Positions 1 to 64,000 of a stretch of DNA of 64,000 nt are shown in pieces. Made by a program: the position numbers and the translations under genes. This DNA comes from a virus (lineage: Duplodnaviria; Caudoviricetes): the IMG/VR virus record IMGVR_UViG_3300027804_002812, positions 64,001-128,000 of that record; one strand, 5' to 3'. The notes under the pieces are model-generated. The model was not told the DNA's origin. It saw only the letters and a list, made by a program, of their open reading frames with translations, and did no database searches. How positions within the stretch are numbered: position 1 is the stretch's first letter; each line of letters starts with the position of its first letter.

Positions 1-3000
1 TATTCAACATTGAAGTGGTGCTTCTTGGACTAAACGCTCTTGTAGGAGTGGTACCGTTAATATATCCTTCAGTCGCAACAAAATCCTGAGGAGTTCTATT
101 CAAGTAGAACGCATTGAGTCCGAGTGGTCCATATGTTGTATATGTAGAAAGTCCAGTCGTATCAATAGTGTTAGTTGGATTTTGGTTTAATATATATGAA
201 AAATTTGTTACAGGTCTATTCGTTGTGTAGTTATACACGTCAGTAAAGTTTGCAATAATTCTTCTTTGCTCGAAAATAGTTAAAGACTTATTTGTATTAT
301 AAACTTGATTGGACAAGGCACTATTTCCTTGATTCAAATTGTTAAGACACCAAGTTTGGTCTGTGTAGGGTAAAGTATCAACAATTAAAGGGTCATTTGG
401 GGCATTAACTACTAAAGACCTTAATGCCTCTGATTTTGTTGCGGTTTGAGGTATTTTACCTAAATCCAAAGTACTAAGAATTGAAAAGGAATTTTCAGTT
501 ATTCTCTTAATATAAGGAGTAACAAAAAAATCTCTAATAAAATCTTGATAAGCTCTACCTGTTCCCGAGTTTGATATTGTTCTCAAAAATTCAGGATAGT
601 CTTGAGCATTCAGATTAAAGTTTTTAAGTTTTAATGTTAAGTAGGGAGAACTTATTCCAAGTTTCGAAATAATATTGTTTGCTTCCGCCTCAATGTTTAG
701 CGTAATTAATTCATTAATCTGATTTGTGTTACCTCTTATGAATCCAGAATAATGAGAAGTTAAAAATTGTCTTTCCCATATTTCATAAAAAAACTTTATT
801 TCTTCTTTGTTTGAATACGCTAATCCCACCGACGGGAATTCAATCGCATTAATGTTAATAATATTAGTATCCCGTTCATTATCTAACGGTGGTGGAGCAT
901 TAGGATTTTGAAACTTTTGAGTTAATCCTTTCATATATTCCTCAACAAATTCAACTTCAGGCCATTTGTCGAAAAGATATCCCTGAGTCAAATCAACAAC
1001 AGATGGGTCCGCTATGTATTTTAATTGAAATTTGTTTTTTTCATCTTGGGTTTCAACAAAAAATTGTGGCCATGGATATACAGGTATCTCAGCTAATTTT
1101 AGTCCAGTTTCTTCTTCAAATGCGTTTGCAGCTAATTTCAAATCATCTTGAGAGTCCGAACTTGGTGCTGAGGCTAAGTCATTATAAATTGCTTGTTTTC
1201 TTACTGGGTCGTATTTCACATCCCATGCATTTGTATGAACATCATCCAAAAGACGAATAAAACCCTCTGCGGATGCCATAATAACCGCTAACATATTTCT
1301 TACTGTAGGCTTAAAACCGATTCCAGTCGCGGTATCCTCAACTTTTCTTAAGAGGGCGGTAGAAATTTGGCTTTCGTAATCAGATAGTTTTTTGTTAGCT
1401 TGAGTTTCGAGTAATGTGATTTGTTTATCAAATCTTCCTTCATCTTCAAATACAAACCATTTTTCTTTAACTAAAGTACCCTTAGCTAAGAGTTCTAATG
1501 CTTCAATAACTCCAGATGGGGTTTTAGGTAATTCTATAGAAGTTGGGACAAAAAACTTTGTCAAATTAATTTTCGTCTGTGTTTCATCTATAGTACTAGG
1601 ATTTGCAATTCCAGTCTGAATTCTAGTTGTTTCTCTCCAATTTATTTCTGAAAACACCGGAGCCGTTGTTTCAATCATATCATACTTTATAGGGTTTGGT
1701 ATCGGAGCGGCACCTTTAGAACCTAAAGTCGGATTATTTGCTAAAGCATCATTAAATTTTACAATATCCCCTTGTAGTTGAGTTATCGCAGTTTCTTTAG
1801 CTTCTTTTGACAAGTCTTTGAATACGTATAATTTTTGACCTGTTTTAAGAACTATTGGCTTAGTATTCAAATTAATGTTAAACCAAGATGTATTTGACCC
1901 TCTTACTGCAGTAAAATATTGTGTGAGAACAGATTTATAATTTCTTATATTCGTTAATGATTCAACTTCAGTTTTGTCAAATGAATCTGCAATTAGTTGT
2001 TCAAAACTCTCCAACTTATTCATAAGTTGTACTAATGTCAATTCAGGAAAGTCGGGAGCAATTAACCCTTTAGCTTTGTATTCACTATAAACTTCTATTA
2101 TTTTTTGATACCCTTTTTCCGCAACAAGTTGAGTAACCACCGCTTCATTAGAATCTAAATTATTGGCTCCCCTTTCGGCTTGAGTACTTGCTTGAGACTC
2201 CGCTGCCTTATTGGGTTGTTGTGGCCCATCTACTGTTTGAGTAACATCAAACCTTTGGCTGTACATGTGTGGAGCCGCCAATAGGTGACCCATAGAAACT
2301 TCATTCAAGATATTAAATTTATATCCGACGAAATTTAATCTAACCTGATAATTTCCGCTAAATCCATTAAACGAAGCATGGAAATTTTTTAAGTTAAGTT
2401 GATATCTAATTGCTTGTCCATAATACCCTTTTAATGTAAGATAGAATTGTGGGTATGGCAAATTAAAAAATGCGGAGTAAGGGGAATTGTTTCCTAATTG
2501 AAATAGCCCTTTCCCTTGAACATCTTCCAACAACATTTCTACAGTAGGAATGAAACTTGATGACGTTTTTATATTAATTGATGTAATTCCTAACAATCCA
2601 TTATCAATTATGTCTTTTTGATTTACAACCGTGTCAAGTATATAAGGGTTACTATTATCTGTCGCAGGCTGTGCTATTGCGGCTTTTTGATTTTCCCCTT
2701 TGAATTGTGTTGTATTTTCTCCAGTTAACTCATCATAATAACCTGTTCCAAGATACGAATTTTTACTAGGTTTCAAAAAATTCATTTTCGCCACAGAGAT
2801 AGTTCCGATTCTATCATTAGGACTCCCACCAACCGATAATTTTGTTCTCGGTAGAACATCAGCTTCAAGATTGGCGTACATGACAAGATTTTCATGGTCA
2901 ACAAGTCTTTCTCTAATATTTCCAAAATTATCTGTAGTTTTGTTAGGGTCGACTACAATAATATTGTTTTCGTCCAACTCAACTAAAATATTTCCACTTG

Positions 3001-3025
3001 TGTCCGCTTGTGTGTTACCTACCAT
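1..3025 (-). CDS. Large tail/baseplate-associated protein (>=1008 aa, truncated by window edge); possibly baseplate hub-like
   Basis: Not in ORF track. Manual translation from ATG at 3025 (overlapping end of 3015..3338): MVGNTQADTSGNILVELDENNIIVVDPNK...LLGITSINIKTSSSFIPTVEMLLEDVQGKGLFQLGNNSPYSAFFNLPYPQFYLTLKGYYG... open to base 1. Function inferred from position after wedge gene only. Confidence 0.55.
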   Translation of the reverse strand, partial: MVGNTQADTSGNILVELDENNIIVVDPNKTTDNFGNIRERLVDHENLVMYANLEADVLPRTKLSVGGSPNDRIGTISVAKMNFLKPSKNSYLGTGYYDELTGENTTQFKGENQKAAIAQPATDNSNPYILDTVVNQKDIIDNGLLGITSINIKTSSSFIPTVEMLLEDVQGKGLFQLGNNSPYSAFFNLPYPQFYLTLKGYYGQAIRYQLNLKNFHASFNGFSGNYQVRLNFVGYKFNILNEVSMGHLLAAPHMYSQRFDVTQTVDGPQQPNKAAESQASTQAERGANNLDSNEAVVTQLVAEKGYQKIIEVYSEYKAKGLIAPDFPELTLVQLMNKLESFEQLIADSFDKTEVESLTNIRNYKSVLTQYFTAVRGSNTSWFNINLNTKPIVLKTGQKLYVFKDLSKEAKETAITQLQGDIVKFNDALANNPTLGSKGAAPIPNPIKYDMIETTAPVFSEINWRETTRIQTGIANPSTIDETQTKINLTKFFVPTSIELPKTPSGVIEALELLAKGTLVKEKWFVFEDEGRFDKQITLLETQANKKLSDYESQISTALLRKVEDTATGIGFKPTVRNMLAVIMASAEGFIRLLDDVHTNAWDVKYDPVRKQAIYNDLASAPSSDSQDDLKLAANAFEEETGLKLAEIPVYPWPQFFVETQDEKNKFQLKYIADPSVVDLTQGYLFDKWPEVEFVEEYMKGLTQKFQNPNAPPPLDNERDTNIININAIEFPSVGLAYSNKEEIKFFYEIWERQFLTSHYSGFIRGNTNQINELITLNIEAEANNIISKLGISSPYLTLKLKNFNLNAQDYPEFLRTISNSGTGRAYQDFIRDFFVTPYIKRITENSFSILSTLDLGKIPQTATKSEALRSLVVNAPNDPLIVDTLPYTDQTWCLNNLNQGNSALSNQVYNTNKSLTIFEQRRIIANFTDVYNYTTNRPVTNFSYILNQNPTNTIDTTGLSTYTTYGPLGLNAFYLNRTPQDFVATEGYINGTTPTRAFSPRSTTSMLN

Positions 3026-3338
3026 AATAATAAAAATGATTTTCTAATGCCGCCTTATAGTCCTGTAAAGATGGTAATAACGGAAATGGGATAATCAATA
3101 CAGCCCCATCATAAATATTATTTTCAAGACCTCCAAATTGCGGATTCGCCTGAAGGATTAACCAGCTAAATACAGGTGAGTTATAAAATTCTTGTGAAAC
3201 TTTATCTAGTCTACTTTTAGCAACTTTATAGATAAATGCCTTATCTGTTGGTTTTTGAGGCAGGTATACAAAGGGTACAACTGTTTGTTCCCCATTAATA
3301 AGAAAATCACTATATCTATTCCAATATTGATATGCCAT
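3015..3338 (-). CDS. LysM-like / T4 gp53-like baseplate wedge protein
   Basis: 107 aa; SRLDKVSQEFYNSPVFSWLILQANP matches the RLD..AY..YG....WW.I..AN pattern of gp53/tail-X LysM-like proteins; position in baseplate block. Confidence 0.7.
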   Translation of the reverse strand: MAYQYWNRYSDFLINGEQTVVPFVYLPQKPTDKAFIYKVAKSRLDKVSQEFYNSPVFSWLILQANPQFGGLENNIYDGAVLIIPFPLLPSLQDYKAALENHFYYYGR

Positions 3339-6300
3339 TAGTTAAGTTTTGCTTTAGATATATATGCGCCAGATCCGTTTCCATTTGTATCATTCCAAGT
3401 TAATATATTAGTATTTTGATTTGTTGTATTTGCCAAACCTTTTATCATATTTTCTTGAGATTTTTTTTGTCCACTATCCGCAGAATTCTCTGTTGTAAAG
3501 GTCAAATTTCTTTGTTTGTTAGAGTCGAATGGTGTATAAATTAAATAATCTTTCAAGTCATTTTTTTCTAAATTTTCTATAAATGATTTTGTAATATTAT
3601 TTTCTTCTAAGAAAATAGGTCTAGCAGTTGCAATCCAATACGTATCAAATATTTTTTCAATGTCAACTGATCCATCACCAAGTAATGCTTGGTTACCGAG
3701 AATATTTCCTATAAGTTCTTGTTTGAATGTTTCATATTTTTTTCCATCGATTACATCATCAGAAATAATCATATATACTCTTCTAAAAGGATAGTTTTCA
3801 ACATTATCCCCAAATAAAGGATTAGTACTAAATGGTAAGAAAACTTTTTCAACTGTAACTACATTTGATTTTCCATTTGCGGTTTCGAACACTAATATTC
3901 CTTCATATGTAGTACTAGTCGCAGGATACACGAATTTTTTTCTATCTTGAATTATTACATTAAATGCCGCAATATCTTGTTGTATTTTGGTTGTATCTTG
4001 AACTAACTCCAAATATGTATCTGTTACAGCACTTGTCGAAGTTGGGTGTACGTCTGTCGTTCCTGACGTTACATATATTCGGACAGGTCCATTTTTAGCC
4101 TGTAGTCCATCAGTACCTGTGTTAGAATCTGTTGGGTCAAACAATATTGTATTTAGTCTACCAAGAGTTTGTAGATATGTCTGTTCTTCATTCACTAAAC
4201 TCTGTGTTATTGTTGAAATTCCATTCTGAAATGAACTTCTTTTCTTTGATACAAAATTTCGATAATTTTCTTTCAGAGCTCTAATTAACTTAGGTGATAA
4301 ATTTTTTGATGGTTCAGAAATAAATTTAATAAATCCTTCTGTACCATCTTTTATATTTTCATCAAGTTGTACAAATATTTCATCAAATCTTTTCTCCACA
4401 TTATTAGGTTTTCCAAACAATACTACTGTGTCAGCGGATACATTGAAATTACCTTGAGTGTAATTTCTTTCTATCATCCATTGTTGTCTTACCGCATTAT
4501 TATATTGATTGACAGTTTCCTTGGTCTTATTGACAACATTTGTAAAATACGTCTGAGTGTCACTAACAACCTTACCCATAAATTCACTATAACTTATTAC
4601 ACCCGTTGTGATTCCACTCACATCTATTAAAGAACTGATTATCGTACCAATAGTATTATTATTATCTTGACCATTGTTTGGTGCGGCACTGTTGACACCA
4701 GGAATTGGTGGAGGAACTTGACCCGCCAAAAATATTTGGTCTAATATTTTTGAAGACTCAATATCCGTGGCATCCGCCCTATCATCATAAATTTCTGTGT
4801 TAGCATAGTAATTGAAGGTTAATGCATTCTGTAACTTGTCAACCGACTCTTTCAATCCACTACCTCCAACAAAGTTAAATGATAATGTAACGTTTGCAAT
4901 CATTGGTTGAACACCAATTCCTTCAGGATTGATATCTAACCCTTCATAATTGATTGCTAGCGATGTAGGAATAATCTTTGTATTATAAAAATCACCTACT
5001 CGCAACACTAACACAGGAGGTACACCAAATGAGGTGTTGGTAGCATTATCATACTGTAATTCTTTATTGCCACTCGGAGTAGATTGTTTAACTGTTGGTA
5101 TTGTATCACCAGGTCTCATACACTGTTGTAGAAAAGTTAACCTTGAGTTTAACCCTTCAGGTGTCATAGAATGAAACGATGGTTGAAAAAACTTTAACTT
5201 ATCCTTCAGATTATCATATACCATTGGAGTTTCAGCTTTTATAGTTTCAAAGTAGTCACACTCGGATAATAAGGCTCTCACCACTTTTTTGGTTATATTA
5301 TCTCTTGGTTCCCATCTTGTTTCAATAACTGGTTCAGGTACAGTCTGAGTGACAACATTTCCAATTAAAATTGGGATTGTACCAGAACTTGTTGTAGGAT
5401 TTGTCTGTCCTCCTGGTGTCCCTTGACCATTAGGTTCTGTCTGTGGTGCCTTCAAATTCGGAACTATCTTGGAAATGTACGACCTTCTACAAGCCATTGC
5501 TCCAACTGTAAAAACTTCTAAAGCCCCAACTTTTATGTCTCCTCCAACAGCATTTGGATTAGTGTCACTACAACCAAAAGTTTTTCCGTTTGGTTGTAGT
5601 GAATCAATATATGGCCCTTTAGTTAAATTACTTTTCTTTGGATTTGATATTGCAGCTTCTCCGAGTCCACCGGCTCGTTCTTCTGGTGTACCAGGATCTT
5701 CTTTTACCATCAACCGACTTTGAGACATGAATGTTTTAGTTGCGTTGTTTTCTTGAAAGAATCTAACTGTCGCTTCTATTCTACGTTGTGATAATTCAAG
5801 ATTATATGATTCAGTTTGAGGTGCAGAACAACTCGAACTTACATATACTGTTACAGTACCTTCATTAGTTTCCAATTGTTTTCCTAAATCAATTGCAAAC
5901 TCATTCATTGCCTCGTAGTTTGGAGTAACAGTTGTATCAAAAAAAGTCTTAGTTTCTTGTGCATTAGGTCTTTTGGAATAATTTTCATTAACATCCGTAG
6001 TGTATCTTGCATATTCGGTAGTATAATTTATACTTGTTTTTGGTAACGGATAATCATTTCCAAAATAAAATCCTATTTGTATATATTTGTCAAAGTTCAA
6101 GTTTGTGTTTCCTCCTCCACCTTCTTGGGCGAGTGGCTGATCTCCTCCATTAGGTGAAAAAGCTCCTGATTCTATGGTTCCACGAGTATATACAATTTGT
6201 TCTCGGGTCATTTCCTTTGAAGAAATTGCCTGTTGTAATTCGAACAAATCATTTGGATTTACTGTTACATATTTTTTTGCTAACTCATAGATATCATATT

Positions 6301-8467
6301 TTCTACATCCAGCAAAAAATGATTCTAAAATACTGTCAACACGAGTCTTGTTTGTTTCGTTACCCAAAACTTTATTCACAATGACATTAAGAACTGATGG
6401 ATGGTCTACTACAATTTTCCATTGTAGTGATCCCGTTCTTGATGTATTTTTATAAGTGTATATTGGTTCAGGTCGTCCCAAAAAGTCAGATTGATTCCAA
6501 TTCGATGATATGTTTTCACTGAATGTTAATCCATATGGTGGAAACCACATAACTCTACCACCATTAGGACCTCTCTCACAAACAGGTAAATCAGACGTTG
6601 AAAATCCTGGAGTGCTAGATGTTCTCCATGCCAAATTTTCTAAAGAAAACATATATTTTTTGGCAACCGCATTGTTTATTGTACCAACAATATTCGTTGA
6701 ATCCTGTCCACCTTCTTGTTTGTTTGGTACAATATTAAGGTTATAAGTTTTATCTAATACTGAATACGCAAATCTTCTTCCTTCAGTTGTAATACCATCT
6801 GTTTTCTGTAAATCATTATATTGTAAGTATGGTAAATCTTTGGCAAATACACGACAATATTCAGTACCTACCTCTTGCCCGATTGCTCCAACGTATCTAT
6901 AAACTCTTGAACCCTTCGTAAGTTCTTTATATCCATCATTGAATACTTTACTTACTTGGTCTATTGCATTTCCAACGTGTTGAAGACGTTTACCTCCTTG
7001 AGGCTGACTATCAATTATTCTTTGTGTTTTGTCAAGAATAGACCCATCTCTGAAATCGTTATTAACTGACTCTGTATTAACGTAAGACGATGGTCTAAAG
7101 TCCTCATCTTGTTCAGTAACCTCACCACCAATACCAACTTTTTTACCAGCATTACCTCTGTACTTAGGTGAAACCCAAGTAAATCCACCTTCAATACCTC
7201 CACCATTACTATATGTCGGCCCATTCGCACCAAGTCTTACAGATTGACTTGGTCCTTCATATAACTGAGCTAACTCTGAAGGACCATAGACAGGTGACTG
7301 TTGTTCAACACCGAATTGGTTAACAGGAACATCTCCAACAGGAGAAAATACTTGAGATGGATTGGAAGTTATACTTCCAACATAAAAGTTACTATTATCA
7401 GATACTGTACCTAAAAGAGTACCACCTACCCTTTGGAAAAAGTTTCTTGGGAAATTAGGTTTGTATCTGTTAAAATCTATGTTTTTGAACAACCGAGACC
7501 TTTGTCCCGCACCCATGTTATTAAACATGATTTGAGATCCAGTTTCACCACCACCCATTAATCGATTAAAGAACTTACCAACACCACTTTGTCTAAAAGC
7601 ATTGGATAGTTGTTGTATTGTGGTTGGCTGACCTAAAGTTGTATTTGGGTCAAAATATGAACCTGGTATAGGTGATACAGGTAATATACTTCCTCCGAGT
7701 CTTAAAGCAAAGTTCGTTGCTGCAAGTATTGGGTTTGCAGTTACTGTGATAGTATAAACAGGCTCAATGATAGGAACAACACCTGTTAATATATTAACAA
7801 TGTCAGTACCACTAGAAACGTTAAGAATATTTGCCCTACCTAGTGTATCTTGTCGTATTTGAGCTGCAATTCTTTGTTCAAACTCTCTTCTCAAAGTTTG
7901 AGCACCTAAACGAGCAATAAATGAATCTTGACTCAAAAAACCATTACTTCCGCTCGGATCAGGGGACAATAATATTGATACAGGAGTATAATTGGAAGAT
8001 ACAAATGTTGTTGGATATGGTTGGTTGTTATTACCATTGGTAGTAATTGGTCTATTTAATGATCCGAAAAACTCCGCACTATCCAACTGAACCTGATTCC
8101 CATTTGAAAAAACATTAAGAGGTTTCCACTTTTGAGATTCTGGTAACGATTGACCTACGATATTTGCATCTTGGTATCCATATTCACCCTCATTGGATTT
8201 CGTGTTTAATAATGCTCCTGGATCCGGTACCTGTTCATATCCACCCTCATTTCCATATTGATTTAGTGGATATAACTTATTTGCAAAAGAAGGTTCATCA
8301 ATCAATTTATCAGGACTATCTTGAACTGACGAATTCGATTGAACGTATTCCGTATCGATTGGTTGTGTTGGTCTATTTGGGGCTTTTGCATAGGGTGTTA
8401 AATTCCTAGTCAAAAGTTTTTTTCTGAAACCCTCTGAATTTGCTAAATCTAATAACGGACTTGCCAT
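3338..8467 (-). CDS. Multidomain baseplate/tail-tube-initiator-like protein with inserted OmpA-like peptidoglycan-binding domain
   Basis: 1709 aa; FPPYGLTFSENISSNWNQSDFLGRPEPIYTYKNTSRTGSLQWKIVVDHP and RLTFLQQCMRP...PPVLVLRVGDFYNTKII...PMIANVTLSFNFVGG are the two halves of a GpU/gp48-54/CIS-tube-type domain; FYFGND...SSSCSAPQTESYNLELSQRRIEAT is the OmpA-C signature. Confidence 0.65.
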   Translation of the reverse strand: MASPLLDLANSEGFRKKLLTRNLTPYAKAPNRPTQPIDTEYVQSNSSVQDSPDKLIDEPSFANKLYPLNQYGNEGGYEQVPDPGALLNTKSNEGEYGYQDANIVGQSLPESQKWKPLNVFSNGNQVQLDSAEFFGSLNRPITTNGNNNQPYPTTFVSSNYTPVSILLSPDPSGSNGFLSQDSFIARLGAQTLRREFEQRIAAQIRQDTLGRANILNVSSGTDIVNILTGVVPIIEPVYTITVTANPILAATNFALRLGGSILPVSPIPGSYFDPNTTLGQPTTIQQLSNAFRQSGVGKFFNRLMGGGETGSQIMFNNMGAGQRSRLFKNIDFNRYKPNFPRNFFQRVGGTLLGTVSDNSNFYVGSITSNPSQVFSPVGDVPVNQFGVEQQSPVYGPSELAQLYEGPSQSVRLGANGPTYSNGGGIEGGFTWVSPKYRGNAGKKVGIGGEVTEQDEDFRPSSYVNTESVNNDFRDGSILDKTQRIIDSQPQGGKRLQHVGNAIDQVSKVFNDGYKELTKGSRVYRYVGAIGQEVGTEYCRVFAKDLPYLQYNDLQKTDGITTEGRRFAYSVLDKTYNLNIVPNKQEGGQDSTNIVGTINNAVAKKYMFSLENLAWRTSSTPGFSTSDLPVCERGPNGGRVMWFPPYGLTFSENISSNWNQSDFLGRPEPIYTYKNTSRTGSLQWKIVVDHPSVLNVIVNKVLGNETNKTRVDSILESFFAGCRKYDIYELAKKYVTVNPNDLFELQQAISSKEMTREQIVYTRGTIESGAFSPNGGDQPLAQEGGGGNTNLNFDKYIQIGFYFGNDYPLPKTSINYTTEYARYTTDVNENYSKRPNAQETKTFFDTTVTPNYEAMNEFAIDLGKQLETNEGTVTVYVSSSCSAPQTESYNLELSQRRIEATVRFFQENNATKTFMSQSRLMVKEDPGTPEERAGGLGEAAISNPKKSNLTKGPYIDSLQPNGKTFGCSDTNPNAVGGDIKVGALEVFTVGAMACRRSYISKIVPNLKAPQTEPNGQGTPGGQTNPTTSSGTIPILIGNVVTQTVPEPVIETRWEPRDNITKKVVRALLSECDYFETIKAETPMVYDNLKDKLKFFQPSFHSMTPEGLNSRLTFLQQCMRPGDTIPTVKQSTPSGNKELQYDNATNTSFGVPPVLVLRVGDFYNTKIIPTSLAINYEGLDINPEGIGVQPMIANVTLSFNFVGGSGLKESVDKLQNALTFNYYANTEIYDDRADATDIESSKILDQIFLAGQVPPPIPGVNSAAPNNGQDNNNTIGTIISSLIDVSGITTGVISYSEFMGKVVSDTQTYFTNVVNKTKETVNQYNNAVRQQWMIERNYTQGNFNVSADTVVLFGKPNNVEKRFDEIFVQLDENIKDGTEGFIKFISEPSKNLSPKLIRALKENYRNFVSKKRSSFQNGISTITQSLVNEEQTYLQTLGRLNTILFDPTDSNTGTDGLQAKNGPVRIYVTSGTTDVHPTSTSAVTDTYLELVQDTTKIQQDIAAFNVIIQDRKKFVYPATSTTYEGILVFETANGKSNVVTVEKVFLPFSTNPLFGDNVENYPFRRVYMIISDDVIDGKKYETFKQELIGNILGNQALLGDGSVDIEKIFDTYWIATARPIFLEENNITKSFIENLEKNDLKDYLIYTPFDSNKQRNLTFTTENSADSGQKKSQENMIKGLANTTNQNTNILTWNDTNGNGSGAYISKAKLN

Positions 8468-8517
8468 TTATATTTTTATTAATAAATAGGTTATGATTGT
8501 TTTTTTATTTATAAATT

Positions 8518-10371
8518 TCAGTAGGATGCTCCTCCTCCACCTTTATATGCATTACTCGGAGTAGTAACATTAACGATATAATCCTTAAATCTCTGCTCAT
8601 TAATCTTGTCAGAGAAAGTTTTGGTAATTTGTTCTTTCTGTTCTGAACTTAATCCTGTCGGCATATCTTGGAATTTCACGTTTACCTTTATTTCTCCAAG
8701 TAACTCAATAAGGCTTTTTTGTTCTCTTACTTGGTTCTCAACAGTACCTAAATTTCGGTTAGCCCCCGACATTCCTTCGACTGTAAGGCTTGTCCAAAAA
8801 TCATCTTCAGTTGTTGTTCCTCCACTACCACCTTTCTTCAATGGATTTAATTCAAAATCTGAAACTTTTGTTGCTAAATTTTCCAAAATTTTATCAATAT
8901 TTTCACCAGCCTTTCCTAAATATCCACCTTCGTTGGCTAATTCTTTTTTTATTTGTTCAGCAGCTCCTGACAATTTTTCTTTTGATTCTCCAGTCAACTT
9001 TATGAACGACCCACCTGTTTCTGTTACTAACGTAGTTAATGCTCCCTTAATATCTCCGGATGAAATCATTGTCTCTATACTACCCTTAAACTTTTCGCTG
9101 AGTTCTTCACTTGATTTCCTAATTGAATCTGTAGTAACAGTATCAACACCAGCCCTTCCAGTAATTTCTGCAAGGGTTCGACCACCTTCACGTAAATCTG
9201 CAATATTTTTGTCGGTAAGTATCCCTCCTAAAACCGCGTATTTAATAGCCGCGATATCACTCTGCATAATCTCATTAACAGTTAATTGGGATCTTTGTAA
9301 CTCTTCAACAGTTTTTGGTCCTGTTTTTTGAGCTTCAATTAATTTTTCAAATTCAGGTTGTGTAAGGTCGGCTAACTCTTTCTGAGTTCCATCTTTCAAT
9401 GTCACTTGGTAAGTTCCATCCTTGCCCAATTTAGCAATATTCGCTAAATATTGTTTGTCTTCTTCATTAACTATTGATAGACCCGCAGAATTGACTGCAG
9501 CAAGTCTATCGTCTAATTCTGCTGCTGCTAATCCCATTTTAGATAAAGATCCTGCACTCAAATTAGCAGCTTGCTCCATTTCTCGGAGAATCAAAACTCC
9601 TTGTGGATTCATTTTGTATGTTTTTGATTTTTCATCAAAAAACGTATACTGTTTTGAAACTTCTGCCAAACTATCTTGTAAAGCACCGGGATCATTAATT
9701 GATGCATTCATCAAAGCAAAAGGGTCAACTAAATTGCCAGCAGCAACTCCCAATCTTTGGAACGCCGACGCAACTTCAATCGCACCCTCAGGTGAGATTA
9801 CCTTTTCTGCCAGAGCAAATGTATTTGACATTTCAAATCTCAACATCGATGCTTGGGCCGCCATTTTTGTTAATCCTACAACACCACCTTCGAACTGATA
9901 TCGGTTCATCTGATCCATGTTCTTTTGGACATCCTGCATGACTTGACGAGCATTACCTCCAATACCTCTAACATAGTCGATAGACTCTTCTAGTTTTTTT
10001 GACATTTGTTCAATTCCAACACCAACGTCCAAAAAACTATTAGTTAAATCTTGCGCACTTATTCCAAGAGTTTTTGTAGCAGCAAATAACGACTTAATTT
10101 CTTCATCATTCGCAACAACATTCCTACGTGCGGCAACACCAACTTCTTGTATGATTCTACCAACATCCTTTATATCCCCCCCTAAACTCCTAACCCCAGG
10201 TAACGAATCTGTTATCGCTCTTTGAAATTCAAAAACTCTCTCCCTACCTTGAGTAAAGGTACCAATAATTTGATTAGATACTTTATCTAAACTTATTCGA
10301 ACATCGTCAATGTTAAAACTTTCGGGTTTTGAAGCTCCGGTATCACCGGCGGTTTCTGCTTGAAAAAACAT
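8518..10371 (-). CDS. Tape-measure-like protein
   Basis: 617 aa, Ala/Gly/Gln-rich, helical; canonical position downstream of tail tube and tail assembly chaperone. Confidence 0.65.
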   Translation of the reverse strand: MFFQAETAGDTGASKPESFNIDDVRISLDKVSNQIIGTFTQGRERVFEFQRAITDSLPGVRSLGGDIKDVGRIIQEVGVAARRNVVANDEEIKSLFAATKTLGISAQDLTNSFLDVGVGIEQMSKKLEESIDYVRGIGGNARQVMQDVQKNMDQMNRYQFEGGVVGLTKMAAQASMLRFEMSNTFALAEKVISPEGAIEVASAFQRLGVAAGNLVDPFALMNASINDPGALQDSLAEVSKQYTFFDEKSKTYKMNPQGVLILREMEQAANLSAGSLSKMGLAAAELDDRLAAVNSAGLSIVNEEDKQYLANIAKLGKDGTYQVTLKDGTQKELADLTQPEFEKLIEAQKTGPKTVEELQRSQLTVNEIMQSDIAAIKYAVLGGILTDKNIADLREGGRTLAEITGRAGVDTVTTDSIRKSSEELSEKFKGSIETMISSGDIKGALTTLVTETGGSFIKLTGESKEKLSGAAEQIKKELANEGGYLGKAGENIDKILENLATKVSDFELNPLKKGGSGGTTTEDDFWTSLTVEGMSGANRNLGTVENQVREQKSLIELLGEIKVNVKFQDMPTGLSSEQKEQITKTFSDKINEQRFKDYIVNVTTPSNAYKGGGGASY

Positions 10372-10396
10372 AATTGATTATTATATCTATAAATAT

Positions 10397-10422
10397 AAAA
10401 GGACTGATTTTTCAGTCCTTTT
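10397..10422 (-). terminator. Rho-independent terminator after chaperone locus
   Basis: Perfect inverted repeat AAAAGGACTGA-N4-TCAGTCCTTTT overlapping the stop of the hidden ORF 10412..10591; T-runs on both strands. Confidence 0.75.
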
Positions 10423-10591
10423 TGTTTAGTTCAACCCATTTATCTAAAAGATACTTCCTAATGAATACTGGCATTATTAAAAAATCAGAATAAGATATAT
10501 TCAAAAGTGTCTTGAGGTAGTAAAATTCATCTATTTGCCCTTTCCTATAATCAGAAGAAAGGACGAAAAAAGTCAACCCCAAACCCAACAT
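10412..10591 (-). CDS. Unannotated 59-codon ORF; T/gp51-like C-terminal chaperone segment (own ATG or frameshift extension)
   Basis: +1 frame relative to 10551..11294: MLGLGLTFFVLSSDYRKGQIDEFYYLKTLLNISYSDFLIMPVFIRKYLLDKWVELNKKD*; ISYSDFLIMP...RKYL resembles gp51/T-type chaperone motif; fills the gap to the tape measure gene. Confidence 0.7.
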   Translation of the reverse strand: MLGLGLTFFVLSSDYRKGQIDEFYYLKTLLNISYSDFLIMPVFIRKYLLDKWVELNKKD

Positions 10592-11294
10592 TGACTGTTA
10601 GTTTCTCTCCTGATGGGGCTATTACTGTTCTCGTTAAATCTAATTTTGGTTCATTTTCTTCCATAAACTTTCTTATGTATTTGGAATCTGCAATTGGCAT
10701 TTGTTCTATAAATCTTGCGATTTCAGATCTATCGGTTATTCCATTTACTTCAATGATTTGTTTGTTCAATCTCCAAGTAACTTTTGGTGCAGTTCTACCT
10801 TGTGGATATGACTCCGACATTTTTTGTACTTCCAAAATTTCGCCATAAGTCATGGGTTTCAATTTTACAGTAGTTTGTGATTTAGGTAACATAGTTATAA
10901 AAGTTCCATCATCAGACGGTTGTTGACCTTTAATAACATCTAATTCATCTAATCTAACTACCCCTTTGAATGGTTTTTTTGTAATCGGGTCAACCAAGTT
11001 TAATTCCATTTCAGGTCCGAACGAAGTATTTCTCAAAAAAATTAATATCGATTCAACATCACCTTCCAATAAATCTTCAATACGAACATCTGGTTCGTAA
11101 ATCTTTGATCTTAAAAGAGTTTGTGTCATGTCATTACCACCAGCCATAAGGATGTTTTCATCATTTGCGGTAAGATATCCAACTTTGATTGATTTTTTCT
11201 TATTCTTGTAGAAGAGACCTTGTGTCGGTAAAGGCACAACGTCGTGAGGTAACGTAAAATTCGATTGTCCGTGTTCTCTTGCTTGATTATCCAT
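10551..11294 (-). CDS. Tail assembly chaperone (T4 gp26-like / G-type)
   Basis: 247 aa; LPSxGxFY-like start (VPLPTQGLFY), YLTANDENIL, DLLEGDVESILIFLRNTSFG; lies between tube and tape measure. Confidence 0.7.
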   Translation of the reverse strand: MDNQAREHGQSNFTLPHDVVPLPTQGLFYKNKKKSIKVGYLTANDENILMAGGNDMTQTLLRSKIYEPDVRIEDLLEGDVESILIFLRNTSFGPEMELNLVDPITKKPFKGVVRLDELDVIKGQQPSDDGTFITMLPKSQTTVKLKPMTYGEILEVQKMSESYPQGRTAPKVTWRLNKQIIEVNGITDRSEIARFIEQMPIADSKYIRKFMEENEPKLDLTRTVIAPSGEKLTVNVGFGVDFFRPFF

Positions 11295-11300
11295 ATAAAA

Positions 11301-11339
11301 ATTTAACCGTAAAGTTTAGTGCTTTACGGTTAAATATAA
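11301..11339 (-). terminator. 14-bp hairpin + T tract after tail tube gene
   Basis: ATTTAACCGTAAAG-N7-CTTTACGGTTAAAT (11301-11335), followed on minus strand by TTTT, 6-7 nt before the chaperone ATG. Confidence 0.7.
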
Positions 11340-11375
11340 TTGTATTTGAATTTTAATAAATAGTATCTTGATAAA

Positions 11376-11864
11376 TTAGTAAACAAGTACGCAACGGTCC
11401 ATTCTAAGTGTTGCATTAATTGTCGCTAGTCCGTCTTGTGCGTAACTCAAAGTATTGAAGTTAACATCAGTTAAGAATGTTCCGTACAAAATCCATTTTT
11501 CTACAACAACACCGGTTGGGTCCAACATTTCGAGGTCGACATCTTTTTTGTAACCCGCAGCATAACCCATACGACCTGTTACAGATTCAGCATGTAAACG
11601 AACCCACTCCATAAGAGCTTGAGCCGCTGAAGGTCCAATTGGATCTCTAAACACCGCCGGAATTGTTTGCCAAGTGAATTTACCCGCGACATAAGTTTCA
11701 GTATTCAAGAAAGGAATTGGAACTGGGTTTATAATAATATGTGGTCTTGCAGAAGATTCAACAAACCATTCATTTATACCAAGAGATGATGGAAACCTTA
11801 GGATAAAACGATTCTGTCGTTTTGGTTCGTAAGGAATCGGCATTTTCATTAACAAATCAGCCAT
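11376..11864 (-). CDS. Tail tube protein (T4 gp19-like)
   Basis: 162 aa; EPKRQNRF, GKFTWQTI..VFRDPI, GYAAGYKKDVDLEMLDPTGVVVEKWILYGTF...NTLSY typical of gp19-type tubes. Confidence 0.9.
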   Translation of the reverse strand: MADLLMKMPIPYEPKRQNRFILRFPSSLGINEWFVESSARPHIIINPVPIPFLNTETYVAGKFTWQTIPAVFRDPIGPSAAQALMEWVRLHAESVTGRMGYAAGYKKDVDLEMLDPTGVVVEKWILYGTFLTDVNFNTLSYAQDGLATINATLRMDRCVLVY

Positions 11865-11957
11865 GTGTTTTTAATTTTTTTGTTTTTGTTATTTTATTGA
11901 TAAATATATCCTTTCACAAAAATTTTTCTATTTACTTTTTTTTTGAAAACGATATTC

Positions 11958-12788
11958 TTATTTAACTTCCTGCTTAACTCCTCCAGCAGTAGAATAAGTT
12001 TTTACTATATTATCTGGTTTATTTTTGAAGTGTTTTTGCATTACTTCTATATTTTTTGGATCATCGTCACTAAATCCTATAGATAAATTATCCGGATTAA
12101 ATTTATTACTTATATCCTTTTTTAAGAAAGCCTTTTTATTAAGCACTGCCGCCATAGCCTTAATGTAATTTACAAAACCTTCCATTGCCTCTACTTTAGC
12201 TTCTTCAGGATTAACTGCTCCTTGGTCATCTCCAAAAGACACTGGATGATACTTATTAAGTTCCAAATATGACTTAATTAATTCTTCATCACTCATTTCA
12301 TCTTCACCTATAAAAGACCTATATTTTTTAAGATTTTTAATTAACTCGTCTTTATCGATTCCGTTGAACCCTTCTATAATATAATTATAAATTGCTTCTT
12401 TTATGGTGTTTGGATTGTGTCCCCTCGCAGTAATTATCGCAAATATTGAACCGTTATTGATTGCTTCTCTGAAATCATCGAACGCTGGTCCTTCTTTCGC
12501 CCTCATTGCATCCACCAAAAAATCTTTATCCCCATCGGTTCTAAAGTTTCTGAACGGAGAGTCACTATAACCTACAATTGTGTTACCTTTATAATTAAAT
12601 GGTTCTTTTCCTATTTGATGTCTAAACTCAGCGAAATCATCAGTAGGCATCCCAACCTCATTACCACTCTCATCTTTAACTAAAATTTTAGTTGGCATAT
12701 GAACTATATTATCGTCCCAATCGAACGCATAATATTTTAAGTCCGGAGTACCCTCACTTTTGAATCCTTCTGTAAAAACTTTTTCCAT
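11958..12788 (-). CDS. HAD-superfamily phosphatase-like protein
   Basis: 276 aa; motif I YYAFDWDDNI, motif II IITARGH, motif IV GFSDDD. Confidence 0.65.
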   Translation of the reverse strand: MEKVFTEGFKSEGTPDLKYYAFDWDDNIVHMPTKILVKDESGNEVGMPTDDFAEFRHQIGKEPFNYKGNTIVGYSDSPFRNFRTDGDKDFLVDAMRAKEGPAFDDFREAINNGSIFAIITARGHNPNTIKEAIYNYIIEGFNGIDKDELIKNLKKYRSFIGEDEMSDEELIKSYLELNKYHPVSFGDDQGAVNPEEAKVEAMEGFVNYIKAMAAVLNKKAFLKKDISNKFNPDNLSIGFSDDDPKNIEVMQKHFKNKPDNIVKTYSTAGGVKQEVK

Positions 12789-12796
12789 TTGGCTAA

Positions 12797-12816
12797 AGGG
12801 GGGATTTTACCCCCCT
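12797..12816 (-). terminator. GC-rich hairpin after tail sheath gene
   Basis: AGGGGGG-ATTTTA-CCCCCCT; only a short T tract on minus strand, so may be a weak terminator or mRNA-stabilising hairpin. Confidence 0.55.
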
Positions 12817-12824
12817 ATTAATTA

Positions 12825-15800
12825 TTAGATATTTTCGAACGAAGCTCCTGTTGGAGTGATGAAGAATTCGATATCGATGAATTCTAATGCCTTCGTTGGT
12901 TTTAAGTATATCTTTCCTGTTAATGTATTTCTATCTAAATCTTCAGGTGAAGAAGAAACTGTTACTCTGAAATCATAAAGACCTCTGTCTCTTCTAATTG
13001 AATCTAAGATAGGGTTAACACTATCCAAGAATTGTTGTCTAACGATTTGGTCGTTTTGTTCGAACAACAATCTTACCGCTACTGCTGAAATCAACTTACG
13101 AGCTTGAAGTAATAATCTCCTTACGTTCAGTCTGTTAAGTGCTGTGTCAGCAACTTGTAAGGTTTTGTTACCCCAAATTACAGTTCCCACATCAGAGAAT
13201 GTTGCAATTGGGTTGATTCTACCTTGATACAAAGTATCTCTGTCTTCTTGAGTCAATTTAACTCTCGCTTTGATAGAGTTTACAAGACCTCTTGTGTAAC
13301 CCGCTGAAGCGAACCAAGGGAATGCAATGTTATCTGTCAATGCCAAGTTTCTACAAACTTCTCCTGTTGGTGGAAGATAGATTTGTGTATTATTAACAGT
13401 ATCTCTTGTAAGAATCCAAGGATAGTAAGTCGCAGTGTAGTTAGAATCAATACCTGTGTTATCCAAGTTGTCAACCGCTTCTTGAGGATAAATAATATCC
13501 TGTGGATTTGTTGCATCGGGAGTAAACATTTGGTAATCAGGTGTAGTTGCAATGTAAACTGAATCCGCTCTTGAGAATTGTACCATGTCAATAGCTTCTT
13601 CAACAAGGTTAGAGTTGTTTACATAATCAATACTTGATGTCGCAAATACGTTGATGTTCGTTGATTCAGGATTTGCAAATGTCAATATACCAAGTAAGTA
13701 AGCGTAGTAGTCAGTGTTCGCAAAATCTTGAGTATTGTTTTGAACTACAATTCTTTTGAATAGACCATCACCAGTCGCGTTTGGATATCTTGTAGATGGA
13801 GATGCTCCTGCCAAGAAACCTGTTGCTCCCAATTGGAATCTGTCCTCGTTAGTTCTAAACTCTCTATAAATGTCCCATCCATCAAAACCACCCGCGAAAC
13901 ATATTGTGAATTTTCTTGAGTAGATGAAGTAATAAGGGTTTTCTTGAGTTTCAGGGTCTCTTGTAAAGTCAGCAACACCACATTCAAATGCTGTTTGACC
14001 ACTTGTTAAAAATGAATTAGCAAGTGTTACTACTGTTGCGCCAGAATCCATGTGGAAACCTTTACTTAAATAATTCCATGGTGCCCCTTCAACAGGAAGT
14101 GGAGATGTAATCCAGCTAATAGGATTTTGTGTTCCTTTATATTGTAAGAATGAATCATCAACTCCAAATTGACTTGAGAAACCTAAGTAACTTCTTCTAA
14201 CAATGTCACCTGAAGATTCAGTTACATCAGTTGGAGCTCCGAATGGAGGGTTATAAATAACTTCACCAGGAAAGTAATATTTTGTTTTGAAAATTGGAAC
14301 TGGTGAAGGGTTGGTTACCGAAGAGTATTCTCTTTGTGTGTATCCATAGAAACCACAAGGGATAGCATCAATTGGTGCTTCGTCAGCCAACTCAATCATA
14401 ATGTAACGTGAAATCAATGCATACTCTCCGTCACTTGAACCGATTTTCTTAGCAACGAAATTATTAGATGCCGGATCCATGTTACAGTTAGTGAATTTTT
14501 CAATCACCACAGGGTTAGCGTCAGTGTCAAAGAAATTTCTAACCAACACATCAAATGTCATGTTATTAAATGATAAGTTAGTGATAGAAATTTTTACCTC
14601 TGTGTTTGCAGCATTACCGTCAGAAATTGATATAAACTTGAATAAGTTATAAACCTTATTACCTCTAAGTTCAGATACTAAATATGGTGTACTCGGTGAC
14701 TTATATTGAGTTACATTGTAAGCTATTGATTGTGAGTTCTCACTTCTAGCATCTTCAAGTGCTATCAAATTACAATTCAAACCACGAATATATCCTTGAT
14801 TATACGCATAATTCAAAGTATTAGGGTAAATCTCTTCAACATAAACAGGAACCTCGTTTCTTGATTTACCAAAGTTATCAACACCAAGAACTTTAGTGAT
14901 GAACTTAGAAGACGATGCCGCCATTGAAGTTTCAAAAGAGAAATTGTCTCCGTCTTTTGTTACACCTGAAATTAAGAATGTCTCAAATGGTGATTGAGTA
15001 ACACCTGAGTATTGTTCACTACAATTCAAAGTCAAAGCTGATAATGCGTTAACTTCATAAATCGGTCCGTGGTTGTCACTTGTAGAACTATTAGTGTATA
15101 AAGATATACCTCTTGAACGTAAAGTTGCAACAACCATGTTGTTATATTCAGAGTAAGCAGTTCCTGAGTAAGTATAAACATTACCAGATATCGTACCTGT
15201 GAATGTTGAGGACGCTCCTGAAGTTAATGAAGATACATAATAGAAGAATGAATATCCAGAATATGCATTTCCTGAAGTAATATCAAAGTTAGCATAATAC
15301 CATGGATCATTCGAATCAGAAGACAAGTCGTTAGTTGCAAGATTAACTGTGTCACAATCATATTCATTTATTATGTTTGAATAAGTTGCGGTCAAGTCAT
15401 AAAAGTTAGATTCAGGCATTGCTCCATAAACAACTGCTGTGTTAGCAGATAAAGATGGAGTATCCATGATATTATCAAGGTTACTTGTAAAATCCAACGC
15501 TAAAGTTGATGTGCTACCATCAGACAATCTATATTGAGTGTTAAAATTCGCAAGAACTTGTGGAGGTAATGCTCCACCTGTAAATGTTACAGTATTTCCT
15601 GAAGATGACCCTGAGAAGTTTGCACTCCATGTAGTTCCAGTTGCCGGATTAAGACCGATAGTTAATGGGTCAACATTCGCAGTTACCTTGATACTCCAAG
15701 ATGGTCCTGCGTCATATCCAGATAAACCTAAAATTCTCGTAACGAAAAGTTGGTTAGATTGTTGTAAATATGATTTTGCGATATAAGCCGCTTCATATTT

Positions 15801-16025
15801 CGGGATTTGTGTGTTTATAAATTTTGTAGGTTCAGTCCCCCCAAAATATGCTTGAAACTCATCATAGTTTGTGATAAAAATAGGTTCGAATGCGGGACCT
15901 TTAATTGTTTCTCCCACTAAACCTAGTGTAGTCACACCCACACTTTGAGCCACAAATGATAAGTCAGTTTCAGACGTATATACTCCAGGCGATACGTATA
16001 CCTTTTGATTTACTTGTGTTGCCAT
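12825..16025 (-). CDS. Tail sheath protein (gp18-like) with large insertion domain
   Basis: 1066 aa; N-term SPGVYTSETDLS, VGETIKGPAFEP; C-term YYPWI, PPTG, WFASAGYTRG, RDTLYQGRINPI, WGNKTL, RLNVRRLL, FEQND, IYLKPTKALEFIDIEF. Confidence 0.95.
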   Translation of the reverse strand: MATQVNQKVYVSPGVYTSETDLSFVAQSVGVTTLGLVGETIKGPAFEPIFITNYDEFQAYFGGTEPTKFINTQIPKYEAAYIAKSYLQQSNQLFVTRILGLSGYDAGPSWSIKVTANVDPLTIGLNPATGTTWSANFSGSSSGNTVTFTGGALPPQVLANFNTQYRLSDGSTSTLALDFTSNLDNIMDTPSLSANTAVVYGAMPESNFYDLTATYSNIINEYDCDTVNLATNDLSSDSNDPWYYANFDITSGNAYSGYSFFYYVSSLTSGASSTFTGTISGNVYTYSGTAYSEYNNMVVATLRSRGISLYTNSSTSDNHGPIYEVNALSALTLNCSEQYSGVTQSPFETFLISGVTKDGDNFSFETSMAASSSKFITKVLGVDNFGKSRNEVPVYVEEIYPNTLNYAYNQGYIRGLNCNLIALEDARSENSQSIAYNVTQYKSPSTPYLVSELRGNKVYNLFKFISISDGNAANTEVKISITNLSFNNMTFDVLVRNFFDTDANPVVIEKFTNCNMDPASNNFVAKKIGSSDGEYALISRYIMIELADEAPIDAIPCGFYGYTQREYSSVTNPSPVPIFKTKYYFPGEVIYNPPFGAPTDVTESSGDIVRRSYLGFSSQFGVDDSFLQYKGTQNPISWITSPLPVEGAPWNYLSKGFHMDSGATVVTLANSFLTSGQTAFECGVADFTRDPETQENPYYFIYSRKFTICFAGGFDGWDIYREFRTNEDRFQLGATGFLAGASPSTRYPNATGDGLFKRIVVQNNTQDFANTDYYAYLLGILTFANPESTNINVFATSSIDYVNNSNLVEEAIDMVQFSRADSVYIATTPDYQMFTPDATNPQDIIYPQEAVDNLDNTGIDSNYTATYYPWILTRDTVNNTQIYLPPTGEVCRNLALTDNIAFPWFASAGYTRGLVNSIKARVKLTQEDRDTLYQGRINPIATFSDVGTVIWGNKTLQVADTALNRLNVRRLLLQARKLISAVAVRLLFEQNDQIVRQQFLDSVNPILDSIRRDRGLYDFRVTVSSSPEDLDRNTLTGKIYLKPTKALEFIDIEFFITPTGASFENI

Positions 16026-16094
16026 GCTTTAATTATTCTATTGCAGATTTATTTTAATGATAAATATTCATATCTATATGAAAAAACTTGACTT

Positions 16095-16122
16095 TTGAAT
16101 ATCTATTTGTAAGGAGTATGAT
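16095..16122 (+). promoter_or_regulatory. Possible sigma70-like promoter for RHH gene
   Basis: TTGAAT-16 nt-TATGAT upstream of ATG 16146. Confidence 0.3.
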
Positions 16123-16145
16123 TTTATTCTACCTTTTTTCTGCCC

Positions 16146-16307
16146 ATGAAAACAACCAAAGAAATAAAGAATATCAAAATATCCCCTGAATCACACGAGA
16201 TATTAAAAAAGTACTGTGAAAAGCGTGGGATAAAAATCTATAAGTTTTTAGAAAATCTTATTATAGAAAATTGTAAAGAGAAGAAAGATATCTATGGAGA
16301 GGATTAA
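16146..16307 (+). CDS. Ribbon-helix-helix (CopG/Arc-like) DNA-binding protein, 53 aa
   Basis: Not in track; MKTTKEIKNIKISPESHEILKKYCEKRGIKIYKFLENLIIENCKEKKDIYGED*: beta-strand (KNIKIS)-helix-G-helix pattern. Confidence 0.65.
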   Translation: MKTTKEIKNIKISPESHEILKKYCEKRGIKIYKFLENLIIENCKEKKDIYGED

Positions 16308-17344
16308 ACCAACTGAGATTCAAACTTGATGGTGGACTCTAAGGAGTTATTAGTTTTGACAACATCAATCCTTAAAATATCATTTGTGGTGATTTGAATT
16401 TCTGAAACATCACTACCAAAATAATCACCATTTATATAAACATCAAAACTATCAACATTGGTCGACCCAACTAAAGATAAATTGGCAGTAAAATCAATTA
16501 TTTCACTTAAGGTATCATTTCCAACTATGTATAAAAAGTTGGATAAAAATTCATCAGGATTTTCAGGAAACTTTGGTCTCCTTCTTTTTAATACGGTAGT
16601 ATCTAATTCCATAATTTGAGCAACTCTAGCAATCGCAGGCTTGACTTCAAATTCCTCCTCATCAATCAAATAACCTAACATAGTGAAGTCATAATTCTGA
16701 ATAAAATATTTTCTAGCATCAAGTTGCATTTGTGACTCATCAGATATATTATTAAGAATAATTGGAACATATTGACCTTTAATAAAAGTGTAAGCCTGTC
16801 TTGAAGAAAACTTTTGCATTACAATCTTATTAAGTTGATTTAACTCCCTCATTCTATTACAAATAATTTTGACACTGTAATTAATATCAACTGGAACTGG
16901 TTGTGGGATTGTATATATATCCATACCTTGTTCATTACCATTCCAAGTTGGTACAGAAGCATAATAGAATTGTTTTCTGTTAGGTATAGTATATTGTAAA
17001 GACGGATTAGTTCCGAATTTAACTTCAGGTTGTCTTACCACAGTAATGAATGGAGGTTCAGGATTGAAATCTAAGTTGGTAAATAAAGCGGTCTCCACAT
17101 ATTGAGACCAATTTTGTGTTGTAATTATAATATCAACCATTGGAATTATTTTTCCAGCGGTCACAACTTGAAGATCTTCTTTGACAAAATCTAACATACC
17201 ACGATCCAAATCAGCATGTAATACTGACTTTGGTAAGTAAGTTCCATCTTTGTTTATATACTCAAGAAGTTGTTCTCTTCTTGCATACAAAGTTTTCTTC
17301 GGAACTAAAGGTAATGTAGGTTTGACTTGTTTTGGTAATGGCAT
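16304..17344 (-). CDS. Tail terminator/sheath stabiliser (T4 gp15-like)
   Basis: 346 aa; PVPVDINYSVKII...NQLNKIVMQKF resembles gp15 PVPY.+.FEL.I...QI.EQILP.F; upstream of sheath. Confidence 0.6.
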   Translation of the reverse strand: MPLPKQVKPTLPLVPKKTLYARREQLLEYINKDGTYLPKSVLHADLDRGMLDFVKEDLQVVTAGKIIPMVDIIITTQNWSQYVETALFTNLDFNPEPPFITVVRQPEVKFGTNPSLQYTIPNRKQFYYASVPTWNGNEQGMDIYTIPQPVPVDINYSVKIICNRMRELNQLNKIVMQKFSSRQAYTFIKGQYVPIILNNISDESQMQLDARKYFIQNYDFTMLGYLIDEEEFEVKPAIARVAQIMELDTTVLKRRRPKFPENPDEFLSNFLYIVGNDTLSEIIDFTANLSLVGSTNVDSFDVYINGDYFGSDVSEIQITTNDILRIDVVKTNNSLESTIKFESQLV

Positions 17345-17350
17345 CTTTTT

Positions 17351-17512
17351 TTATTTTTCAGAATTATCATGTCCACATTTATGACACATGTAAGGGTCTT
17401 TACCACCTTCAGATAATTTCCAAGACCAACCACATTCATCACAAATAACTTTCTCTTTGGTGACCTTTTCAATGATTCGAGTCAGCTGAGTTTCCCTAAC
17501 AATAATTTTCAT
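17351..17512 (-). CDS. Small zinc-ribbon protein, 53 aa
   Basis: Not in track; MKIIVRETQLTRIIEKVTKEKVICDECGWSWKLSEGGKDPYMCHKCGHDNSEK*; CxxC...CxxC; ATG overlaps upstream stop (TAATG). Confidence 0.7.
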   Translation of the reverse strand: MKIIVRETQLTRIIEKVTKEKVICDECGWSWKLSEGGKDPYMCHKCGHDNSEK

Positions 17513-18027
17513 TATATTCCCCTAAATTCATTTTCACTCACATAAGTGGCAACAATAGTTCTGTAAAAAGGTTTGTACCCACCATACGTATGTTTATTAT
17601 CAGATTTTACGTATCCATCATCGGCAACCACATAATATCTAACTCGGTTTTCCGATTCATAGTATCCAAAATAATCACCCATAAATATCTCTACACCCAT
17701 ATCATCCAAAGTTTTTTGGTAGATACTGAACTTCATGTTACCTGGCTCTTGTTGCTCTACTTTGGAATTTCCAAGATTTTTATGAGCGGGCGCCATAACT
17801 TGAACTAATCCTTTCAATTCAACAGGTGCGAGAAACTGTATCCCATCTTCCAATACTTCACCATATACATCATCAGTTTTTGTCTTCCTTCTATCAATAC
17901 GGTAAAGTACTATGGTGAAATTCATGTCACCGATTAGCCATTCTTCACCCATACCGATATCTAAACTATAATCTTCAGCTCCGAAGAATTTACCTAATCT
18001 TGTTATTGGAACTAACTTTTCTGCCAT
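17512..18027 (-). CDS. Neck/head-closure protein (T4 gp14-like)
   Basis: 171 aa; VLYRIDRRKTKTDDVYGE...F..PVELKGLV pattern; tail/neck context. Confidence 0.65.
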   Translation of the reverse strand: MAEKLVPITRLGKFFGAEDYSLDIGMGEEWLIGDMNFTIVLYRIDRRKTKTDDVYGEVLEDGIQFLAPVELKGLVQVMAPAHKNLGNSKVEQQEPGNMKFSIYQKTLDDMGVEIFMGDYFGYYESENRVRYYVVADDGYVKSDNKHTYGGYKPFYRTIVATYVSENEFRGI

Positions 18028-18102
18028 TATATTATGTGATTTCCTATATATTGATAAATACTCAGTTTATAACTATATTTTAACCAAATATTTTTCTTAT
18101 AG

Positions 18103-19854
18103 ATGAATGTAAGTCTAGAATCGAAAGCATTAGCACTATTGGAATCTTATGAAGGTGGAAATAACTATTTGCTTGAACTCAAACGAAAGTCTCAAATAAA
18201 TAAAAAATTCTATCCAACAAGAAGCCAATCTGAGTATATTATCAATAACCATAACAACCAACCAAAGGTTGCAAAGAAGTGGGTTATACTAGACGCATAC
18301 TTTGCAAAAAAGTTAGCGGATGACAAATTATATACCATAATACCTGATAGAGTATGGGTTGAAAAACTATTGTGTGATACAGAAAAAGCATTTCACATTT
18401 GGGGTAAGGTGTTCGAAACTGAAGAATTCCACGATTTTTGGTTACCAAAAGCAGCAATTATAAAAGACAATTCAGTTAAAGATGTTGTTATAGATTATGA
18501 AAAATATTCTCATAGACCTCCACTCCAACATCAAAAAGAATCAATCCAAAAACTTGTTGAAAATAAAAAATTCATATTAGCTGACGATATGGGTTTGGGA
18601 AAAACCACTTCAACAATCATCGCAGCTTTAGAAACAGGAGCAAAGAAGATTCTTATCATTTGTCCTGCAACTCTGAAGATTAATTGGAAACGAGAAATAG
18701 AAAATTACTCGGACAGATCGATATTCATATCTGAAGGAAAAACTTTTAGTACCGAACACGATTTTGTAATCATAAACTACGACATTATTAAAAACTTTCA
18801 TGACACTAAGAAAAAAGATGAATCGCAAGTTATTGCTGCCAATTTTGATTTGGTGGTCGTTGACGAAGCACACTATATCAAGAATCCTACGGCCCAAAGA
18901 ACAAAACTAATCAACGACATCGCAAAAAATGTTGATAGACTATGGTTATTGACAGGTACCCCGATGACATCAAGGCCAATGGACTATTTCAACTTGTTAC
19001 ATCTTATTGAATCACCTGTCGCCCGTAACTGGATGGCATATGCTATCAGATATTGCAGCGGATATCAATTTAATGTTGGAGGACGTAAAGTTTGGAACGT
19101 GACAGGGTCATCTAATTTGGAAGAACTACGGGACAGAACCACAGGTCTTGTCTTACGAAGACTCAAAGAAAACGTATTGGACTTACCTGAAAAAATAATC
19201 ACCCCTGTTTATTTGAGATTGAAGTCAAAGGCATACGAAGAAGTGATGGGAGAGTATTATGATTGGTACGATAAAAATCCCGAAGAATCAAAATCACTCA
19301 CGGTTCAATTTACTAAACTCACGAAAGTACGACAAATCATTGCCGATGAAAAAATAAGTCAAACGATTGAGATCGCTGAGAACATTATTGAACAAGACAA
19401 GAAAGTGATTATTTTTTGTAACTTCACTGACTCCTTAAATAAAATTTGTCAACATTTTGGAAAAACTGCAGTCAAAGTGGATGGGTCTATGGCTCAACAT
19501 GAACGTCAATTTAGTGTTGACCAATTCCAAGAAAATGATAAAGTAAAAGTATTTGTAGGTAACATTAAAGCTTCAGGAACAGGAATTACATTAACTTCTG
19601 GGGAGGTTGTAATTTTCAATGATTTATCATTTTTGCCGTCAGATATGGCACAAGCTGAAGATAGGGCATATCGTTATGGCCAAAAAAATAACGTGTTAGT
19701 TTATTATCCAATATTTGATAACAGTATTGAAGCAATTATTTACGACATCGTTAATGCAAAGAAAAAAGTAATTGCAACAGTAATGGGTGATGATAAAAAT
19801 ACTGCAGACGCTGCTGAAGAAATTATGAATAAAATTCACCAATTAAGGAAATAA
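18103..19854 (+). CDS. SNF2/SWI2-family (HARP-like) helicase
   Basis: 583 aa; LADDMGLGKT, DEAH, LLTGTP, VIIF, QAEDRAYRYGQ. Confidence 0.92.
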   Translation: MNVSLESKALALLESYEGGNNYLLELKRKSQINKKFYPTRSQSEYIINNHNNQPKVAKKWVILDAYFAKKLADDKLYTIIPDRVWVEKLLCDTEKAFHIWGKVFETEEFHDFWLPKAAIIKDNSVKDVVIDYEKYSHRPPLQHQKESIQKLVENKKFILADDMGLGKTTSTIIAALETGAKKILIICPATLKINWKREIENYSDRSIFISEGKTFSTEHDFVIINYDIIKNFHDTKKKDESQVIAANFDLVVVDEAHYIKNPTAQRTKLINDIAKNVDRLWLLTGTPMTSRPMDYFNLLHLIESPVARNWMAYAIRYCSGYQFNVGGRKVWNVTGSSNLEELRDRTTGLVLRRLKENVLDLPEKIITPVYLRLKSKAYEEVMGEYYDWYDKNPEESKSLTVQFTKLTKVRQIIADEKISQTIEIAENIIEQDKKVIIFCNFTDSLNKICQHFGKTAVKVDGSMAQHERQFSVDQFQENDKVKVFVGNIKASGTGITLTSGEVVIFNDLSFLPSDMAQAEDRAYRYGQKNNVLVYYPIFDNSIEAIIYDIVNAKKKVIATVMGDDKNTADAAEEIMNKIHQLRK

Positions 19855-19892
19855 AAGTCAAACTTTTACTATACATATAGATATTTATTATT

Positions 19893-20048
19893 ATGGGAAG
19901 ACCGTCCAAAAAAGAAGAAGATAAAAAAATTAAAATCGGTATTAGTTTAGATAGACAACTTTATAATAAAATTATGAAAGATGGTGGTAAGGTTTCTCGT
20001 ATAATTGAAAAAATAATTAAGGAGTATTGTGGAGACAAAAATTTGTAG
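19893..20048 (+). CDS. Small RHH-like DNA-binding protein, 51 aa
   Basis: Not in track; MGRPSKKEEDKKIKIGISLDRQLYNKIMKDGGKVSRIIEKIIKEYCGDKNL*; overlaps HNH start; TATTTAT 4 nt upstream. Confidence 0.6.
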   Translation: MGRPSKKEEDKKIKIGISLDRQLYNKIMKDGGKVSRIIEKIIKEYCGDKNL

Positions 20049-20691
20049 TAAGTGTAAGATTAAAAAAGATATTTGTGAATTCAATAAACGAATTACATCT
20101 AAAGACGGAAAGCGAAGTTCTTGTAAAGAATGTGATAATGAAGATATTAAAAAATGGAGACAGAACAACAAAGAGAAATTAAAGTTACAAAGACAGAAAT
20201 ATACCAAAAAACACCATCAAAAAAATTTAGATAGAGGTAAAAAATATAGAGAAAATAACAAAGAAAAACATTTAACTCGTAATAGTAATTGGAGGAAAGA
20301 AAATAAAGAATATTTCATAAAATACTATCAAGAAAACAAAACTAAAATTTCCAAACAATATTCTGAAAGAAAAAAAACAAATATCTTATTCAAGTTATCT
20401 TCATTGTATCGAAGTAAAATAAATAAAGTTTTAGGGTCAAAAAAAAATAACACGACTTTTGAGATTATTGGATGTTCACCTGAAATATTGAAAGACCATC
20501 TTGAAAAACAATTTACTAAAGACATGTCTTGGGATAATCATGGTCTTTTTGGGTGGCATATCGACCATATAGTACCACTATCCTCGGCAAAAACAGAAGA
20601 AGAAGTTTATAAATTATGTCATTATACTAATCTTCAACCATTATGGGCAAAAGATAATTTGAAAAAATCTAACAAGTTGGATTATTTATAG
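20029..20691 (+). CDS. Free-standing HNH homing endonuclease with N-terminal zinc finger
   Basis: 220 aa; CSKC...CKEC; WHIDHIVPLS...LCHYTNLQPLWAKDNLKKSNK; GTG start with AAGGAG upstream. Confidence 0.85.
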   Translation: METKICSKCKIKKDICEFNKRITSKDGKRSSCKECDNEDIKKWRQNNKEKLKLQRQKYTKKHHQKNLDRGKKYRENNKEKHLTRNSNWRKENKEYFIKYYQENKTKISKQYSERKKTNILFKLSSLYRSKINKVLGSKKNNTTFEIIGCSPEILKDHLEKQFTKDMSWDNHGLFGWHIDHIVPLSSAKTEEEVYKLCHYTNLQPLWAKDNLKKSNKLDYL

Positions 20692-20707
20692 TAAATTAAA
20701 GCCAACA

Positions 20708-22246
20708 ATGACTAAAGTACAAGAAAAGATTCAACAACTCGAGTTACAAATTGTAGAACAAAAAGTAACACGAGAAAAAGAGTTGTTAATCACAGAAATG
20801 AAAAAAATTGGAATAGAAAAACTACCTTATTCCTACTCAGCTCTAAAGCAATTTATTGACCCTGAAACAATGGATTTCCATTATAACAAACATTACAAGG
20901 GGTATGTTGATAAATTAAACGACGCTCTATCCAAGAAAAAATATGGAGATTTGGAGTTAGAACAAATAATCAAAACAATAAGTCGATTTGACAAAACAAT
21001 TAGAAATAATGCAGGTGGAGCATTTAACCATGCATTGTTTTGGAACATGTTAACACCTGAACCCAAAAGACTCAAAGGGGATTTACAGAAAAAAATTATC
21101 AAGGAGTTCGGTAGTTTTATTTTATTCAAGAAAAAATTCGAAGAGATTGCCAAAGAAAGATTTGGTTCAGGATGGGTTTGGTTAGTTTTGACAGGTAGAA
21201 ATAGTTTGAAAATCATGTCCACCCCAAATCAAGATAATCCTTTAATGAACATTATTGAAGGTGGAGGTTTTCCGTTATTAGGTTTGGATTTATGGGAACA
21301 TGCATACTATCTCAAATATAAAAACAAAAGAGATGAATATATTTCTAACTTTTGGAAAGTGGTGAATTGGGAATTTGTTTCCAAACTTTATGATATGAAA
21401 ACAGAAACAAAACTTTTGGAATCTGTTGAAATGAAAAAAATTATCAAAGAATTCAAAGAACCAAAATTTTGTGATTCAAATGAAATTACTTTTTATAAGG
21501 AATTAATCAACAACCCTAAGATAAAAAAATTATATCAAGATGGTGTTACTGATGTTTTGAAAAAAGTATTTCATGAATATTGGGTGGAGAGTAATGAGAA
21601 AGAAATGTCAGGATTTTATGGGATTGAATCCGACAGTGCTAGATCGGTTTTGAATAACTTGAATACCAACTTTAATACTTTTTGTTTATTGACAAAGGCA
21701 ATCAATAGACAAATAGAGTCAATTAACAAACCGAACAAAAAATTCGATTTTTCTATCAAAGAAAAACGAACAATTAGTGAGGTCAATAGACTTATATCAG
21801 CATTAGATTATTTCAAAAAAGAAATTTTTACAAAAAACAATGAAGATTTTGTTAACATAATCAGTGTTTTGTTAAAACTTTGGGATAGAGGACAAAAATC
21901 TGAAGACAAAGTTCTTTCTAAAATAGAACAATATTTCGGTAAAGATTCTTCAGTTGAAAAGATAGGTGGACACGGTCAAAAGAGTGACGCATTCAAAGGT
22001 ATTGATTTGATTGTTAATGTTGATGGTAAAAAATACACCGCTCAAGTAAAACCTTTTTCTTCTATAAAAAAAGAAGGAGACAAAATTACAGTCTTGAATA
22101 CAGGCAACGTTAAACCATATAACGTAGATTGGATGATATTTATAAACACTAAGTCTAATAAAATTCTAATTATCGAGAATAATCCAATTGAGAGTCGTGA
22201 CCAATATGTTTTCAATGCGTCATCTCTAATTCACGAAATAGATTAA
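20708..22246 (+). CDS. sod: Fe/Mn superoxide dismutase fused to a C-terminal PD-(D/E)XK-like domain
   Basis: LPYSYSALKQFI, HYNKHYKGY, NNAGGAFNHALFW, FGSGWVWL, NQDNP, LDLWEHAYYL (all four metal ligands); extra ~270-aa C-terminus with GQKSE...GIDLIV...AQVK. Confidence 0.85.
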   Translation: MTKVQEKIQQLELQIVEQKVTREKELLITEMKKIGIEKLPYSYSALKQFIDPETMDFHYNKHYKGYVDKLNDALSKKKYGDLELEQIIKTISRFDKTIRNNAGGAFNHALFWNMLTPEPKRLKGDLQKKIIKEFGSFILFKKKFEEIAKERFGSGWVWLVLTGRNSLKIMSTPNQDNPLMNIIEGGGFPLLGLDLWEHAYYLKYKNKRDEYISNFWKVVNWEFVSKLYDMKTETKLLESVEMKKIIKEFKEPKFCDSNEITFYKELINNPKIKKLYQDGVTDVLKKVFHEYWVESNEKEMSGFYGIESDSARSVLNNLNTNFNTFCLLTKAINRQIESINKPNKKFDFSIKEKRTISEVNRLISALDYFKKEIFTKNNEDFVNIISVLLKLWDRGQKSEDKVLSKIEQYFGKDSSVEKIGGHGQKSDAFKGIDLIVNVDGKKYTAQVKPFSSIKKEGDKITVLNTGNVKPYNVDWMIFINTKSNKILIIENNPIESRDQYVFNASSLIHEID

Positions 22247-22264
22247 CAAAGATATTTATATTAT

Positions 22265-23392
22265 ATGTCAGCAATACCAGAACCAGAACGAAGTAGAATA
22301 TACACTAGAATTAAACACCAATTAGGTGCACCACTCAGAAGTGTTGAACTCGAAGACGAAATGTTGGATTCACTAATGGAATTAGCCATCGGGGATTATG
22401 AAGAATATATCCTTCAGTGGTTAATCGATTCACAGTGGGTTAATCTCGTAAACTTGAATATGAATGAAAGATCGGTTGCCAGAGCGTTGGTAACTCGAAC
22501 TATGGATTTTGAACAACAATTCAGCTATTCATATTCTAAAATTGTGGGTCTTCAAACTGAAGGTCCTTGGGTTCTAAAAAAAGATTATTTCATTTTAAGT
22601 GCTAATACACAAACTTATGAAATTCCTGCAGGACGAGAGGTCAATGAACTATTATGGTTTTCTAACCAAGCATGGACTGCATTTGGATTGGGAGGTCTTG
22701 GTGGATTTGGATTTGGTGGTATAGGATTAGGTGCCAATGAAGCGGGTTACGCTCAAATGGGTTATCAAGGGTCTTATTTCATGATGTCAGGTTTTGATTA
22801 CTTGATTAGAATGCAAGAGGCAAACATCCTTAATAGAATCTTAGGTGGTTCCTTGACATATAGAATTACAGGTCTTCCTGATGGTAAAAAACTTATTCAC
22901 TTGTATAATACTCCGGGGGGTAAATTCAACTGGTCAAATTATAACCTTTATGTTGGCAAAGCGGTATGGTATTGGTATTATGATGTTGAACCTGATAGTA
23001 GAGCAGATTGTTTGAAAAACAATCCTGATATTATCAAACTTCCTACTGACGTACCTATTGAAGAACTAACTTGGACAGACATAAATGTACCAGGTCAGCA
23101 GTGGGTAAGAAGATGGTTCACAGCATATTGTAAAGAAACTTTAGCAAGAGTAAGAGGAAAGTACAGTGGTAATCTGAAAACTCCTGACAGTGAAATTACT
23201 ATGGATTATCAAAGTTTGTTGACTGAAGCTAAAGATGAAAAAACTAAATTAGTTGAAGAATTAATTGGTGCCGAGGGTTGGTTGACAAGAATGAGACCTG
23301 ATAAGGTTATGGAGAGAGAAGCGTTAATTGCTGAGAATCTAAATAAACAAATGAAGTTTAGAGCAATGCCTCGACAAATATACGTAATTTAA
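22265..23392 (+). CDS. Neck/head-tail adaptor protein (T4 gp13-like)
   Basis: 375 aa; IKHQLGAPLRSVELEDEMLDSLMELAI; WVRRWFTAYCKETLARVRGKY...GEI.MDY. Confidence 0.8.
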   Translation: MSAIPEPERSRIYTRIKHQLGAPLRSVELEDEMLDSLMELAIGDYEEYILQWLIDSQWVNLVNLNMNERSVARALVTRTMDFEQQFSYSYSKIVGLQTEGPWVLKKDYFILSANTQTYEIPAGREVNELLWFSNQAWTAFGLGGLGGFGFGGIGLGANEAGYAQMGYQGSYFMMSGFDYLIRMQEANILNRILGGSLTYRITGLPDGKKLIHLYNTPGGKFNWSNYNLYVGKAVWYWYYDVEPDSRADCLKNNPDIIKLPTDVPIEELTWTDINVPGQQWVRRWFTAYCKETLARVRGKYSGNLKTPDSEITMDYQSLLTEAKDEKTKLVEELIGAEGWLTRMRPDKVMEREALIAENLNKQMKFRAMPRQIYVI

Positions 23393-23396
23393 TTTT

Positions 23397-23732
23397 ATGG
23401 CAATAGTAAAATCAATACCTTCAAAAAGAATAATTAAAGGAGAAGTTCTAACTGCTTCAGAAATTTCTGTAGTTTCAGAAACCACGTATAGAACCAACGG
23501 AGAAAGTTGTGTTATTGTAAGAGGTGTTGCTCAATCGGTAATAATTTTGGATTCAACAAATACAGACCACGTTGTGGTTAAATCAATGACCAACCTCACC
23601 ATACTTCCTGATGTCGGACTAATCGACGAAGAATATGATGAGGTTGTTGTTGATAAGTTTGCTTGTATAGAATTCAGGTTCGTTGGAGGTAATTGGTATA
23701 TCCTCTCCTCGGACGGTCTAAAACAATCTTAG
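23397..23732 (+). CDS. Small beta-rich putative virion protein
   Basis: 111 aa; C-term IEFRFVGGNWYILS resembles beta-sandwich modules of phage fibres/baseplate proteins; follows neck gene. Confidence 0.35.
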   Translation: MAIVKSIPSKRIIKGEVLTASEISVVSETTYRTNGESCVIVRGVAQSVIILDSTNTDHVVVKSMTNLTILPDVGLIDEEYDEVVVDKFACIEFRFVGGNWYILSSDGLKQS

Positions 23733-23738
23733 ATTTTA

Positions 23739-23957
23739 CTATGAAAGTTTTTCAATAACATACTCGGCAACATAATCTTTACCGTCACTAATGCCCTTAC
23801 TGATTGTTTTCATTAACTTCTTTAATTCTTTAATTTTTACATTCAATTCAGAATAAGAAGGATGCTCATCAAGGAATTCGTATTTCTTATTTTCTTCAAT
23901 TATTCTATTAGCTAATATTGATAGCTCAGATTCTGTTATTCTAATTATCTTCCTCAT
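23739..23957 (-). CDS. Hypothetical small protein with MxKIIxITE N-terminal motif
   Basis: 72 aa; own TATTTAT motif 20 nt upstream. Confidence 0.55.
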   Translation of the reverse strand: MRKIIRITESELSILANRIIEENKKYEFLDEHPSYSELNVKIKELKKLMKTISKGISDGKDYVAEYVIEKLS

Positions 23958-23984
23958 TTTATTTTTTTTTATTTCTAATAAATA

Positions 23985-26774
23985 CTAGATACTCTTAATT
24001 TTTTCTTCCCAACCTTCTTCCGCCAAATCATACATATAGAAAGGGCTTAATCCTCTTCTTTCCCAATACTTTAATTCTGCTTCAGTAATATCCAATACAT
24101 CTTCTTTTAATCTGTCTTGGTCTCCATCCGCTAAAGGTTGTCCGTTAATCAACTCACATTGTGATGTTGTAAAAATTCCTCTCTTTTCAGGTTCATTAAC
24201 AATTAAACCGTTTCTAACTTCTTCCTGAAATACAACCATAAGAGGTTCAATTCTTTTATTAAATGTAACAATTGCTCTTGGTACATTGTAATCACCAGTC
24301 AGGTCAGGATTATTATCAAGAATGTCTTTATCTAACATATAACAATTAACCACAACGCCATCTTTAACTTCTAAAGATTTAGGGTCTTGAAGTTTATTTG
24401 CTGCGTTCAAATCTTTTAGTTGTTTCACAGTCATTTTCTGAACATCTCCTTGAGAAGCCTTTGTACCGTTATTAACATACATAATTACGTCTCCCAAGTT
24501 TACATTTAGTCCTTCCTGAATAGCAAGTTCCATGTGTGCCATACGAGACATACTATTACCCGACTTAGTTTTGGTTGTTAATCTTTTCTTGTATTCATCA
24601 ATACCCAACTTCACTTTTGCTCTCTGTGCGATTTTGGAAAGAGGAATCTTCTTGTCATAAATCTTCTGAAGATATTCATAGTAATATTCAACAAATTCTT
24701 TACCATCACCTTTAAGTAACATCTTAATACCTTTATCCAAAAACTCTTCAATATAGATTGGAAGTTTCTTTGATTTGATACTATTACCCGTAAGTTTGAT
24801 TTTCCCCTTCGCATCCATAACTGCGTAGTTTTTACGAGCTAAGTTAATACAGGACGGCCACACACCATCAGTATCCAATGCCATCTCACCCCTCATGAAT
24901 ATGTCATTATATTCCGCAACGTCCGCTTCAGGACCATAATATTCTTTACCCAACTTCACTTTCCAATTCAATCCACGTCCAACATAAACTCTGTTTTTAG
25001 CATCTTCAGGTGTGGAAAAGTTCACACCGTCAGTATCCATTACCAATGGAACATAACCTTTCGCCATGAAGAATTTAATCATTTGACGTAGATATTGTCT
25101 ACCTGTACAAGTAATTTGTTCACCCATATACATGTCACCCCAAGCATAAACCTGAGGAGCGGATAAAGCGCCGAACATGGAGTTAATAAAGATTTTAATT
25201 GGCAATTGTTTGTTACCATAGGACTCTGACTTTTTACGGTCGGTTTCATAGTATTGTTCTGCCAAGTTTTTGTATTTGATACGAGTATCACGGAACCACT
25301 TCAACATACCCTTCATTGCACCCGTAACATCACAGTCAGGAAATACATCGTGTACCAACTGAATTGATGGGTATAGAGACGAGAAGTCAAGTTTGAGTAC
25401 GTCTTTACTATATCCCACCTTAAGTAGTCTGGATAGACCACCAACGAAGTCAGTTTTAGATTCTTTGGCAGGAATTGCAATCTTATGTTTATAAGACCAC
25501 GCCATCATCAACATTTTCCACAATGTTGCAGTACCCATAGTGGATACTCTCTCATAAGTGGTTGGAATCATCGCCGCCAACAAGAATGAACCTTGGTTAA
25601 ATTCTTGGTCAACTTTCAAGGTTTCGTCCAAGTCATCGTCAAGATATCTTTCAACCAAGTTGTCACCTGTCACCTTGAGATAAACATCAGACCTCTCATT
25701 ACAAATTTCATCTATCTTGGGATCTTGTCCAACTTTACGATAGTTACCGTTTTGAGTATTCAGCCAAAACTCTTCCTTCTTAGCATAAAATGGACCAATG
25801 TCCAAGTGATCAATGTAAACTCGGTCAGGTGCTTCAGCGTTAATATATTGTGTAATATACTTCAAACCCGCCGACTTGATACTCGAGTTGATTGCCTGTG
25901 CTCTACGAACCGCATGAATAATATCAATAACATTGTAACCCCAAATAGAAGTTTGAGTATATGACTCAACCTCATTTGCAAGTTTCAACATACTTTCTTT
26001 TCTTGTGAAAGAATGGTCGGGATGTAATGAACGACAAATCTTCTTGGGGTCAATACCCAAGATTTTACATCGTTCGAATATCCAATGCCAGTCGAAGTTT
26101 GCCGAATTGTACCCACCAATAATACTTGGTTTCAATTCATTAATAATACTAAAAAACTCTATGATGGCACCTCGTTCTTGAGATTCATCAATACATTCAA
26201 TTACTTTGTGGTATCCTTTGTTTGTCTTAATTCCAATCATGAATATACGACCGTCTTTTGGTTCCAAGGCGGTCGTTTCTAAGTCAAATACAAGGCGGGT
26301 AACTTGATTATAATCTTCAAACCCTTTGAACAATCTTTTTTCTTTTTGTACCAAGTATTGTTCGACAGGAGAAAGAATCGTAATTTTTTCTTTTGTTCTT
26401 TCTCCCCATGGGTCACATCCACCTTCTCTAAAAAATTGTACAAGTTCACGGTATCCCTTTAGAGATTTAACCATAAAGGTCATACCCTTTTCTAATCTTG
26501 GATTACCGTGTGTCTCGAGTTTATCAATCATGATACCATGTTTGGTCATGGCTTCTTTCTGTGCGGCTTTGGAACCACCATAAAAGTTAATGTCTCGTAA
26601 ATCACCAACCCACGCAAATGGAGTAAACGTATCCTTACGGATTTCTTTACCTTTGCCTGGAATTTCTTTGATTTTGTAAATGGAGTTGGAAGCGTAGTCG
26701 AACTCAATGGCGACTATAAATTCTTCGGGGTCGTTTCCGTGTAGGAACGATTCAATTTCTTTTTCTGTAAACAT
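23985..26774 (-). CDS. polB: Family B DNA polymerase with 3'-5' exonuclease
   Basis: 929 aa; FDLETT (ExoI), GYNSANFDW (ExoII), LDFSSLYPSI (A), KIFINSMFG (B), MDTDG (C); no intein. Confidence 0.95.
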   Translation of the reverse strand: MFTEKEIESFLHGNDPEEFIVAIEFDYASNSIYKIKEIPGKGKEIRKDTFTPFAWVGDLRDINFYGGSKAAQKEAMTKHGIMIDKLETHGNPRLEKGMTFMVKSLKGYRELVQFFREGGCDPWGERTKEKITILSPVEQYLVQKEKRLFKGFEDYNQVTRLVFDLETTALEPKDGRIFMIGIKTNKGYHKVIECIDESQERGAIIEFFSIINELKPSIIGGYNSANFDWHWIFERCKILGIDPKKICRSLHPDHSFTRKESMLKLANEVESYTQTSIWGYNVIDIIHAVRRAQAINSSIKSAGLKYITQYINAEAPDRVYIDHLDIGPFYAKKEEFWLNTQNGNYRKVGQDPKIDEICNERSDVYLKVTGDNLVERYLDDDLDETLKVDQEFNQGSFLLAAMIPTTYERVSTMGTATLWKMLMMAWSYKHKIAIPAKESKTDFVGGLSRLLKVGYSKDVLKLDFSSLYPSIQLVHDVFPDCDVTGAMKGMLKWFRDTRIKYKNLAEQYYETDRKKSESYGNKQLPIKIFINSMFGALSAPQVYAWGDMYMGEQITCTGRQYLRQMIKFFMAKGYVPLVMDTDGVNFSTPEDAKNRVYVGRGLNWKVKLGKEYYGPEADVAEYNDIFMRGEMALDTDGVWPSCINLARKNYAVMDAKGKIKLTGNSIKSKKLPIYIEEFLDKGIKMLLKGDGKEFVEYYYEYLQKIYDKKIPLSKIAQRAKVKLGIDEYKKRLTTKTKSGNSMSRMAHMELAIQEGLNVNLGDVIMYVNNGTKASQGDVQKMTVKQLKDLNAANKLQDPKSLEVKDGVVVNCYMLDKDILDNNPDLTGDYNVPRAIVTFNKRIEPLMVVFQEEVRNGLIVNEPEKRGIFTTSQCELINGQPLADGDQDRLKEDVLDITEAELKYWERRGLSPFYMYDLAEEGWEEKIKSI

Positions 26775-26840
26775 TTTCTATACACGAGTGGTTTATTGGC
26801 TTTCACACTAACGTGAAGTTTACCTTACTCATCGAGTATA

Positions 26841-26868
26841 AATATAACGGAAATTTGTGTCTTGTCAA
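26841..26868 (-). promoter_or_regulatory. sigma70-like promoter for DNA polymerase overlapping a TATTTAT motif
   Basis: Minus strand TTGACA(26868-26863)-16 nt-TATATT(26846-26841); TATTTAT at 26844-26838. Confidence 0.55.
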
Positions 26869-26869
26869 A

Positions 26870-27247
26870 TTAGCAACATGCAGTTTCAGAAATAAAACTG
26901 TCTTGTATATTAATAAAAAGTTCTTCTCTGATTGGAAGAATCAAACTACCTTCGTCATTTCTGATTAGGAATTGACCCTGATATCTTCCAGGAGTATTTG
27001 TGTCTCTTGAGGTGAACTTGAAATAAATATAGTATTCGGGAGCGGCTCCCAAAGGTAAAATTAAATTAACGATTTCACAAGGTGCTGAAACAATCTTGGG
27101 TATTCCTGTTTCCACATCAATCATGGTAAAAAATATAGTCGAGACCTCAAGGTCTTCCATGAGTTGTTGGTAACCTGCTCTTCCGTCTTTTACCACCTGC
27201 ATTTTTAACACAGGGAGAGTTGCGTTCTTTTTAATATAAAATTCCAT
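26870..27247 (-). CDS. BppU-like (baseplate upper protein N-terminal, Ig-like) virion protein
   Basis: 125 aa; FYIKKNATLP..., YFKFTSRDTNTPGRYQGQFLI...LILP pattern; TATTTAT 4 nt upstream. Confidence 0.55.
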   Translation of the reverse strand: MEFYIKKNATLPVLKMQVVKDGRAGYQQLMEDLEVSTIFFTMIDVETGIPKIVSAPCEIVNLILPLGAAPEYYIYFKFTSRDTNTPGRYQGQFLIRNDEGSLILPIREELFINIQDSFISETACC

Positions 27248-27263
27248 AACAATAAATATACTG

Positions 27264-28940
27264 TTATGACTCTTTACGAAGCCCCCTATCGTAATGTTCG
27301 AATCTATCGTGTTCTGTTGGAGTTAGTAGTAATAATCCAGGGTTTAATTCCCCCTTTTTTACAAGTTGATACATGTGAGACATCCAAGTTTGTTCAAATG
27401 GGTGTGCCCACGTTGTATCTAAAAACATTTTTTGATTTCCTGTTCTTGAAACAATTTGAGGCCAGTTACAGTAGTAGACTTCACCTTTGGTGTAAGGTAT
27501 ACCTTTATAAGATAAAACCGCATGGAATTCTGTCTTAGGGGCATTAGGATCTAATCCAATTTCAGGTAGTCTAGGTTTGTCAGGCCAAAATTCGGTTCTT
27601 ATGTGTTGAGGCACATTATACCATGACCACTGAGTACCGTTATCTCCATAAAACTCACTGTAATTTAACTTTAAGAAATCTAAATTTTCTTTTTTAATAA
27701 TTTCTAAAGACTTACTGTATAAGTTAGGGGCATATCTATTGAATCCATTTCTACAAACCTTACCTTCATTTGGATAGAAAAACATATCATCTTCAAAAAA
27801 CAAGTAATAATCCAAATCAGTTTCATTTTGGAAATGTTCTGCTACCCATTGTCTTCCCCCACATATCCCTAAATTATCTTTTTTAATATGTTCAAATCCA
27901 AACTCATTACAAATTTCCAAGTATTCTTCGGTAGTTGACAAATCACTTGAATTGTCTAATAAAAATTTACTAGTTTTGTTGAGATAATCTTTATCGTACG
28001 CTAACATAGAATCAATCAATGTCTTGAATTGTTTTGGACTATTGAATGTGATAACATACAGACCTACTTTGTTTGTATCTAAATTATTTACAACTTGTAC
28101 AGAACTTTCATTTTTTACTTTCAGGGTATCATTTTTTAAGTCTTCGAAGAATTTACCAACTAATCCATTTCCTTCGATTTCAAAATAATTGAATAGGTCT
28201 GAATGTTTATAGCACATGATACTGAATATCGATTCTTCAGTACCCATGTATCCTTCTTCTAAAGTACTTTTTAACAATCCATAATAAATTCCATTAACAT
28301 CACTAATTGTGTGTTTCGGGCCACCAAAAAATCCACCTCGAGCGACTTTAGTTACTTTATTACCGGCAATGGAATTTAACTTGTTATATTCAAATCCATG
28401 AATTTCTCTTTCCGCATCATAAGGGAAACAAATGAATGAAAATTTTGAAATGTATTTAGATAAGTTGTTCAAAACTTTATCGTGAGTAAAATAGCCTGGA
28501 TGCACTGTATTAGTTAATCCACCATCAATCCAAAACATATACTCCGAATTAAATTGGTCCATGATTTTGGCATCATGTAACAAAAACACTTTTGACATGA
28601 CCAAAGGATTATAGTTTTCCAAACGACCTTGTGTAGATTCCTTTAACCACCCCGACAAATTATACCATTCGGGGTTTGTTCTAATTTTTTGAATTAACGG
28701 AAAAAATTCAGAGTTAGTAAACCAACTAAGTGGTCGGGTGATGAATTGAGTATTTTCAGTATTTCTTCTTTCAAACACAAAAGTTTTTAATTCTTCATCT
28801 CCGAACACTATTAGATTTTCTTCAACCTTTAATAGTTGTTCGAATTTATCCAAATAGTGCTGATAAGACCTACTCCAACCTTCAGTTAGTTCTCCACGAC
28901 CAATGTCCCAAATACCTGTGACTAAAGTTATATTACTCAT
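27264..28940 (-). CDS. HtrL/YibB-like glycosyltransferase fused to a GT-A (GT2-like) domain
   Basis: 558 aa; ITLVTGIWDIGRG, FWIDGG, GGFFGG, GTEESIF; second domain GLYVITFNSP...NLGICGGRQ...FFEDDMF. Confidence 0.65.
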   Translation of the reverse strand: MSNITLVTGIWDIGRGELTEGWSRSYQHYLDKFEQLLKVEENLIVFGDEELKTFVFERRNTENTQFITRPLSWFTNSEFFPLIQKIRTNPEWYNLSGWLKESTQGRLENYNPLVMSKVFLLHDAKIMDQFNSEYMFWIDGGLTNTVHPGYFTHDKVLNNLSKYISKFSFICFPYDAEREIHGFEYNKLNSIAGNKVTKVARGGFFGGPKHTISDVNGIYYGLLKSTLEEGYMGTEESIFSIMCYKHSDLFNYFEIEGNGLVGKFFEDLKNDTLKVKNESSVQVVNNLDTNKVGLYVITFNSPKQFKTLIDSMLAYDKDYLNKTSKFLLDNSSDLSTTEEYLEICNEFGFEHIKKDNLGICGGRQWVAEHFQNETDLDYYLFFEDDMFFYPNEGKVCRNGFNRYAPNLYSKSLEIIKKENLDFLKLNYSEFYGDNGTQWSWYNVPQHIRTEFWPDKPRLPEIGLDPNAPKTEFHAVLSYKGIPYTKGEVYYCNWPQIVSRTGNQKMFLDTTWAHPFEQTWMSHMYQLVKKGELNPGLLLLTPTEHDRFEHYDRGLRKES

Positions 28941-29814
28941 ATATTTTGTTAAATTCTTCTAATATTTTATAAAAACTTTTATTTTGTTGGAATAATTCTT
29001 CCGACGTTCCTCTTGGAGCATTATCTCTACACCACCAAATATCAAAATGTTTTCTTTCAAAAAGTTCTTTATGATTATAATACATAAGGGTCATTATATG
29101 TTCTTCATGTGGAATACCTTTGTCTTCAGATATAATGTTTTGAATATAGGTTTCAAACAAAGTAACCATTTCGTCCCACTTACTTTTGTGACCACCAAAA
29201 AGCCCTCCAATAATATGTAATCCTCTATCGTATTCTTTATACCATTTTCTGTCTACAGTACCTGACCAAAAGTTTCTATCGTTTTCTTTTCCGATAATTA
29301 AAAACTTATCTTTGGTTTCTTCAATAACATTTTTCAAAAATTCATTATTAAATAAGGAACTTTCATAATATCTTCTAACTAAACCATCGTGAGTCAAATA
29401 TTTTAATGGAATCAAACCGCAATGAGATAAACCAGCGTCAATCCAATAATAATAGTCGTATGATTTATCTTCGTTCCACCACCAATGAAATTTTGAATAT
29501 TGAATTTCTACACATCTATCAGACTTTTTGGTTTCGTCAATATTCTTATATTGATTAATTAAATCTCTGAATTTTGTTTGTGAAATATCAAATGTTTGAA
29601 ATTTTAATTTCTCGGGGGAAATTTGATTTTCTTCATAAAAGAATTTAATTAGTGAATCTAATTCTCTATCTGAAGTGTAACACAAAAAATCTGCGTCTGT
29701 CATCTTTAGTAATGATAACAAACTATATCTATAATGACCTCCCCTGTTTGTTCTTCCACCAAACTCAGTTCCATATAAGTCACTATATATCGAAGTTATA
29801 AATTTAACTGACAT
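28933..29814 (-). CDS. HtrL-like glycosyltransferase (second paralog)
   Basis: 293 aa; KFITSIYSD, YYWIDAGLSH, IIGGLFGG, HEEHIMT. Confidence 0.55.
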   Translation of the reverse strand: MSVKFITSIYSDLYGTEFGGRTNRGGHYRYSLLSLLKMTDADFLCYTSDRELDSLIKFFYEENQISPEKLKFQTFDISQTKFRDLINQYKNIDETKKSDRCVEIQYSKFHWWWNEDKSYDYYYWIDAGLSHCGLIPLKYLTHDGLVRRYYESSLFNNEFLKNVIEETKDKFLIIGKENDRNFWSGTVDRKWYKEYDRGLHIIGGLFGGHKSKWDEMVTLFETYIQNIISEDKGIPHEEHIMTLMYYNHKELFERKHFDIWWCRDNAPRGTSEELFQQNKSFYKILEEFNKIYE

Positions 29815-30550
29815 AATAAAATTTATGATGTTCGTTTTTATCTTTCATTTCTTGGACTTTATACTGGTCCATAAATTCATTAGGTATTTTTCTTGGTGTC
29901 CACCTGTTCCAATTATATGTTTGCATATACCAATTGTTGTACATACCTTCTGATATGTTTGAGTAATTCGATTTCTGTGGAGCAATTGGTAATATTGGCG
30001 AATAACTTTGATGTTTTTGAACTATAAACTGATAGGTGTAATCGTCTAATGCAAAGTAATATTCTCCACTTGTAGTAAACGCGGTTTGCGAAATATCAAA
30101 AATTTTGTCATAAATTGACTCATCATAAATCACCATGTTAGCACCGTAAATCCCTCTACATTCTGACGGAGCATCAGGAGTATTTGTCATATCAAACAAT
30201 AACTCATACTTGTCACTAACATTGATAGGTCTATTTTGTGTTGGTCCCAAATTAAACATTGCGAACTCCAAATCAGAACAAGTTTCTTCGATTTGTTCCA
30301 ATAAATCTTTCGCGTATGGCATAAACCCGCAATCGTCTTCAATTAACATCACTCTTGGATATTTTCTTTCTTGAGCAATTTTAATAATTTCGAATGTGGA
30401 TTTGGTAATACCCATATATGAGTTTGTATCTATTGCTGAAAACCTTTCAAAATCCCAACCAATGTATTCCATTTCTTTGGTTATTGATTCCATTCTATCA
30501 GGTCTTCTATCCAAGTTTATGACAAACTTTGGTATTTCTGAAAACTTCAT
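29804..30550 (-). CDS. GT25-like glycosyltransferase
   Basis: 248 aa; FVINLDRRPDRM...FERFSAID...LIEDD. Confidence 0.75.
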   Translation of the reverse strand: MKFSEIPKFVINLDRRPDRMESITKEMEYIGWDFERFSAIDTNSYMGITKSTFEIIKIAQERKYPRVMLIEDDCGFMPYAKDLLEQIEETCSDLEFAMFNLGPTQNRPINVSDKYELLFDMTNTPDAPSECRGIYGANMVIYDESIYDKIFDISQTAFTTSGEYYFALDDYTYQFIVQKHQSYSPILPIAPQKSNYSNISEGMYNNWYMQTYNWNRWTPRKIPNEFMDQYKVQEMKDKNEHHKFYYVS

Positions 30551-31812
30551 TAACTAACGTGATTGTGATTTAATTGTCCGGTTAATCTATCACACCAACC
30601 TTTAGATTCTGAGTGAGGCCATACCACCCAATATGATGGTAGTACTGTTGTAGGAAATTCTCTCCATACTTTACAGTATTTGTCAGGGTCTTTGAAAAAT
30701 CCATTAATTTCATTTTTGTCGGCATCTTTTCTGAAAATGGTCTCATCATTTGGTCCGTGGAAGGCAACAACCCAAAAATCATAATCCTTTTCAGGAACAC
30801 TTGAATATCCAACATCAATACAATGTTTATAGATAGTTGAGAAACTATTTTTCCATTCTTCCTCATCTTCAATTAGAGGACTTGGTGGATATTTTTTGTC
30901 TATACAATGTTGGTCAACTGCTCTTTTTTCAAATAGTAAACCGGAATATTTTTCATATTCTCTGAGTGTTCTGACTGTACCAAACCCATAAGGTCCGTCA
31001 TGACCTTCTTGAGTTTCACCATCCATACCAAATAGTTTTCTATTTGTTAAGTGAGAATGTTTGTTTTTGTCTCCCCACGTTTTATCGTCGTCCCATTGTT
31101 TGGTTCTACCTTTACGAGTATATTCATGATAGACAACAGGAATGTGTGGGTGGAACAAATCATAACCCCAAGTATATGCTCTTGCCGCAATAGAAATTTC
31201 TTCTCCGTGAAAATAGTATTCTGGGTTGTGTTGTACCTCTGTTGAGAATTGTCCGAGTGTAAAACAGAAGTGAGCAGAATAGAATCTTGCGGTAACAGGT
31301 TTTGTCATCTCTCTCCAACCTGGTATTGTCTCAGGTAAAAAGAATACTGCACCTTCGGGAATGAATCTATCAAATGCCATTCTCCAAGCGTCTTGTGCTC
31401 GACCTGCGGGATCGTTTTCAGGGTCAAATGAAGGAACATAACCTGTTAACAAAGGTTTCTTATATCCATCCTTTTGTAATCCTTTAATCATTTTGATTAA
31501 TACATCATCCCAGTCCTTGATGAATCTCATGTGAGAATCAATTTGAAGTGTGTATGTTTCACCATCATAAAGTTGTTGTGTCAGATTTCTAGCGAAACAA
31601 ACTCCCTTAGATTCCTGATATGGAATATCCAAGATTTTGAATCGTTTATCTTTTCTATACTCATCCAAATTATCGAATCCGTCAGATTCACTATATTGTC
31701 TTGCAATACCGAAAACCAAATTATTTGGTTTTTTTGCATTTGCAATCATGTCTTTAAGGGTTGGAACCAACTGAGGGTCTCTGTAAGAAGCAATCTGAAT
31801 AAAAATTTTCAT
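30550..31812 (-). CDS. GT60-family (Skp1 Gnt1/TcOGNT-like) polypeptide alpha-GlcNAc/HexNAc transferase with C-terminal accessory domain
   Basis: IFIQIASYRD, GVCFAR, TLQIDSHMRF (DxH), LTGY, SAHFCF, YFHGEEISIAARAYTWGYDLFHP, VVYHEY; start reassigned to ATG 31812 (MKIFIQ) because track start 31869 runs through a terminator. Confidence 0.8.
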   Translation of the reverse strand: MKIFIQIASYRDPQLVPTLKDMIANAKKPNNLVFGIARQYSESDGFDNLDEYRKDKRFKILDIPYQESKGVCFARNLTQQLYDGETYTLQIDSHMRFIKDWDDVLIKMIKGLQKDGYKKPLLTGYVPSFDPENDPAGRAQDAWRMAFDRFIPEGAVFFLPETIPGWREMTKPVTARFYSAHFCFTLGQFSTEVQHNPEYYFHGEEISIAARAYTWGYDLFHPHIPVVYHEYTRKGRTKQWDDDKTWGDKNKHSHLTNRKLFGMDGETQEGHDGPYGFGTVRTLREYEKYSGLLFEKRAVDQHCIDKKYPPSPLIEDEEEWKNSFSTIYKHCIDVGYSSVPEKDYDFWVVAFHGPNDETIFRKDADKNEINGFFKDPDKYCKVWREFPTTVLPSYWVVWPHSESKGWCDRLTGQLNHNHVS

Positions 31813-31836
31813 TTGATTTATATTTTTACTATAAAA

Positions 31837-31866
31837 TAAAAAAACCCTCCGATAAGTGGAGGGTTT
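31837..31866 (-). terminator. Rho-independent terminator between PT-repeat gene block and GT block
   Basis: AAACCCTCC-N7-GGAGGGTTT followed on minus strand by TTTTATTTT. Confidence 0.8.
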
Positions 31867-31890
31867 CAAGCGTATAATTATGAATTATTT

Positions 31891-32895
31891 TTAATCTGTA
31901 ATTGTTACTACAAGGGAATCCGATGCCTGTAATGGCACCGCACTTAGAGTCGTACTTATGTTTACTGGAGGAGATATCGGTGTTGGGCCAGATATTGTTA
32001 TTCCATTTAGAACAACTGTAAAACTTATTGATGTATTACCCGTAACATTAACTTGTGGATTATTATTTGTAAGTCCGTGGTCGGCCGATAGAGTTTGACC
32101 TGATGACACAGGGAAACTTCCTGTTGGATTAGTTAATGTGATAGATCCAACGTTATCGAAGAAGCTCGTAAATGCTGCGTTTGATGTCGTGTTATTTACA
32201 AATCTTGTGTTATAAACTTTTGTTGCGGTCGGAGTTGGTGTTGGAGTTGTTGTTGTAGTGTTGGTAGGAGTAACAGTTGGAGTACTTGTTGGAGTTGATG
32301 TTGCAGTTGGTGTAAGTCCCACACTCGCTGTTGGAGTTGCGGTTGGAGTTGCGGTAGATGTGTTAGTTGGTGTTGAAGTTGTTGTTTGGGTTAGAGTGGT
32401 TGTTGTTGTTGGAGTTGGTGTTGAAGTGGTTGTTGCTGTTGGAGTTGCGGTTGGTGTTGCCGTAGATGTGTTAGTTGGTGTTGAAGTTGTTGTTTGAGTT
32501 GGAGTTTGTGTGGTTGTAACACTTGGAGTTGGTGTAGAGGTTTCAGTATTCGTAGGCGTTGGAGTTGGAGTACCGGTTTGTGTGGTTGTAACACTTGGAG
32601 TTGGAGTATTAGTCGCAGTATTAGTCGGTGTTACTGTTGGAGATGGTGTTAGAGTAGGAGATGGTGTTGGAGTGTTTGTTGCCGAAATAGGAGGAAACGC
32701 TCCTTGATTGACCAATGATATGACTGACTTAAATGCCGGAGCAACAGTATAGGTACCATCAATAACCCATATATTTTTAGTTTGGTTTTGTAATAATTCA
32801 ACTTGATAATCCCAAAGTGAATCGTCACATCTTCTGTAACTGAAGTTAACTATTGTTGAACCTGTGTTCGTGAGTATATATTTACTACATGCCAT
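31891..32895 (-). CDS. Pro/Thr-repeat (mucin-like) putative virion protein
   Basis: 334 aa; MAC N-terminal domain, ~150-aa TPTP/TTTSTPT tract, C-terminal beta domain; TATTTAT upstream. Confidence 0.7.
32221..32685 (-). repeat. Thr/Pro coding tandem repeat
   Basis: Includes exact 35-nt direct repeat at 32354-32388 and 32462-32496. Confidence 0.85.
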
Positions 32896-32978
32896 TGTTT
32901 TTCTTATTTATCTTATAAATACTACAAAGTTGTACAATTTCCCATAGTTTATCATTAAAAAAAAAAATTGTTCAATTT

Positions 32979-33542
32979 TCAACAAATTCCTTTGTTTATT
33001 ATTAAAGTTCCACTTAATTGAACAAAAATCGCACCATCAGAAACCGTAAAGAAGTTACCGATTGGTGGGATAGTTAACTCTCTATTTCCATAAACTCTGT
33101 CGCCAACCTCAAGTTCATGAAAAGGTATTGTTGTAAATACCGTGACATTTGCAGGATTTGCGATTTGATTTACCGATTGACAAACATTTTGATACCATCC
33201 ACCGGCGCGTAAATTTCTTTCATATACCGCAGACGGAGTAACGGATGGTGTTGGAGAGTAAGTCGGTGTTGGAGTTTGTGTAATTGATGTTGGGGTTATA
33301 CTTACGGTTGGAGTTACTGATGGAGTGATAGACGGAGTTGGTGTAGCCGTTGGACATAATCCTATGTTTGTAATGTCCAACGGCCCACTATAACTTTCTT
33401 TTACCAAATCTTCTGCACAAACATACTCTGTGTTTAATGGAGATATGGTTCCGACACTTATAATACTAGTACAACCAGTATATCGATAATATCCATTTTC
33501 AACACTATTGTAGTTTATTATTTGGTAATAGTTACATGCCAT
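32979..33542 (-). CDS. Pro/Thr-repeat (mucin-like) putative virion protein
   Basis: 187 aa; MAC N-terminus, CPTATPTPSITPSVTPT... ~40-aa tract, Cys-containing flanking domains. Confidence 0.65.
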   Translation of the reverse strand: MACNYYQIINYNSVENGYYRYTGCTSIISVGTISPLNTEYVCAEDLVKESYSGPLDITNIGLCPTATPTPSITPSVTPTVSITPTSITQTPTPTYSPTPSVTPSAVYERNLRAGGWYQNVCQSVNQIANPANVTVFTTIPFHELEVGDRVYGNRELTIPPIGNFFTVSDGAIFVQLSGTLIINKGIC

Positions 33543-33543
33543 A

Positions 33544-35928
33544 TTATACTTGTGATATTGTTACAATAACTGATGGTGTTGCAGGTTTTGCGTATGGTGT
33601 TGTTTGTACTGGTTCACCTAACAACTCATAGGTAATATCTGCAGAGGCCCAAACAATTTCAAGATAATCGTTAGCATTCATTGATTCCGCAATATTCCAA
33701 GCTGCAACAAGTTTACCGTAAGCACCTTGTTTTGCAACTTGCATTTCCGTATTTGAGTTTGCTAAATCAACACCATTCTTTCTAAACCAAATCGCCACTT
33801 CATCGGTATTACTTGAGGTTTTACTTAGTTGAGCTGAGAATTGAAGGTTATAAACCCCTGTGTTTAATACCACAAATCTTGTACTTGCACTTAATACAAC
33901 ACCGCTAGACAACGTAGTAGTGTTTGCACTCATAACTTGCGGTGTATTAACAGTGCTTAATGGTTGTGTTCCACTATCAAAAAACGCCCCGTAAGATTTT
34001 GTTGTTCCTGAAGGAGATACTCCTGAAGACCCACTAGTTCCTGAAGAACCTGATGTACCTGTAGAACCGCTAGTTCCTGATGAACCAGATGTGCCTGTAG
34101 AACCTGAACTTCCTGAAGAACCGCTAGTTCCTGATGTTCCAGAACTTCCTGAAGAACCGCTAGTTCCTGATGTTCCACTAGATCCAGAAGTCCCACTAGT
34201 TCCTGATGTTCCATTTGTTCCTGATGTTCCAGAACTTCCTGAAGAACCGCTAGTTCCTGATGTTCCAGAACTTCCTGAAGAACCGCTAGTTCCTGATGTT
34301 CCAGAAGTACCACTTGATCCGTCAGTTCCCGAACTACCGCTAGTTCCTGATGTGCCAGAAGAACCATCACCACCAGCGGCCCCCTCTAAATTCACTAACC
34401 ACGTAGAATAACTTCCGGATCCAATAATGCCAGTAACATTAACAACCATATTACCATTTGATGGATTGTAACTCACTACCGTACCAATCATATGGTTTGA
34501 AAGGTCATAGGCAATAATAACGTCTTGTGCAATACTATATCCTAAATTAGTTCCAACTACAAAAGTTCCAGTACTACCTGTTTGAATTGGTAATAAAGTT
34601 GACGATGTTGTTCGATATAAGTCTCCTGCGAGACCGCTAGAACCTGACGTTCCACTTGTACCAGAAGATCCATTAGAACCTGATGTTCCACTTGTTCCTG
34701 ATGAACCAGAAGTACCTGACGTTCCATTTGTACCTGAAGTACCAGAAGTTCCTGACGTTCCATTTGTACCGCTAGTTCCACTCGATCCTGCACCACCAAT
34801 CACTCCAATTGTTCCACCTGTTATTCCAATCGTAATATTATCTGGTCTTACACCTCCAATTTTTGATATAGTCGCGGTCCCAAGATATGCTGTTTCTTGA
34901 ATACTATTGTCACCAAATTTAATTGTAGACCCACTTTGTGGTATAGTTATTCCTGATGGATTTATTATGAAAGATAATGAACCTTGATATTCATTTGGTT
35001 TTGTAGCATAAAATCTGAATTCAGTTGGAGTACTTGTCGCACTGAAGGTACCTAAAGAATACATATCCATAAACGTGTGAGGTAAATCCCCTGGAATACC
35101 GAAACCTGATTCAGTTGTCCAACCTACACCAGCAAATCTTGCAATTGGCCCTACTTTGGTATTTGTTGGAAATTGCGCGGTACCTCCCGCATGTCGACCA
35201 CCAAATTGACTAAATCGTGTGTCTCCATAACTATCGTTAACAATTCTACTTACTTGGTTATCGTGACCAGTCACGTGAATCATTCCACCAGGATTCACAG
35301 GTGGAGCAGAATACCCCCCATCATTTCCTATAATTTCAAAAACCGAAGCATTATTTGGATTTTGGTACGAAGACGTGATAAAAACTTGTCCATTGGGATC
35401 AACTCTAAAAACACCGAGATCCACTGTCTGTCCACTTATTCCTTCGACAATCAAACCACCTGATTGAACCCTCAAAAAATTAAATAAATTACTCAAGGTT
35501 ACGGTATTACCTGAAGGAGAGTCAGGTAATAGTTTCAAACTGGCATTCCCTAAAATAACATCACTCCAAGGATGTTCAACTGAACCCAAAGAATTACCGC
35601 TAAAAAAAGGTAAGAAATTTCCATTAAGAAACATATCTCCATTTCCTGGAATTATGAGTAAATTTTCATTTGTTATACCTGAAATTGTGTTACCCGATAA
35701 AACTATTGCATTTGTATAAATAGATTTTAAGGAATTCAATAAGTCCCCTATTTGGTAAGTATTGTCAGTATCAGGAATCAAATTTTGAACCATAACCCCA
35801 AAAGGGGAACTTTTCCATAAATCCTGAATGTTCATATTATAGGTTACACCACTAGCAACAATTGGAATTAACGAAGTGTTGGTTGATGCTGTTAAGTTAG
35901 GTAATCCTGATATTGGTAAATTAGGCAT
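33544..35928 (-). CDS. Collagen-like (Gly-Ser/Thr-X) fibre with C1q/BclA-like C-terminal domain
   Basis: 794 aa; MPNLPISGLP start, LIPDTDNTYQIGD/LGSVEHPWSDVI fibre motifs, two GXY tracts of GTS/GSS/GTN, C-term YGAF...TGVYNLQFSAQL...WFRKNG...DYLEIVW. Confidence 0.7.
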   Translation of the reverse strand: MPNLPISGLPNLTASTNTSLIPIVASGVTYNMNIQDLWKSSPFGVMVQNLIPDTDNTYQIGDLLNSLKSIYTNAIVLSGNTISGITNENLLIIPGNGDMFLNGNFLPFFSGNSLGSVEHPWSDVILGNASLKLLPDSPSGNTVTLSNLFNFLRVQSGGLIVEGISGQTVDLGVFRVDPNGQVFITSSYQNPNNASVFEIIGNDGGYSAPPVNPGGMIHVTGHDNQVSRIVNDSYGDTRFSQFGGRHAGGTAQFPTNTKVGPIARFAGVGWTTESGFGIPGDLPHTFMDMYSLGTFSATSTPTEFRFYATKPNEYQGSLSFIINPSGITIPQSGSTIKFGDNSIQETAYLGTATISKIGGVRPDNITIGITGGTIGVIGGAGSSGTSGTNGTSGTSGTSGTNGTSGTSGSSGTSGTSGSNGSSGTSGTSGSSGLAGDLYRTTSSTLLPIQTGSTGTFVVGTNLGYSIAQDVIIAYDLSNHMIGTVVSYNPSNGNMVVNVTGIIGSGSYSTWLVNLEGAAGGDGSSGTSGTSGSSGTDGSSGTSGTSGTSGSSGSSGTSGTSGSSGSSGTSGTNGTSGTSGTSGSSGTSGTSGSSGSSGTSGTSGSSGSSGSTGTSGSSGTSGSTGTSGSSGTSGSSGVSPSGTTKSYGAFFDSGTQPLSTVNTPQVMSANTTTLSSGVVLSASTRFVVLNTGVYNLQFSAQLSKTSSNTDEVAIWFRKNGVDLANSNTEMQVAKQGAYGKLVAAWNIAESMNANDYLEIVWASADITYELLGEPVQTTPYAKPATPSVIVTISQV
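34021..34370 (-). repeat. Gly-X-Y (GTS/GSS) coding tandem repeat, tract 2
   Basis: 36-nt unit agaacttcctgaagaaccgctagttcctgatgttcc at 34141, 34231, 34267 (near copy 34105). Confidence 0.85.
34636..34788 (-). repeat. Gly-X-Y coding tandem repeat, tract 1
   Basis: GSSGTSGTNGTSGTSGTSGTNG... Confidence 0.8.
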
Positions 35929-35955
35929 TTTCTTTTTATTTTATAAATATTGTTT

Positions 35956-38391
35956 TTATGTCACAATTATGTTGAACCCATCTTCTTGTTGTATTGTAAA
36001 ATAATCTTCTTGTGCTAAAAAGATAAATCCAGTTGGAGTTGGAGTTTGTGTAAATGTCGGTGTAGGAGTTGGTGTTCCAGTGTTAGTAGGTGTTACGGTT
36101 GGTGTTGGAGTTTTGGTTGCGGTTTGAGTATTAGTTTGGGTTACAGAAGGAGTATTAGTTGGAGTTGTAGTTGATGTTGGAGTTTTGGTTGCAGTTTGAG
36201 TATTAGTTGGGGTTTGGGTATTAGTTGGGGTTACAGAAGGAGTATTAGTTGGAGTTGGTGTAGATGTTTCAGTTGCGGTTGGAGTTTGTCCAACACTTGC
36301 TGTTGGGGTAACTGTTGACGTTTGAGTCACAGTTTGAGAAGGTGTCTGAGTTGGAGTTTCTGTATTTGTTGGAGTTACTGTTGGTGTTGGAGTTTGTGTT
36401 TCTGTAGCGGTCGGAGTTTGTCCAACACTAGCGGTTGGAGTCACACTTGCAGTTTGACTTGGAGTTTGTGTTGGAGTTTGTGTATTTGTTGGAGTTGGAG
36501 TTGTACTCGAAGTTGGGGTCGGACTCGGAAGAATAACAAAACAATCAGGACATTTTGGATCTAATAATCCATATCTTGTTTTTAACAATTTGAAATTATG
36601 CCAAACTTGTGACGCATTCAACGGTTCAACATACATTCTAAACGCACTGACATCACCAATCATACTACCACCAAAATATTCTTCTAACTTAATATGTGTG
36701 GTTAGTCCTGAGTATATTGTATTATCTAAATCGTCAGTTGTTAAACATTCGGGGTCTTGTTGATACGTAATCCCACTAATAGATTCTGGACATCCTCCCG
36801 AGAATGTTAAATTATCTTTAAGACCTTGAGTACCTCCACCCAAAGAAATATTATATCCAACACCAATTTGTTTTTCTCGTTCAACATCTAACAATCTTGG
36901 AATAATTTCTTCAAAGTTCTCGGCAACCATAAACAACTTGCCGTTTACGAATATTTTGAGAGTTCCTAATCTATATTTTTTTTCTTCGGTCCAATTATCA
37001 TTGAATGTAACAATTTCAGTTGTTGCCGGATCGTAAGGTAACTCATGAGTCAGTGGAGGTTCAATCAAACTAACACTATTGTTTGCTGGTGTTGCAGTAT
37101 AAATGGTATCAACAAGAAGACCCAACCCTCCCTTCTCATAAAGGTCACACGTATCTAACCATTGATTTCTTTGAAAGACAGCATCAATTTGAACCCAATG
37201 TTCCAACTGAATATATGGAGTATTTTTACAATCGTCAAAAATTCCTCGTGTTGAACACCATTCTGTAACTGATGTTCCTGTGTGATAAGTTAATCCTGTT
37301 TGACAAGTTCCTGTTGTTTCACAACCTCCAGTTATTGTATAGGTTTTTATACATAATCTCGGATTACCACTATCACCACTTAACCTTAATGAAAGTCCAT
37401 TTGATACTCCATCATATAAAGGATCTTTTTCAGCATATTTGGCGGTTACGCTACAATTACAAGGACAACCGCAATTACAATTCGTTGAAGTACCTCCTGA
37501 TATTTGATAAACTTCTAAACAAGTCGACGCAGTATTTGCTGAACTTGAACATCCACAAGTGTGCATACAAGTTAATCCTGACGTAACTCTTGTATATCCT
37601 GTATCTTGTTTAGGTGACCCATCGGCATAATGGTAGAATTTGTTTTCCGCTCTCGAACCCATATAAAAGAACGTACCTTTATTATTAGGGTATCGATTGT
37701 TCAGTCCTACACTTGTATCTCCTGTCCATCGGTATCTTAACATGAACTCCGCAGTCCATCCTAAAGGAACTCTCTGTGGAAAAATTTGATAATCATATCC
37801 AGGTATTTTATAAAACCCTTGAAAAAACCCACCATTTAGCCGAGCAAAATATCCTACCGCACCACCATCAGTTGCATAGTTCAAATCGTAACTATAAGAA
37901 TCATCATTCCATAGTCGGTTTTGTGTTGTAGTAAATCCTGTGATAGGATGAAGTTTCATTCTCCTATCGTATTTGTATCGACTATATTTGTCTGTATTGT
38001 TTGTGTAAAGCCCTGTAGTTATTTGTATTGTCTCACCTGACATTTTTTTAACCAAGCCATTATCAATACCGGTCAAACCAACATCACATAAGTCAGTAAC
38101 CTTTGGACAAAAGTTAGGGTCAATGTCATCAGGATTCCAATAATTTTCAGAAACAATTACGTCATTATCAAAAGTACATGAACCTGATTGGCATATCGTT
38201 GTACCCGTACTATTGAAATCAAATCTAAATGGCATTCTATTTCCATCGACTTCACCTATTAATAATGGTGAAAAAATTACCTCTTGGTCATAGTCCTTCT
38301 CGTCTGAAGCCAAACAGATATCGGTAATTTCGTTGACAGGTTTAATACCCCAACGTCTAAAATTATACTGATTAATATTTTGATATGCCAT
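35956..38391 (-). CDS. LamG/ConA-like lectin-fold protein with Cys-rich insert and C-terminal Pro/Thr tract
   Basis: 811 aa; [11 protein letters not shown] and [27 protein letters not shown] (LamG-type signature); CMHTCGC...[10 protein letters not shown]; ~165-aa PT tract; ends [21 protein letters not shown]. Confidence 0.65.
36031..36530 (-). repeat. Thr/Pro coding tandem repeat
   Basis: [17 protein letters not shown]..., [13 protein letters not shown] twice. Confidence 0.85.
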
Positions 38392-38400
38392 AAACTAATG

Positions 38401-38427
38401 ATAAATACCTTATGTCATAGTATTTAT
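38401..38427. promoter_or_regulatory. Back-to-back TATTTAT motifs (divergent late-promoter-like site)
   Basis: ATAAATAC-N11-GTATTTAT between divergent genes starting 38391 (-) and 38444 (+). Confidence 0.6.
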
Positions 38428-38443
38428 AGATAAAAAATGCGCT

Positions 38444-39265
38444 ATGATTCCTGTAGATACTGAATTTTTTTCATCACCATATTATTTCTTGATGAGAGAC
38501 AAGGGAAATAAGTATTCGTTATATTTCTCTGTTGAGAATACTTTGACCGAAGCACGTAAAAAAGATGAGGTCATTCACTTCTCAAAAGAAAAAGGTGAAA
38601 AAGTAAAAAAACATTTGAAAAAAGTTGCAAAAGAAAAGAAAATCAAAGATACAAAAACTTTGAAGACTGACTTAGAGGAACTAGTAAATTCTGATGGAAG
38701 TATGTCAAACTCCAAAATTCCAATTTTGGACCCAAGATTACATCCAAGAAAAACTATGGACCAGACTGTTTCAGCAGCACGTATCACAAACGACCCAATT
38801 TCTCGTGGATATAGAACATACTACGGAGAAAGTGAAGTTAAGGAAATCGATATGTCTGGAGCTTTTGGATACGAAGAAACTGAAGACATGGACGGTAAAG
38901 AAACCTATGAATTTTTGGTTAAAGACATGGGTATGGAACCAGATGAAGCGAAGGAAAGAACAAAACAACAAGGAAAAGATCCGTCGGGTAAAAAAGATAA
39001 AAAGTCAGAATATTACGAAGACCCCAATTTCATAACAAGAGCAACTTTATCTGAAATTCAAAAACAGAAGGCAATTAAGGTGGTTGAAGATATGTTGGCA
39101 AAAAAGAAAGATTCTAATTCTGCTGACGTTGGAAAAAAGGATACCCCAAAAGATTTAGATAATTTATCTCCAGTATTGAAAAAAAATCTTCAGTCTTTAT
39201 TGAAACAAGCTGAGAAACACGGATTTTCTAAAAAAGATTTAATTAAAATAATTCAAGGTGAATAA
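38444..39265 (+). CDS. Hypothetical charged protein, putative head/internal protein
   Basis: 273 aa, Lys/Glu-rich; LTE and LSE motifs; late motif upstream. Confidence 0.45.
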   Translation: MIPVDTEFFSSPYYFLMRDKGNKYSLYFSVENTLTEARKKDEVIHFSKEKGEKVKKHLKKVAKEKKIKDTKTLKTDLEELVNSDGSMSNSKIPILDPRLHPRKTMDQTVSAARITNDPISRGYRTYYGESEVKEIDMSGAFGYEETEDMDGKETYEFLVKDMGMEPDEAKERTKQQGKDPSGKKDKKSEYYEDPNFITRATLSEIQKQKAIKVVEDMLAKKKDSNSADVGKKDTPKDLDNLSPVLKKNLQSLLKQAEKHGFSKKDLIKIIQGE

Positions 39266-39734
39266 CGATTTATATAATTCGGCAAAAGGCGAAATTGAAT
39301 TTCCATCAACCATGAGGGACCATATGAAAAAATGTTTCCACATGGTTAAAGGTGCCGATGAGAATACAGAAGGATTTAACCGTAACAAAGAATTACAGGA
39401 TAAAAATTTTATAGAGTACAAACAATTAAAAAGAATAAAAAACTTTTTTGACAATTTTATAGGTAATCATAAGGAACCTTCATTCATTTTGAATGGTGGT
39501 GTTGAAATGAAAAATTGGGTTAATAATGAGTTACGGAAAATGAGGGATTATACCAAAATGACCAAAACAAATAAAATGGATGCAGGAATGCAGAATCAAT
39601 TTATTAAACCTCATGAGAAAAAAGATTTTACCAATGTTAGACCATCACAACAACACGCAAACACCTTTAACAAATATGATGCGGCGGTAACCGAAAGTCT
39701 TAAAAGAATAAACGAAATAATGAAACAATTATAA
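39258..39734 (+). CDS. Hypothetical protein, putative head-associated
   Basis: 158 aa; ends AVTESLKRINEIMKQL. Confidence 0.45.
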   Translation: MNNDLYNSAKGEIEFPSTMRDHMKKCFHMVKGADENTEGFNRNKELQDKNFIEYKQLKRIKNFFDNFIGNHKEPSFILNGGVEMKNWVNNELRKMRDYTKMTKTNKMDAGMQNQFIKPHEKKDFTNVRPSQQHANTFNKYDAAVTESLKRINEIMKQL

Positions 39735-39736
39735 TT

Positions 39737-40030
39737 ATGGCAAACGAACTTGCAATCGATTTATCACAAGATATACCAAATGCATTGACTGCAATTGGTG
39801 ATGTGGAAAGAGCTAAATTAATCCCTAAAAACGACTATAATGCAGTTGGTAATGAATATTCATCTGTAAACAGAGACGCTGTTGCTGATGGTGATTCTAT
39901 GGGTAGAGGTACGGGAACATTTTTGGATGTTTATAATGTCAACGCTGGAACTATCACAGACGTTGTTGAAAGAAAAAATGAAATAAAAATTAACAAATTT
40001 AATTCATCAAAAACTTATCCTAACTTTTAA
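39737..40030 (+). CDS. Hypothetical protein
   Basis: 97 aa, coupled in late-motif operon. Confidence 0.5.
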   Translation: MANELAIDLSQDIPNALTAIGDVERAKLIPKNDYNAVGNEYSSVNRDAVADGDSMGRGTGTFLDVYNVNAGTITDVVERKNEIKINKFNSSKTYPNF

Positions 40031-40410
40031 TGAAATTACAAGAGACACTTAAAGGTTTAATTTGTGAAATCGCTTCTGTCGATAGCGTCGTTAACGCTAT
40101 TAAAAACAAACAGAAAGTGGTTATTTATTACGATGGTGATGAACCAGGTGGTAGAGGATTAAGAGAAATTGAACCTGTGTGTTTAGGTACAAGTAAAGCG
40201 GGAAACAAAGTATTACGAGCGTGGGATGAGGAAGGTTCATCTCACACAGCCTACAAAGGAGAACAACCTTTACCGGGATGGAGACTTTTTAGATTAGACA
40301 AAATTCTATCTCTTAAACCAACTGGAGAAAATTTCACAGAAATGAAACCAAATTTCAATCCAAATGGTGACAAAAGTATGACTTCGATTATTATTATAGC
40401 AAAATTCTAA
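40030..40410 (+). CDS. Stand-alone WYL-domain protein
   Basis: 126 aa; VVIYY...REIEPVCL...LRAW...GWRLFRLDKILSL...F. Confidence 0.75.
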   Translation: MKLQETLKGLICEIASVDSVVNAIKNKQKVVIYYDGDEPGGRGLREIEPVCLGTSKAGNKVLRAWDEEGSSHTAYKGEQPLPGWRLFRLDKILSLKPTGENFTEMKPNFNPNGDKSMTSIIIIAKF

Positions 40411-40412
40411 TT

Positions 40413-41036
40413 ATGGACCAATTAATGCAAAAACTTATGATATCTAAAGCCATTATGGATAAGACTGATGGTATCAAAAGAACTGATAATAGAGAAATGA
40501 ATTCCCCATCAAACATGGTGGAAACATTCAATATGCCACAAGCAAAGTACAATATACCTCAAGAATTCTTACAGGAACAACCTTCGATGCAACAAATGAG
40601 CCAACCTTATTTGTCATCACTACCAGTAGAAAATACCAAACCAGTTGGAGTTCCTACCATAGATGCAATTAAGAACTCAAGGCTTCCTGACGAGATTAAA
40701 AAACTCATGATGGAACATCCAATATCTCAACCACAACAGGCAAACCCAACTTTGTCAAGCGACTTGGTAGAAAGAGCCTCAAGATTGATGAAAGAAAATC
40801 CAAGTGGATATGTTCCAGAATCCGCAAAACCAAAACAACAAACACAGACATCCCAACCAACAGGAAATATTGACTACAAGGTTTTACAGAAAATGATTAA
40901 TGAAGCGGTCAACAATGCTCTAAAAGAGAATGGATTGTTAATGGAATCATCAGAAAAGACCAATGAAGTTTTTAGTTTCAAAGTAGGTAAACATATATTT
41001 GAAGGTAAGGTAACCAAGATTAAAAAGTTATCCTAA
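40413..41036 (+). CDS. Hypothetical Gln/Pro-rich protein
   Basis: 207 aa; C-term FSFKVGKHIFEGKVTKIKK. Confidence 0.5.
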   Translation: MDQLMQKLMISKAIMDKTDGIKRTDNREMNSPSNMVETFNMPQAKYNIPQEFLQEQPSMQQMSQPYLSSLPVENTKPVGVPTIDAIKNSRLPDEIKKLMMEHPISQPQQANPTLSSDLVERASRLMKENPSGYVPESAKPKQQTQTSQPTGNIDYKVLQKMINEAVNNALKENGLLMESSEKTNEVFSFKVGKHIFEGKVTKIKKLS

Positions 41037-41089
41037 CCACTTTTCTTATTTGACATAAAAACTTATACTTTGGAGTATATTCTAAATTT

Positions 41090-42310
41090 ATGTCAAAAAT
41101 TAAAGTTTTAGTTGTCCCTTCTGACCGATCTGGTGTTGGTAAATTCCGTTCGGTCGATCCACACATTTTTCTTCAAAATCAATATCCCGATGAGTTTCAC
41201 GTAGACATTGTCTATGAACCACCATACGAGGATATGAATTTTTGGACTCAATACCAAATAGTTGCTTACCATAGAAGTATTGGATCTGATTTTGATAAGG
41301 CAAACAGGTTAATCCAAATGTTAAACTCTTTAGGAGTCGTAACCGTTTGCGATATTGACGATTATTGGATGCCAGGTAAAGAACATCCTATTCACGATAT
41401 CATTCGAGTTAATAAAATTAACGAAAAGATTGTTGCCAACCTTAAGGTCTCTAAATTTGTAACAACCACTACTGAAATATTCGCCGACGAAATACGGAAA
41501 TACAATAAAAACGTTATTGTATTTCCGAACGCCATTAATCCAAACGAAGCTCAATTCAAAGAGAAAACTGAAGAATCGGACAAAGTTAGAATTGGATGGT
41601 TAGGTGGTTCATCTCACTTACATGATATTCAATTATTAGATTCAGGGTTTTCCAAACTATTACATCTCAAAGATAAAGTACAATATGTATTGTGTGGGTT
41701 TGACACTAGAGGAACTGTAACTGAAATCAATGCCCAAACAGGTGAACAAACAAAAAGAAATATTTTGCCATCAGAGACTGTATGGGCAAGATATGAAGAA
41801 ATTTTCACACAAAATTATAAAATAGTTTCAGAAGGATACAAAAATCATCTTCTAAAATATAACCAAGAAGAATACCTTGGTGATAGTGGAGAATCGTATC
41901 TCCGAGTTTGGACAAAACCAGTTACAGGTTACGCTAAAAACTATTCTAAATTTGACGTTTCCTTGTCTCCTATCAAAAACACAATGTTCAATAGAATGAA
42001 ATCACAACTCAAAGTAATTGAGGCTGGTTTCTATAAAAAAGCATTAATTGCTTCAAACATCGGACCTTACACTATTGATTTGAAACATTGCTTGGATAAC
42101 GGAAATTTTGTAGATGGAAATGCGATTTTAGTTAATGAGGCTAGAAATCATGCGGATTGGGCAAAATTCATCGAAAAATTAGTTAAGAACCCAAATCTCA
42201 TTAAGGATATGGGTGAAAGGTTGTATGAAACAGTAAAAGACAAATATGACTTGAATAACGTCACTAAGGATAGAAAACAATTTTATATAGATATTGCCAA
42301 TAAATCATGA
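41090..42310 (+). CDS. GT-B fold (GT4-like) glycosyltransferase
   Basis: 406 aa; DIDDYW, FPNAI, RIGWLGGSSHLHD, FDVSLSP...FNRMKSQLKVIEAG. Confidence 0.75.
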   Translation: MSKIKVLVVPSDRSGVGKFRSVDPHIFLQNQYPDEFHVDIVYEPPYEDMNFWTQYQIVAYHRSIGSDFDKANRLIQMLNSLGVVTVCDIDDYWMPGKEHPIHDIIRVNKINEKIVANLKVSKFVTTTTEIFADEIRKYNKNVIVFPNAINPNEAQFKEKTEESDKVRIGWLGGSSHLHDIQLLDSGFSKLLHLKDKVQYVLCGFDTRGTVTEINAQTGEQTKRNILPSETVWARYEEIFTQNYKIVSEGYKNHLLKYNQEEYLGDSGESYLRVWTKPVTGYAKNYSKFDVSLSPIKNTMFNRMKSQLKVIEAGFYKKALIASNIGPYTIDLKHCLDNGNFVDGNAILVNEARNHADWAKFIEKLVKNPNLIKDMGERLYETVKDKYDLNNVTKDRKQFYIDIANKS

Positions 42311-43008
42311 TAAACATACCTTTAGACAAACTACTTTTTATTGATATTGAAACAGTTGGAATTGAGTCCAATTGGGAAACATTGAGGAAAAACAGGCCTG
42401 AACTTTCATCTATTTTTATAAATTATCTTGATTGGTTTCAAAAAAGATTTCCTGAAGACTCAACATTATCTATTGATAGTATCTTCTATAACCGTTCTGC
42501 ATTAGTTCCCGAATTTGCAAAAATTGCTTGTGTAAGTGTTGCCTTTGTCACCGACAAAGGTGAGACAAAGATGCAATCATTTAGTAACGAAAATGAAAAA
42601 GATTTGTTACAAGAAGTTCAGAAACTTTTACGTAGGGTTGGAGAATTAGGATTTTTCCTTTGTGGTCACAATGTCAAAGGATTTGATATTCCTATGTTGG
42701 CAAAAAGAATGATTATTAATGGATTATTACCCCCCAAAATATTACCAGGTCATGACACTAAACCATGGGAAATTAAGGCATTAGATACCAAGGAACTTTG
42801 GCAATACGGTGGATATGGTACGATTGCATCATTAGAATTGATGTGCGTTTCTATGGGTGTCGAATCTTCAAAAAATATGGAGATAAAAGGAAATAAGGTA
42901 CATGAAGCGTATTGGATAAATAAAGACATCAAAGGTATAGTAGAATACTGTGAAAAAGATGTGTTGGTATTGATTGATGTCATAAAGAAAATTACAACAT
43001 TAGTATGA
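42307..43008 (+). CDS. PolB-like 3'-5' exonuclease (DEDD, DNA_pol_B_exo2-like)
   Basis: 233 aa; FIDIETV, GHNVKGFDIP, KPWE..LDT.ELW, YCEKDV. Confidence 0.8.
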   Translation: MINIPLDKLLFIDIETVGIESNWETLRKNRPELSSIFINYLDWFQKRFPEDSTLSIDSIFYNRSALVPEFAKIACVSVAFVTDKGETKMQSFSNENEKDLLQEVQKLLRRVGELGFFLCGHNVKGFDIPMLAKRMIINGLLPPKILPGHDTKPWEIKALDTKELWQYGGYGTIASLELMCVSMGVESSKNMEIKGNKVHEAYWINKDIKGIVEYCEKDVLVLIDVIKKITTLV

Positions 43009-43928
43009 AAGTTTTAGTTACTGGGTCTAATGGATTAGTTGGGTCACCATTCAAAGAATTATTAGGTGAAGGTCACATATATCATACTAGACAAGATGTT
43101 GATTTGACCGATGAAAAATTAACCAAAGAATATATTACCTATCATGTTAAAAATTCGGGAGTAGATACAATCATAAATTGTGCAGCAAAAGTTGGAGGGG
43201 TTCAAGCCAACATTATGGACAATGAAAACTTTTTTTTACAAAATTATATAATAAATAATAATGTTATAAATTCGGCATTCGAAAATAACATTAAAAATTT
43301 TGTAAATTTATCCTCCACTTGTATATTTCCTGATTCAGATGTAACATACCCTCTTACTCCAGACCAAATGGATTTAGGTGCCCCTCACCCATCAAATAGA
43401 GGATACGCATATTCTAAGAGGATTTCAGGTTATCAGACAAAAATATTCAGACAATTAACAGGAAATAATTGGTTTACCGTTGTTCCGGCTAATGTTTACG
43501 GACCACACGATAATTTCCATCCTGATTATAGCCATATAATTCCAGGAATTATTCAACGAGCATACAATTGTAAACACAAAAATGAAGAGTTCATTGTTTG
43601 GGGAGATGGGTCACCTTTAAGACAATTTATTCATTCTGAAGACCTTGCAAAAAATATTTTATGGGCAATCGATAATTGGAATAATGAAACTCCATTTATG
43701 GCAGTCAACGAACTCGAATATTCGGTTATGGACATTGTTAATATCGTTACAAAAAAATTTGAGATTTACACAGATAAAATAATTTTTGACGAAACAAAAC
43801 CAAGAGGACAATTCAAAAAAACTGCAACATCAGATGTCCCTAAAGATTATGAGTACATCAACATTGAACAAGGTATTAACGAAACCATTGATTGGTTTAT
43901 TAAAAATTATGAAATAGCAAGAAAATGA
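43005..43928 (+). CDS. fcl: GDP-L-fucose synthase-like epimerase/reductase
   Basis: GSNGLVG, AAKVGG, SSTCIFP (Cys), YAYSK (Tyr/Lys), SHIIP (His), WGDGSPLRQF. Confidence 0.8.
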   Translation: MKVLVTGSNGLVGSPFKELLGEGHIYHTRQDVDLTDEKLTKEYITYHVKNSGVDTIINCAAKVGGVQANIMDNENFFLQNYIINNNVINSAFENNIKNFVNLSSTCIFPDSDVTYPLTPDQMDLGAPHPSNRGYAYSKRISGYQTKIFRQLTGNNWFTVVPANVYGPHDNFHPDYSHIIPGIIQRAYNCKHKNEEFIVWGDGSPLRQFIHSEDLAKNILWAIDNWNNETPFMAVNELEYSVMDIVNIVTKKFEIYTDKIIFDETKPRGQFKKTATSDVPKDYEYINIEQGINETIDWFIKNYEIARK

Positions 43929-44539
43929 CAAACGAAAATTCAAATGATGCCGATATTTGGAAACAAATACAAGAAACATTTAACCAAATCAAACAAGACG
44001 CAGGAGTTGAACCTGAAGAAGACTACATGAAAGAATTGGAAAATATTTTGGGAATGTCTGTTGATGAAATGAATGAATCCCACATGATAATGATGAAAAC
44101 AAAATCATTAGGTGTAGAATTAGTTCATGAAGATGCAAAAGTTCCCTCATATGCGTATCCATCAGATTCAGGTTTTGATTTACGTTCAACTGTAGAAATA
44201 AACATACCTCCATTCGGTCGAGCACTAATTCCGACAGGTATTAAACTATCAATTCCTGAAGAGCATGAAATTCAAATTAGACCTAAAAGTGGACTAGCTA
44301 TCAATATGGGACTTACAGTCTTAAATACACCTGGTACAGTCGATTCAGGTTATGTCGGAGAAATTCAAGTTATTGTTTTCAACACCAACAATCATTCTGT
44401 TACAATTTCTAAAGGAATGAAAATTGCACAAGCGGTTTTATGTCCTGTAGTAAATGGTAAATACGTTGAGTTTGAATTGGTCGATAAAGTTGGTGATAAA
44501 GATAGGGGGAATAAAGGTTTTGGGAGTACTGGATTATGA
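43925..44539 (+). CDS. dut: Trimeric dUTPase with acidic N-terminal extension
   Basis: SGFDL, IRPKSGLA, NTPGTVDSGYVGEI, KIAQ, RGNKGFGSTG. Confidence 0.92.
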   Translation: MTNENSNDADIWKQIQETFNQIKQDAGVEPEEDYMKELENILGMSVDEMNESHMIMMKTKSLGVELVHEDAKVPSYAYPSDSGFDLRSTVEINIPPFGRALIPTGIKLSIPEEHEIQIRPKSGLAINMGLTVLNTPGTVDSGYVGEIQVIVFNTNNHSVTISKGMKIAQAVLCPVVNGKYVEFELVDKVGDKDRGNKGFGSTGL

Positions 44540-46161
44540 TAACCGTAGGATATTCAACTAGAGAAACTAAACCTGAATTTATTGAGTATCTCAAGAAAAG
44601 TTCAGGGTTCAAAAAACTTGAAGTTATTGAGAAAGTCAATAATGGGAAAAAATCCCTTGCCCAAGTTTATAACGAAATCTTATCTGAAGCAAAGACAGAT
44701 ATAGTTCTTCTTTGCCACGATGACATATATTTTGACACACCCGCTTGGTATAGCAAACTCCTTAAACATTTCGAAAAAACCGATTTCGGTATTATCGGAA
44801 TGGCGGGTACTACTTTAATGCCATCAGGAGGAATGTGGTGGGAGAATAGAAAAAGAATGGTTGGTATTGTTAATCATGAAAAAGATGGAAAAAAATGGGA
44901 ATCAAAATATGCCGATTCTTTAGGTAATACTGTTCATGAGACTGTTATTGTAGACGGATTATTTATTGCAGTACATAAGAAAAGAATAAAAAAACCATTC
45001 AATGAAGAGTTCAATGGGTTTCACTTTTATGACATTCCATTCTGTCTCGAAAATCATTTGGAAGGTGTAAAAGTTGGTGTTATCACTAATATTAGAATGA
45101 CTCACAAGTCAATTGGAGAAACTAATCAACAATGGGAAGAAAACCGTAAAATCTTTGAGGAAAAGTATAAATCACATCTACCACTTAAATTACTTCTCAA
45201 CCCAAATAAAAGACTTAAAGTTTTAATCAGTTGTTTGTTCTTTAGAACATTCACGGGTTCAGAATTATATGTTTATGAGTTAGCAAAGAACTTAATGAAA
45301 CTAAATTGTGAGGTCACAGTCTTATCTCAAATTGGTGGGCCATTAACGGAACTAGCAAAAAAACAAGGAATTAAATGTGTTCCATTCGAACAAGCACCAG
45401 GGTTCAAATTAGGTGATGGTAAGTGGGGAGTCCAAACTGAAAATGGGATACAGACATCACAACCAAACGTAATGTATCGTATAGGTACGGTAAATTTTGA
45501 TATTATTCATATGCAACATAAACCAGTTGCTGAAAGAATGGTTCAATTTTATCCTGAAATCGATAAGGTATATTCTATACACTCTGAAGTAATAGAATTG
45601 GAAGATCCAATCAAACACGAATCAATCAAAAAATACATTGCAATCAGGCCTGAAATTAAAGATCACATTGTTGATAAATTCGAAATCGACGAAAATATGA
45701 TTGAAGTAATATATAATCCAGTTGATAATGAAAAATTCAAATCCAAATCAGTAAAAGAAGAAAATTATGTATTATTTGTTGGGACGATAGATTATCTACG
45801 TAAAGAAACAATTATGGATTTGATTGACTATACTGCGGATAATGGTAAGGAACTTTGGTTAGTTGGAGAAGATAAATCAAATTATCTTCCGGCAATCTTA
45901 TCAAACTCCCATGTTAAACATTTTCCACCAACATGGAATGTGGAACCATATGTTCAAAAGTGTTCTGAAACTGCGGGTATTCAATTAGGCCGAACGACTA
46001 TAGAAGGATGGATGTGCGGAAAACCAAGTTGGATTTATAAGGTTGATTCGGGAGGGTTCATTCTCTCAAAAGAAAAATTTAATCCTCCAACAGACATAGA
46101 AAAATATTATTCAGTAAACGTCGCAACAAAAATAAAAGAAGAATATAAAAAAGTGTTATAA
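44536..46161 (+). CDS. Bifunctional glycosyltransferase (N-term GT2-like + C-term GT4-like)
   Basis: 541 aa; LLCHDDIYF...VDGLFIAV...FHFYD; TGSELYVYELAKNL...IYNPVD...LGRTTIEG. Confidence 0.75.
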   Translation: MITVGYSTRETKPEFIEYLKKSSGFKKLEVIEKVNNGKKSLAQVYNEILSEAKTDIVLLCHDDIYFDTPAWYSKLLKHFEKTDFGIIGMAGTTLMPSGGMWWENRKRMVGIVNHEKDGKKWESKYADSLGNTVHETVIVDGLFIAVHKKRIKKPFNEEFNGFHFYDIPFCLENHLEGVKVGVITNIRMTHKSIGETNQQWEENRKIFEEKYKSHLPLKLLLNPNKRLKVLISCLFFRTFTGSELYVYELAKNLMKLNCEVTVLSQIGGPLTELAKKQGIKCVPFEQAPGFKLGDGKWGVQTENGIQTSQPNVMYRIGTVNFDIIHMQHKPVAERMVQFYPEIDKVYSIHSEVIELEDPIKHESIKKYIAIRPEIKDHIVDKFEIDENMIEVIYNPVDNEKFKSKSVKEENYVLFVGTIDYLRKETIMDLIDYTADNGKELWLVGEDKSNYLPAILSNSHVKHFPPTWNVEPYVQKCSETAGIQLGRTTIEGWMCGKPSWIYKVDSGGFILSKEKFNPPTDIEKYYSVNVATKIKEEYKKVL

Positions 46162-46952
46162 TGGATAGAATTATTGATTACAAAAATTTATCAAGTAAAA
46201 TCCAAGAATGGATTTTATCCTATGTAGTTAAAAACAATATTACAACTTTAGTTGTGGGAGTTTCTGGTGGTATTGATTCTGCGGTTGTATCAACGTTATG
46301 TGCAGAAACAGGACTGCCTACTTTAGTTCTTAATTTACCATTAAACTCATCCCAAAAGAACACAGAATTATCTGACAAACATATTTCGTTCTTATGTTCA
46401 AAATATGATAATGTTCATGGTTATACTATAGATTTATCAAAAACATTTCAAGAATTCAAATCTAATGTACTTTTTGAAAAAGAATTCTATTCTGAATTAG
46501 GATTTGCAAACACTAAATCAAGATTACGTATGATGGCGTTGTATCAAATCGCATCCTCAAGAAATGGGATTGTTGTTGGTACTGGAAACAAAGTTGAAGA
46601 TTTTGGAGTCGGATTTTACACTAAGTATGGAGATGGTGGAGTTGATATCTCTCCTATCGCAGACTTATATAAAACTGAAGTTAGAAATTTAGGTCGACAT
46701 TTAGGGGTAATTACTGAAATCATCAATGCGGAGCCTACTGATGGATTATGGGAAGATAACCGAGTGGATGAAGTTCAAATTGGAGCAACCTATGAAGAAC
46801 TTGAATGGGCGATGGAAAGAGGTGTAGCTAAACAAAATTACAGTGAAAAAGAATACAAGATTATTGAAACTTTTTTAAGTTTTAATAAAAAAAATAAACA
46901 TAAAATGGTTTCTATACCAATTTTTGATTTGAAAGAAAACGAAATTATATGA
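46161..46952 (+). CDS. nadE: NH3-dependent NAD+ synthetase
   Basis: VGVSGGIDSAV, ANTKSRLRM, GTGNKVE, FYTKYGDGGVD, YKTEV, EPTDGLW, IGATYEELE. Confidence 0.93.
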   Translation: MDRIIDYKNLSSKIQEWILSYVVKNNITTLVVGVSGGIDSAVVSTLCAETGLPTLVLNLPLNSSQKNTELSDKHISFLCSKYDNVHGYTIDLSKTFQEFKSNVLFEKEFYSELGFANTKSRLRMMALYQIASSRNGIVVGTGNKVEDFGVGFYTKYGDGGVDISPIADLYKTEVRNLGRHLGVITEIINAEPTDGLWEDNRVDEVQIGATYEELEWAMERGVAKQNYSEKEYKIIETFLSFNKKNKHKMVSIPIFDLKENEII

Positions 46953-48109
46953 AGATAGGTATCATAGGTGCCGGAAGATTAGGACTCACATTTGCACTAT
47001 TATGTGAAAAAGCAGGATATGATGTTATTGTATCAGATAAACGTGAGGATTATGTTTATAACTTAAATCATAGGATTTGTAACACTAATGAACCATTAAT
47101 TCAAAAAATGTTGTTTGAAGTTAATTACTTCAGTGCAACTACAAGTAATGTTGAAATTATTGAAAACTCTGATATTATATTTACCTTTGTCGCAACTCCA
47201 TCCACTACTGACGGAAGTTATAACACGTCAGCCGTTTTTGAGGTGGTAAATGATTTTTTTGCTGCGTCCAAATTAGAAATCCCTATTTTTAATAAAAAGT
47301 TTATTGTTGGTTGTACAACTAATCCTGGTGATGTGGAACAAATCCAAAATAAACTTTCAATGTTCAGCATTCAAGTTGCATATAATCCGGAATTTATTGC
47401 TCAAGGAGAAATTGTTAAAGGGATAGAACAATCAGATATAGTTTTAATTGGAACTGAATACCAAGAACTTGCAAATGAATTGATTCAAATATATGACAAA
47501 ATACAAACCACGCCAGTTAACGCACATGTCATGTCTCCAAAGGCTGCTGAAATTACAAAAATTGGTATTAATTGTTTTTTGACAACTAAAATTAGTTATG
47601 CCAATATGATGGGAGATATTTTGACAAAATCGAATTTGAGTAATGAAATTGATTCTGTATTAAATGCTGTTGGTGGTGATAGTCGTGTTGGAAAAAAATA
47701 TATGAAATATGGATTTGGATTTGGTGGGCCATGTTTACCAAGAGACAATCGAGCTTTGGGTCATTACGCCAATGAACTTGGGTTGAAATTAAATCTACCG
47801 CTTACAGTAGATGAATTTAACAAAGAGCATGCAGAATTTATTAAGAACTTTTACATGAATCAAAATCCAAACAAAAGTGTACCATTCGTTATGAACTACA
47901 TAACATACAAGAGAGGAACAGATATTTTGGAAGAATCACAACAATTCAAATTGTGTTTGGATTTATTAGAGGAAGGGTATTACGTTAATGTGATTGAAAT
48001 CGATCCAGTAATTAAACAACTTTCCGAGTTGAGTGAACAATTTGATAATAGATTAAAATTCTATAAACCGGGAACCTCTCCTGAAGGTTATGTAATCAAC
48101 TTACAATGA
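46949..48109 (+). CDS. UDP-glucose/GDP-mannose 6-dehydrogenase family protein
   Basis: GIIGAGRLG, FVATPS, YNPEFIAQG, AEITK, GFGFGGPCLPRD. Confidence 0.85.
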   Translation: MKIGIIGAGRLGLTFALLCEKAGYDVIVSDKREDYVYNLNHRICNTNEPLIQKMLFEVNYFSATTSNVEIIENSDIIFTFVATPSTTDGSYNTSAVFEVVNDFFAASKLEIPIFNKKFIVGCTTNPGDVEQIQNKLSMFSIQVAYNPEFIAQGEIVKGIEQSDIVLIGTEYQELANELIQIYDKIQTTPVNAHVMSPKAAEITKIGINCFLTTKISYANMMGDILTKSNLSNEIDSVLNAVGGDSRVGKKYMKYGFGFGGPCLPRDNRALGHYANELGLKLNLPLTVDEFNKEHAEFIKNFYMNQNPNKSVPFVMNYITYKRGTDILEESQQFKLCLDLLEEGYYVNVIEIDPVIKQLSELSEQFDNRLKFYKPGTSPEGYVINLQ

Positions 48110-48834
48110 TAAATTTTGTCGTCTGTGTCTGGAACGCAGAAAAATATATAAAAAATTGTATCAGAACTTTGAAGTCCCAACAAGATAGGGATTTCAAAGT
48201 TTTTATCATTGATGATGTGTCTACAGACAATACTGTAGAAATAATTAAATCATTAATTATAGATGATAATAGATTCAATTTGGTGATTAATACGGAGAAA
48301 AAATTCAAACTAAAAAATTTAGATGAGATAATCCCAACATTTGATGATGATGACATTGTGATTGAATTGGATGGTGATGATTTTTTACTCAACTCAGACG
48401 TTGTTTCTGATATTCGTAAGATTTATTCTGAAGGGGATGTTTGGTTAACAAACGGTTCATTCATGTACTCTAGTGGTAACGAAGGTTTTTCAAGTAAATG
48501 TAATCCGGATACTATTCGTAAAGATGTTTTTAGATTTTCTCATTTAAGAACATGGAAAACATTCTTATGGAAAGCAATTCCAAAAGATTATCTCAGAGAT
48601 GATAATGGAGAATATTTCATATCGGCTGCCGATGTTGCTTACACATTCTCACTTTTAGAATTAGCGGGAGAAGAAAATTATAGATTTTTACCTAAACTAT
48701 ATTACGTTTATAATGAACAGTCTCCATATAATGACCACAAACCAGGAAGTGCGACTGGAGGGGGACATCGTGAACAGGAAAGATGTTCAAATATAATACG
48801 TAATAAACCAAAATTAAAAAAATTAATTAGATGA
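48106..48834 (+). CDS. GT2 glycosyltransferase
   Basis: WNAEKYIKNCI, IIDDVSTD, ELDGDDF, SHLRT, AADVA. Confidence 0.8.
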   Translation: MINFVVCVWNAEKYIKNCIRTLKSQQDRDFKVFIIDDVSTDNTVEIIKSLIIDDNRFNLVINTEKKFKLKNLDEIIPTFDDDDIVIELDGDDFLLNSDVVSDIRKIYSEGDVWLTNGSFMYSSGNEGFSSKCNPDTIRKDVFRFSHLRTWKTFLWKAIPKDYLRDDNGEYFISAADVAYTFSLLELAGEENYRFLPKLYYVYNEQSPYNDHKPGSATGGGHREQERCSNIIRNKPKLKKLIR

Positions 48835-49640
48835 GTAATTTTATTTCATGTAATTTGATGGGAGGATTGGGAAACCAACTTTTTCAAGCCGCTCATGCGG
48901 TTGCCCAAGGAATTACACATAATAGAGAAGTGGTTTTCATTCCTAAATCTTGGACTCCAATGCAAGGAAGACAAACAGAAAACTATGTGAGTAATATTTT
49001 TCGTAATTTGAAATTTGTAGATAACATTGATGGATTTGAAAAAGTCAGTGAAGGACCTTGGGAATTCAGTGAAGTATTTGTGAAAGACCATGATACTGTG
49101 TTTGACGGTTATTTCCAAAGTTCAAAAAATTTTAACCCACACTTTGATAGTGTTCGTGATATTTTTTCACCAACAGAAGAATTTGTTGAAGAAATGTTAC
49201 AAAAGCATCCTGAATTAAATCAAGAAAATACCTTATCTGTTCATATTAGACGAGGTGATTGTTTCATGAATCCTGACATTCACCCAATTGCAACTGAAAA
49301 ATACATCGAAAGAGCATTAAAAGAAGTTGGAGAATATTCTCATGTTTTTGTTTTCAGTGATGATAAAGAATGGGTTAAAGAAAACCTCAAATTTGAAAAT
49401 GTTACTTACATCGAAGATGAGGATTATAAGGAAATGTGGTTAATGTCCTTATGTAAAAACAATATCATTGTAAATTCAAGTTTCTCATGGTGGGGAAGTT
49501 TTTTGAACAAGAACCCTAATAAAAAAGTAATTGCTCCATCGATTTGGTTTGGTCCAAGAGGGCCTAGAAATTATAGTGACATCTATGAACCATATTGGAC
49601 GGTGCTTGAAGTAAAATATGAAGACGGATGGTTAAATTAA
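48831..49640 (+). CDS. GT11 alpha-1,2-fucosyltransferase-like
   Basis: GGLGNQLFQ, GYFQS, SVHIRRGD, VFSDD, NSSFSWWG. Confidence 0.88.
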   Translation: MSNFISCNLMGGLGNQLFQAAHAVAQGITHNREVVFIPKSWTPMQGRQTENYVSNIFRNLKFVDNIDGFEKVSEGPWEFSEVFVKDHDTVFDGYFQSSKNFNPHFDSVRDIFSPTEEFVEEMLQKHPELNQENTLSVHIRRGDCFMNPDIHPIATEKYIERALKEVGEYSHVFVFSDDKEWVKENLKFENVTYIEDEDYKEMWLMSLCKNNIIVNSSFSWWGSFLNKNPNKKVIAPSIWFGPRGPRNYSDIYEPYWTVLEVKYEDGWLN

Positions 49641-50446
49641 ACATGTTGTCTAGAAACTTTGCACATGACAAAGGATCTACCGCAAACAAAGCCCCTCAAC
49701 TAGTTGAATGGTGTTTTAATAGTTACGACAACCCAATTTCCGTTTATTTGGATAATGATTTGTTCAAAGGTATCGAAGACCATAAAAATGACGGTGGGTC
49801 AAAAAAGAAATTCCTTTGGATTATTGAATCTCGGAAATTTGATGGTGGAGCGATTGAAAACATTAAAAATAATTTGGATAGTGTATTAAATACATTTGAA
49901 CAAATTTGGACACATAATGATGAACTATTATCATTAGATTCAAAATTCAAGTGGACACCAGCTTACGGTAGTTATATCAAAGAATTTGGGATTCATCCCA
50001 AAACAAAAATGGCATCAATGATTACATCTAATAAGAGATGGACTCATCAACATGAAATTCGTCACGACTTTGCCATGGCTAACATAGATAAAATTGATGT
50101 TTATGGTAGAGGAATTAATGAAATACCCAATAAAGAAATAGGATTAAAAGATTACAGGTTTTCATTTGCAGTTGAAAATGATACCTATGACACTTATTTC
50201 ACTGAAAAGATTTTGGATTGTTTCGCAACAGGGACTATCCCTGTTTATATGGGTACAAAAAAAGTTGTTGAATATTTCAACCCTGAGGGAATAATTTTCT
50301 TTGATGGTACTTTCGATTTATCGTTACTAACTGAAGAATTATACCAATCAAAAATGGACGCAATAAAAGACAACTATGACAGAGTACAAAAGTACAGTGT
50401 TTTGGATGATTGGATTTTTGAAAACTATTTAATAGAATATGTCTAA
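49628..50446 (+). CDS. GT10 alpha-1,3/4-fucosyltransferase-like
   Basis: YRFSFAVEN..YFTEKILDCFATGTIPVYMG. Confidence 0.8.
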   Translation: MVKLNMLSRNFAHDKGSTANKAPQLVEWCFNSYDNPISVYLDNDLFKGIEDHKNDGGSKKKFLWIIESRKFDGGAIENIKNNLDSVLNTFEQIWTHNDELLSLDSKFKWTPAYGSYIKEFGIHPKTKMASMITSNKRWTHQHEIRHDFAMANIDKIDVYGRGINEIPNKEIGLKDYRFSFAVENDTYDTYFTEKILDCFATGTIPVYMGTKKVVEYFNPEGIIFFDGTFDLSLLTEELYQSKMDAIKDNYDRVQKYSVLDDWIFENYLIEYV

Positions 50447-51143
50447 GATTTGTTTAATAAGACAACCAGCAGGAATCGGTGATATTTTTTTCACACAAAA
50501 AATTGCAAAGTATTACATATCTAAAGGGTATACTGTTATATGGCCTGTAATTCCTCAATTCGAATTTATTAAAGATTATATCAAAATCGATAACCTAATA
50601 TTTGTTAGTGAAAATGATGATTTTCAATATAAAAACATATATAATGAGGGATATTCCAAACCAGTTCTTCTTAATTTAGATGATGTTTATCTACCAATTC
50701 AACACTTTGATAGGCATTACAATGGACCTATTATGCATGCTAAGTACAAATTATTAGATCTTGATTTTGACGATTGGGTTGAACACTTTTCTTTCGAAAG
50801 AAACTTGGAGAGAGAACAAAAGTTAATCGACCATTTCGACGCAAATGATAGAGAGTTTGTCTTAGTTAATAGAATGTTCGGTTCTCCCCCAGATTCAAAA
50901 CCATGTCCACATATGGGTCAATATGATAATTCAATTGAAATGACATATCTTGGATGGGACAATCTTTTTGATTGGATTGGTCTATTGTTGAAAGCGAAAC
51001 ATATCTACACAGTCGAAACTTCGATTCTATATATAATTAATAAATTGGGATTAAAAAATGTTACAGTTTACTCAAGACATAACCCGCCGAGTTTTCACCA
51101 AGTAGAACATATGTTCGATAAAGATTTAACTTATATAAAATGA
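50439..51143 (+). CDS. Putative GT-B-like glycan-modifying protein
   Basis: 234 aa; QPAGIGDIF start resembles GT9/GT11-type GxGD loop. Confidence 0.35.
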   Translation: MSKICLIRQPAGIGDIFFTQKIAKYYISKGYTVIWPVIPQFEFIKDYIKIDNLIFVSENDDFQYKNIYNEGYSKPVLLNLDDVYLPIQHFDRHYNGPIMHAKYKLLDLDFDDWVEHFSFERNLEREQKLIDHFDANDREFVLVNRMFGSPPDSKPCPHMGQYDNSIEMTYLGWDNLFDWIGLLLKAKHIYTVETSILYIINKLGLKNVTVYSRHNPPSFHQVEHMFDKDLTYIK

Positions 51144-51541
51144 TACACGTACCAGTTAGTGTCGGAGAGTTGATTGACAAATTGTCAATCTTGCATGTCA
51201 AAAGAATCAAAATAATTAATGAAGAAAAATTAATACTAGTTAATAAAGAATTTGAATTACTGTATAATTTATCATCAGTTTATCTAAATTCTTCTGAAAT
51301 TGAATTATTATATCATCAATTGTGTGATATAAATGCAAAACTATGGGAAATTGAAGATGAATTAAGAATATTAGAAACAAGACAATCTTTTAATGTAGAA
51401 TTTATAGAACTTGCAAGAGGCGTTTATTATACAAATGATGAAAGATTTAGATTGAAAAATGAAATAAACCAAATCACCGATTCAGAAATAAGAGAGGTGA
51501 AAGAATATGTAAATTACAAACAAAATGATACAAAACATTAA
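51140..51541 (+). CDS. Conserved hypothetical helical protein (DUF6165-like)
   Basis: VPVSVGELIDKLSIL.K...LWEIEDELR...VYYTNDERFRLKNEIN...EVKEY. Confidence 0.6.
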   Translation: MIHVPVSVGELIDKLSILHVKRIKIINEEKLILVNKEFELLYNLSSVYLNSSEIELLYHQLCDINAKLWEIEDELRILETRQSFNVEFIELARGVYYTNDERFRLKNEINQITDSEIREVKEYVNYKQNDTKH

Positions 51542-52169
51542 AGAATCTCTTAAAAATTATTTTGAAAACGAAACAAGCATCGCTCCCAATTTGGATGTTG
51601 AAAAAGGATACTCAGAACGAGATATAGATTGGATGAAATCAAATTTAATACCTCGAATCAAAAATTTGGTGGTTGAAGGCATTTCAAAAAATTGTTTAGA
51701 TGTAGGTTGTGCTTACGGATATTTTACAAAAGTTTTAAGTGAAAATTTCGAACAAACTTATGGAATTGATTTATCCTCCAATAGGATTGAATATGCTAAA
51801 AAATACGAAACAGACACTATGAAGTTTGTTCAGTCCGATTTAACTGAGAGTTTTGTAAATAAATTTCCAGTTAAGTTTGATTTTATGTTTACCAATGCGG
51901 TTTTACCTCACATCCCATTAAGATTCAAATCAGATGTTTTCAGAAACTTAGCGGAGGTCGCAAACACAGGATGTATCTTTGTCATGTACGATGGGTTATT
52001 GTCTAACGACAATGACCAATGTGGGTTTGAAAGTTGGGATGGTAATCAAATGATTAAAGTAGTACTTGTTAGTGAAAATTGGATACGGGAAAATGCCCCT
52101 GATTGGGAAATTGTACAAATAAATAATGTCTCGTCAGGGACAGAAGAAATTATATTAAGAAAAAAATAA
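51525..52169 (+). CDS. Class I SAM-dependent methyltransferase
   Basis: LDVGCAYG, GIDLS, FDFMFTNAVLPHI. Confidence 0.85.
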   Translation: MIQNIKESLKNYFENETSIAPNLDVEKGYSERDIDWMKSNLIPRIKNLVVEGISKNCLDVGCAYGYFTKVLSENFEQTYGIDLSSNRIEYAKKYETDTMKFVQSDLTESFVNKFPVKFDFMFTNAVLPHIPLRFKSDVFRNLAEVANTGCIFVMYDGLLSNDNDQCGFESWDGNQMIKVVLVSENWIRENAPDWEIVQINNVSSGTEEIILRKK

Positions 52170-52823
52170 ATGAGTTTATTTGGAGCATTTTGGGACAAAG
52201 ACCCTAATCCTGTAGGGGAGAGTCAATTTGGTAATAATAAAGGATTATTTTTTAATCTAAATTGGTACCCGAAAGGGGTTTTACATATTGGAGCATGGGA
52301 TGCTTGGGAAGCAAAACAATACGCGCATTATTGTGGAGATAACTCCATATTTTTAGAAGCAAATCCAAATTCATATGAACGGTTCAAAAGTGAAATTGAG
52401 CAGTTCGGCCAAAAAATTTATAATTTAGCGGCATGGAATCAAGATGATTTAGAATTGAATCTTTATTGTCCTCCTCATAACCAAGATTCAAGTTCTTTAA
52501 TGGAACAAAATGGTGATGTACTGAAAACGAAAACAATCACAATTAAAACTTTATTTGAAAGAGAAGGTTTAGATTTTTCTAATTATGATTTATTGAATAT
52601 TGATACTGAAGGTGCTGAATTACAAGTACTTGAAGGGATTGGAGAAAATCTGAAAAACTTTGAATATATAATTATTGAAGTTACGGATTTAGGGTCAGAA
52701 TTTGATTCGAAAGTGAATGATGCAATTACGTCTCAAGGTTTTACACATGTTAGAGATAGTCATCATCATAGAAGTTCCGTAAATGGGAAAATGTTCTGTG
52801 ATAAATTATATAAAAAAATTTAA
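52170..52823 (+). CDS. FkbM-family methyltransferase
   Basis: VLHIGA, FLEANP, SSL, LLNIDTEGAELQVLEG. Confidence 0.85.
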   Translation: MSLFGAFWDKDPNPVGESQFGNNKGLFFNLNWYPKGVLHIGAWDAWEAKQYAHYCGDNSIFLEANPNSYERFKSEIEQFGQKIYNLAAWNQDDLELNLYCPPHNQDSSSLMEQNGDVLKTKTITIKTLFEREGLDFSNYDLLNIDTEGAELQVLEGIGENLKNFEYIIIEVTDLGSEFDSKVNDAITSQGFTHVRDSHHHRSSVNGKMFCDKLYKKI

Positions 52824-53653
52824 TGAAAAGTTCGGTTATATTATCATCCAGAAACGACAATTATGGGGGTAATCTTCATAAAAGAACGACAATGGCGTTA
52901 ACATCTCTAATTGAAAATCATGATGAGGTCGTTTTTGTGGATTGGAAAACCGTTAATGGAGAAGGTGTTATATCCAATATTAAAAATAATTTACCTCACT
53001 CCAAAAAGTTAAAATGGGTACAAGTTCCTAAGGGGTTATTGAAATCCAAATATCCTGACATTGCGAATTACAATATGATAGAATCAATTGGGAGGAATGT
53101 TGGTATCAGAAGAACTGAACACGAAGTTATAGTTTCAACGAATATTGATATCATATCTACACCTTTAGATTTCAGTGTATTAGATATGAATTCATTCTAT
53201 ACAGTAGCAAGAAGAGATGTGGATGAATCATTTCATTTATCTTTTGACAACTATCAATCATTATATTCTCATCTTAGTTCTAATAAAGATTCTTTTAGGC
53301 CAAAAGAAAGGATTGGGAGTGAAGATGATAGATGGTCATTGATTAATTGTTGTGGGGACTATCAAATCGGTCATCGGGACATTTGGTTCAAAATGAAAGG
53401 GTTTGAAGAATCTGTTTTATTTGGTTGCGGAATTGATACTAATGTTATGAAGAAGGCATCATTCTATTCCGAAATAAAAGTTTTAGACCATTATATTTTT
53501 CACCTCAATCATGGTAAAAATGCTGATAGAGATGAAGATGAATCAGTGCCACCTATGTCAGACCAAAAATCAATAATAAAAAATTTTACCGAAACAACAA
53601 ATCCCGATGATTGGGGGATGTTTAATGAAGATTTACCTATAGAAATTATATGA
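52823..53653 (+). CDS. GT-A-like glycosyltransferase (GT2-related)
   Basis: 276 aa; SVILSSRNDNYGG, VVFVDW, RNVGIRR, STNIDI, CGDYQI...GFEES. Confidence 0.5.
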   Translation: MKSSVILSSRNDNYGGNLHKRTTMALTSLIENHDEVVFVDWKTVNGEGVISNIKNNLPHSKKLKWVQVPKGLLKSKYPDIANYNMIESIGRNVGIRRTEHEVIVSTNIDIISTPLDFSVLDMNSFYTVARRDVDESFHLSFDNYQSLYSHLSSNKDSFRPKERIGSEDDRWSLINCCGDYQIGHRDIWFKMKGFEESVLFGCGIDTNVMKKASFYSEIKVLDHYIFHLNHGKNADRDEDESVPPMSDQKSIIKNFTETTNPDDWGMFNEDLPIEII

Positions 53654-54282
53654 GTACTTCCAAATCAATATTAATAGTTGGAGGTTCCGCAGGAGCTAAA
53701 ATTGCAACTAACATATTCAGGATGACACATCCTCATCATATCTTATATTATGTTGAGTGTTATGCTGATGAAATACAACTTAATAGATTATATTCCTCAG
53801 TTGAAAAATCATTAGAACATATCAATCTCCCAAATGTTGATTATTTCATTGCAACAGGAGATAACGAAATGAGAAAAACACATTATGAATTGATTAAAGG
53901 TTATACTAAAAAAGAACCGATTAATTGTATTCATCCTACATCAGTTGTTGAAACCAAATGGATAGGACATGGAAATTTAATTTGTGCTAACTCTGTAATT
54001 CACGTTGATTCGGTTATCGGTAACTGTACTATAATTAACACAAGTTCTGTAGTAGAACACGATTGTAATGTTGGGGATTTTACCCAAATTTCACCTAATA
54101 CAACTCTATGTGGTTACGTAAAGATTGGTGAAAATTGTTTTATAAGTGCCGGAAGTACAATCATCCCAAAGATAGAAATTGGGGATAACTCAATTGTAGC
54201 GGCAGGATCTGTTGTAATAAATCACGTACCACCTAATGTAATGGTTGCTGGAGTTCCATCAAAAATTAAGAAAACATTATAA
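53650..54282 (+). CDS. NeuD/PglD-family sugar O/N-acetyltransferase
   Basis: IATGDN..R, IHPTS, hexapeptide repeats, VVEHDC, GAGS-like, VAGVP. Confidence 0.85.
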   Translation: MSTSKSILIVGGSAGAKIATNIFRMTHPHHILYYVECYADEIQLNRLYSSVEKSLEHINLPNVDYFIATGDNEMRKTHYELIKGYTKKEPINCIHPTSVVETKWIGHGNLICANSVIHVDSVIGNCTIINTSSVVEHDCNVGDFTQISPNTTLCGYVKIGENCFISAGSTIIPKIEIGDNSIVAAGSVVINHVPPNVMVAGVPSKIKKTL

Positions 54283-54283
54283 T

Positions 54284-55447
54284 ATGAAAAAATTTAACAT
54301 TCCAATTTTTAGATTAAAATTTGACTTCAAATCAAAATTAAAATTCCTTAAAGGTTCATGGGACATTTTATCTTCAGATAGACCATTGGGAGAATCAAAA
54401 TATACGAAAGAATTTGAAGAACGATTTGCTAAAATGAGTGATTCGAAATTTGCATTAGCATGTTCCAATGGCACCACTGCGATTGAATTAGCACTCAAAG
54501 CAATAGATGTAAAAGGAAAAAAAGTATTAATACCCTCTAACACCTTTTTTGCAACAAGTGTTGCGGTGACAAATGCTGGGGGTATAATCGAATTATTGGA
54601 TATGGAACCAGATTCATTTTCAATTGATTTGAAAGATTTGGAAAATAAAATCACTACAGAAATAGGAGCAGTTATTATTGTACACATCGGTGGGATTATC
54701 AGTCATGACATTACTAAAATTGCAAAAATTTGTAAGAAAAATCGAGTATCTTTAATTGAAGATGCGGCACATGCCCACTTTTCGTCAAAAGGTTCACATC
54801 GAGCCGGAACTATAGGTGATATTGGAACATTTTCTTTTTTCCCCACAAAAGTTATGACAACTGGTGAGGGAGGTATGATTACCACCAACAACAAAAAATA
54901 CTATGAAAAAATGAAGTCCTTAAAAAACTTCGGTAGAGATATTAATGATGGTGGAATTATTGTTAACCCCGAAGGTAATAATTTCAAAATTAATGAGTTT
55001 ACTTCATTATTGGGTTGTATCGAACTTGATAGAGTTTATGAAAGAATAGAACAAAGGTCTCAACTTTTAAGCCGATACCAAAAAAATTTAGAAAATACGA
55101 AATACAAAGTCCTTAAACAGAATGGTGAAGGTACTTGTGCGAATTATAAAGCAATTGTAATTACCCCAATGGATGGAGATTGGCTGAAAAAATATTGCAA
55201 AGAAAAAAATATAACATTGACTGGAGAAGTATATAAAATACCTGTTCATCACCAATCTCTATATAAAGCACAATTTACCTCTGTAAATTTGCCAAATACT
55301 GATTATTATTGTAAACATCACATATGTCCACCATTATATCCTGAATTAACAATGGATGAAGTAGATTATGTCTGTGATGTATTAAAACAAGCTTTAATTG
55401 ATTATGAAGAACAGAGTCGCAAAATTAACTCAAATACGAAAAATTGA
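54284..55447 (+). CDS. DegT/DnrJ/EryC1-family PLP aminotransferase
   Basis: SNGTTAI, PSNTFFAT, LIEDAAHA, FSFFPTKVMTTGEGGMI; start placed at ATG 54284 after upstream stop. Confidence 0.9.
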   Translation: MKKFNIPIFRLKFDFKSKLKFLKGSWDILSSDRPLGESKYTKEFEERFAKMSDSKFALACSNGTTAIELALKAIDVKGKKVLIPSNTFFATSVAVTNAGGIIELLDMEPDSFSIDLKDLENKITTEIGAVIIVHIGGIISHDITKIAKICKKNRVSLIEDAAHAHFSSKGSHRAGTIGDIGTFSFFPTKVMTTGEGGMITTNNKKYYEKMKSLKNFGRDINDGGIIVNPEGNNFKINEFTSLLGCIELDRVYERIEQRSQLLSRYQKNLENTKYKVLKQNGEGTCANYKAIVITPMDGDWLKKYCKEKNITLTGEVYKIPVHHQSLYKAQFTSVNLPNTDYYCKHHICPPLYPELTMDEVDYVCDVLKQALIDYEEQSRKINSNTKN

Positions 55448-56432
55448 AATTTTTGAGGAAGAAATTCCTAAATTAAAAGAGGGTCAATTACTCGTAGCAA
55501 TGAAATCCGTCGGAATTTGTGGTTCTGACATGCATTATTTTAAGGAAGGAGGACTCGGATCTTTCAAAAATCCATTACCTATGTATATGGGGCACGAACC
55601 ATCAGGTGTTGTTGTAGATGCCAACGGGTCAAATAAATTTAGTGATGGAGATAGGGTTGCCGTCGAGCCAGGTATGCCATGTATAACTTCTTATTGGTCA
55701 TTAAAAGGAAAACATAATTTATGTGAAAAAGGAACTTTTATGGGGGCAAATTCTCAAGGAGCTTTCGCAGATTATGTTGTCGTTGAAGAATTACAACTTG
55801 TAAAAATTCCTGATTCTATGTCTTTTAATTTAGCGAGTTTACTTGAACCACTTGGAGTTTGTCTTCACACCGCAAATTTAATTGAACCAAAATTCACAGA
55901 ATCAGCAGCCATATTTGGTGCGGGGCCAATCGGATTATGTATGTTTTCTATTTTGAAAAAAATGGGTCTTAAAGATATATACATGATTGACAAACTACCT
56001 TATAGAGTAGATTTTGCTAAAAAATTCGGTGCAAAAGAATCTTTTTTATTGGCGGAGGATTACAATAAAAAAATTAAAGAATTAACGCACGGTATGGGGG
56101 CAACTTTAACTATCGATACTGGTGGCACAACAGAATCTATTGATGGATGTATCAATGTTGCTGCGGTAAATGGTAGGGTCGCTTTAATCGGAATACCTGA
56201 AGCAGATTTTGTTTCCTATAATCCACACAGAATGAGAACAAAAGAATTAACCATAAAGAACGTACGTAGATCTAACCAAACATTGGACGATTGTGTTGTA
56301 AATTATACTGGAGATAAAGAAATAGAAAAAATAATATCACATGAGTTTGATTTTGAAAACATTCAAAAAGCTTTTGATACTGTAGCGGATTACAAAGACG
56401 AGATTCTTAAATGTATTATAACAAATAACTAA
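55404..56432 (+). CDS. Zn-dependent MDR (polyol/sugar) dehydrogenase
   Basis: GICGSDMH, GHEPSG, GDRVAVEP, LLEPLGV, FGAGPIG; start placed at ATG 55404. Confidence 0.85.
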   Translation: MKNRVAKLTQIRKIEIFEEEIPKLKEGQLLVAMKSVGICGSDMHYFKEGGLGSFKNPLPMYMGHEPSGVVVDANGSNKFSDGDRVAVEPGMPCITSYWSLKGKHNLCEKGTFMGANSQGAFADYVVVEELQLVKIPDSMSFNLASLLEPLGVCLHTANLIEPKFTESAAIFGAGPIGLCMFSILKKMGLKDIYMIDKLPYRVDFAKKFGAKESFLLAEDYNKKIKELTHGMGATLTIDTGGTTESIDGCINVAAVNGRVALIGIPEADFVSYNPHRMRTKELTIKNVRRSNQTLDDCVVNYTGDKEIEKIISHEFDFENIQKAFDTVADYKDEILKCIITNN

Positions 56433-56435
56433 TTT

Positions 56436-57158
56436 ATGAGAAAAATATTAAGCATAGATGGTTTTAGATATAAAACTGTCGATAGATTAAATGAAATAAA
56501 AAATACTTTGAGATGGAACTCAAAGTATTTTGATGTAATTCATGTTTGGTGCCAAGAGCCTGCTGATTATGAGGCGTTCGTAGAATTTGATTCTGAAAAA
56601 ATTATTATCCATAATCTTAATCGTTCACATGGGATTTCAATGAAGGATCTTTATGATTTTACAAATGAAGTTTCTTCTGATGAAGATTATAAGTTTTTTG
56701 CAAATTCGGATACAACATTTGGTGATGAAATTTCAAATTATAACTGTGAAGAGAATTGGTTTGTATTGTTTACTAATCGATCGATGAGAGATCCAAAAAT
56801 TGGACAAAATCCCCAAGCATATCAATTATCTGAAAATGATGGATTAGTGTTATTCAACAGAGACGGAATTCTTGACCCGAGTTGGTTTCAAGATGATGAG
56901 AGTATAAAGAGTTATGCAATCAATGCTTATTGTGGTTGGTCATGGAAAACTAAGAAACCCATACAAGAAGGAGATTGTTATTTAGGAACTCAAGGAGGAG
57001 AAAATTGTTTCCTTACCAAAATTTTTGAGGCGAATTTCGATCCTAAAGCTGCAGTACTCAAATACCCAACATACCATAATCATAGGACCAGTGAAAAAAC
57101 CGATAGATTTAATACTCGGGTTGGAGGTTCATCATTATCTTATTCAAACTACTTATGA
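56436..57158 (+). CDS. Hypothetical protein, possibly GT-A-like
   Basis: 240 aa; FFANSD, GTQGGENCF; operon context. Confidence 0.4.
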   Translation: MRKILSIDGFRYKTVDRLNEIKNTLRWNSKYFDVIHVWCQEPADYEAFVEFDSEKIIIHNLNRSHGISMKDLYDFTNEVSSDEDYKFFANSDTTFGDEISNYNCEENWFVLFTNRSMRDPKIGQNPQAYQLSENDGLVLFNRDGILDPSWFQDDESIKSYAINAYCGWSWKTKKPIQEGDCYLGTQGGENCFLTKIFEANFDPKAAVLKYPTYHNHRTSEKTDRFNTRVGGSSLSYSNYL

Positions 57159-58090
57159 AAAAATTTATAATCACAACAACAATCAATAGTCCAACAGAAG
57201 CGACTATAAAATTCTGTAAAATTGCAGATAAAAAAGATTTTCAATTTGTTATCGTAGGAGATACTAAAACTCCACATGATGAATATCATAATTTGGAACA
57301 ACAATACGAGAATGTAATTTATCTCACACCAGAAATACAATCTGAATTGTATCCTGAGTTGTCCGAAATTATCGGATGGAAGACCATTCAAAGACGTAAT
57401 ATTGGTTTTGTCTACGCATATGAAAATGGTGCTGAAATTGTAGCCACCGTGGATGACGATAATATACCTTATGAATTCTGGGGTGACAACATATTACTGG
57501 ACCAAGAAATTGAAGTGGATGAATATGAAAACTTGTCATGTCCTTACTTTGATGCAATTTCAACCACAGAACATAATGACTTATGGCATAGAGGATTTCC
57601 AATTGAATATCTACAAGTAAAAAATGACATCGAATATAAAGGAAAAACTAAAATCACACCTTTAGTTCAAGCTGAGTTTTGGGATGGAGATCCTGATATA
57701 GATGCAATTTGTAGACTAAGTAAAAAACCTATCGTCAAATTCAAATCTTTTGACCCTTTCACAACAAAACAATTAACACCATTCAACTCACAGAATACAT
57801 TCCTACACAGAAGTATCCTTAAGTATTATTCAGTATTTCCATATACCGGAAGAATGGATGACATTTGGGGGGCATATGTAATGCAACACTATTTTCCAAA
57901 TTCAGTAATTTTTACAAAAGCTTCTGTTTATCAAGCAAGAAATCCACAAGATCTTGTAAAAAATTTGGAGAACGAAGTGATTGGATACAGAGGTACATTA
58001 AACCTTATTGACAACATCAAGAATTTTAGGGATTTACTTCCTGCTAAAACTGTCGAATATTTTGACATATATCAAAAATACTTTAACTAA
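57155..58090 (+). CDS. STELLO/DUF288-like (RGP-related) glycosyltransferase-like protein
   Basis: IITTTINSP, VIVGDTKTP, RRNIGFVYA, TVDDDN, LWHRGFP, DPDIDAI, FNSQNT, GRMDDIW. Confidence 0.7.
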   Translation: MKKFIITTTINSPTEATIKFCKIADKKDFQFVIVGDTKTPHDEYHNLEQQYENVIYLTPEIQSELYPELSEIIGWKTIQRRNIGFVYAYENGAEIVATVDDDNIPYEFWGDNILLDQEIEVDEYENLSCPYFDAISTTEHNDLWHRGFPIEYLQVKNDIEYKGKTKITPLVQAEFWDGDPDIDAICRLSKKPIVKFKSFDPFTTKQLTPFNSQNTFLHRSILKYYSVFPYTGRMDDIWGAYVMQHYFPNSVIFTKASVYQARNPQDLVKNLENEVIGYRGTLNLIDNIKNFRDLLPAKTVEYFDIYQKYFN

Positions 58091-59184
58091 TGAAAAAAAT
58101 TGTAGTATTAGGTGGAGGAGGGTTCATAGGTGGACACCTTGCCAAAAGATTAAAAGAAGAAGGAAATCATGTACGAGTATGTGATATCAAGAAACATGAA
58201 TACTTCTTTCAAGACGAGTTTTGTCATGAATTTATTTTAGGAGATTTAACTGACCCCAAAGTTGTAGAATTAGTAATCGAAGAGGGTGTTGATGAAGTTT
58301 ATCAACTCGCGGCAGATATGGGTGGTGCTTTGTATATTTTCACAGGTGAACACGATGCGGATGTTATGTACAATTCCGCAACTATCAATCTTAATGTCGC
58401 TCGTGAAGCAGTTAAGAAAAAGGTAGGCAAACTATTTTACTCATCTTCGGCATGTATGTATCCTGAACACAATCAGTTGGATCCTGAAAATCCAAACTGT
58501 GAAGAATCTTCGGCGTATCCTGCTAATCCTGATTCAGAGTATGGTTGGGAAAAATTATTCTCTGAAAGATTATATTTGGCGTTTAGTAGAAACTATAAAT
58601 TGAATGTTAGAATTGCAAGATTCCACAACATATTCGGACCTCAGGGAACGTGGAATGGAGGTAGAGAGAAATCACCAGCGGCAATGTGTAGAAAGGCTGT
58701 CGAAACTGAAAATGGTGGGGAAATCGAAGTTTGGGGTAATGGATTACAAACTCGTTCATTTTTGTATGTTGACGAGTGTGTTGAAGCTGTTCTTAAATTA
58801 ATGGAATCTGATTTCGAAGGTCCTGTAAACATTGGTAGTGAAGAAATGGTAACAATTAACCAATTGGCTAAAATGGCAATAGAAATTGCAGAAAAAGATA
58901 TAACTATTAAAAATATTGAGGGAGAGGAATTTGTGCAGAAGTACGGTTTCAAATGTCCTTTAGGTGTTAAAGGGAGAAACTCTGATAATAAGCTATATCG
59001 AGAAAAAATTGGATGGGAGGTAAGTCAACCTCTATCAGTAGGATTACGGAAAACCTATCAATGGATTAAGTCTCAAGTTGATAAAAAACAAAATGAAACC
59101 GTATGGATTTATGAAAGTCCTGATGGGGGAGATACAGTTTATAAAAGAGAGTTAGGAAATACAGATAGACATAAAGTTAAATAA
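58090..59184 (+). CDS. GDP-mannose 3,5-epimerase-like extended SDR
   Basis: GGGGFIG, LAADMGG, SSACMYP, YGWEK, RFHNIFGP, GGREKSPAAMCRK, WGNGLQTRSF. Confidence 0.85.
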   Translation: MKKIVVLGGGGFIGGHLAKRLKEEGNHVRVCDIKKHEYFFQDEFCHEFILGDLTDPKVVELVIEEGVDEVYQLAADMGGALYIFTGEHDADVMYNSATINLNVAREAVKKKVGKLFYSSSACMYPEHNQLDPENPNCEESSAYPANPDSEYGWEKLFSERLYLAFSRNYKLNVRIARFHNIFGPQGTWNGGREKSPAAMCRKAVETENGGEIEVWGNGLQTRSFLYVDECVEAVLKLMESDFEGPVNIGSEEMVTINQLAKMAIEIAEKDITIKNIEGEEFVQKYGFKCPLGVKGRNSDNKLYREKIGWEVSQPLSVGLRKTYQWIKSQVDKKQNETVWIYESPDGGDTVYKRELGNTDRHKVK

Positions 59185-59190
59185 CTAAAC

Positions 59191-59925
59191 ATGGGTAGAT
59201 TAACAAAACCAAAACCAACGGCAACTTTACCTAGTGAAGAGGCTCCGATTAAAAATAAAAAACAACAAATCTGTTCAATAATTAAACGAAAAACTAAAGA
59301 AAAGTTTTTATCCGAAAGTCAAAAAGAATATTACGAAAAGTTAGTTAATAACCAAATTAGTATTTGTTCAGGACCTGCTGGTGTAGGAAAAAGTTATATT
59401 GCAATGAAATGTGCAGTTGATTTATTATCCGACCCAAATACTCCTTACGAAAAAATTATCATTGTAAGACCTGCCGTTGAAGCTGAAGAAAAATTAGGTA
59501 GTTTACCAGGCGGTGTTGAAGAAAAACTTGACCCATATATTTTTCCTTCATACTATCTATTAAATAAAATAATCGGTAAAGATACTAGAGAAAAATTAAA
59601 AGAAATCGAGGCAATAGAAGTATTCGCTTTAGCATATATGAGAGGAATGAATATTGATAATTCGATTTTGATTTTTGAAGAAGCTCAAAACTCAACCCCA
59701 AGTCAAATGAAATTGTTACTAACTAGAATTGGGTTCAACTCTAAGTTTTTTATATCAGGCGATTTAGAACAATTTGATAGACACAAAGATAAAACACAAA
59801 CAGGTCTTTGGGATGCTTTGAAAAAATTTCAAAATATGGGGGACATCGGTGTTTTTGAATTCAAATCTACAGATATTGTTAGAAATCCATTAATATCTAA
59901 AATATTAGAAAAGTACGAAGAATGA
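59191..59925 (+). CDS. phoH: PhoH-like ATPase
   Basis: GPAGVGKSY, RPAVE, LGSLPG, LAYMRG, EEAQN, RIG, GDLEQ, VRNPLI. Confidence 0.93.
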   Translation: MGRLTKPKPTATLPSEEAPIKNKKQQICSIIKRKTKEKFLSESQKEYYEKLVNNQISICSGPAGVGKSYIAMKCAVDLLSDPNTPYEKIIIVRPAVEAEEKLGSLPGGVEEKLDPYIFPSYYLLNKIIGKDTREKLKEIEAIEVFALAYMRGMNIDNSILIFEEAQNSTPSQMKLLLTRIGFNSKFFISGDLEQFDRHKDKTQTGLWDALKKFQNMGDIGVFEFKSTDIVRNPLISKILEKYEE

Positions 59926-60521
59926 GAATAGGGATTGAACTGAATGGGGTATTAAGAGACACTCTAAAAAAAATACAACAAGAATACGAAAAATGGTACC
60001 TAAATAATCCATTCAAAGAAGAAAATGAAGAAGATAACTTTGAATACGAAGTTTTATCTGATTTAACTTCATTAGACATTTTGAAACACTTGAAATTCAA
60101 AAATGAGGAGGAATTGTACGATTTCCTTTATAAAGAACATACGATGGAAATTTTTGGGCATGCCGGATCTGTAGAACCTTCAGGTCTTTTAGACTTGAAT
60201 GAATTTTACTTGGATATGAGAGAGTCACACGATATTATCATTGTCTCAGATGAGATTGGTAAATCAAAACCCGCATCGTTATTTTTTATTTCGAAATTCG
60301 GATGCTTAGTTGAATCCGTTAAATTTTATAGCGAAAGTACAATTAATTCTCTGTGGGATTCCGTAGACATTTTACTTACCGCAAATCCTAAACTATTATT
60401 AAACCACCCACAAAACAAAATTGTAATTAAATTCAACACGAGTTATAATAATGATGTTGAATCTAATTTTCATATTTCAAGTCTTAAGGAGTTAAAAACA
60501 AAAATACAAGAAATAATATGA
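59922..60521 (+). CDS. 5'(3')-deoxyribonucleotidase-like HAD protein with degenerate motif I
   Basis: MRIGIELNGVLRD (D->E, D->N versus DxDGV), KIVIKFNTSYN C-terminal pattern. Confidence 0.5.
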   Translation: MRIGIELNGVLRDTLKKIQQEYEKWYLNNPFKEENEEDNFEYEVLSDLTSLDILKHLKFKNEEELYDFLYKEHTMEIFGHAGSVEPSGLLDLNEFYLDMRESHDIIIVSDEIGKSKPASLFFISKFGCLVESVKFYSESTINSLWDSVDILLTANPKLLLNHPQNKIVIKFNTSYNNDVESNFHISSLKELKTKIQEII

Positions 60522-60802
60522 TACAGATATTTGGCGAAAATTATTTTATCGACTTAGATGAAATTGAAAACTATCTCGATATGAATCAAACTGACGACAG
60601 TGAAGATTCAGAGTCAGGAGTAACAGAAACAAAAATTAATATTATAAAATTCGAAATGGTCAAAATGTTATTAGACACTATTTTGAACGAACAAGAAATT
60701 GTTGACGAAAAACTTGGAATGAAATCTAATGCACAAGTAAGTATCCCATTTAGATTAGCATTCAATAGTTTATTAAATAAAAAACTTATCAATCATTATT
60801 AA
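60518..60802 (+). CDS. Hypothetical protein
   Basis: 94 aa, coupled to neighbours. Confidence 0.55.
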   Translation: MIQIFGENYFIDLDEIENYLDMNQTDDSEDSESGVTETKINIIKFEMVKMLLDTILNEQEIVDEKLGMKSNAQVSIPFRLAFNSLLNKKLINHY

Positions 60803-60803
60803 T

Positions 60804-61856
60804 ATGGAAAACCAATTTCAAGAAAAAGTAAAACAGTCCATTAAGATTTTAAGAGACAAAGAAGCCAGAATATATTTTTTAGTCCAAGATACTAAAGGTA
60901 ACGCTAAGGCTTCAGTAAGGCTCATATATCAAATGGCAAAAACATTAAAAGATAATGGATTTAATCCAATTATACTTCATGAAAAGGCTGATTATGCAGG
61001 TGTTGTTGCATGGTTAGATGAAGAGTACATGTCAATACCTCACAGAGCAATTGAAGGACAAAATTTAGAAATCTCACCAGAAGATTTTTTAGTTATTCCT
61101 GAAATTTTTGGATATGTAATGGACCAAGTAAAACAACTTCCTTGTGCCAAAATTGTTTTGACACAACAATATGCCCACATGTTAGAAACTTTACAACCAG
61201 GTCAAACATGGAACCAATTTGGGTTTTTGAAATGTATCACAACCTCAAGTAAACAGAAAGAATATATTGAAAGGGTCATGAGACAAATTTCTTTCGACAT
61301 CATTGACCCACTCATTAGTGAAGAGTTTACTCCTAAATCAAGTCCGGCAATGCCCATCATAGGAGTTCATGCAAAAGAACAGAGTGATGCGATTAATTTA
61401 ATTAAGACCTTCTATTTGAAATTTCCACAATATAGATGGTTCACGTTTAGAGACTTAAGAGGGTTGTCAGAAAAGGAATTTGCGAATTCTTTGAGAGATT
61501 GTTTTTTGAGTGTTTGGATTGACGACCATAGTGGTTTTGGTACGTTCCCACTTGAATCTATGAAATCAAATGTTCCTGTGATTGGAAAAGTTCCAAACTT
61601 GTCACCTGATTGGATGAGTGAAGAAAATGGTATTTGGGTTACAGACCAAACTTTATTACCTGATTTGGTTGCAGACTATGCTCAAAATTGGTTAGAAGAC
61701 AATATTGACCCACAAATTTTTGAAAAAATGAAGGAGACCGTTGAAAGATATACGGATAAACAAAAGTTTGAATCAACAGTAGTTTCTTTATTCGAAGGGT
61801 ATTTGACTACAAGAGCAGATTCATTCGAAAACCAAATTTCCAAAACAGAAGAATAA
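60804..61856 (+). CDS. GT-B fold glycosyltransferase-like protein
   Basis: 350 aa; IYQMAKTL, LVIPEI, SEKEFANSLRDCFLSVWID..SGFGTFPLESMKSNVPVIG. Confidence 0.65.
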   Translation: MENQFQEKVKQSIKILRDKEARIYFLVQDTKGNAKASVRLIYQMAKTLKDNGFNPIILHEKADYAGVVAWLDEEYMSIPHRAIEGQNLEISPEDFLVIPEIFGYVMDQVKQLPCAKIVLTQQYAHMLETLQPGQTWNQFGFLKCITTSSKQKEYIERVMRQISFDIIDPLISEEFTPKSSPAMPIIGVHAKEQSDAINLIKTFYLKFPQYRWFTFRDLRGLSEKEFANSLRDCFLSVWIDDHSGFGTFPLESMKSNVPVIGKVPNLSPDWMSEENGIWVTDQTLLPDLVADYAQNWLEDNIDPQIFEKMKETVERYTDKQKFESTVVSLFEGYLTTRADSFENQISKTEE

Positions 61857-61857
61857 T

Positions 61858-62664
61858 ATGAATAATACATTATCACTATCAGTAATACTACCTATAAAAT
61901 CCTCTAAAGCAAAAGATTTCGATGAGTATTTCGAAAAGGCAATTTTATCTCTTAAAAATCAACAAGTAGGATTTGAAGAATTAGTAATTGTTCATTCACA
62001 AGAACAATCCCTTATTGACTTATTGAACTCATATGATTTTGGGGACTTGAATGTAACAAAATTATTGTGGGACAAAGAACCAAATTACGCTAGTCAAGTA
62101 AACTTTGGTATTAAGAATGCAAAAGGGACTTGGATTTCTCTTTTTGAATTTGATGATGAATATTCATCAATATGGTTCAAAAATGTTAAGAAATATGTTG
62201 AATCATTTCCTGATGTTCAAATGTTCTTACCTGTTGTGGTAGAAACGGATGAGAAGGGATTGTTTGCAGGTTTCACAAATGAAGCAACATTCGCAGCTAA
62301 TTTCTCTCAAGAAATGGGTATCTTGACAAATGATACTTTACAAGAATATCAAAACTTCCAAACCGCAGGTTCTGTAATCAAAAAATCTGTTATCGAAGAT
62401 TTCGGAGGTTTCAAACCATCAATCAAACTAACTTTCATTTATGAGTTTTTATTAAGATTGACTTATAACTCCGTTACAGTTATGACAATCCCAAGACTTG
62501 GTTACAAACACGTAAATCTTAGAGAAGGTTCTATTTTTTGGAACTACAAATTCGGTGATAGTAAAATGATTGAGGATGAAGTAAAGTTTTGGATTCAAAC
62601 CGCAAAAAGAGAATATTTTTTCACGGACGACAGATCCATAAAATATCAATCTGAAAATGCTTAA
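61858..62664 (+). CDS. GT2-like glycosyltransferase
   Basis: 268 aa; SVILPI, NFGIKNAKGTWISLFEFDDEY, YEFLLRL. Confidence 0.7.
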   Translation: MNNTLSLSVILPIKSSKAKDFDEYFEKAILSLKNQQVGFEELVIVHSQEQSLIDLLNSYDFGDLNVTKLLWDKEPNYASQVNFGIKNAKGTWISLFEFDDEYSSIWFKNVKKYVESFPDVQMFLPVVVETDEKGLFAGFTNEATFAANFSQEMGILTNDTLQEYQNFQTAGSVIKKSVIEDFGGFKPSIKLTFIYEFLLRLTYNSVTVMTIPRLGYKHVNLREGSIFWNYKFGDSKMIEDEVKFWIQTAKREYFFTDDRSIKYQSENA

Positions 62665-63410
62665 TGCAAGATTCACTCTCTGCCACAACAGAGGATGTTT
62701 TATCAAAAAAAAGAGGTAGAAAGGCAGTTAAAGAAAATTATTTTGATGTAAGAGAAGAAGAGGCGGTTAGGAAATTCCTGATTGCCGAATCTTCATACGA
62801 AAAAAATAAAATCTATAATCAATTTTTAAGGTCCCCTTTAGATAAAATGATTTCCTCAATCATTAGACGATATAAGTTATATCGTAAAGATATGGATTTT
62901 GAGGAAATTCATACAGATACACATTCCTTTCTTATGACGAAAGTCGATAAGTTTAAGCCAGATAAAAATAAAAAGGCCTATTCTTATTTTGGGACTATCT
63001 GTAAAAATTATCTGATGGGCCAAATTATAAAGGACCAAAAAGAAACTAACCGAAAAATATCATACGAAGATATTTCATCAAGTCTCGAAGAAAGACCTGA
63101 TATGTCTTATAGAATTGATGATGATGTAATCGAAACTGATTATGTTATTAATGAATATTTGACAGAATTAAAAAATTATATTGAATCCGAACAGTTAAAT
63201 GATAACGAAAAAAAATTGGGTTATGCGTTAATTGATTTGTTTGATAATTATGAAACAATTTTTTCAGGGGCAGATAATAACAAGTTCAACAAGAATGTAA
63301 TATTATTATCACTCAGAGAGATGACTAACTTAAGTACTAAAGAAATACGTAGTTCAATTAAGAGATTCAAAAAATTATATGTAGTAATTCAATCAAGAAT
63401 CAAAAACTAA
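62664..63410 (+). CDS. Phage late sigma factor (T4 gp55-like)
   Basis: 248 aa; KVDKFKPDKNKKAYSYFGTICKNYL matches gp55 region-2 motif (NFDPEK..NPFAYFTQI); C-terminal helical LREMTNLSTKEIRSSI. Confidence 0.75.
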   Translation: MQDSLSATTEDVLSKKRGRKAVKENYFDVREEEAVRKFLIAESSYEKNKIYNQFLRSPLDKMISSIIRRYKLYRKDMDFEEIHTDTHSFLMTKVDKFKPDKNKKAYSYFGTICKNYLMGQIIKDQKETNRKISYEDISSSLEERPDMSYRIDDDVIETDYVINEYLTELKNYIESEQLNDNEKKLGYALIDLFDNYETIFSGADNNKFNKNVILLSLREMTNLSTKEIRSSIKRFKKLYVVIQSRIKN

Positions 63411-63429
63411 TAAAAAAGTATTTATAGAT

Positions 63430-63798
63430 ATGCCGAGACCTCAAAGAAAAGAAATCAATTTCACCAAAGATTCTATATTATCACTCATGCAAGAAATCTA
63501 TAACGAACTTGTTGAGCAAAGACAAACTGCAATTAGGATTCAGAATAAGATGTTAGCGATGCTAAAGGACCCATCCGATATGACTACTATTGGACCCGTA
63601 ATTGAAAAACAACAAAAAATCGTAAATGATTGTGTTGAGAAAAAACTCAATCTATCAAAATTACAGTCAAGTATTTGGGAAAAATCTAACAACAATAAAG
63701 AGGAATCGTTTTCTCTTGCAGATTTAGACGATGATTTGATACAAAATCTTATTGAGAAAGACGTTTCCAAAGATGAGGAATCTTACAAAATGAGATAA
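63430..63798 (+). CDS. Hypothetical coiled-coil late protein
   Basis: 122 aa; TATTTAT 4 nt upstream of ATG. Confidence 0.55.
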   Translation: MPRPQRKEINFTKDSILSLMQEIYNELVEQRQTAIRIQNKMLAMLKDPSDMTTIGPVIEKQQKIVNDCVEKKLNLSKLQSSIWEKSNNNKEESFSLADLDDDLIQNLIEKDVSKDEESYKMR

Positions 63799-63801
63799 AT
63801 T

Positions 63802-64000
63802 ATGCCATTAGATATAAATTCAGCTCAACAATCAATTCAAAGTAAAATTGACGCCTACAAAACTTACAGAGAGGTTTCACAATCAGAAAAAAGTCTTTTA
63901 GGTAAGTTGGGTAACTCCGCCACTGAGGCGACCTCCAAAATTTCAAGTCAATTAGATAAGGTTAGTGAATTTCAAAAAAGATTTCAAAGAGACCCTCCGA
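63802..64000 (+). CDS. Partial hypothetical protein (runs off window)
   Basis: MPLDINSAQQSIQSKIDAYKTYREVSQSEKSLLGKLG... open to 64000. Confidence 0.6.
   Translation, partial: MPLDINSAQQSIQSKIDAYKTYREVSQSEKSLLGKLGNSATEATSKISSQLDKVSEFQKRFQRDPP

Follow-up and report, generated by a model that had tools for sequence, protein, structure and literature searches.

Gene content and order suggest that a 326-kb jumbo phage from freshwater probably sugar-coats its own particle, since late genes for appendage proteins, Thr/Pro-rich or collagen-like, are directly followed by a set of four enzyme genes, the first coding for a glycosyltransferase of the GT60 family. The window, the stretch of 64,000 nucleotides of this genome that was analysed, carries these genes as a single block, whose eight ORFs are all co-oriented on the minus strand, exactly where the earlier note had placed them. 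The features, from upstream to downstream, are:

38401..38407, minus: TATTTAT promoter-like motif of the 811-aa gene (genome-wide motif statistics)
35956..38391, minus: 811-aa protein with a conserved 612-residue N-terminal body, then a 182-residue Thr/Pro tract (nt 36013-36558) (ORF)
33544..35928, minus: collagen-like fibre protein of 794 aa; G-(S/T)-(S/T) runs at nt 34633-34788 and at nt 33988-34365 (PF01391, E 6.6e-23)
32979..33542, minus: 187-aa protein in which a Pro/Thr tract of 53 residues stands between a small N-module, which contains Cys, and a C-module (ORF, composition)
31891..32895, minus: 334-aa protein with an N-module, a 170-residue Thr/Pro tract and a C-module (ORF, composition)
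31841..31867, minus: intrinsic terminator-like hairpin of 10 pairs with a T-run after it, located past the 334-aa gene and before the GT60 gene
30550..31815, minus: GT60-family glycosyltransferase, 421 aa (PF11397, E 1.2e-66)
29804..30550, minus: 248-aa GT25-like protein (PF01755, E 1.7e-7)
28933..29814, minus: 293-aa weak HtrL-like paralogue, overlapping the genes on both sides (BLASTP 1e-4)
27264..28940, minus: 558-aa fusion of an HtrL_YibB domain (residues 3-257) to a second domain of ~270 residues (PF09612, E 2.9e-21)
26870..27247, minus: 125-aa stand-alone domain (ORF; TATTTAT at 27252-27258)

Ser/Thr-dense proteins and the late motif

Composition counts bear out the earlier description of the 811-, 794-, 187- and 334-aa proteins as Ser/Thr-dense. 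The 182-residue tract of the 811-aa protein contains 74 T, 34 P and 13 S, and the 170-residue tract of the 334-aa protein 81 T and 31 P. The N-terminal body of the 811-aa protein is 44-96% identical across relatives, in which the total length ranges from 659 to 1785 aa. The LamG label once attached to this protein is a mere lead, derived from language-model neighbours and from one of 15 homologues that matches Laminin_G_3 at E 0.008; its structure model has a pLDDT of 38. The 794-aa protein is a collagen-like fibre, as had been proposed, with two collagen-type G-S/T-S runs and a PF01391 match, and it also matches tail-fibre PHROGs. Its C-terminal domain of ~150 aa recurs in other Pro/Thr loci. 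The 187-aa gene begins 1 nt past the end of the 794-aa gene, and its product has homologues in relatives that are 42-94% identical. The 334-aa gene adjoins the enzyme set directly upstream, and it keeps this position before GT60 in most close relatives.

A late motif had been noted for three of the four Ser/Thr-dense genes, and TATTTAT is indeed present upstream of the 811-, 794- (35943-35949) and 334-aa (32915-32921) genes, as well as of the 125-aa gene; the upstream region of the 187-aa gene contains no TATTTAT of its own. Genome-wide the motif is orientation-specific (76 of 374 upstream regions in the sense direction, versus 25 antisense and 12.2 +/- 3.2 shuffled), and it also precedes the tail sheath and tube genes. 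This motif, shared with the sheath and tube genes, makes it plausible that the Ser/Thr-dense genes are late and structural in function. The promoter motif, the tail-fibre PHROG matches of the collagen-like protein and fusions in relatives are the only pointers to a putative virion location of the Pro/Thr proteins. The block was also thought to be closed by a late BppU-like gene; the 125-aa ORF has the late motif, whereas its BppU_N assignment stems from one Atlas cluster and is unconfirmed by Pfam or PDB profiles. In relatives this domain forms the N-terminus of long Pro/Thr-tract proteins. The next large gene after the block (23985-26774) codes for DNA polymerase B.

The GT60 enzyme and its operon

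Sequence profiles and the structure model identify the GT60 ORF as a bona fide member of the PF11397/GT60 family and a relative of mucin-type initiators. The family assignment proposed earlier is upheld by the HMM check, in which the enzyme also matches phrog_24687 (E 2.5e-163), by the presence of the IASYRD, QIDSH and GEE motifs, and by the DxH, EE and His residues D93, H95, E205, E206 and H230, which are invariant in 42 homologues, the DxH and His being of the metal type. A TTG start at 31869 (439-aa ORF) was rejected because the reading would cross the terminator hairpin, and translation really begins at the ATG at 31815 (M19). The model (pLDDT 95.4) comprises a GT-A catalytic domain (~residues 1-325) and an extra beta domain (~326-415). 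Its best fold match is Dictyostelium Gnt1 (E 1.2e-24), followed exclusively by GT27 polypeptide GalNAc-transferases (ppGalNAc-Ts), which make up all of the top 45 PDB fold matches; the suggested kinship to polypeptide HexNAc-transferases is thus borne out.

Gnt1, the Skp1-hydroxyproline alpha-GlcNAc-transferase of CAZy GT60/PF11397, is soluble and cytoplasmic, and the same is predicted for the phage enzyme, which matches the family over its full length and has the GT-A fold with DxH motif of the protist GT60 enzymes. It differs in being only 21% identical to Gnt1, in its extra C-terminal beta domain of ~90 residues, and in the location of its gene in a bacterial-virus operon with HtrL-type and GT25-like genes. 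The protist GT60 polypeptide alpha-GlcNAc-transferases (Dictyostelium, Trypanosoma cruzi), which start mucin-type glycans, have mucin-like acceptors, and the Thr/Pro-repeat neighbours of the phage enzyme resemble these. Among solved structures, those of the GT27 ppGalNAc-Ts, the initiators of animals and Toxoplasma, come nearest (Foldseek E ~1e-9, TM ~0.5); these enzymes too have a DxH-type metal site, and their acceptors are Thr/Pro-rich polypeptides, as are the putative acceptors in the phage. However, the phage enzyme has no sequence-level match to GT27 and is not a member of it, and it has neither a membrane anchor nor a demonstrated ricin-type lectin domain.

The GT60, GT25-like, HtrL-like and HtrL-fusion genes overlap each other and constitute an operon, in which the start of the GT25-like gene overlaps the GT60 stop. 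The GT25-like enzyme named earlier stands with a PF01755 match above cut-off (31.8 bits versus 24) that spans only 41 N-terminal residues (7-47). Two HtrL-like glycosyltransferases had been reported: the 558-aa protein is confirmed by PF09612 and also matches TIGR02192, whereas the 293-aa protein is merely a weak paralogue that has no Pfam match and is linked to the HtrL domain of the former by BLASTP at 1e-4. Homologues of the 293-aa protein in phages XacN1 and Xoo-sp13 show 28-29% identity. The 558-aa fusion is the most constant partner of GT60 and is found in most GT60 loci. The upstream regions of the enzyme genes contain no TATTTAT motif, and the hairpin at 31841..31867 parts their operon from the candidate substrate genes, which together count against claiming co-regulation. 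None of the block proteins has a hydrophobic segment (maximum Kyte-Doolittle 19-residue mean 1.5), and this fits a predicted cytoplasmic action during assembly.

Genomic association of GT60 with Pro/Thr tracts

GT60 genes and Pro/Thr-tract genes are linked in a non-random way, as seen in the synteny kept within the clade, in the recurrence of the link in clades of only 36-46% identity and in a reverse test. When GT60 enzymes are clustered at 80% identity, the cluster of the window's enzyme contains 62 loci with sufficient flanking sequence, and in 60 of them Pro/Thr-tract ORFs are found no more than 5 kb from GT60; in the loci read these lie upstream on the same strand. Several relatives have Pro/Thr proteins on both sides of the cassette; in a clade with 36-37% identical enzymes (L235, L275) GT60 is again flanked by Pro/Thr proteins, here with Cys-rich N-modules. 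Conversely, among IMG/VR phage loci picked solely for a (TP)5 tract, a GT60 gene was present in the fetched stretch in 8 of 120, versus 0 of 120 (EP)5 control loci (Fisher p = 0.007). At the genome level TP tracts occur in 5/5 GT60-positive and 0/5 GT60-negative jumbo phages, a small comparison: three of the positives are Xanthomonadaceae phages related to each other, and hosts were not matched in the choice of controls. TPTPTPT-coding tracts number 3 in the phage's own genome, 16 each in XacN1 and Xoo-sp13, 6 in RAS14 and 1 in G001; Atu_ph07, SCTP-2, RaK2, Bacillus phage G and phiKZ have neither such tracts nor PF11397. Because the pairing recurs at 26-46% enzyme identity, inherited order in one clade cannot explain the excess.

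The co-occurrence envisaged in the earlier note is therefore real but not obligatory: a Pro/Thr-tract gene lies within 5 kb in 16-17 of 30 GT60 clusters (80% identity) and is missing there in 13-14, and one 79%-identical relative (L002) has nothing but a collagen-like gene nearby. The initiator-plus-substrate module proposed with it is qualified in the same way, with the non-random link in its favour, and these clusters and the terminator between the two gene sets against it. These clusters and the terminator also favour a reading in which the cassette glycosylates other targets, such as proteins of the capsid or tail, further proteins of the phage, or precursors of the host envelope where they face the inside of the membrane. 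On this reading the Pro/Thr tracts would be no more than flexible linkers that lie close to the cassette through inherited gene order. It is also favoured by the scarcity of GT60 near viral Pro/Thr loci, most of which have none close by, by the placement of the cassette among small non-structural genes in three loci (L100, L150, L162) and by the family descriptions of HtrL/YibB and GT25, which are annotated from bacterial lipopolysaccharide loci. We nevertheless consider this reading unlikely, given the specific excess in the reverse and genome-level comparisons, the polypeptide-acting nature of all the enzyme's nearest fold relatives, and a block that contains no membrane segments, flippase or polymerase.

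The Xanthomonas jumbo phage XacN1 shares the core cassette (GT60 46% and HtrL fusion 41% identical, with a homologue of the 293-aa protein) and likewise encodes many TP-tract proteins, including six fibre-like paralogues and a giant protein beside the baseplate wedge and cassette. It differs in an added carbamoyltransferase in the cassette, and most of its Pro/Thr proteins are encoded at other places in the genome. The virions of XacN1 show Schiff-positive bands of unassigned glycoproteins, and its authors named ORF334, the GT60 homologue, a glycosylation candidate (PMC5852040).

A proposed self-glycosylation pathway

On balance, we favour a soluble, cytoplasmic pathway encoded by the phage that O-glycosylates its own proteins. 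GT60 would move the first HexNAc from a UDP-sugar to hydroxyl groups, and the 41090-62664 operon may supply the sugars, as the earlier note proposed. The acceptors would likely be the late proteins encoded next to GT60, in their Thr/Pro tracts, and perhaps also the collagen-like fibre with its G-S/T-S runs. Extension of the glycan would then fall to the three genes downstream, which are translationally coupled and comprise up to four more domains of GT type (GT25-like, HtrL-like, HtrL and the second domain of the 558-aa fusion).

One point that counts against this pathway is that Gnt1, the sole characterised GT60 fold neighbour and the best fold match, modifies hydroxyproline on a single protein and not Thr tracts. 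With a linkage of this type, paralleled by Skp1 in Dictyostelium and plant hydroxyproline-rich glycoproteins, a phage prolyl-4-hydroxylase-like 2OG-Fe(II) oxygenase would hydroxylate the tract prolines, and GT60 would add GlcNAc to the hydroxyproline. The tracts are 18-21% Pro, and the genome codes for oxygenases of the PF13640 type, three in all, of which two exceed the family cut-off. However, these are ~215 kb off, beside sugar-nucleotide genes, one weakly matches an FlmC-type sugar-pathway oxygenase, and GT60 members other than Gnt1 act on Ser/Thr, which makes this linkage quite improbable. Hypermodification of the phage DNA with sugars against restriction is very improbable: the cassette adjoins DNA polymerase B here and is near replication genes in XacN1, and the GT25-like protein marginally matches a T-even HMC glucosyltransferase PHROG (E 0.009), but the thymidylate synthase of the genome is canonical (TIGR03284, 310 bits versus cut-off 108) and is its only member of a family to which the dCMP/dUMP hydroxymethylases also belong, the genome gives no Tet/JBP match (in a search blank in every control genome as well, so that absence is not implied), the fold neighbours of the enzyme modify protein, and the Pro/Thr-tract link would be left unexplained.

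Glycosylation of own surface fibres by soluble enzymes has precedents in chloroviruses and mimiviruses, which encode their own machinery, and in the bacterial collagen-like glycoproteins with an adjacent transferase, Bacillus BclA and Clostridioides BclA3/SgtA; G-x-T collagen-like repeats bear O-linked HexNAc-based glycans. These systems use other enzyme families and other acceptors, and none of them, to our knowledge, pairs GT60 with Pro/Thr tracts. In mycobacteriophages, according to the summary of Freeman et al. 2023 in PMC12619734, phage-encoded glycosyltransferases, whose genes lie beside structural ones, act in the cytoplasm to decorate the particle of the phage itself, with glycans at the C-termini of capsid and tail-tube subunits. 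The adjacency of glycosyltransferase genes to putative structural genes is common to the phage studied here, which would likewise decorate its own particle, whereas that summary describes neither mucin-like repeat tracts nor a GT60 initiator. For the pathway proposed here we infer acceptor, donor sugar, linkage, virion location and biological benefit: the modified proteins would be stalk-like virion appendages, and the sugars may stiffen the linkers of these appendages and guard them against proteases.

The gene block and its candidate acceptor proteins

The window derives from a single viral contig of 326,291 bp (the window being 64001-128000), which also encodes a tail sheath, a tail tube and a baseplate hub and is therefore assigned to a jumbo myovirus. 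Near letter-for-letter copies of the stretch occur in freshwater metagenomes from 12 studies, and the phage collection contains no isolate that closely resembles it at the DNA level. Eight minus-strand ORFs fill 27264-38391, exactly as the earlier note had placed them; its description of the block's end was mistaken, as the gene following the block encodes DNA polymerase B. No protein of the block contains a hydrophobic segment. In one metatranscriptome run both candidate substrate and enzyme genes are represented by short identical contigs; as these carry neither strand nor level and might reflect DNA carry-over, they were not counted as a sign of expression.

Composition counts agree with the earlier description of four Ser/Thr-dense proteins in the block, of 811, 794, 187 and 334 aa. 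Pro/Thr tracts are present at the C-terminus of the 811-aa protein (182 residues, with 74 Thr and 34 Pro), in the 334-aa protein (170 residues, with 81 Thr and 31 Pro) and in the 187-aa protein (53 residues). Pro, Thr and Ser together account for 62-74% of these tracts (53-182 residues), which is a mucin-type (PTS) composition, and at the DNA level the tracts are imperfect tandem repeats. The non-repeat parts of these proteins are conserved in the clade and the tract lengths differ widely; the 811-aa family, for instance, ranges from 659 to 1785 aa across homologues with a conserved N-terminal body. The LamG domain previously assigned to the 811-aa protein persists as a lead: its Atlas neighbours carry Laminin_G_3, but a profile search for LamG/concanavalin-like domains (PF13385) did not detect one in the window protein (0/1) and found one in a single homologue out of 15 (E 0.008). 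A PDB profile search with the N-terminal body had no match, and its structure model (15-sequence alignment; pLDDT 37.8) was too poor for a fold search.

The 794-aa protein is distinct in containing two G-(S/T)-(S/T) runs, which match the collagen repeat (PF01391, E 6.6e-23), and it also matches tail-fibre PHROGs. Its collagen-type X and Y positions are nearly all Ser, Thr or Asn, with no Pro. Over the G-S/T-S collagen-type repeats (window 33838-35010) freshwater metagenome contigs reach a depth 50-100 times that of the flanks, implying that such repeats are widespread in freshwater communities. Elsewhere in the same genome (150091-151338 and 295388-303238) lie five further Pro/Thr-tract proteins of 243-1064 aa, in which small Cys-rich modules are joined by Pro/Thr linkers and which often start with M-A-C; two of their genes are preceded by TATTTAT.

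This heptamer is the late motif of the earlier note, and its status as such is supported. Each of the 811-, 794- and 334-aa genes is preceded by it at a distance of 10-26 bases, and the 125-aa gene that closes the block at 5 bases. Across the genome 76 of 374 upstream regions carry it in sense orientation; 25 carry it in antisense, and shuffling of the upstream regions gives 12.2 +/- 3.2. It also precedes the tail sheath and tail tube genes. The sense-orientation excess and the occurrence before sheath and tube genes together indicate a real promoter-like signal common to structural genes. The motif is absent upstream of the enzyme operon, and a hairpin with 10 pairs and a T-run separates the 334-aa gene from the GT60 gene. 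As judged from these signals, the candidate substrate genes and the enzyme operon are separate transcription units.

The closing 125-aa gene had been called BppU-like, a label backed here by one language-model neighbour cluster, in which BppU_N is present in 12% of members. This label was dropped: none of 9 homologues matches BppU_N (PF10651) or any other Pfam entry at E <= 10, and a PDB profile search had no match. In this phage the domain (window 26870-27247) stands alone and ends in Cys-Cys. In relatives a Pro-Cys-Cys junction links it to long Pro/Thr tracts and to distal domains of various kinds, as in the following loci:

L107:15530-21235, fusion headed by the 125-aa domain in a relative
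L111:14995-16425, fusion headed by the 125-aa domain in a relative
L156:8916-10694, fusion headed by the 125-aa domain in a relative
L158:7721-10567, fusion headed by the 125-aa domain in a relative

In several relatives, long Pro/Thr proteins encoded downstream of the cassette start with this domain, and the enzymes are there flanked by such proteins on both sides.

The GT60 enzyme and its partner genes

Assignment of the first enzyme to GT60, proposed at the outset from short motifs, is borne out by PF11397, the Pfam family of CAZy GT60, which reaches 226 bits where the cut-off is 21 (E 1.2e-66) and aligns at profile positions 2-44 and 95-351. The ORF also matches the phage family phrog_24687 at E 2.5e-163. 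Its listed form of 439 aa takes in a further stretch (window 31816-31869), opening with a TTG within the terminator hairpin that comes after the 334-aa gene. The homologues are 415-424 aa long and begin at the position of the ATG at 31815, which is the likely start and gives a protein of 421 aa.

A structure model built from 42 homologues (pLDDT 95.4) has a GT-A fold, whose best match among reviewed proteins (Swiss-Prot) is Gnt1, the Skp1-hydroxyproline GlcNAc-transferase of Dictyostelium (Q8T1C6, E 1.2e-24). All Swiss-Prot fold matches after Gnt1 are GT27 polypeptide GalNAc-transferases, as are all of the best 45 fold matches among solved structures. D93 and H95 (the DxH of QIDSH), E205/E206 (GEE) and H230 are invariant in the 42 homologues. 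The likeness to GT27 is at the level of the fold (TM about 0.5, 10-15% identity). Membership of GT27 itself was rejected, given that a PDB sequence search had no match at E <= 1 and that the protein lacks a hydrophobic segment for a type II anchor. The phage enzyme further has an extra C-terminal β domain of about 90 residues that is absent from Gnt1; whereas GT27 enzymes have a C-terminal ricin-type lectin domain, this domain was not recognised as a β-trefoil.

The GT60 gene and the next three genes overlap in a chain, by 1-11 bases each, and thus form one operon. The GT25-like protein scores above the cut-off of PF01755 (31.8 bits versus 24), with a match confined to residues 7-47, or profile positions 3-43 of 199. 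As for the two supposed HtrL-like glycosyltransferases, the 558-aa protein clearly belongs to this family (PF09612, E 2.9e-21), and the 293-aa protein may be a weak paralogue, which aligns with the HtrL domain of the former along 133 residues at 23% identity (E 1e-4). The 558-aa protein is a fusion of an HtrL_YibB domain (residues 3-257, aligned to PF09612 positions 2-256 of 267) to a second domain, and it scores under the TIGR02192 equivalog cut-off, suggesting that it is a family member and not a YibB orthologue; a PDB sequence search with it had no match. An NCBIfam match of the 293-aa protein to AcrID1 (22.9 bits versus a cut-off of 30) was taken as chance.

Co-occurrence of GT60 and Pro/Thr tracts

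We consider it probable that this phage O-glycosylates its own late, stalk-like proteins by a pathway located in the cytoplasm. In such a pathway the GT60 protein, a predicted transferase, would place the first HexNAc on these proteins, and the coupled downstream enzymes of the cassette would extend the glycan so begun.

The association of GT60 with Pro/Thr genes, which the earlier note had proposed as a check across jumbo phages, holds in the phage's own clade, in a reverse test and in whole genomes, and fails in about half of the GT60 clusters. In the own clade (80 IMG/VR loci, with GT60 84-97% identical) Pro/Thr-tract ORFs lie directly upstream on the same strand in essentially all loci with upstream sequence. 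More broadly, a Pro/Thr ORF occurs within 5 kb in 16-17 of 30 evaluable GT60 clusters (80% identity), a count that includes 108 added loci from two other GT60 clades. The clusters without such an ORF are real, and in these the cassette sits among small non-structural genes; likewise, near a 79%-identical GT60 in the 329-kb relative L002 there is a collagen-like gene only, with no Pro/Thr tract. It is conceivable, if rather unlikely, that the cassette acts on another acceptor and that the Pro/Thr tracts are plain linkers. Two side observations concern relatives: close to the cassette of L002 (815-4711, minus strand) is a 1298-aa protein that consists nearly throughout of acidic Pro-Glu-Val repeats of the PEEPDVPLE type, and the clade L159-L177 (e.g. 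L162:8721-11287) has a tandem pair of GT60 paralogues, which share about 43-50% identity with the window enzyme, with no Pro/Thr gene nearby.

For the protein O-glycosylation pathway, the reverse test used 120 viral loci chosen solely for (TP)5 and 120 control loci chosen for (EP)5. A GT60-family gene was found in 8/120 of the former versus 0/120 of the latter (Fisher p = 0.007). Four of these eight are only 26-37% identical to the window enzyme, and in two distant loci GT60 lies between Pro/Thr proteins with Cys-rich N-terminal modules. At the whole-genome level, the TPTPTPT-coding pattern occurs 3 times in this phage, 16 times each in XacN1 and Xoo-sp13, 6 times in RAS14 and once in one IMG/VR genome, with zero for the reversed-pattern control. 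It is absent from five GT60-negative jumbo phages (Atu_ph07, SCTP-2, RaK2, Bacillus phage G and phiKZ; 2.05 Mb in total), in a small comparison of five genomes against five, in which three of the positives are relatives of one another and the controls lack host matching.

The core cassette of GT60, the 293-aa protein and the 558-aa fusion is shared with the Xanthomonas phages XacN1 and Xoo-sp13, with identities of 46-49%, 28-29% and 40-41%, respectively. In XacN1, a cultured relative, at least two virion bands are Schiff-positive, reported as bands and not as named proteins, and its authors proposed ORF334 as a possible cause of the staining (PMC5852040). We found that ORF334 is the homologue of the window GT60. 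XacN1 also encodes a 2823-aa protein with many TP tracts, a 3313-aa protein that contains TP tracts and is encoded between the genes for the baseplate wedge and the cassette, and six fibre-like paralogues with TP linkers of 60-90 residues:

AP018399.1 124048-133104 (L208), ORF232-237, six tandem paralogues with a conserved N-terminal domain, a TP linker and variable C-termini

According to the XacN1 paper, that phage has no tail-fibre homologues (PMC5852040); ORF232-237, however, look like candidates for this role.

Alternative chemistries and significance

The same pathway might instead act on hydroxyproline through phage prolyl-hydroxylase-like oxygenases, which we regard as improbable. The genome encodes three 2OG-Fe(II) oxygenases of the prolyl-4-hydroxylase type:

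312344-321891 of the phage's own genome (L086-L088), three 2OG-Fe(II) oxygenase genes adjoining sugar-nucleotide genes

These enzymes could serve in proline hydroxylation in the tracts or in sugar tailoring. Glycosylation of DNA is very improbable, as the sole thymidylate-synthase-family gene is a canonical synthase; a Tet/JBP search had no match here, but also none in the control genomes, so absence is not implied.

The genome also contains a co-directional glycan island (window 41090-62664) with GT2, GT4, GT10 and GT11 domains, a UDP-sugar dehydrogenase, epimerases, an aminotransferase, an acetyltransferase and two methyltransferases, interspersed with a dUTPase-like gene and a PolB-type exonuclease gene. 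Evidently, the phage invests heavily in glycans.

Chloroviruses and mimiviruses encode the glycosylation of their own structural proteins, and the GT60/GT27 lineage has so far been mainly a eukaryotic topic. We know of no phage with a mucin-type logic, in which a dedicated polypeptide HexNAc-transferase acts on long Pro/Thr repeat tracts. Literature searches on phage GT60/PF11397 and jumbo-phage O-glycosylation yielded nothing relevant beyond the XacN1 and moraphage papers, and within the literature searched no phage report pairs a GT60-family initiator with mucin-like Pro/Thr tracts. Some mycobacteriophages glycosylate their structural proteins by phage-encoded machinery, according to a summary in PMC12619734. 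Self-glycosylated virions are already established elsewhere, and what would be new here, if the protein O-glycosylation reading is true, is the mucin-type initiator paired with Pro/Thr tracts. In that case the numerous Pro/Thr 'linkers' of large phage appendages would have an explanation, phages would possess a glycan coat open to tuning, with possible effects on protease resistance, adsorption, aggregation, grazing or antibody recognition, and the GT60/GT27 lineage would reach into a very abundant group of viruses (metagenomes hold 4522 clusters at 50% identity).

A bolder and distinctly speculative extension is that widespread jumbo phages of freshwater and of plant pathogens build true mucin-like bottle-brush stalks, in which GT60 would place α-HexNAc on most Thr of the hypervariable Pro/Thr tracts, with extension of the HtrL, GT25 and GT2 type helped by fucosyltransferase-rich islands, which account for a sizeable share of the genome. 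If so, a bacterial virus would bear a eukaryote-style glycocalyx, and phages would turn out to hold a large, hitherto hidden reservoir of polypeptide HexNAc-transferases of the GT60/GT27 lineage.
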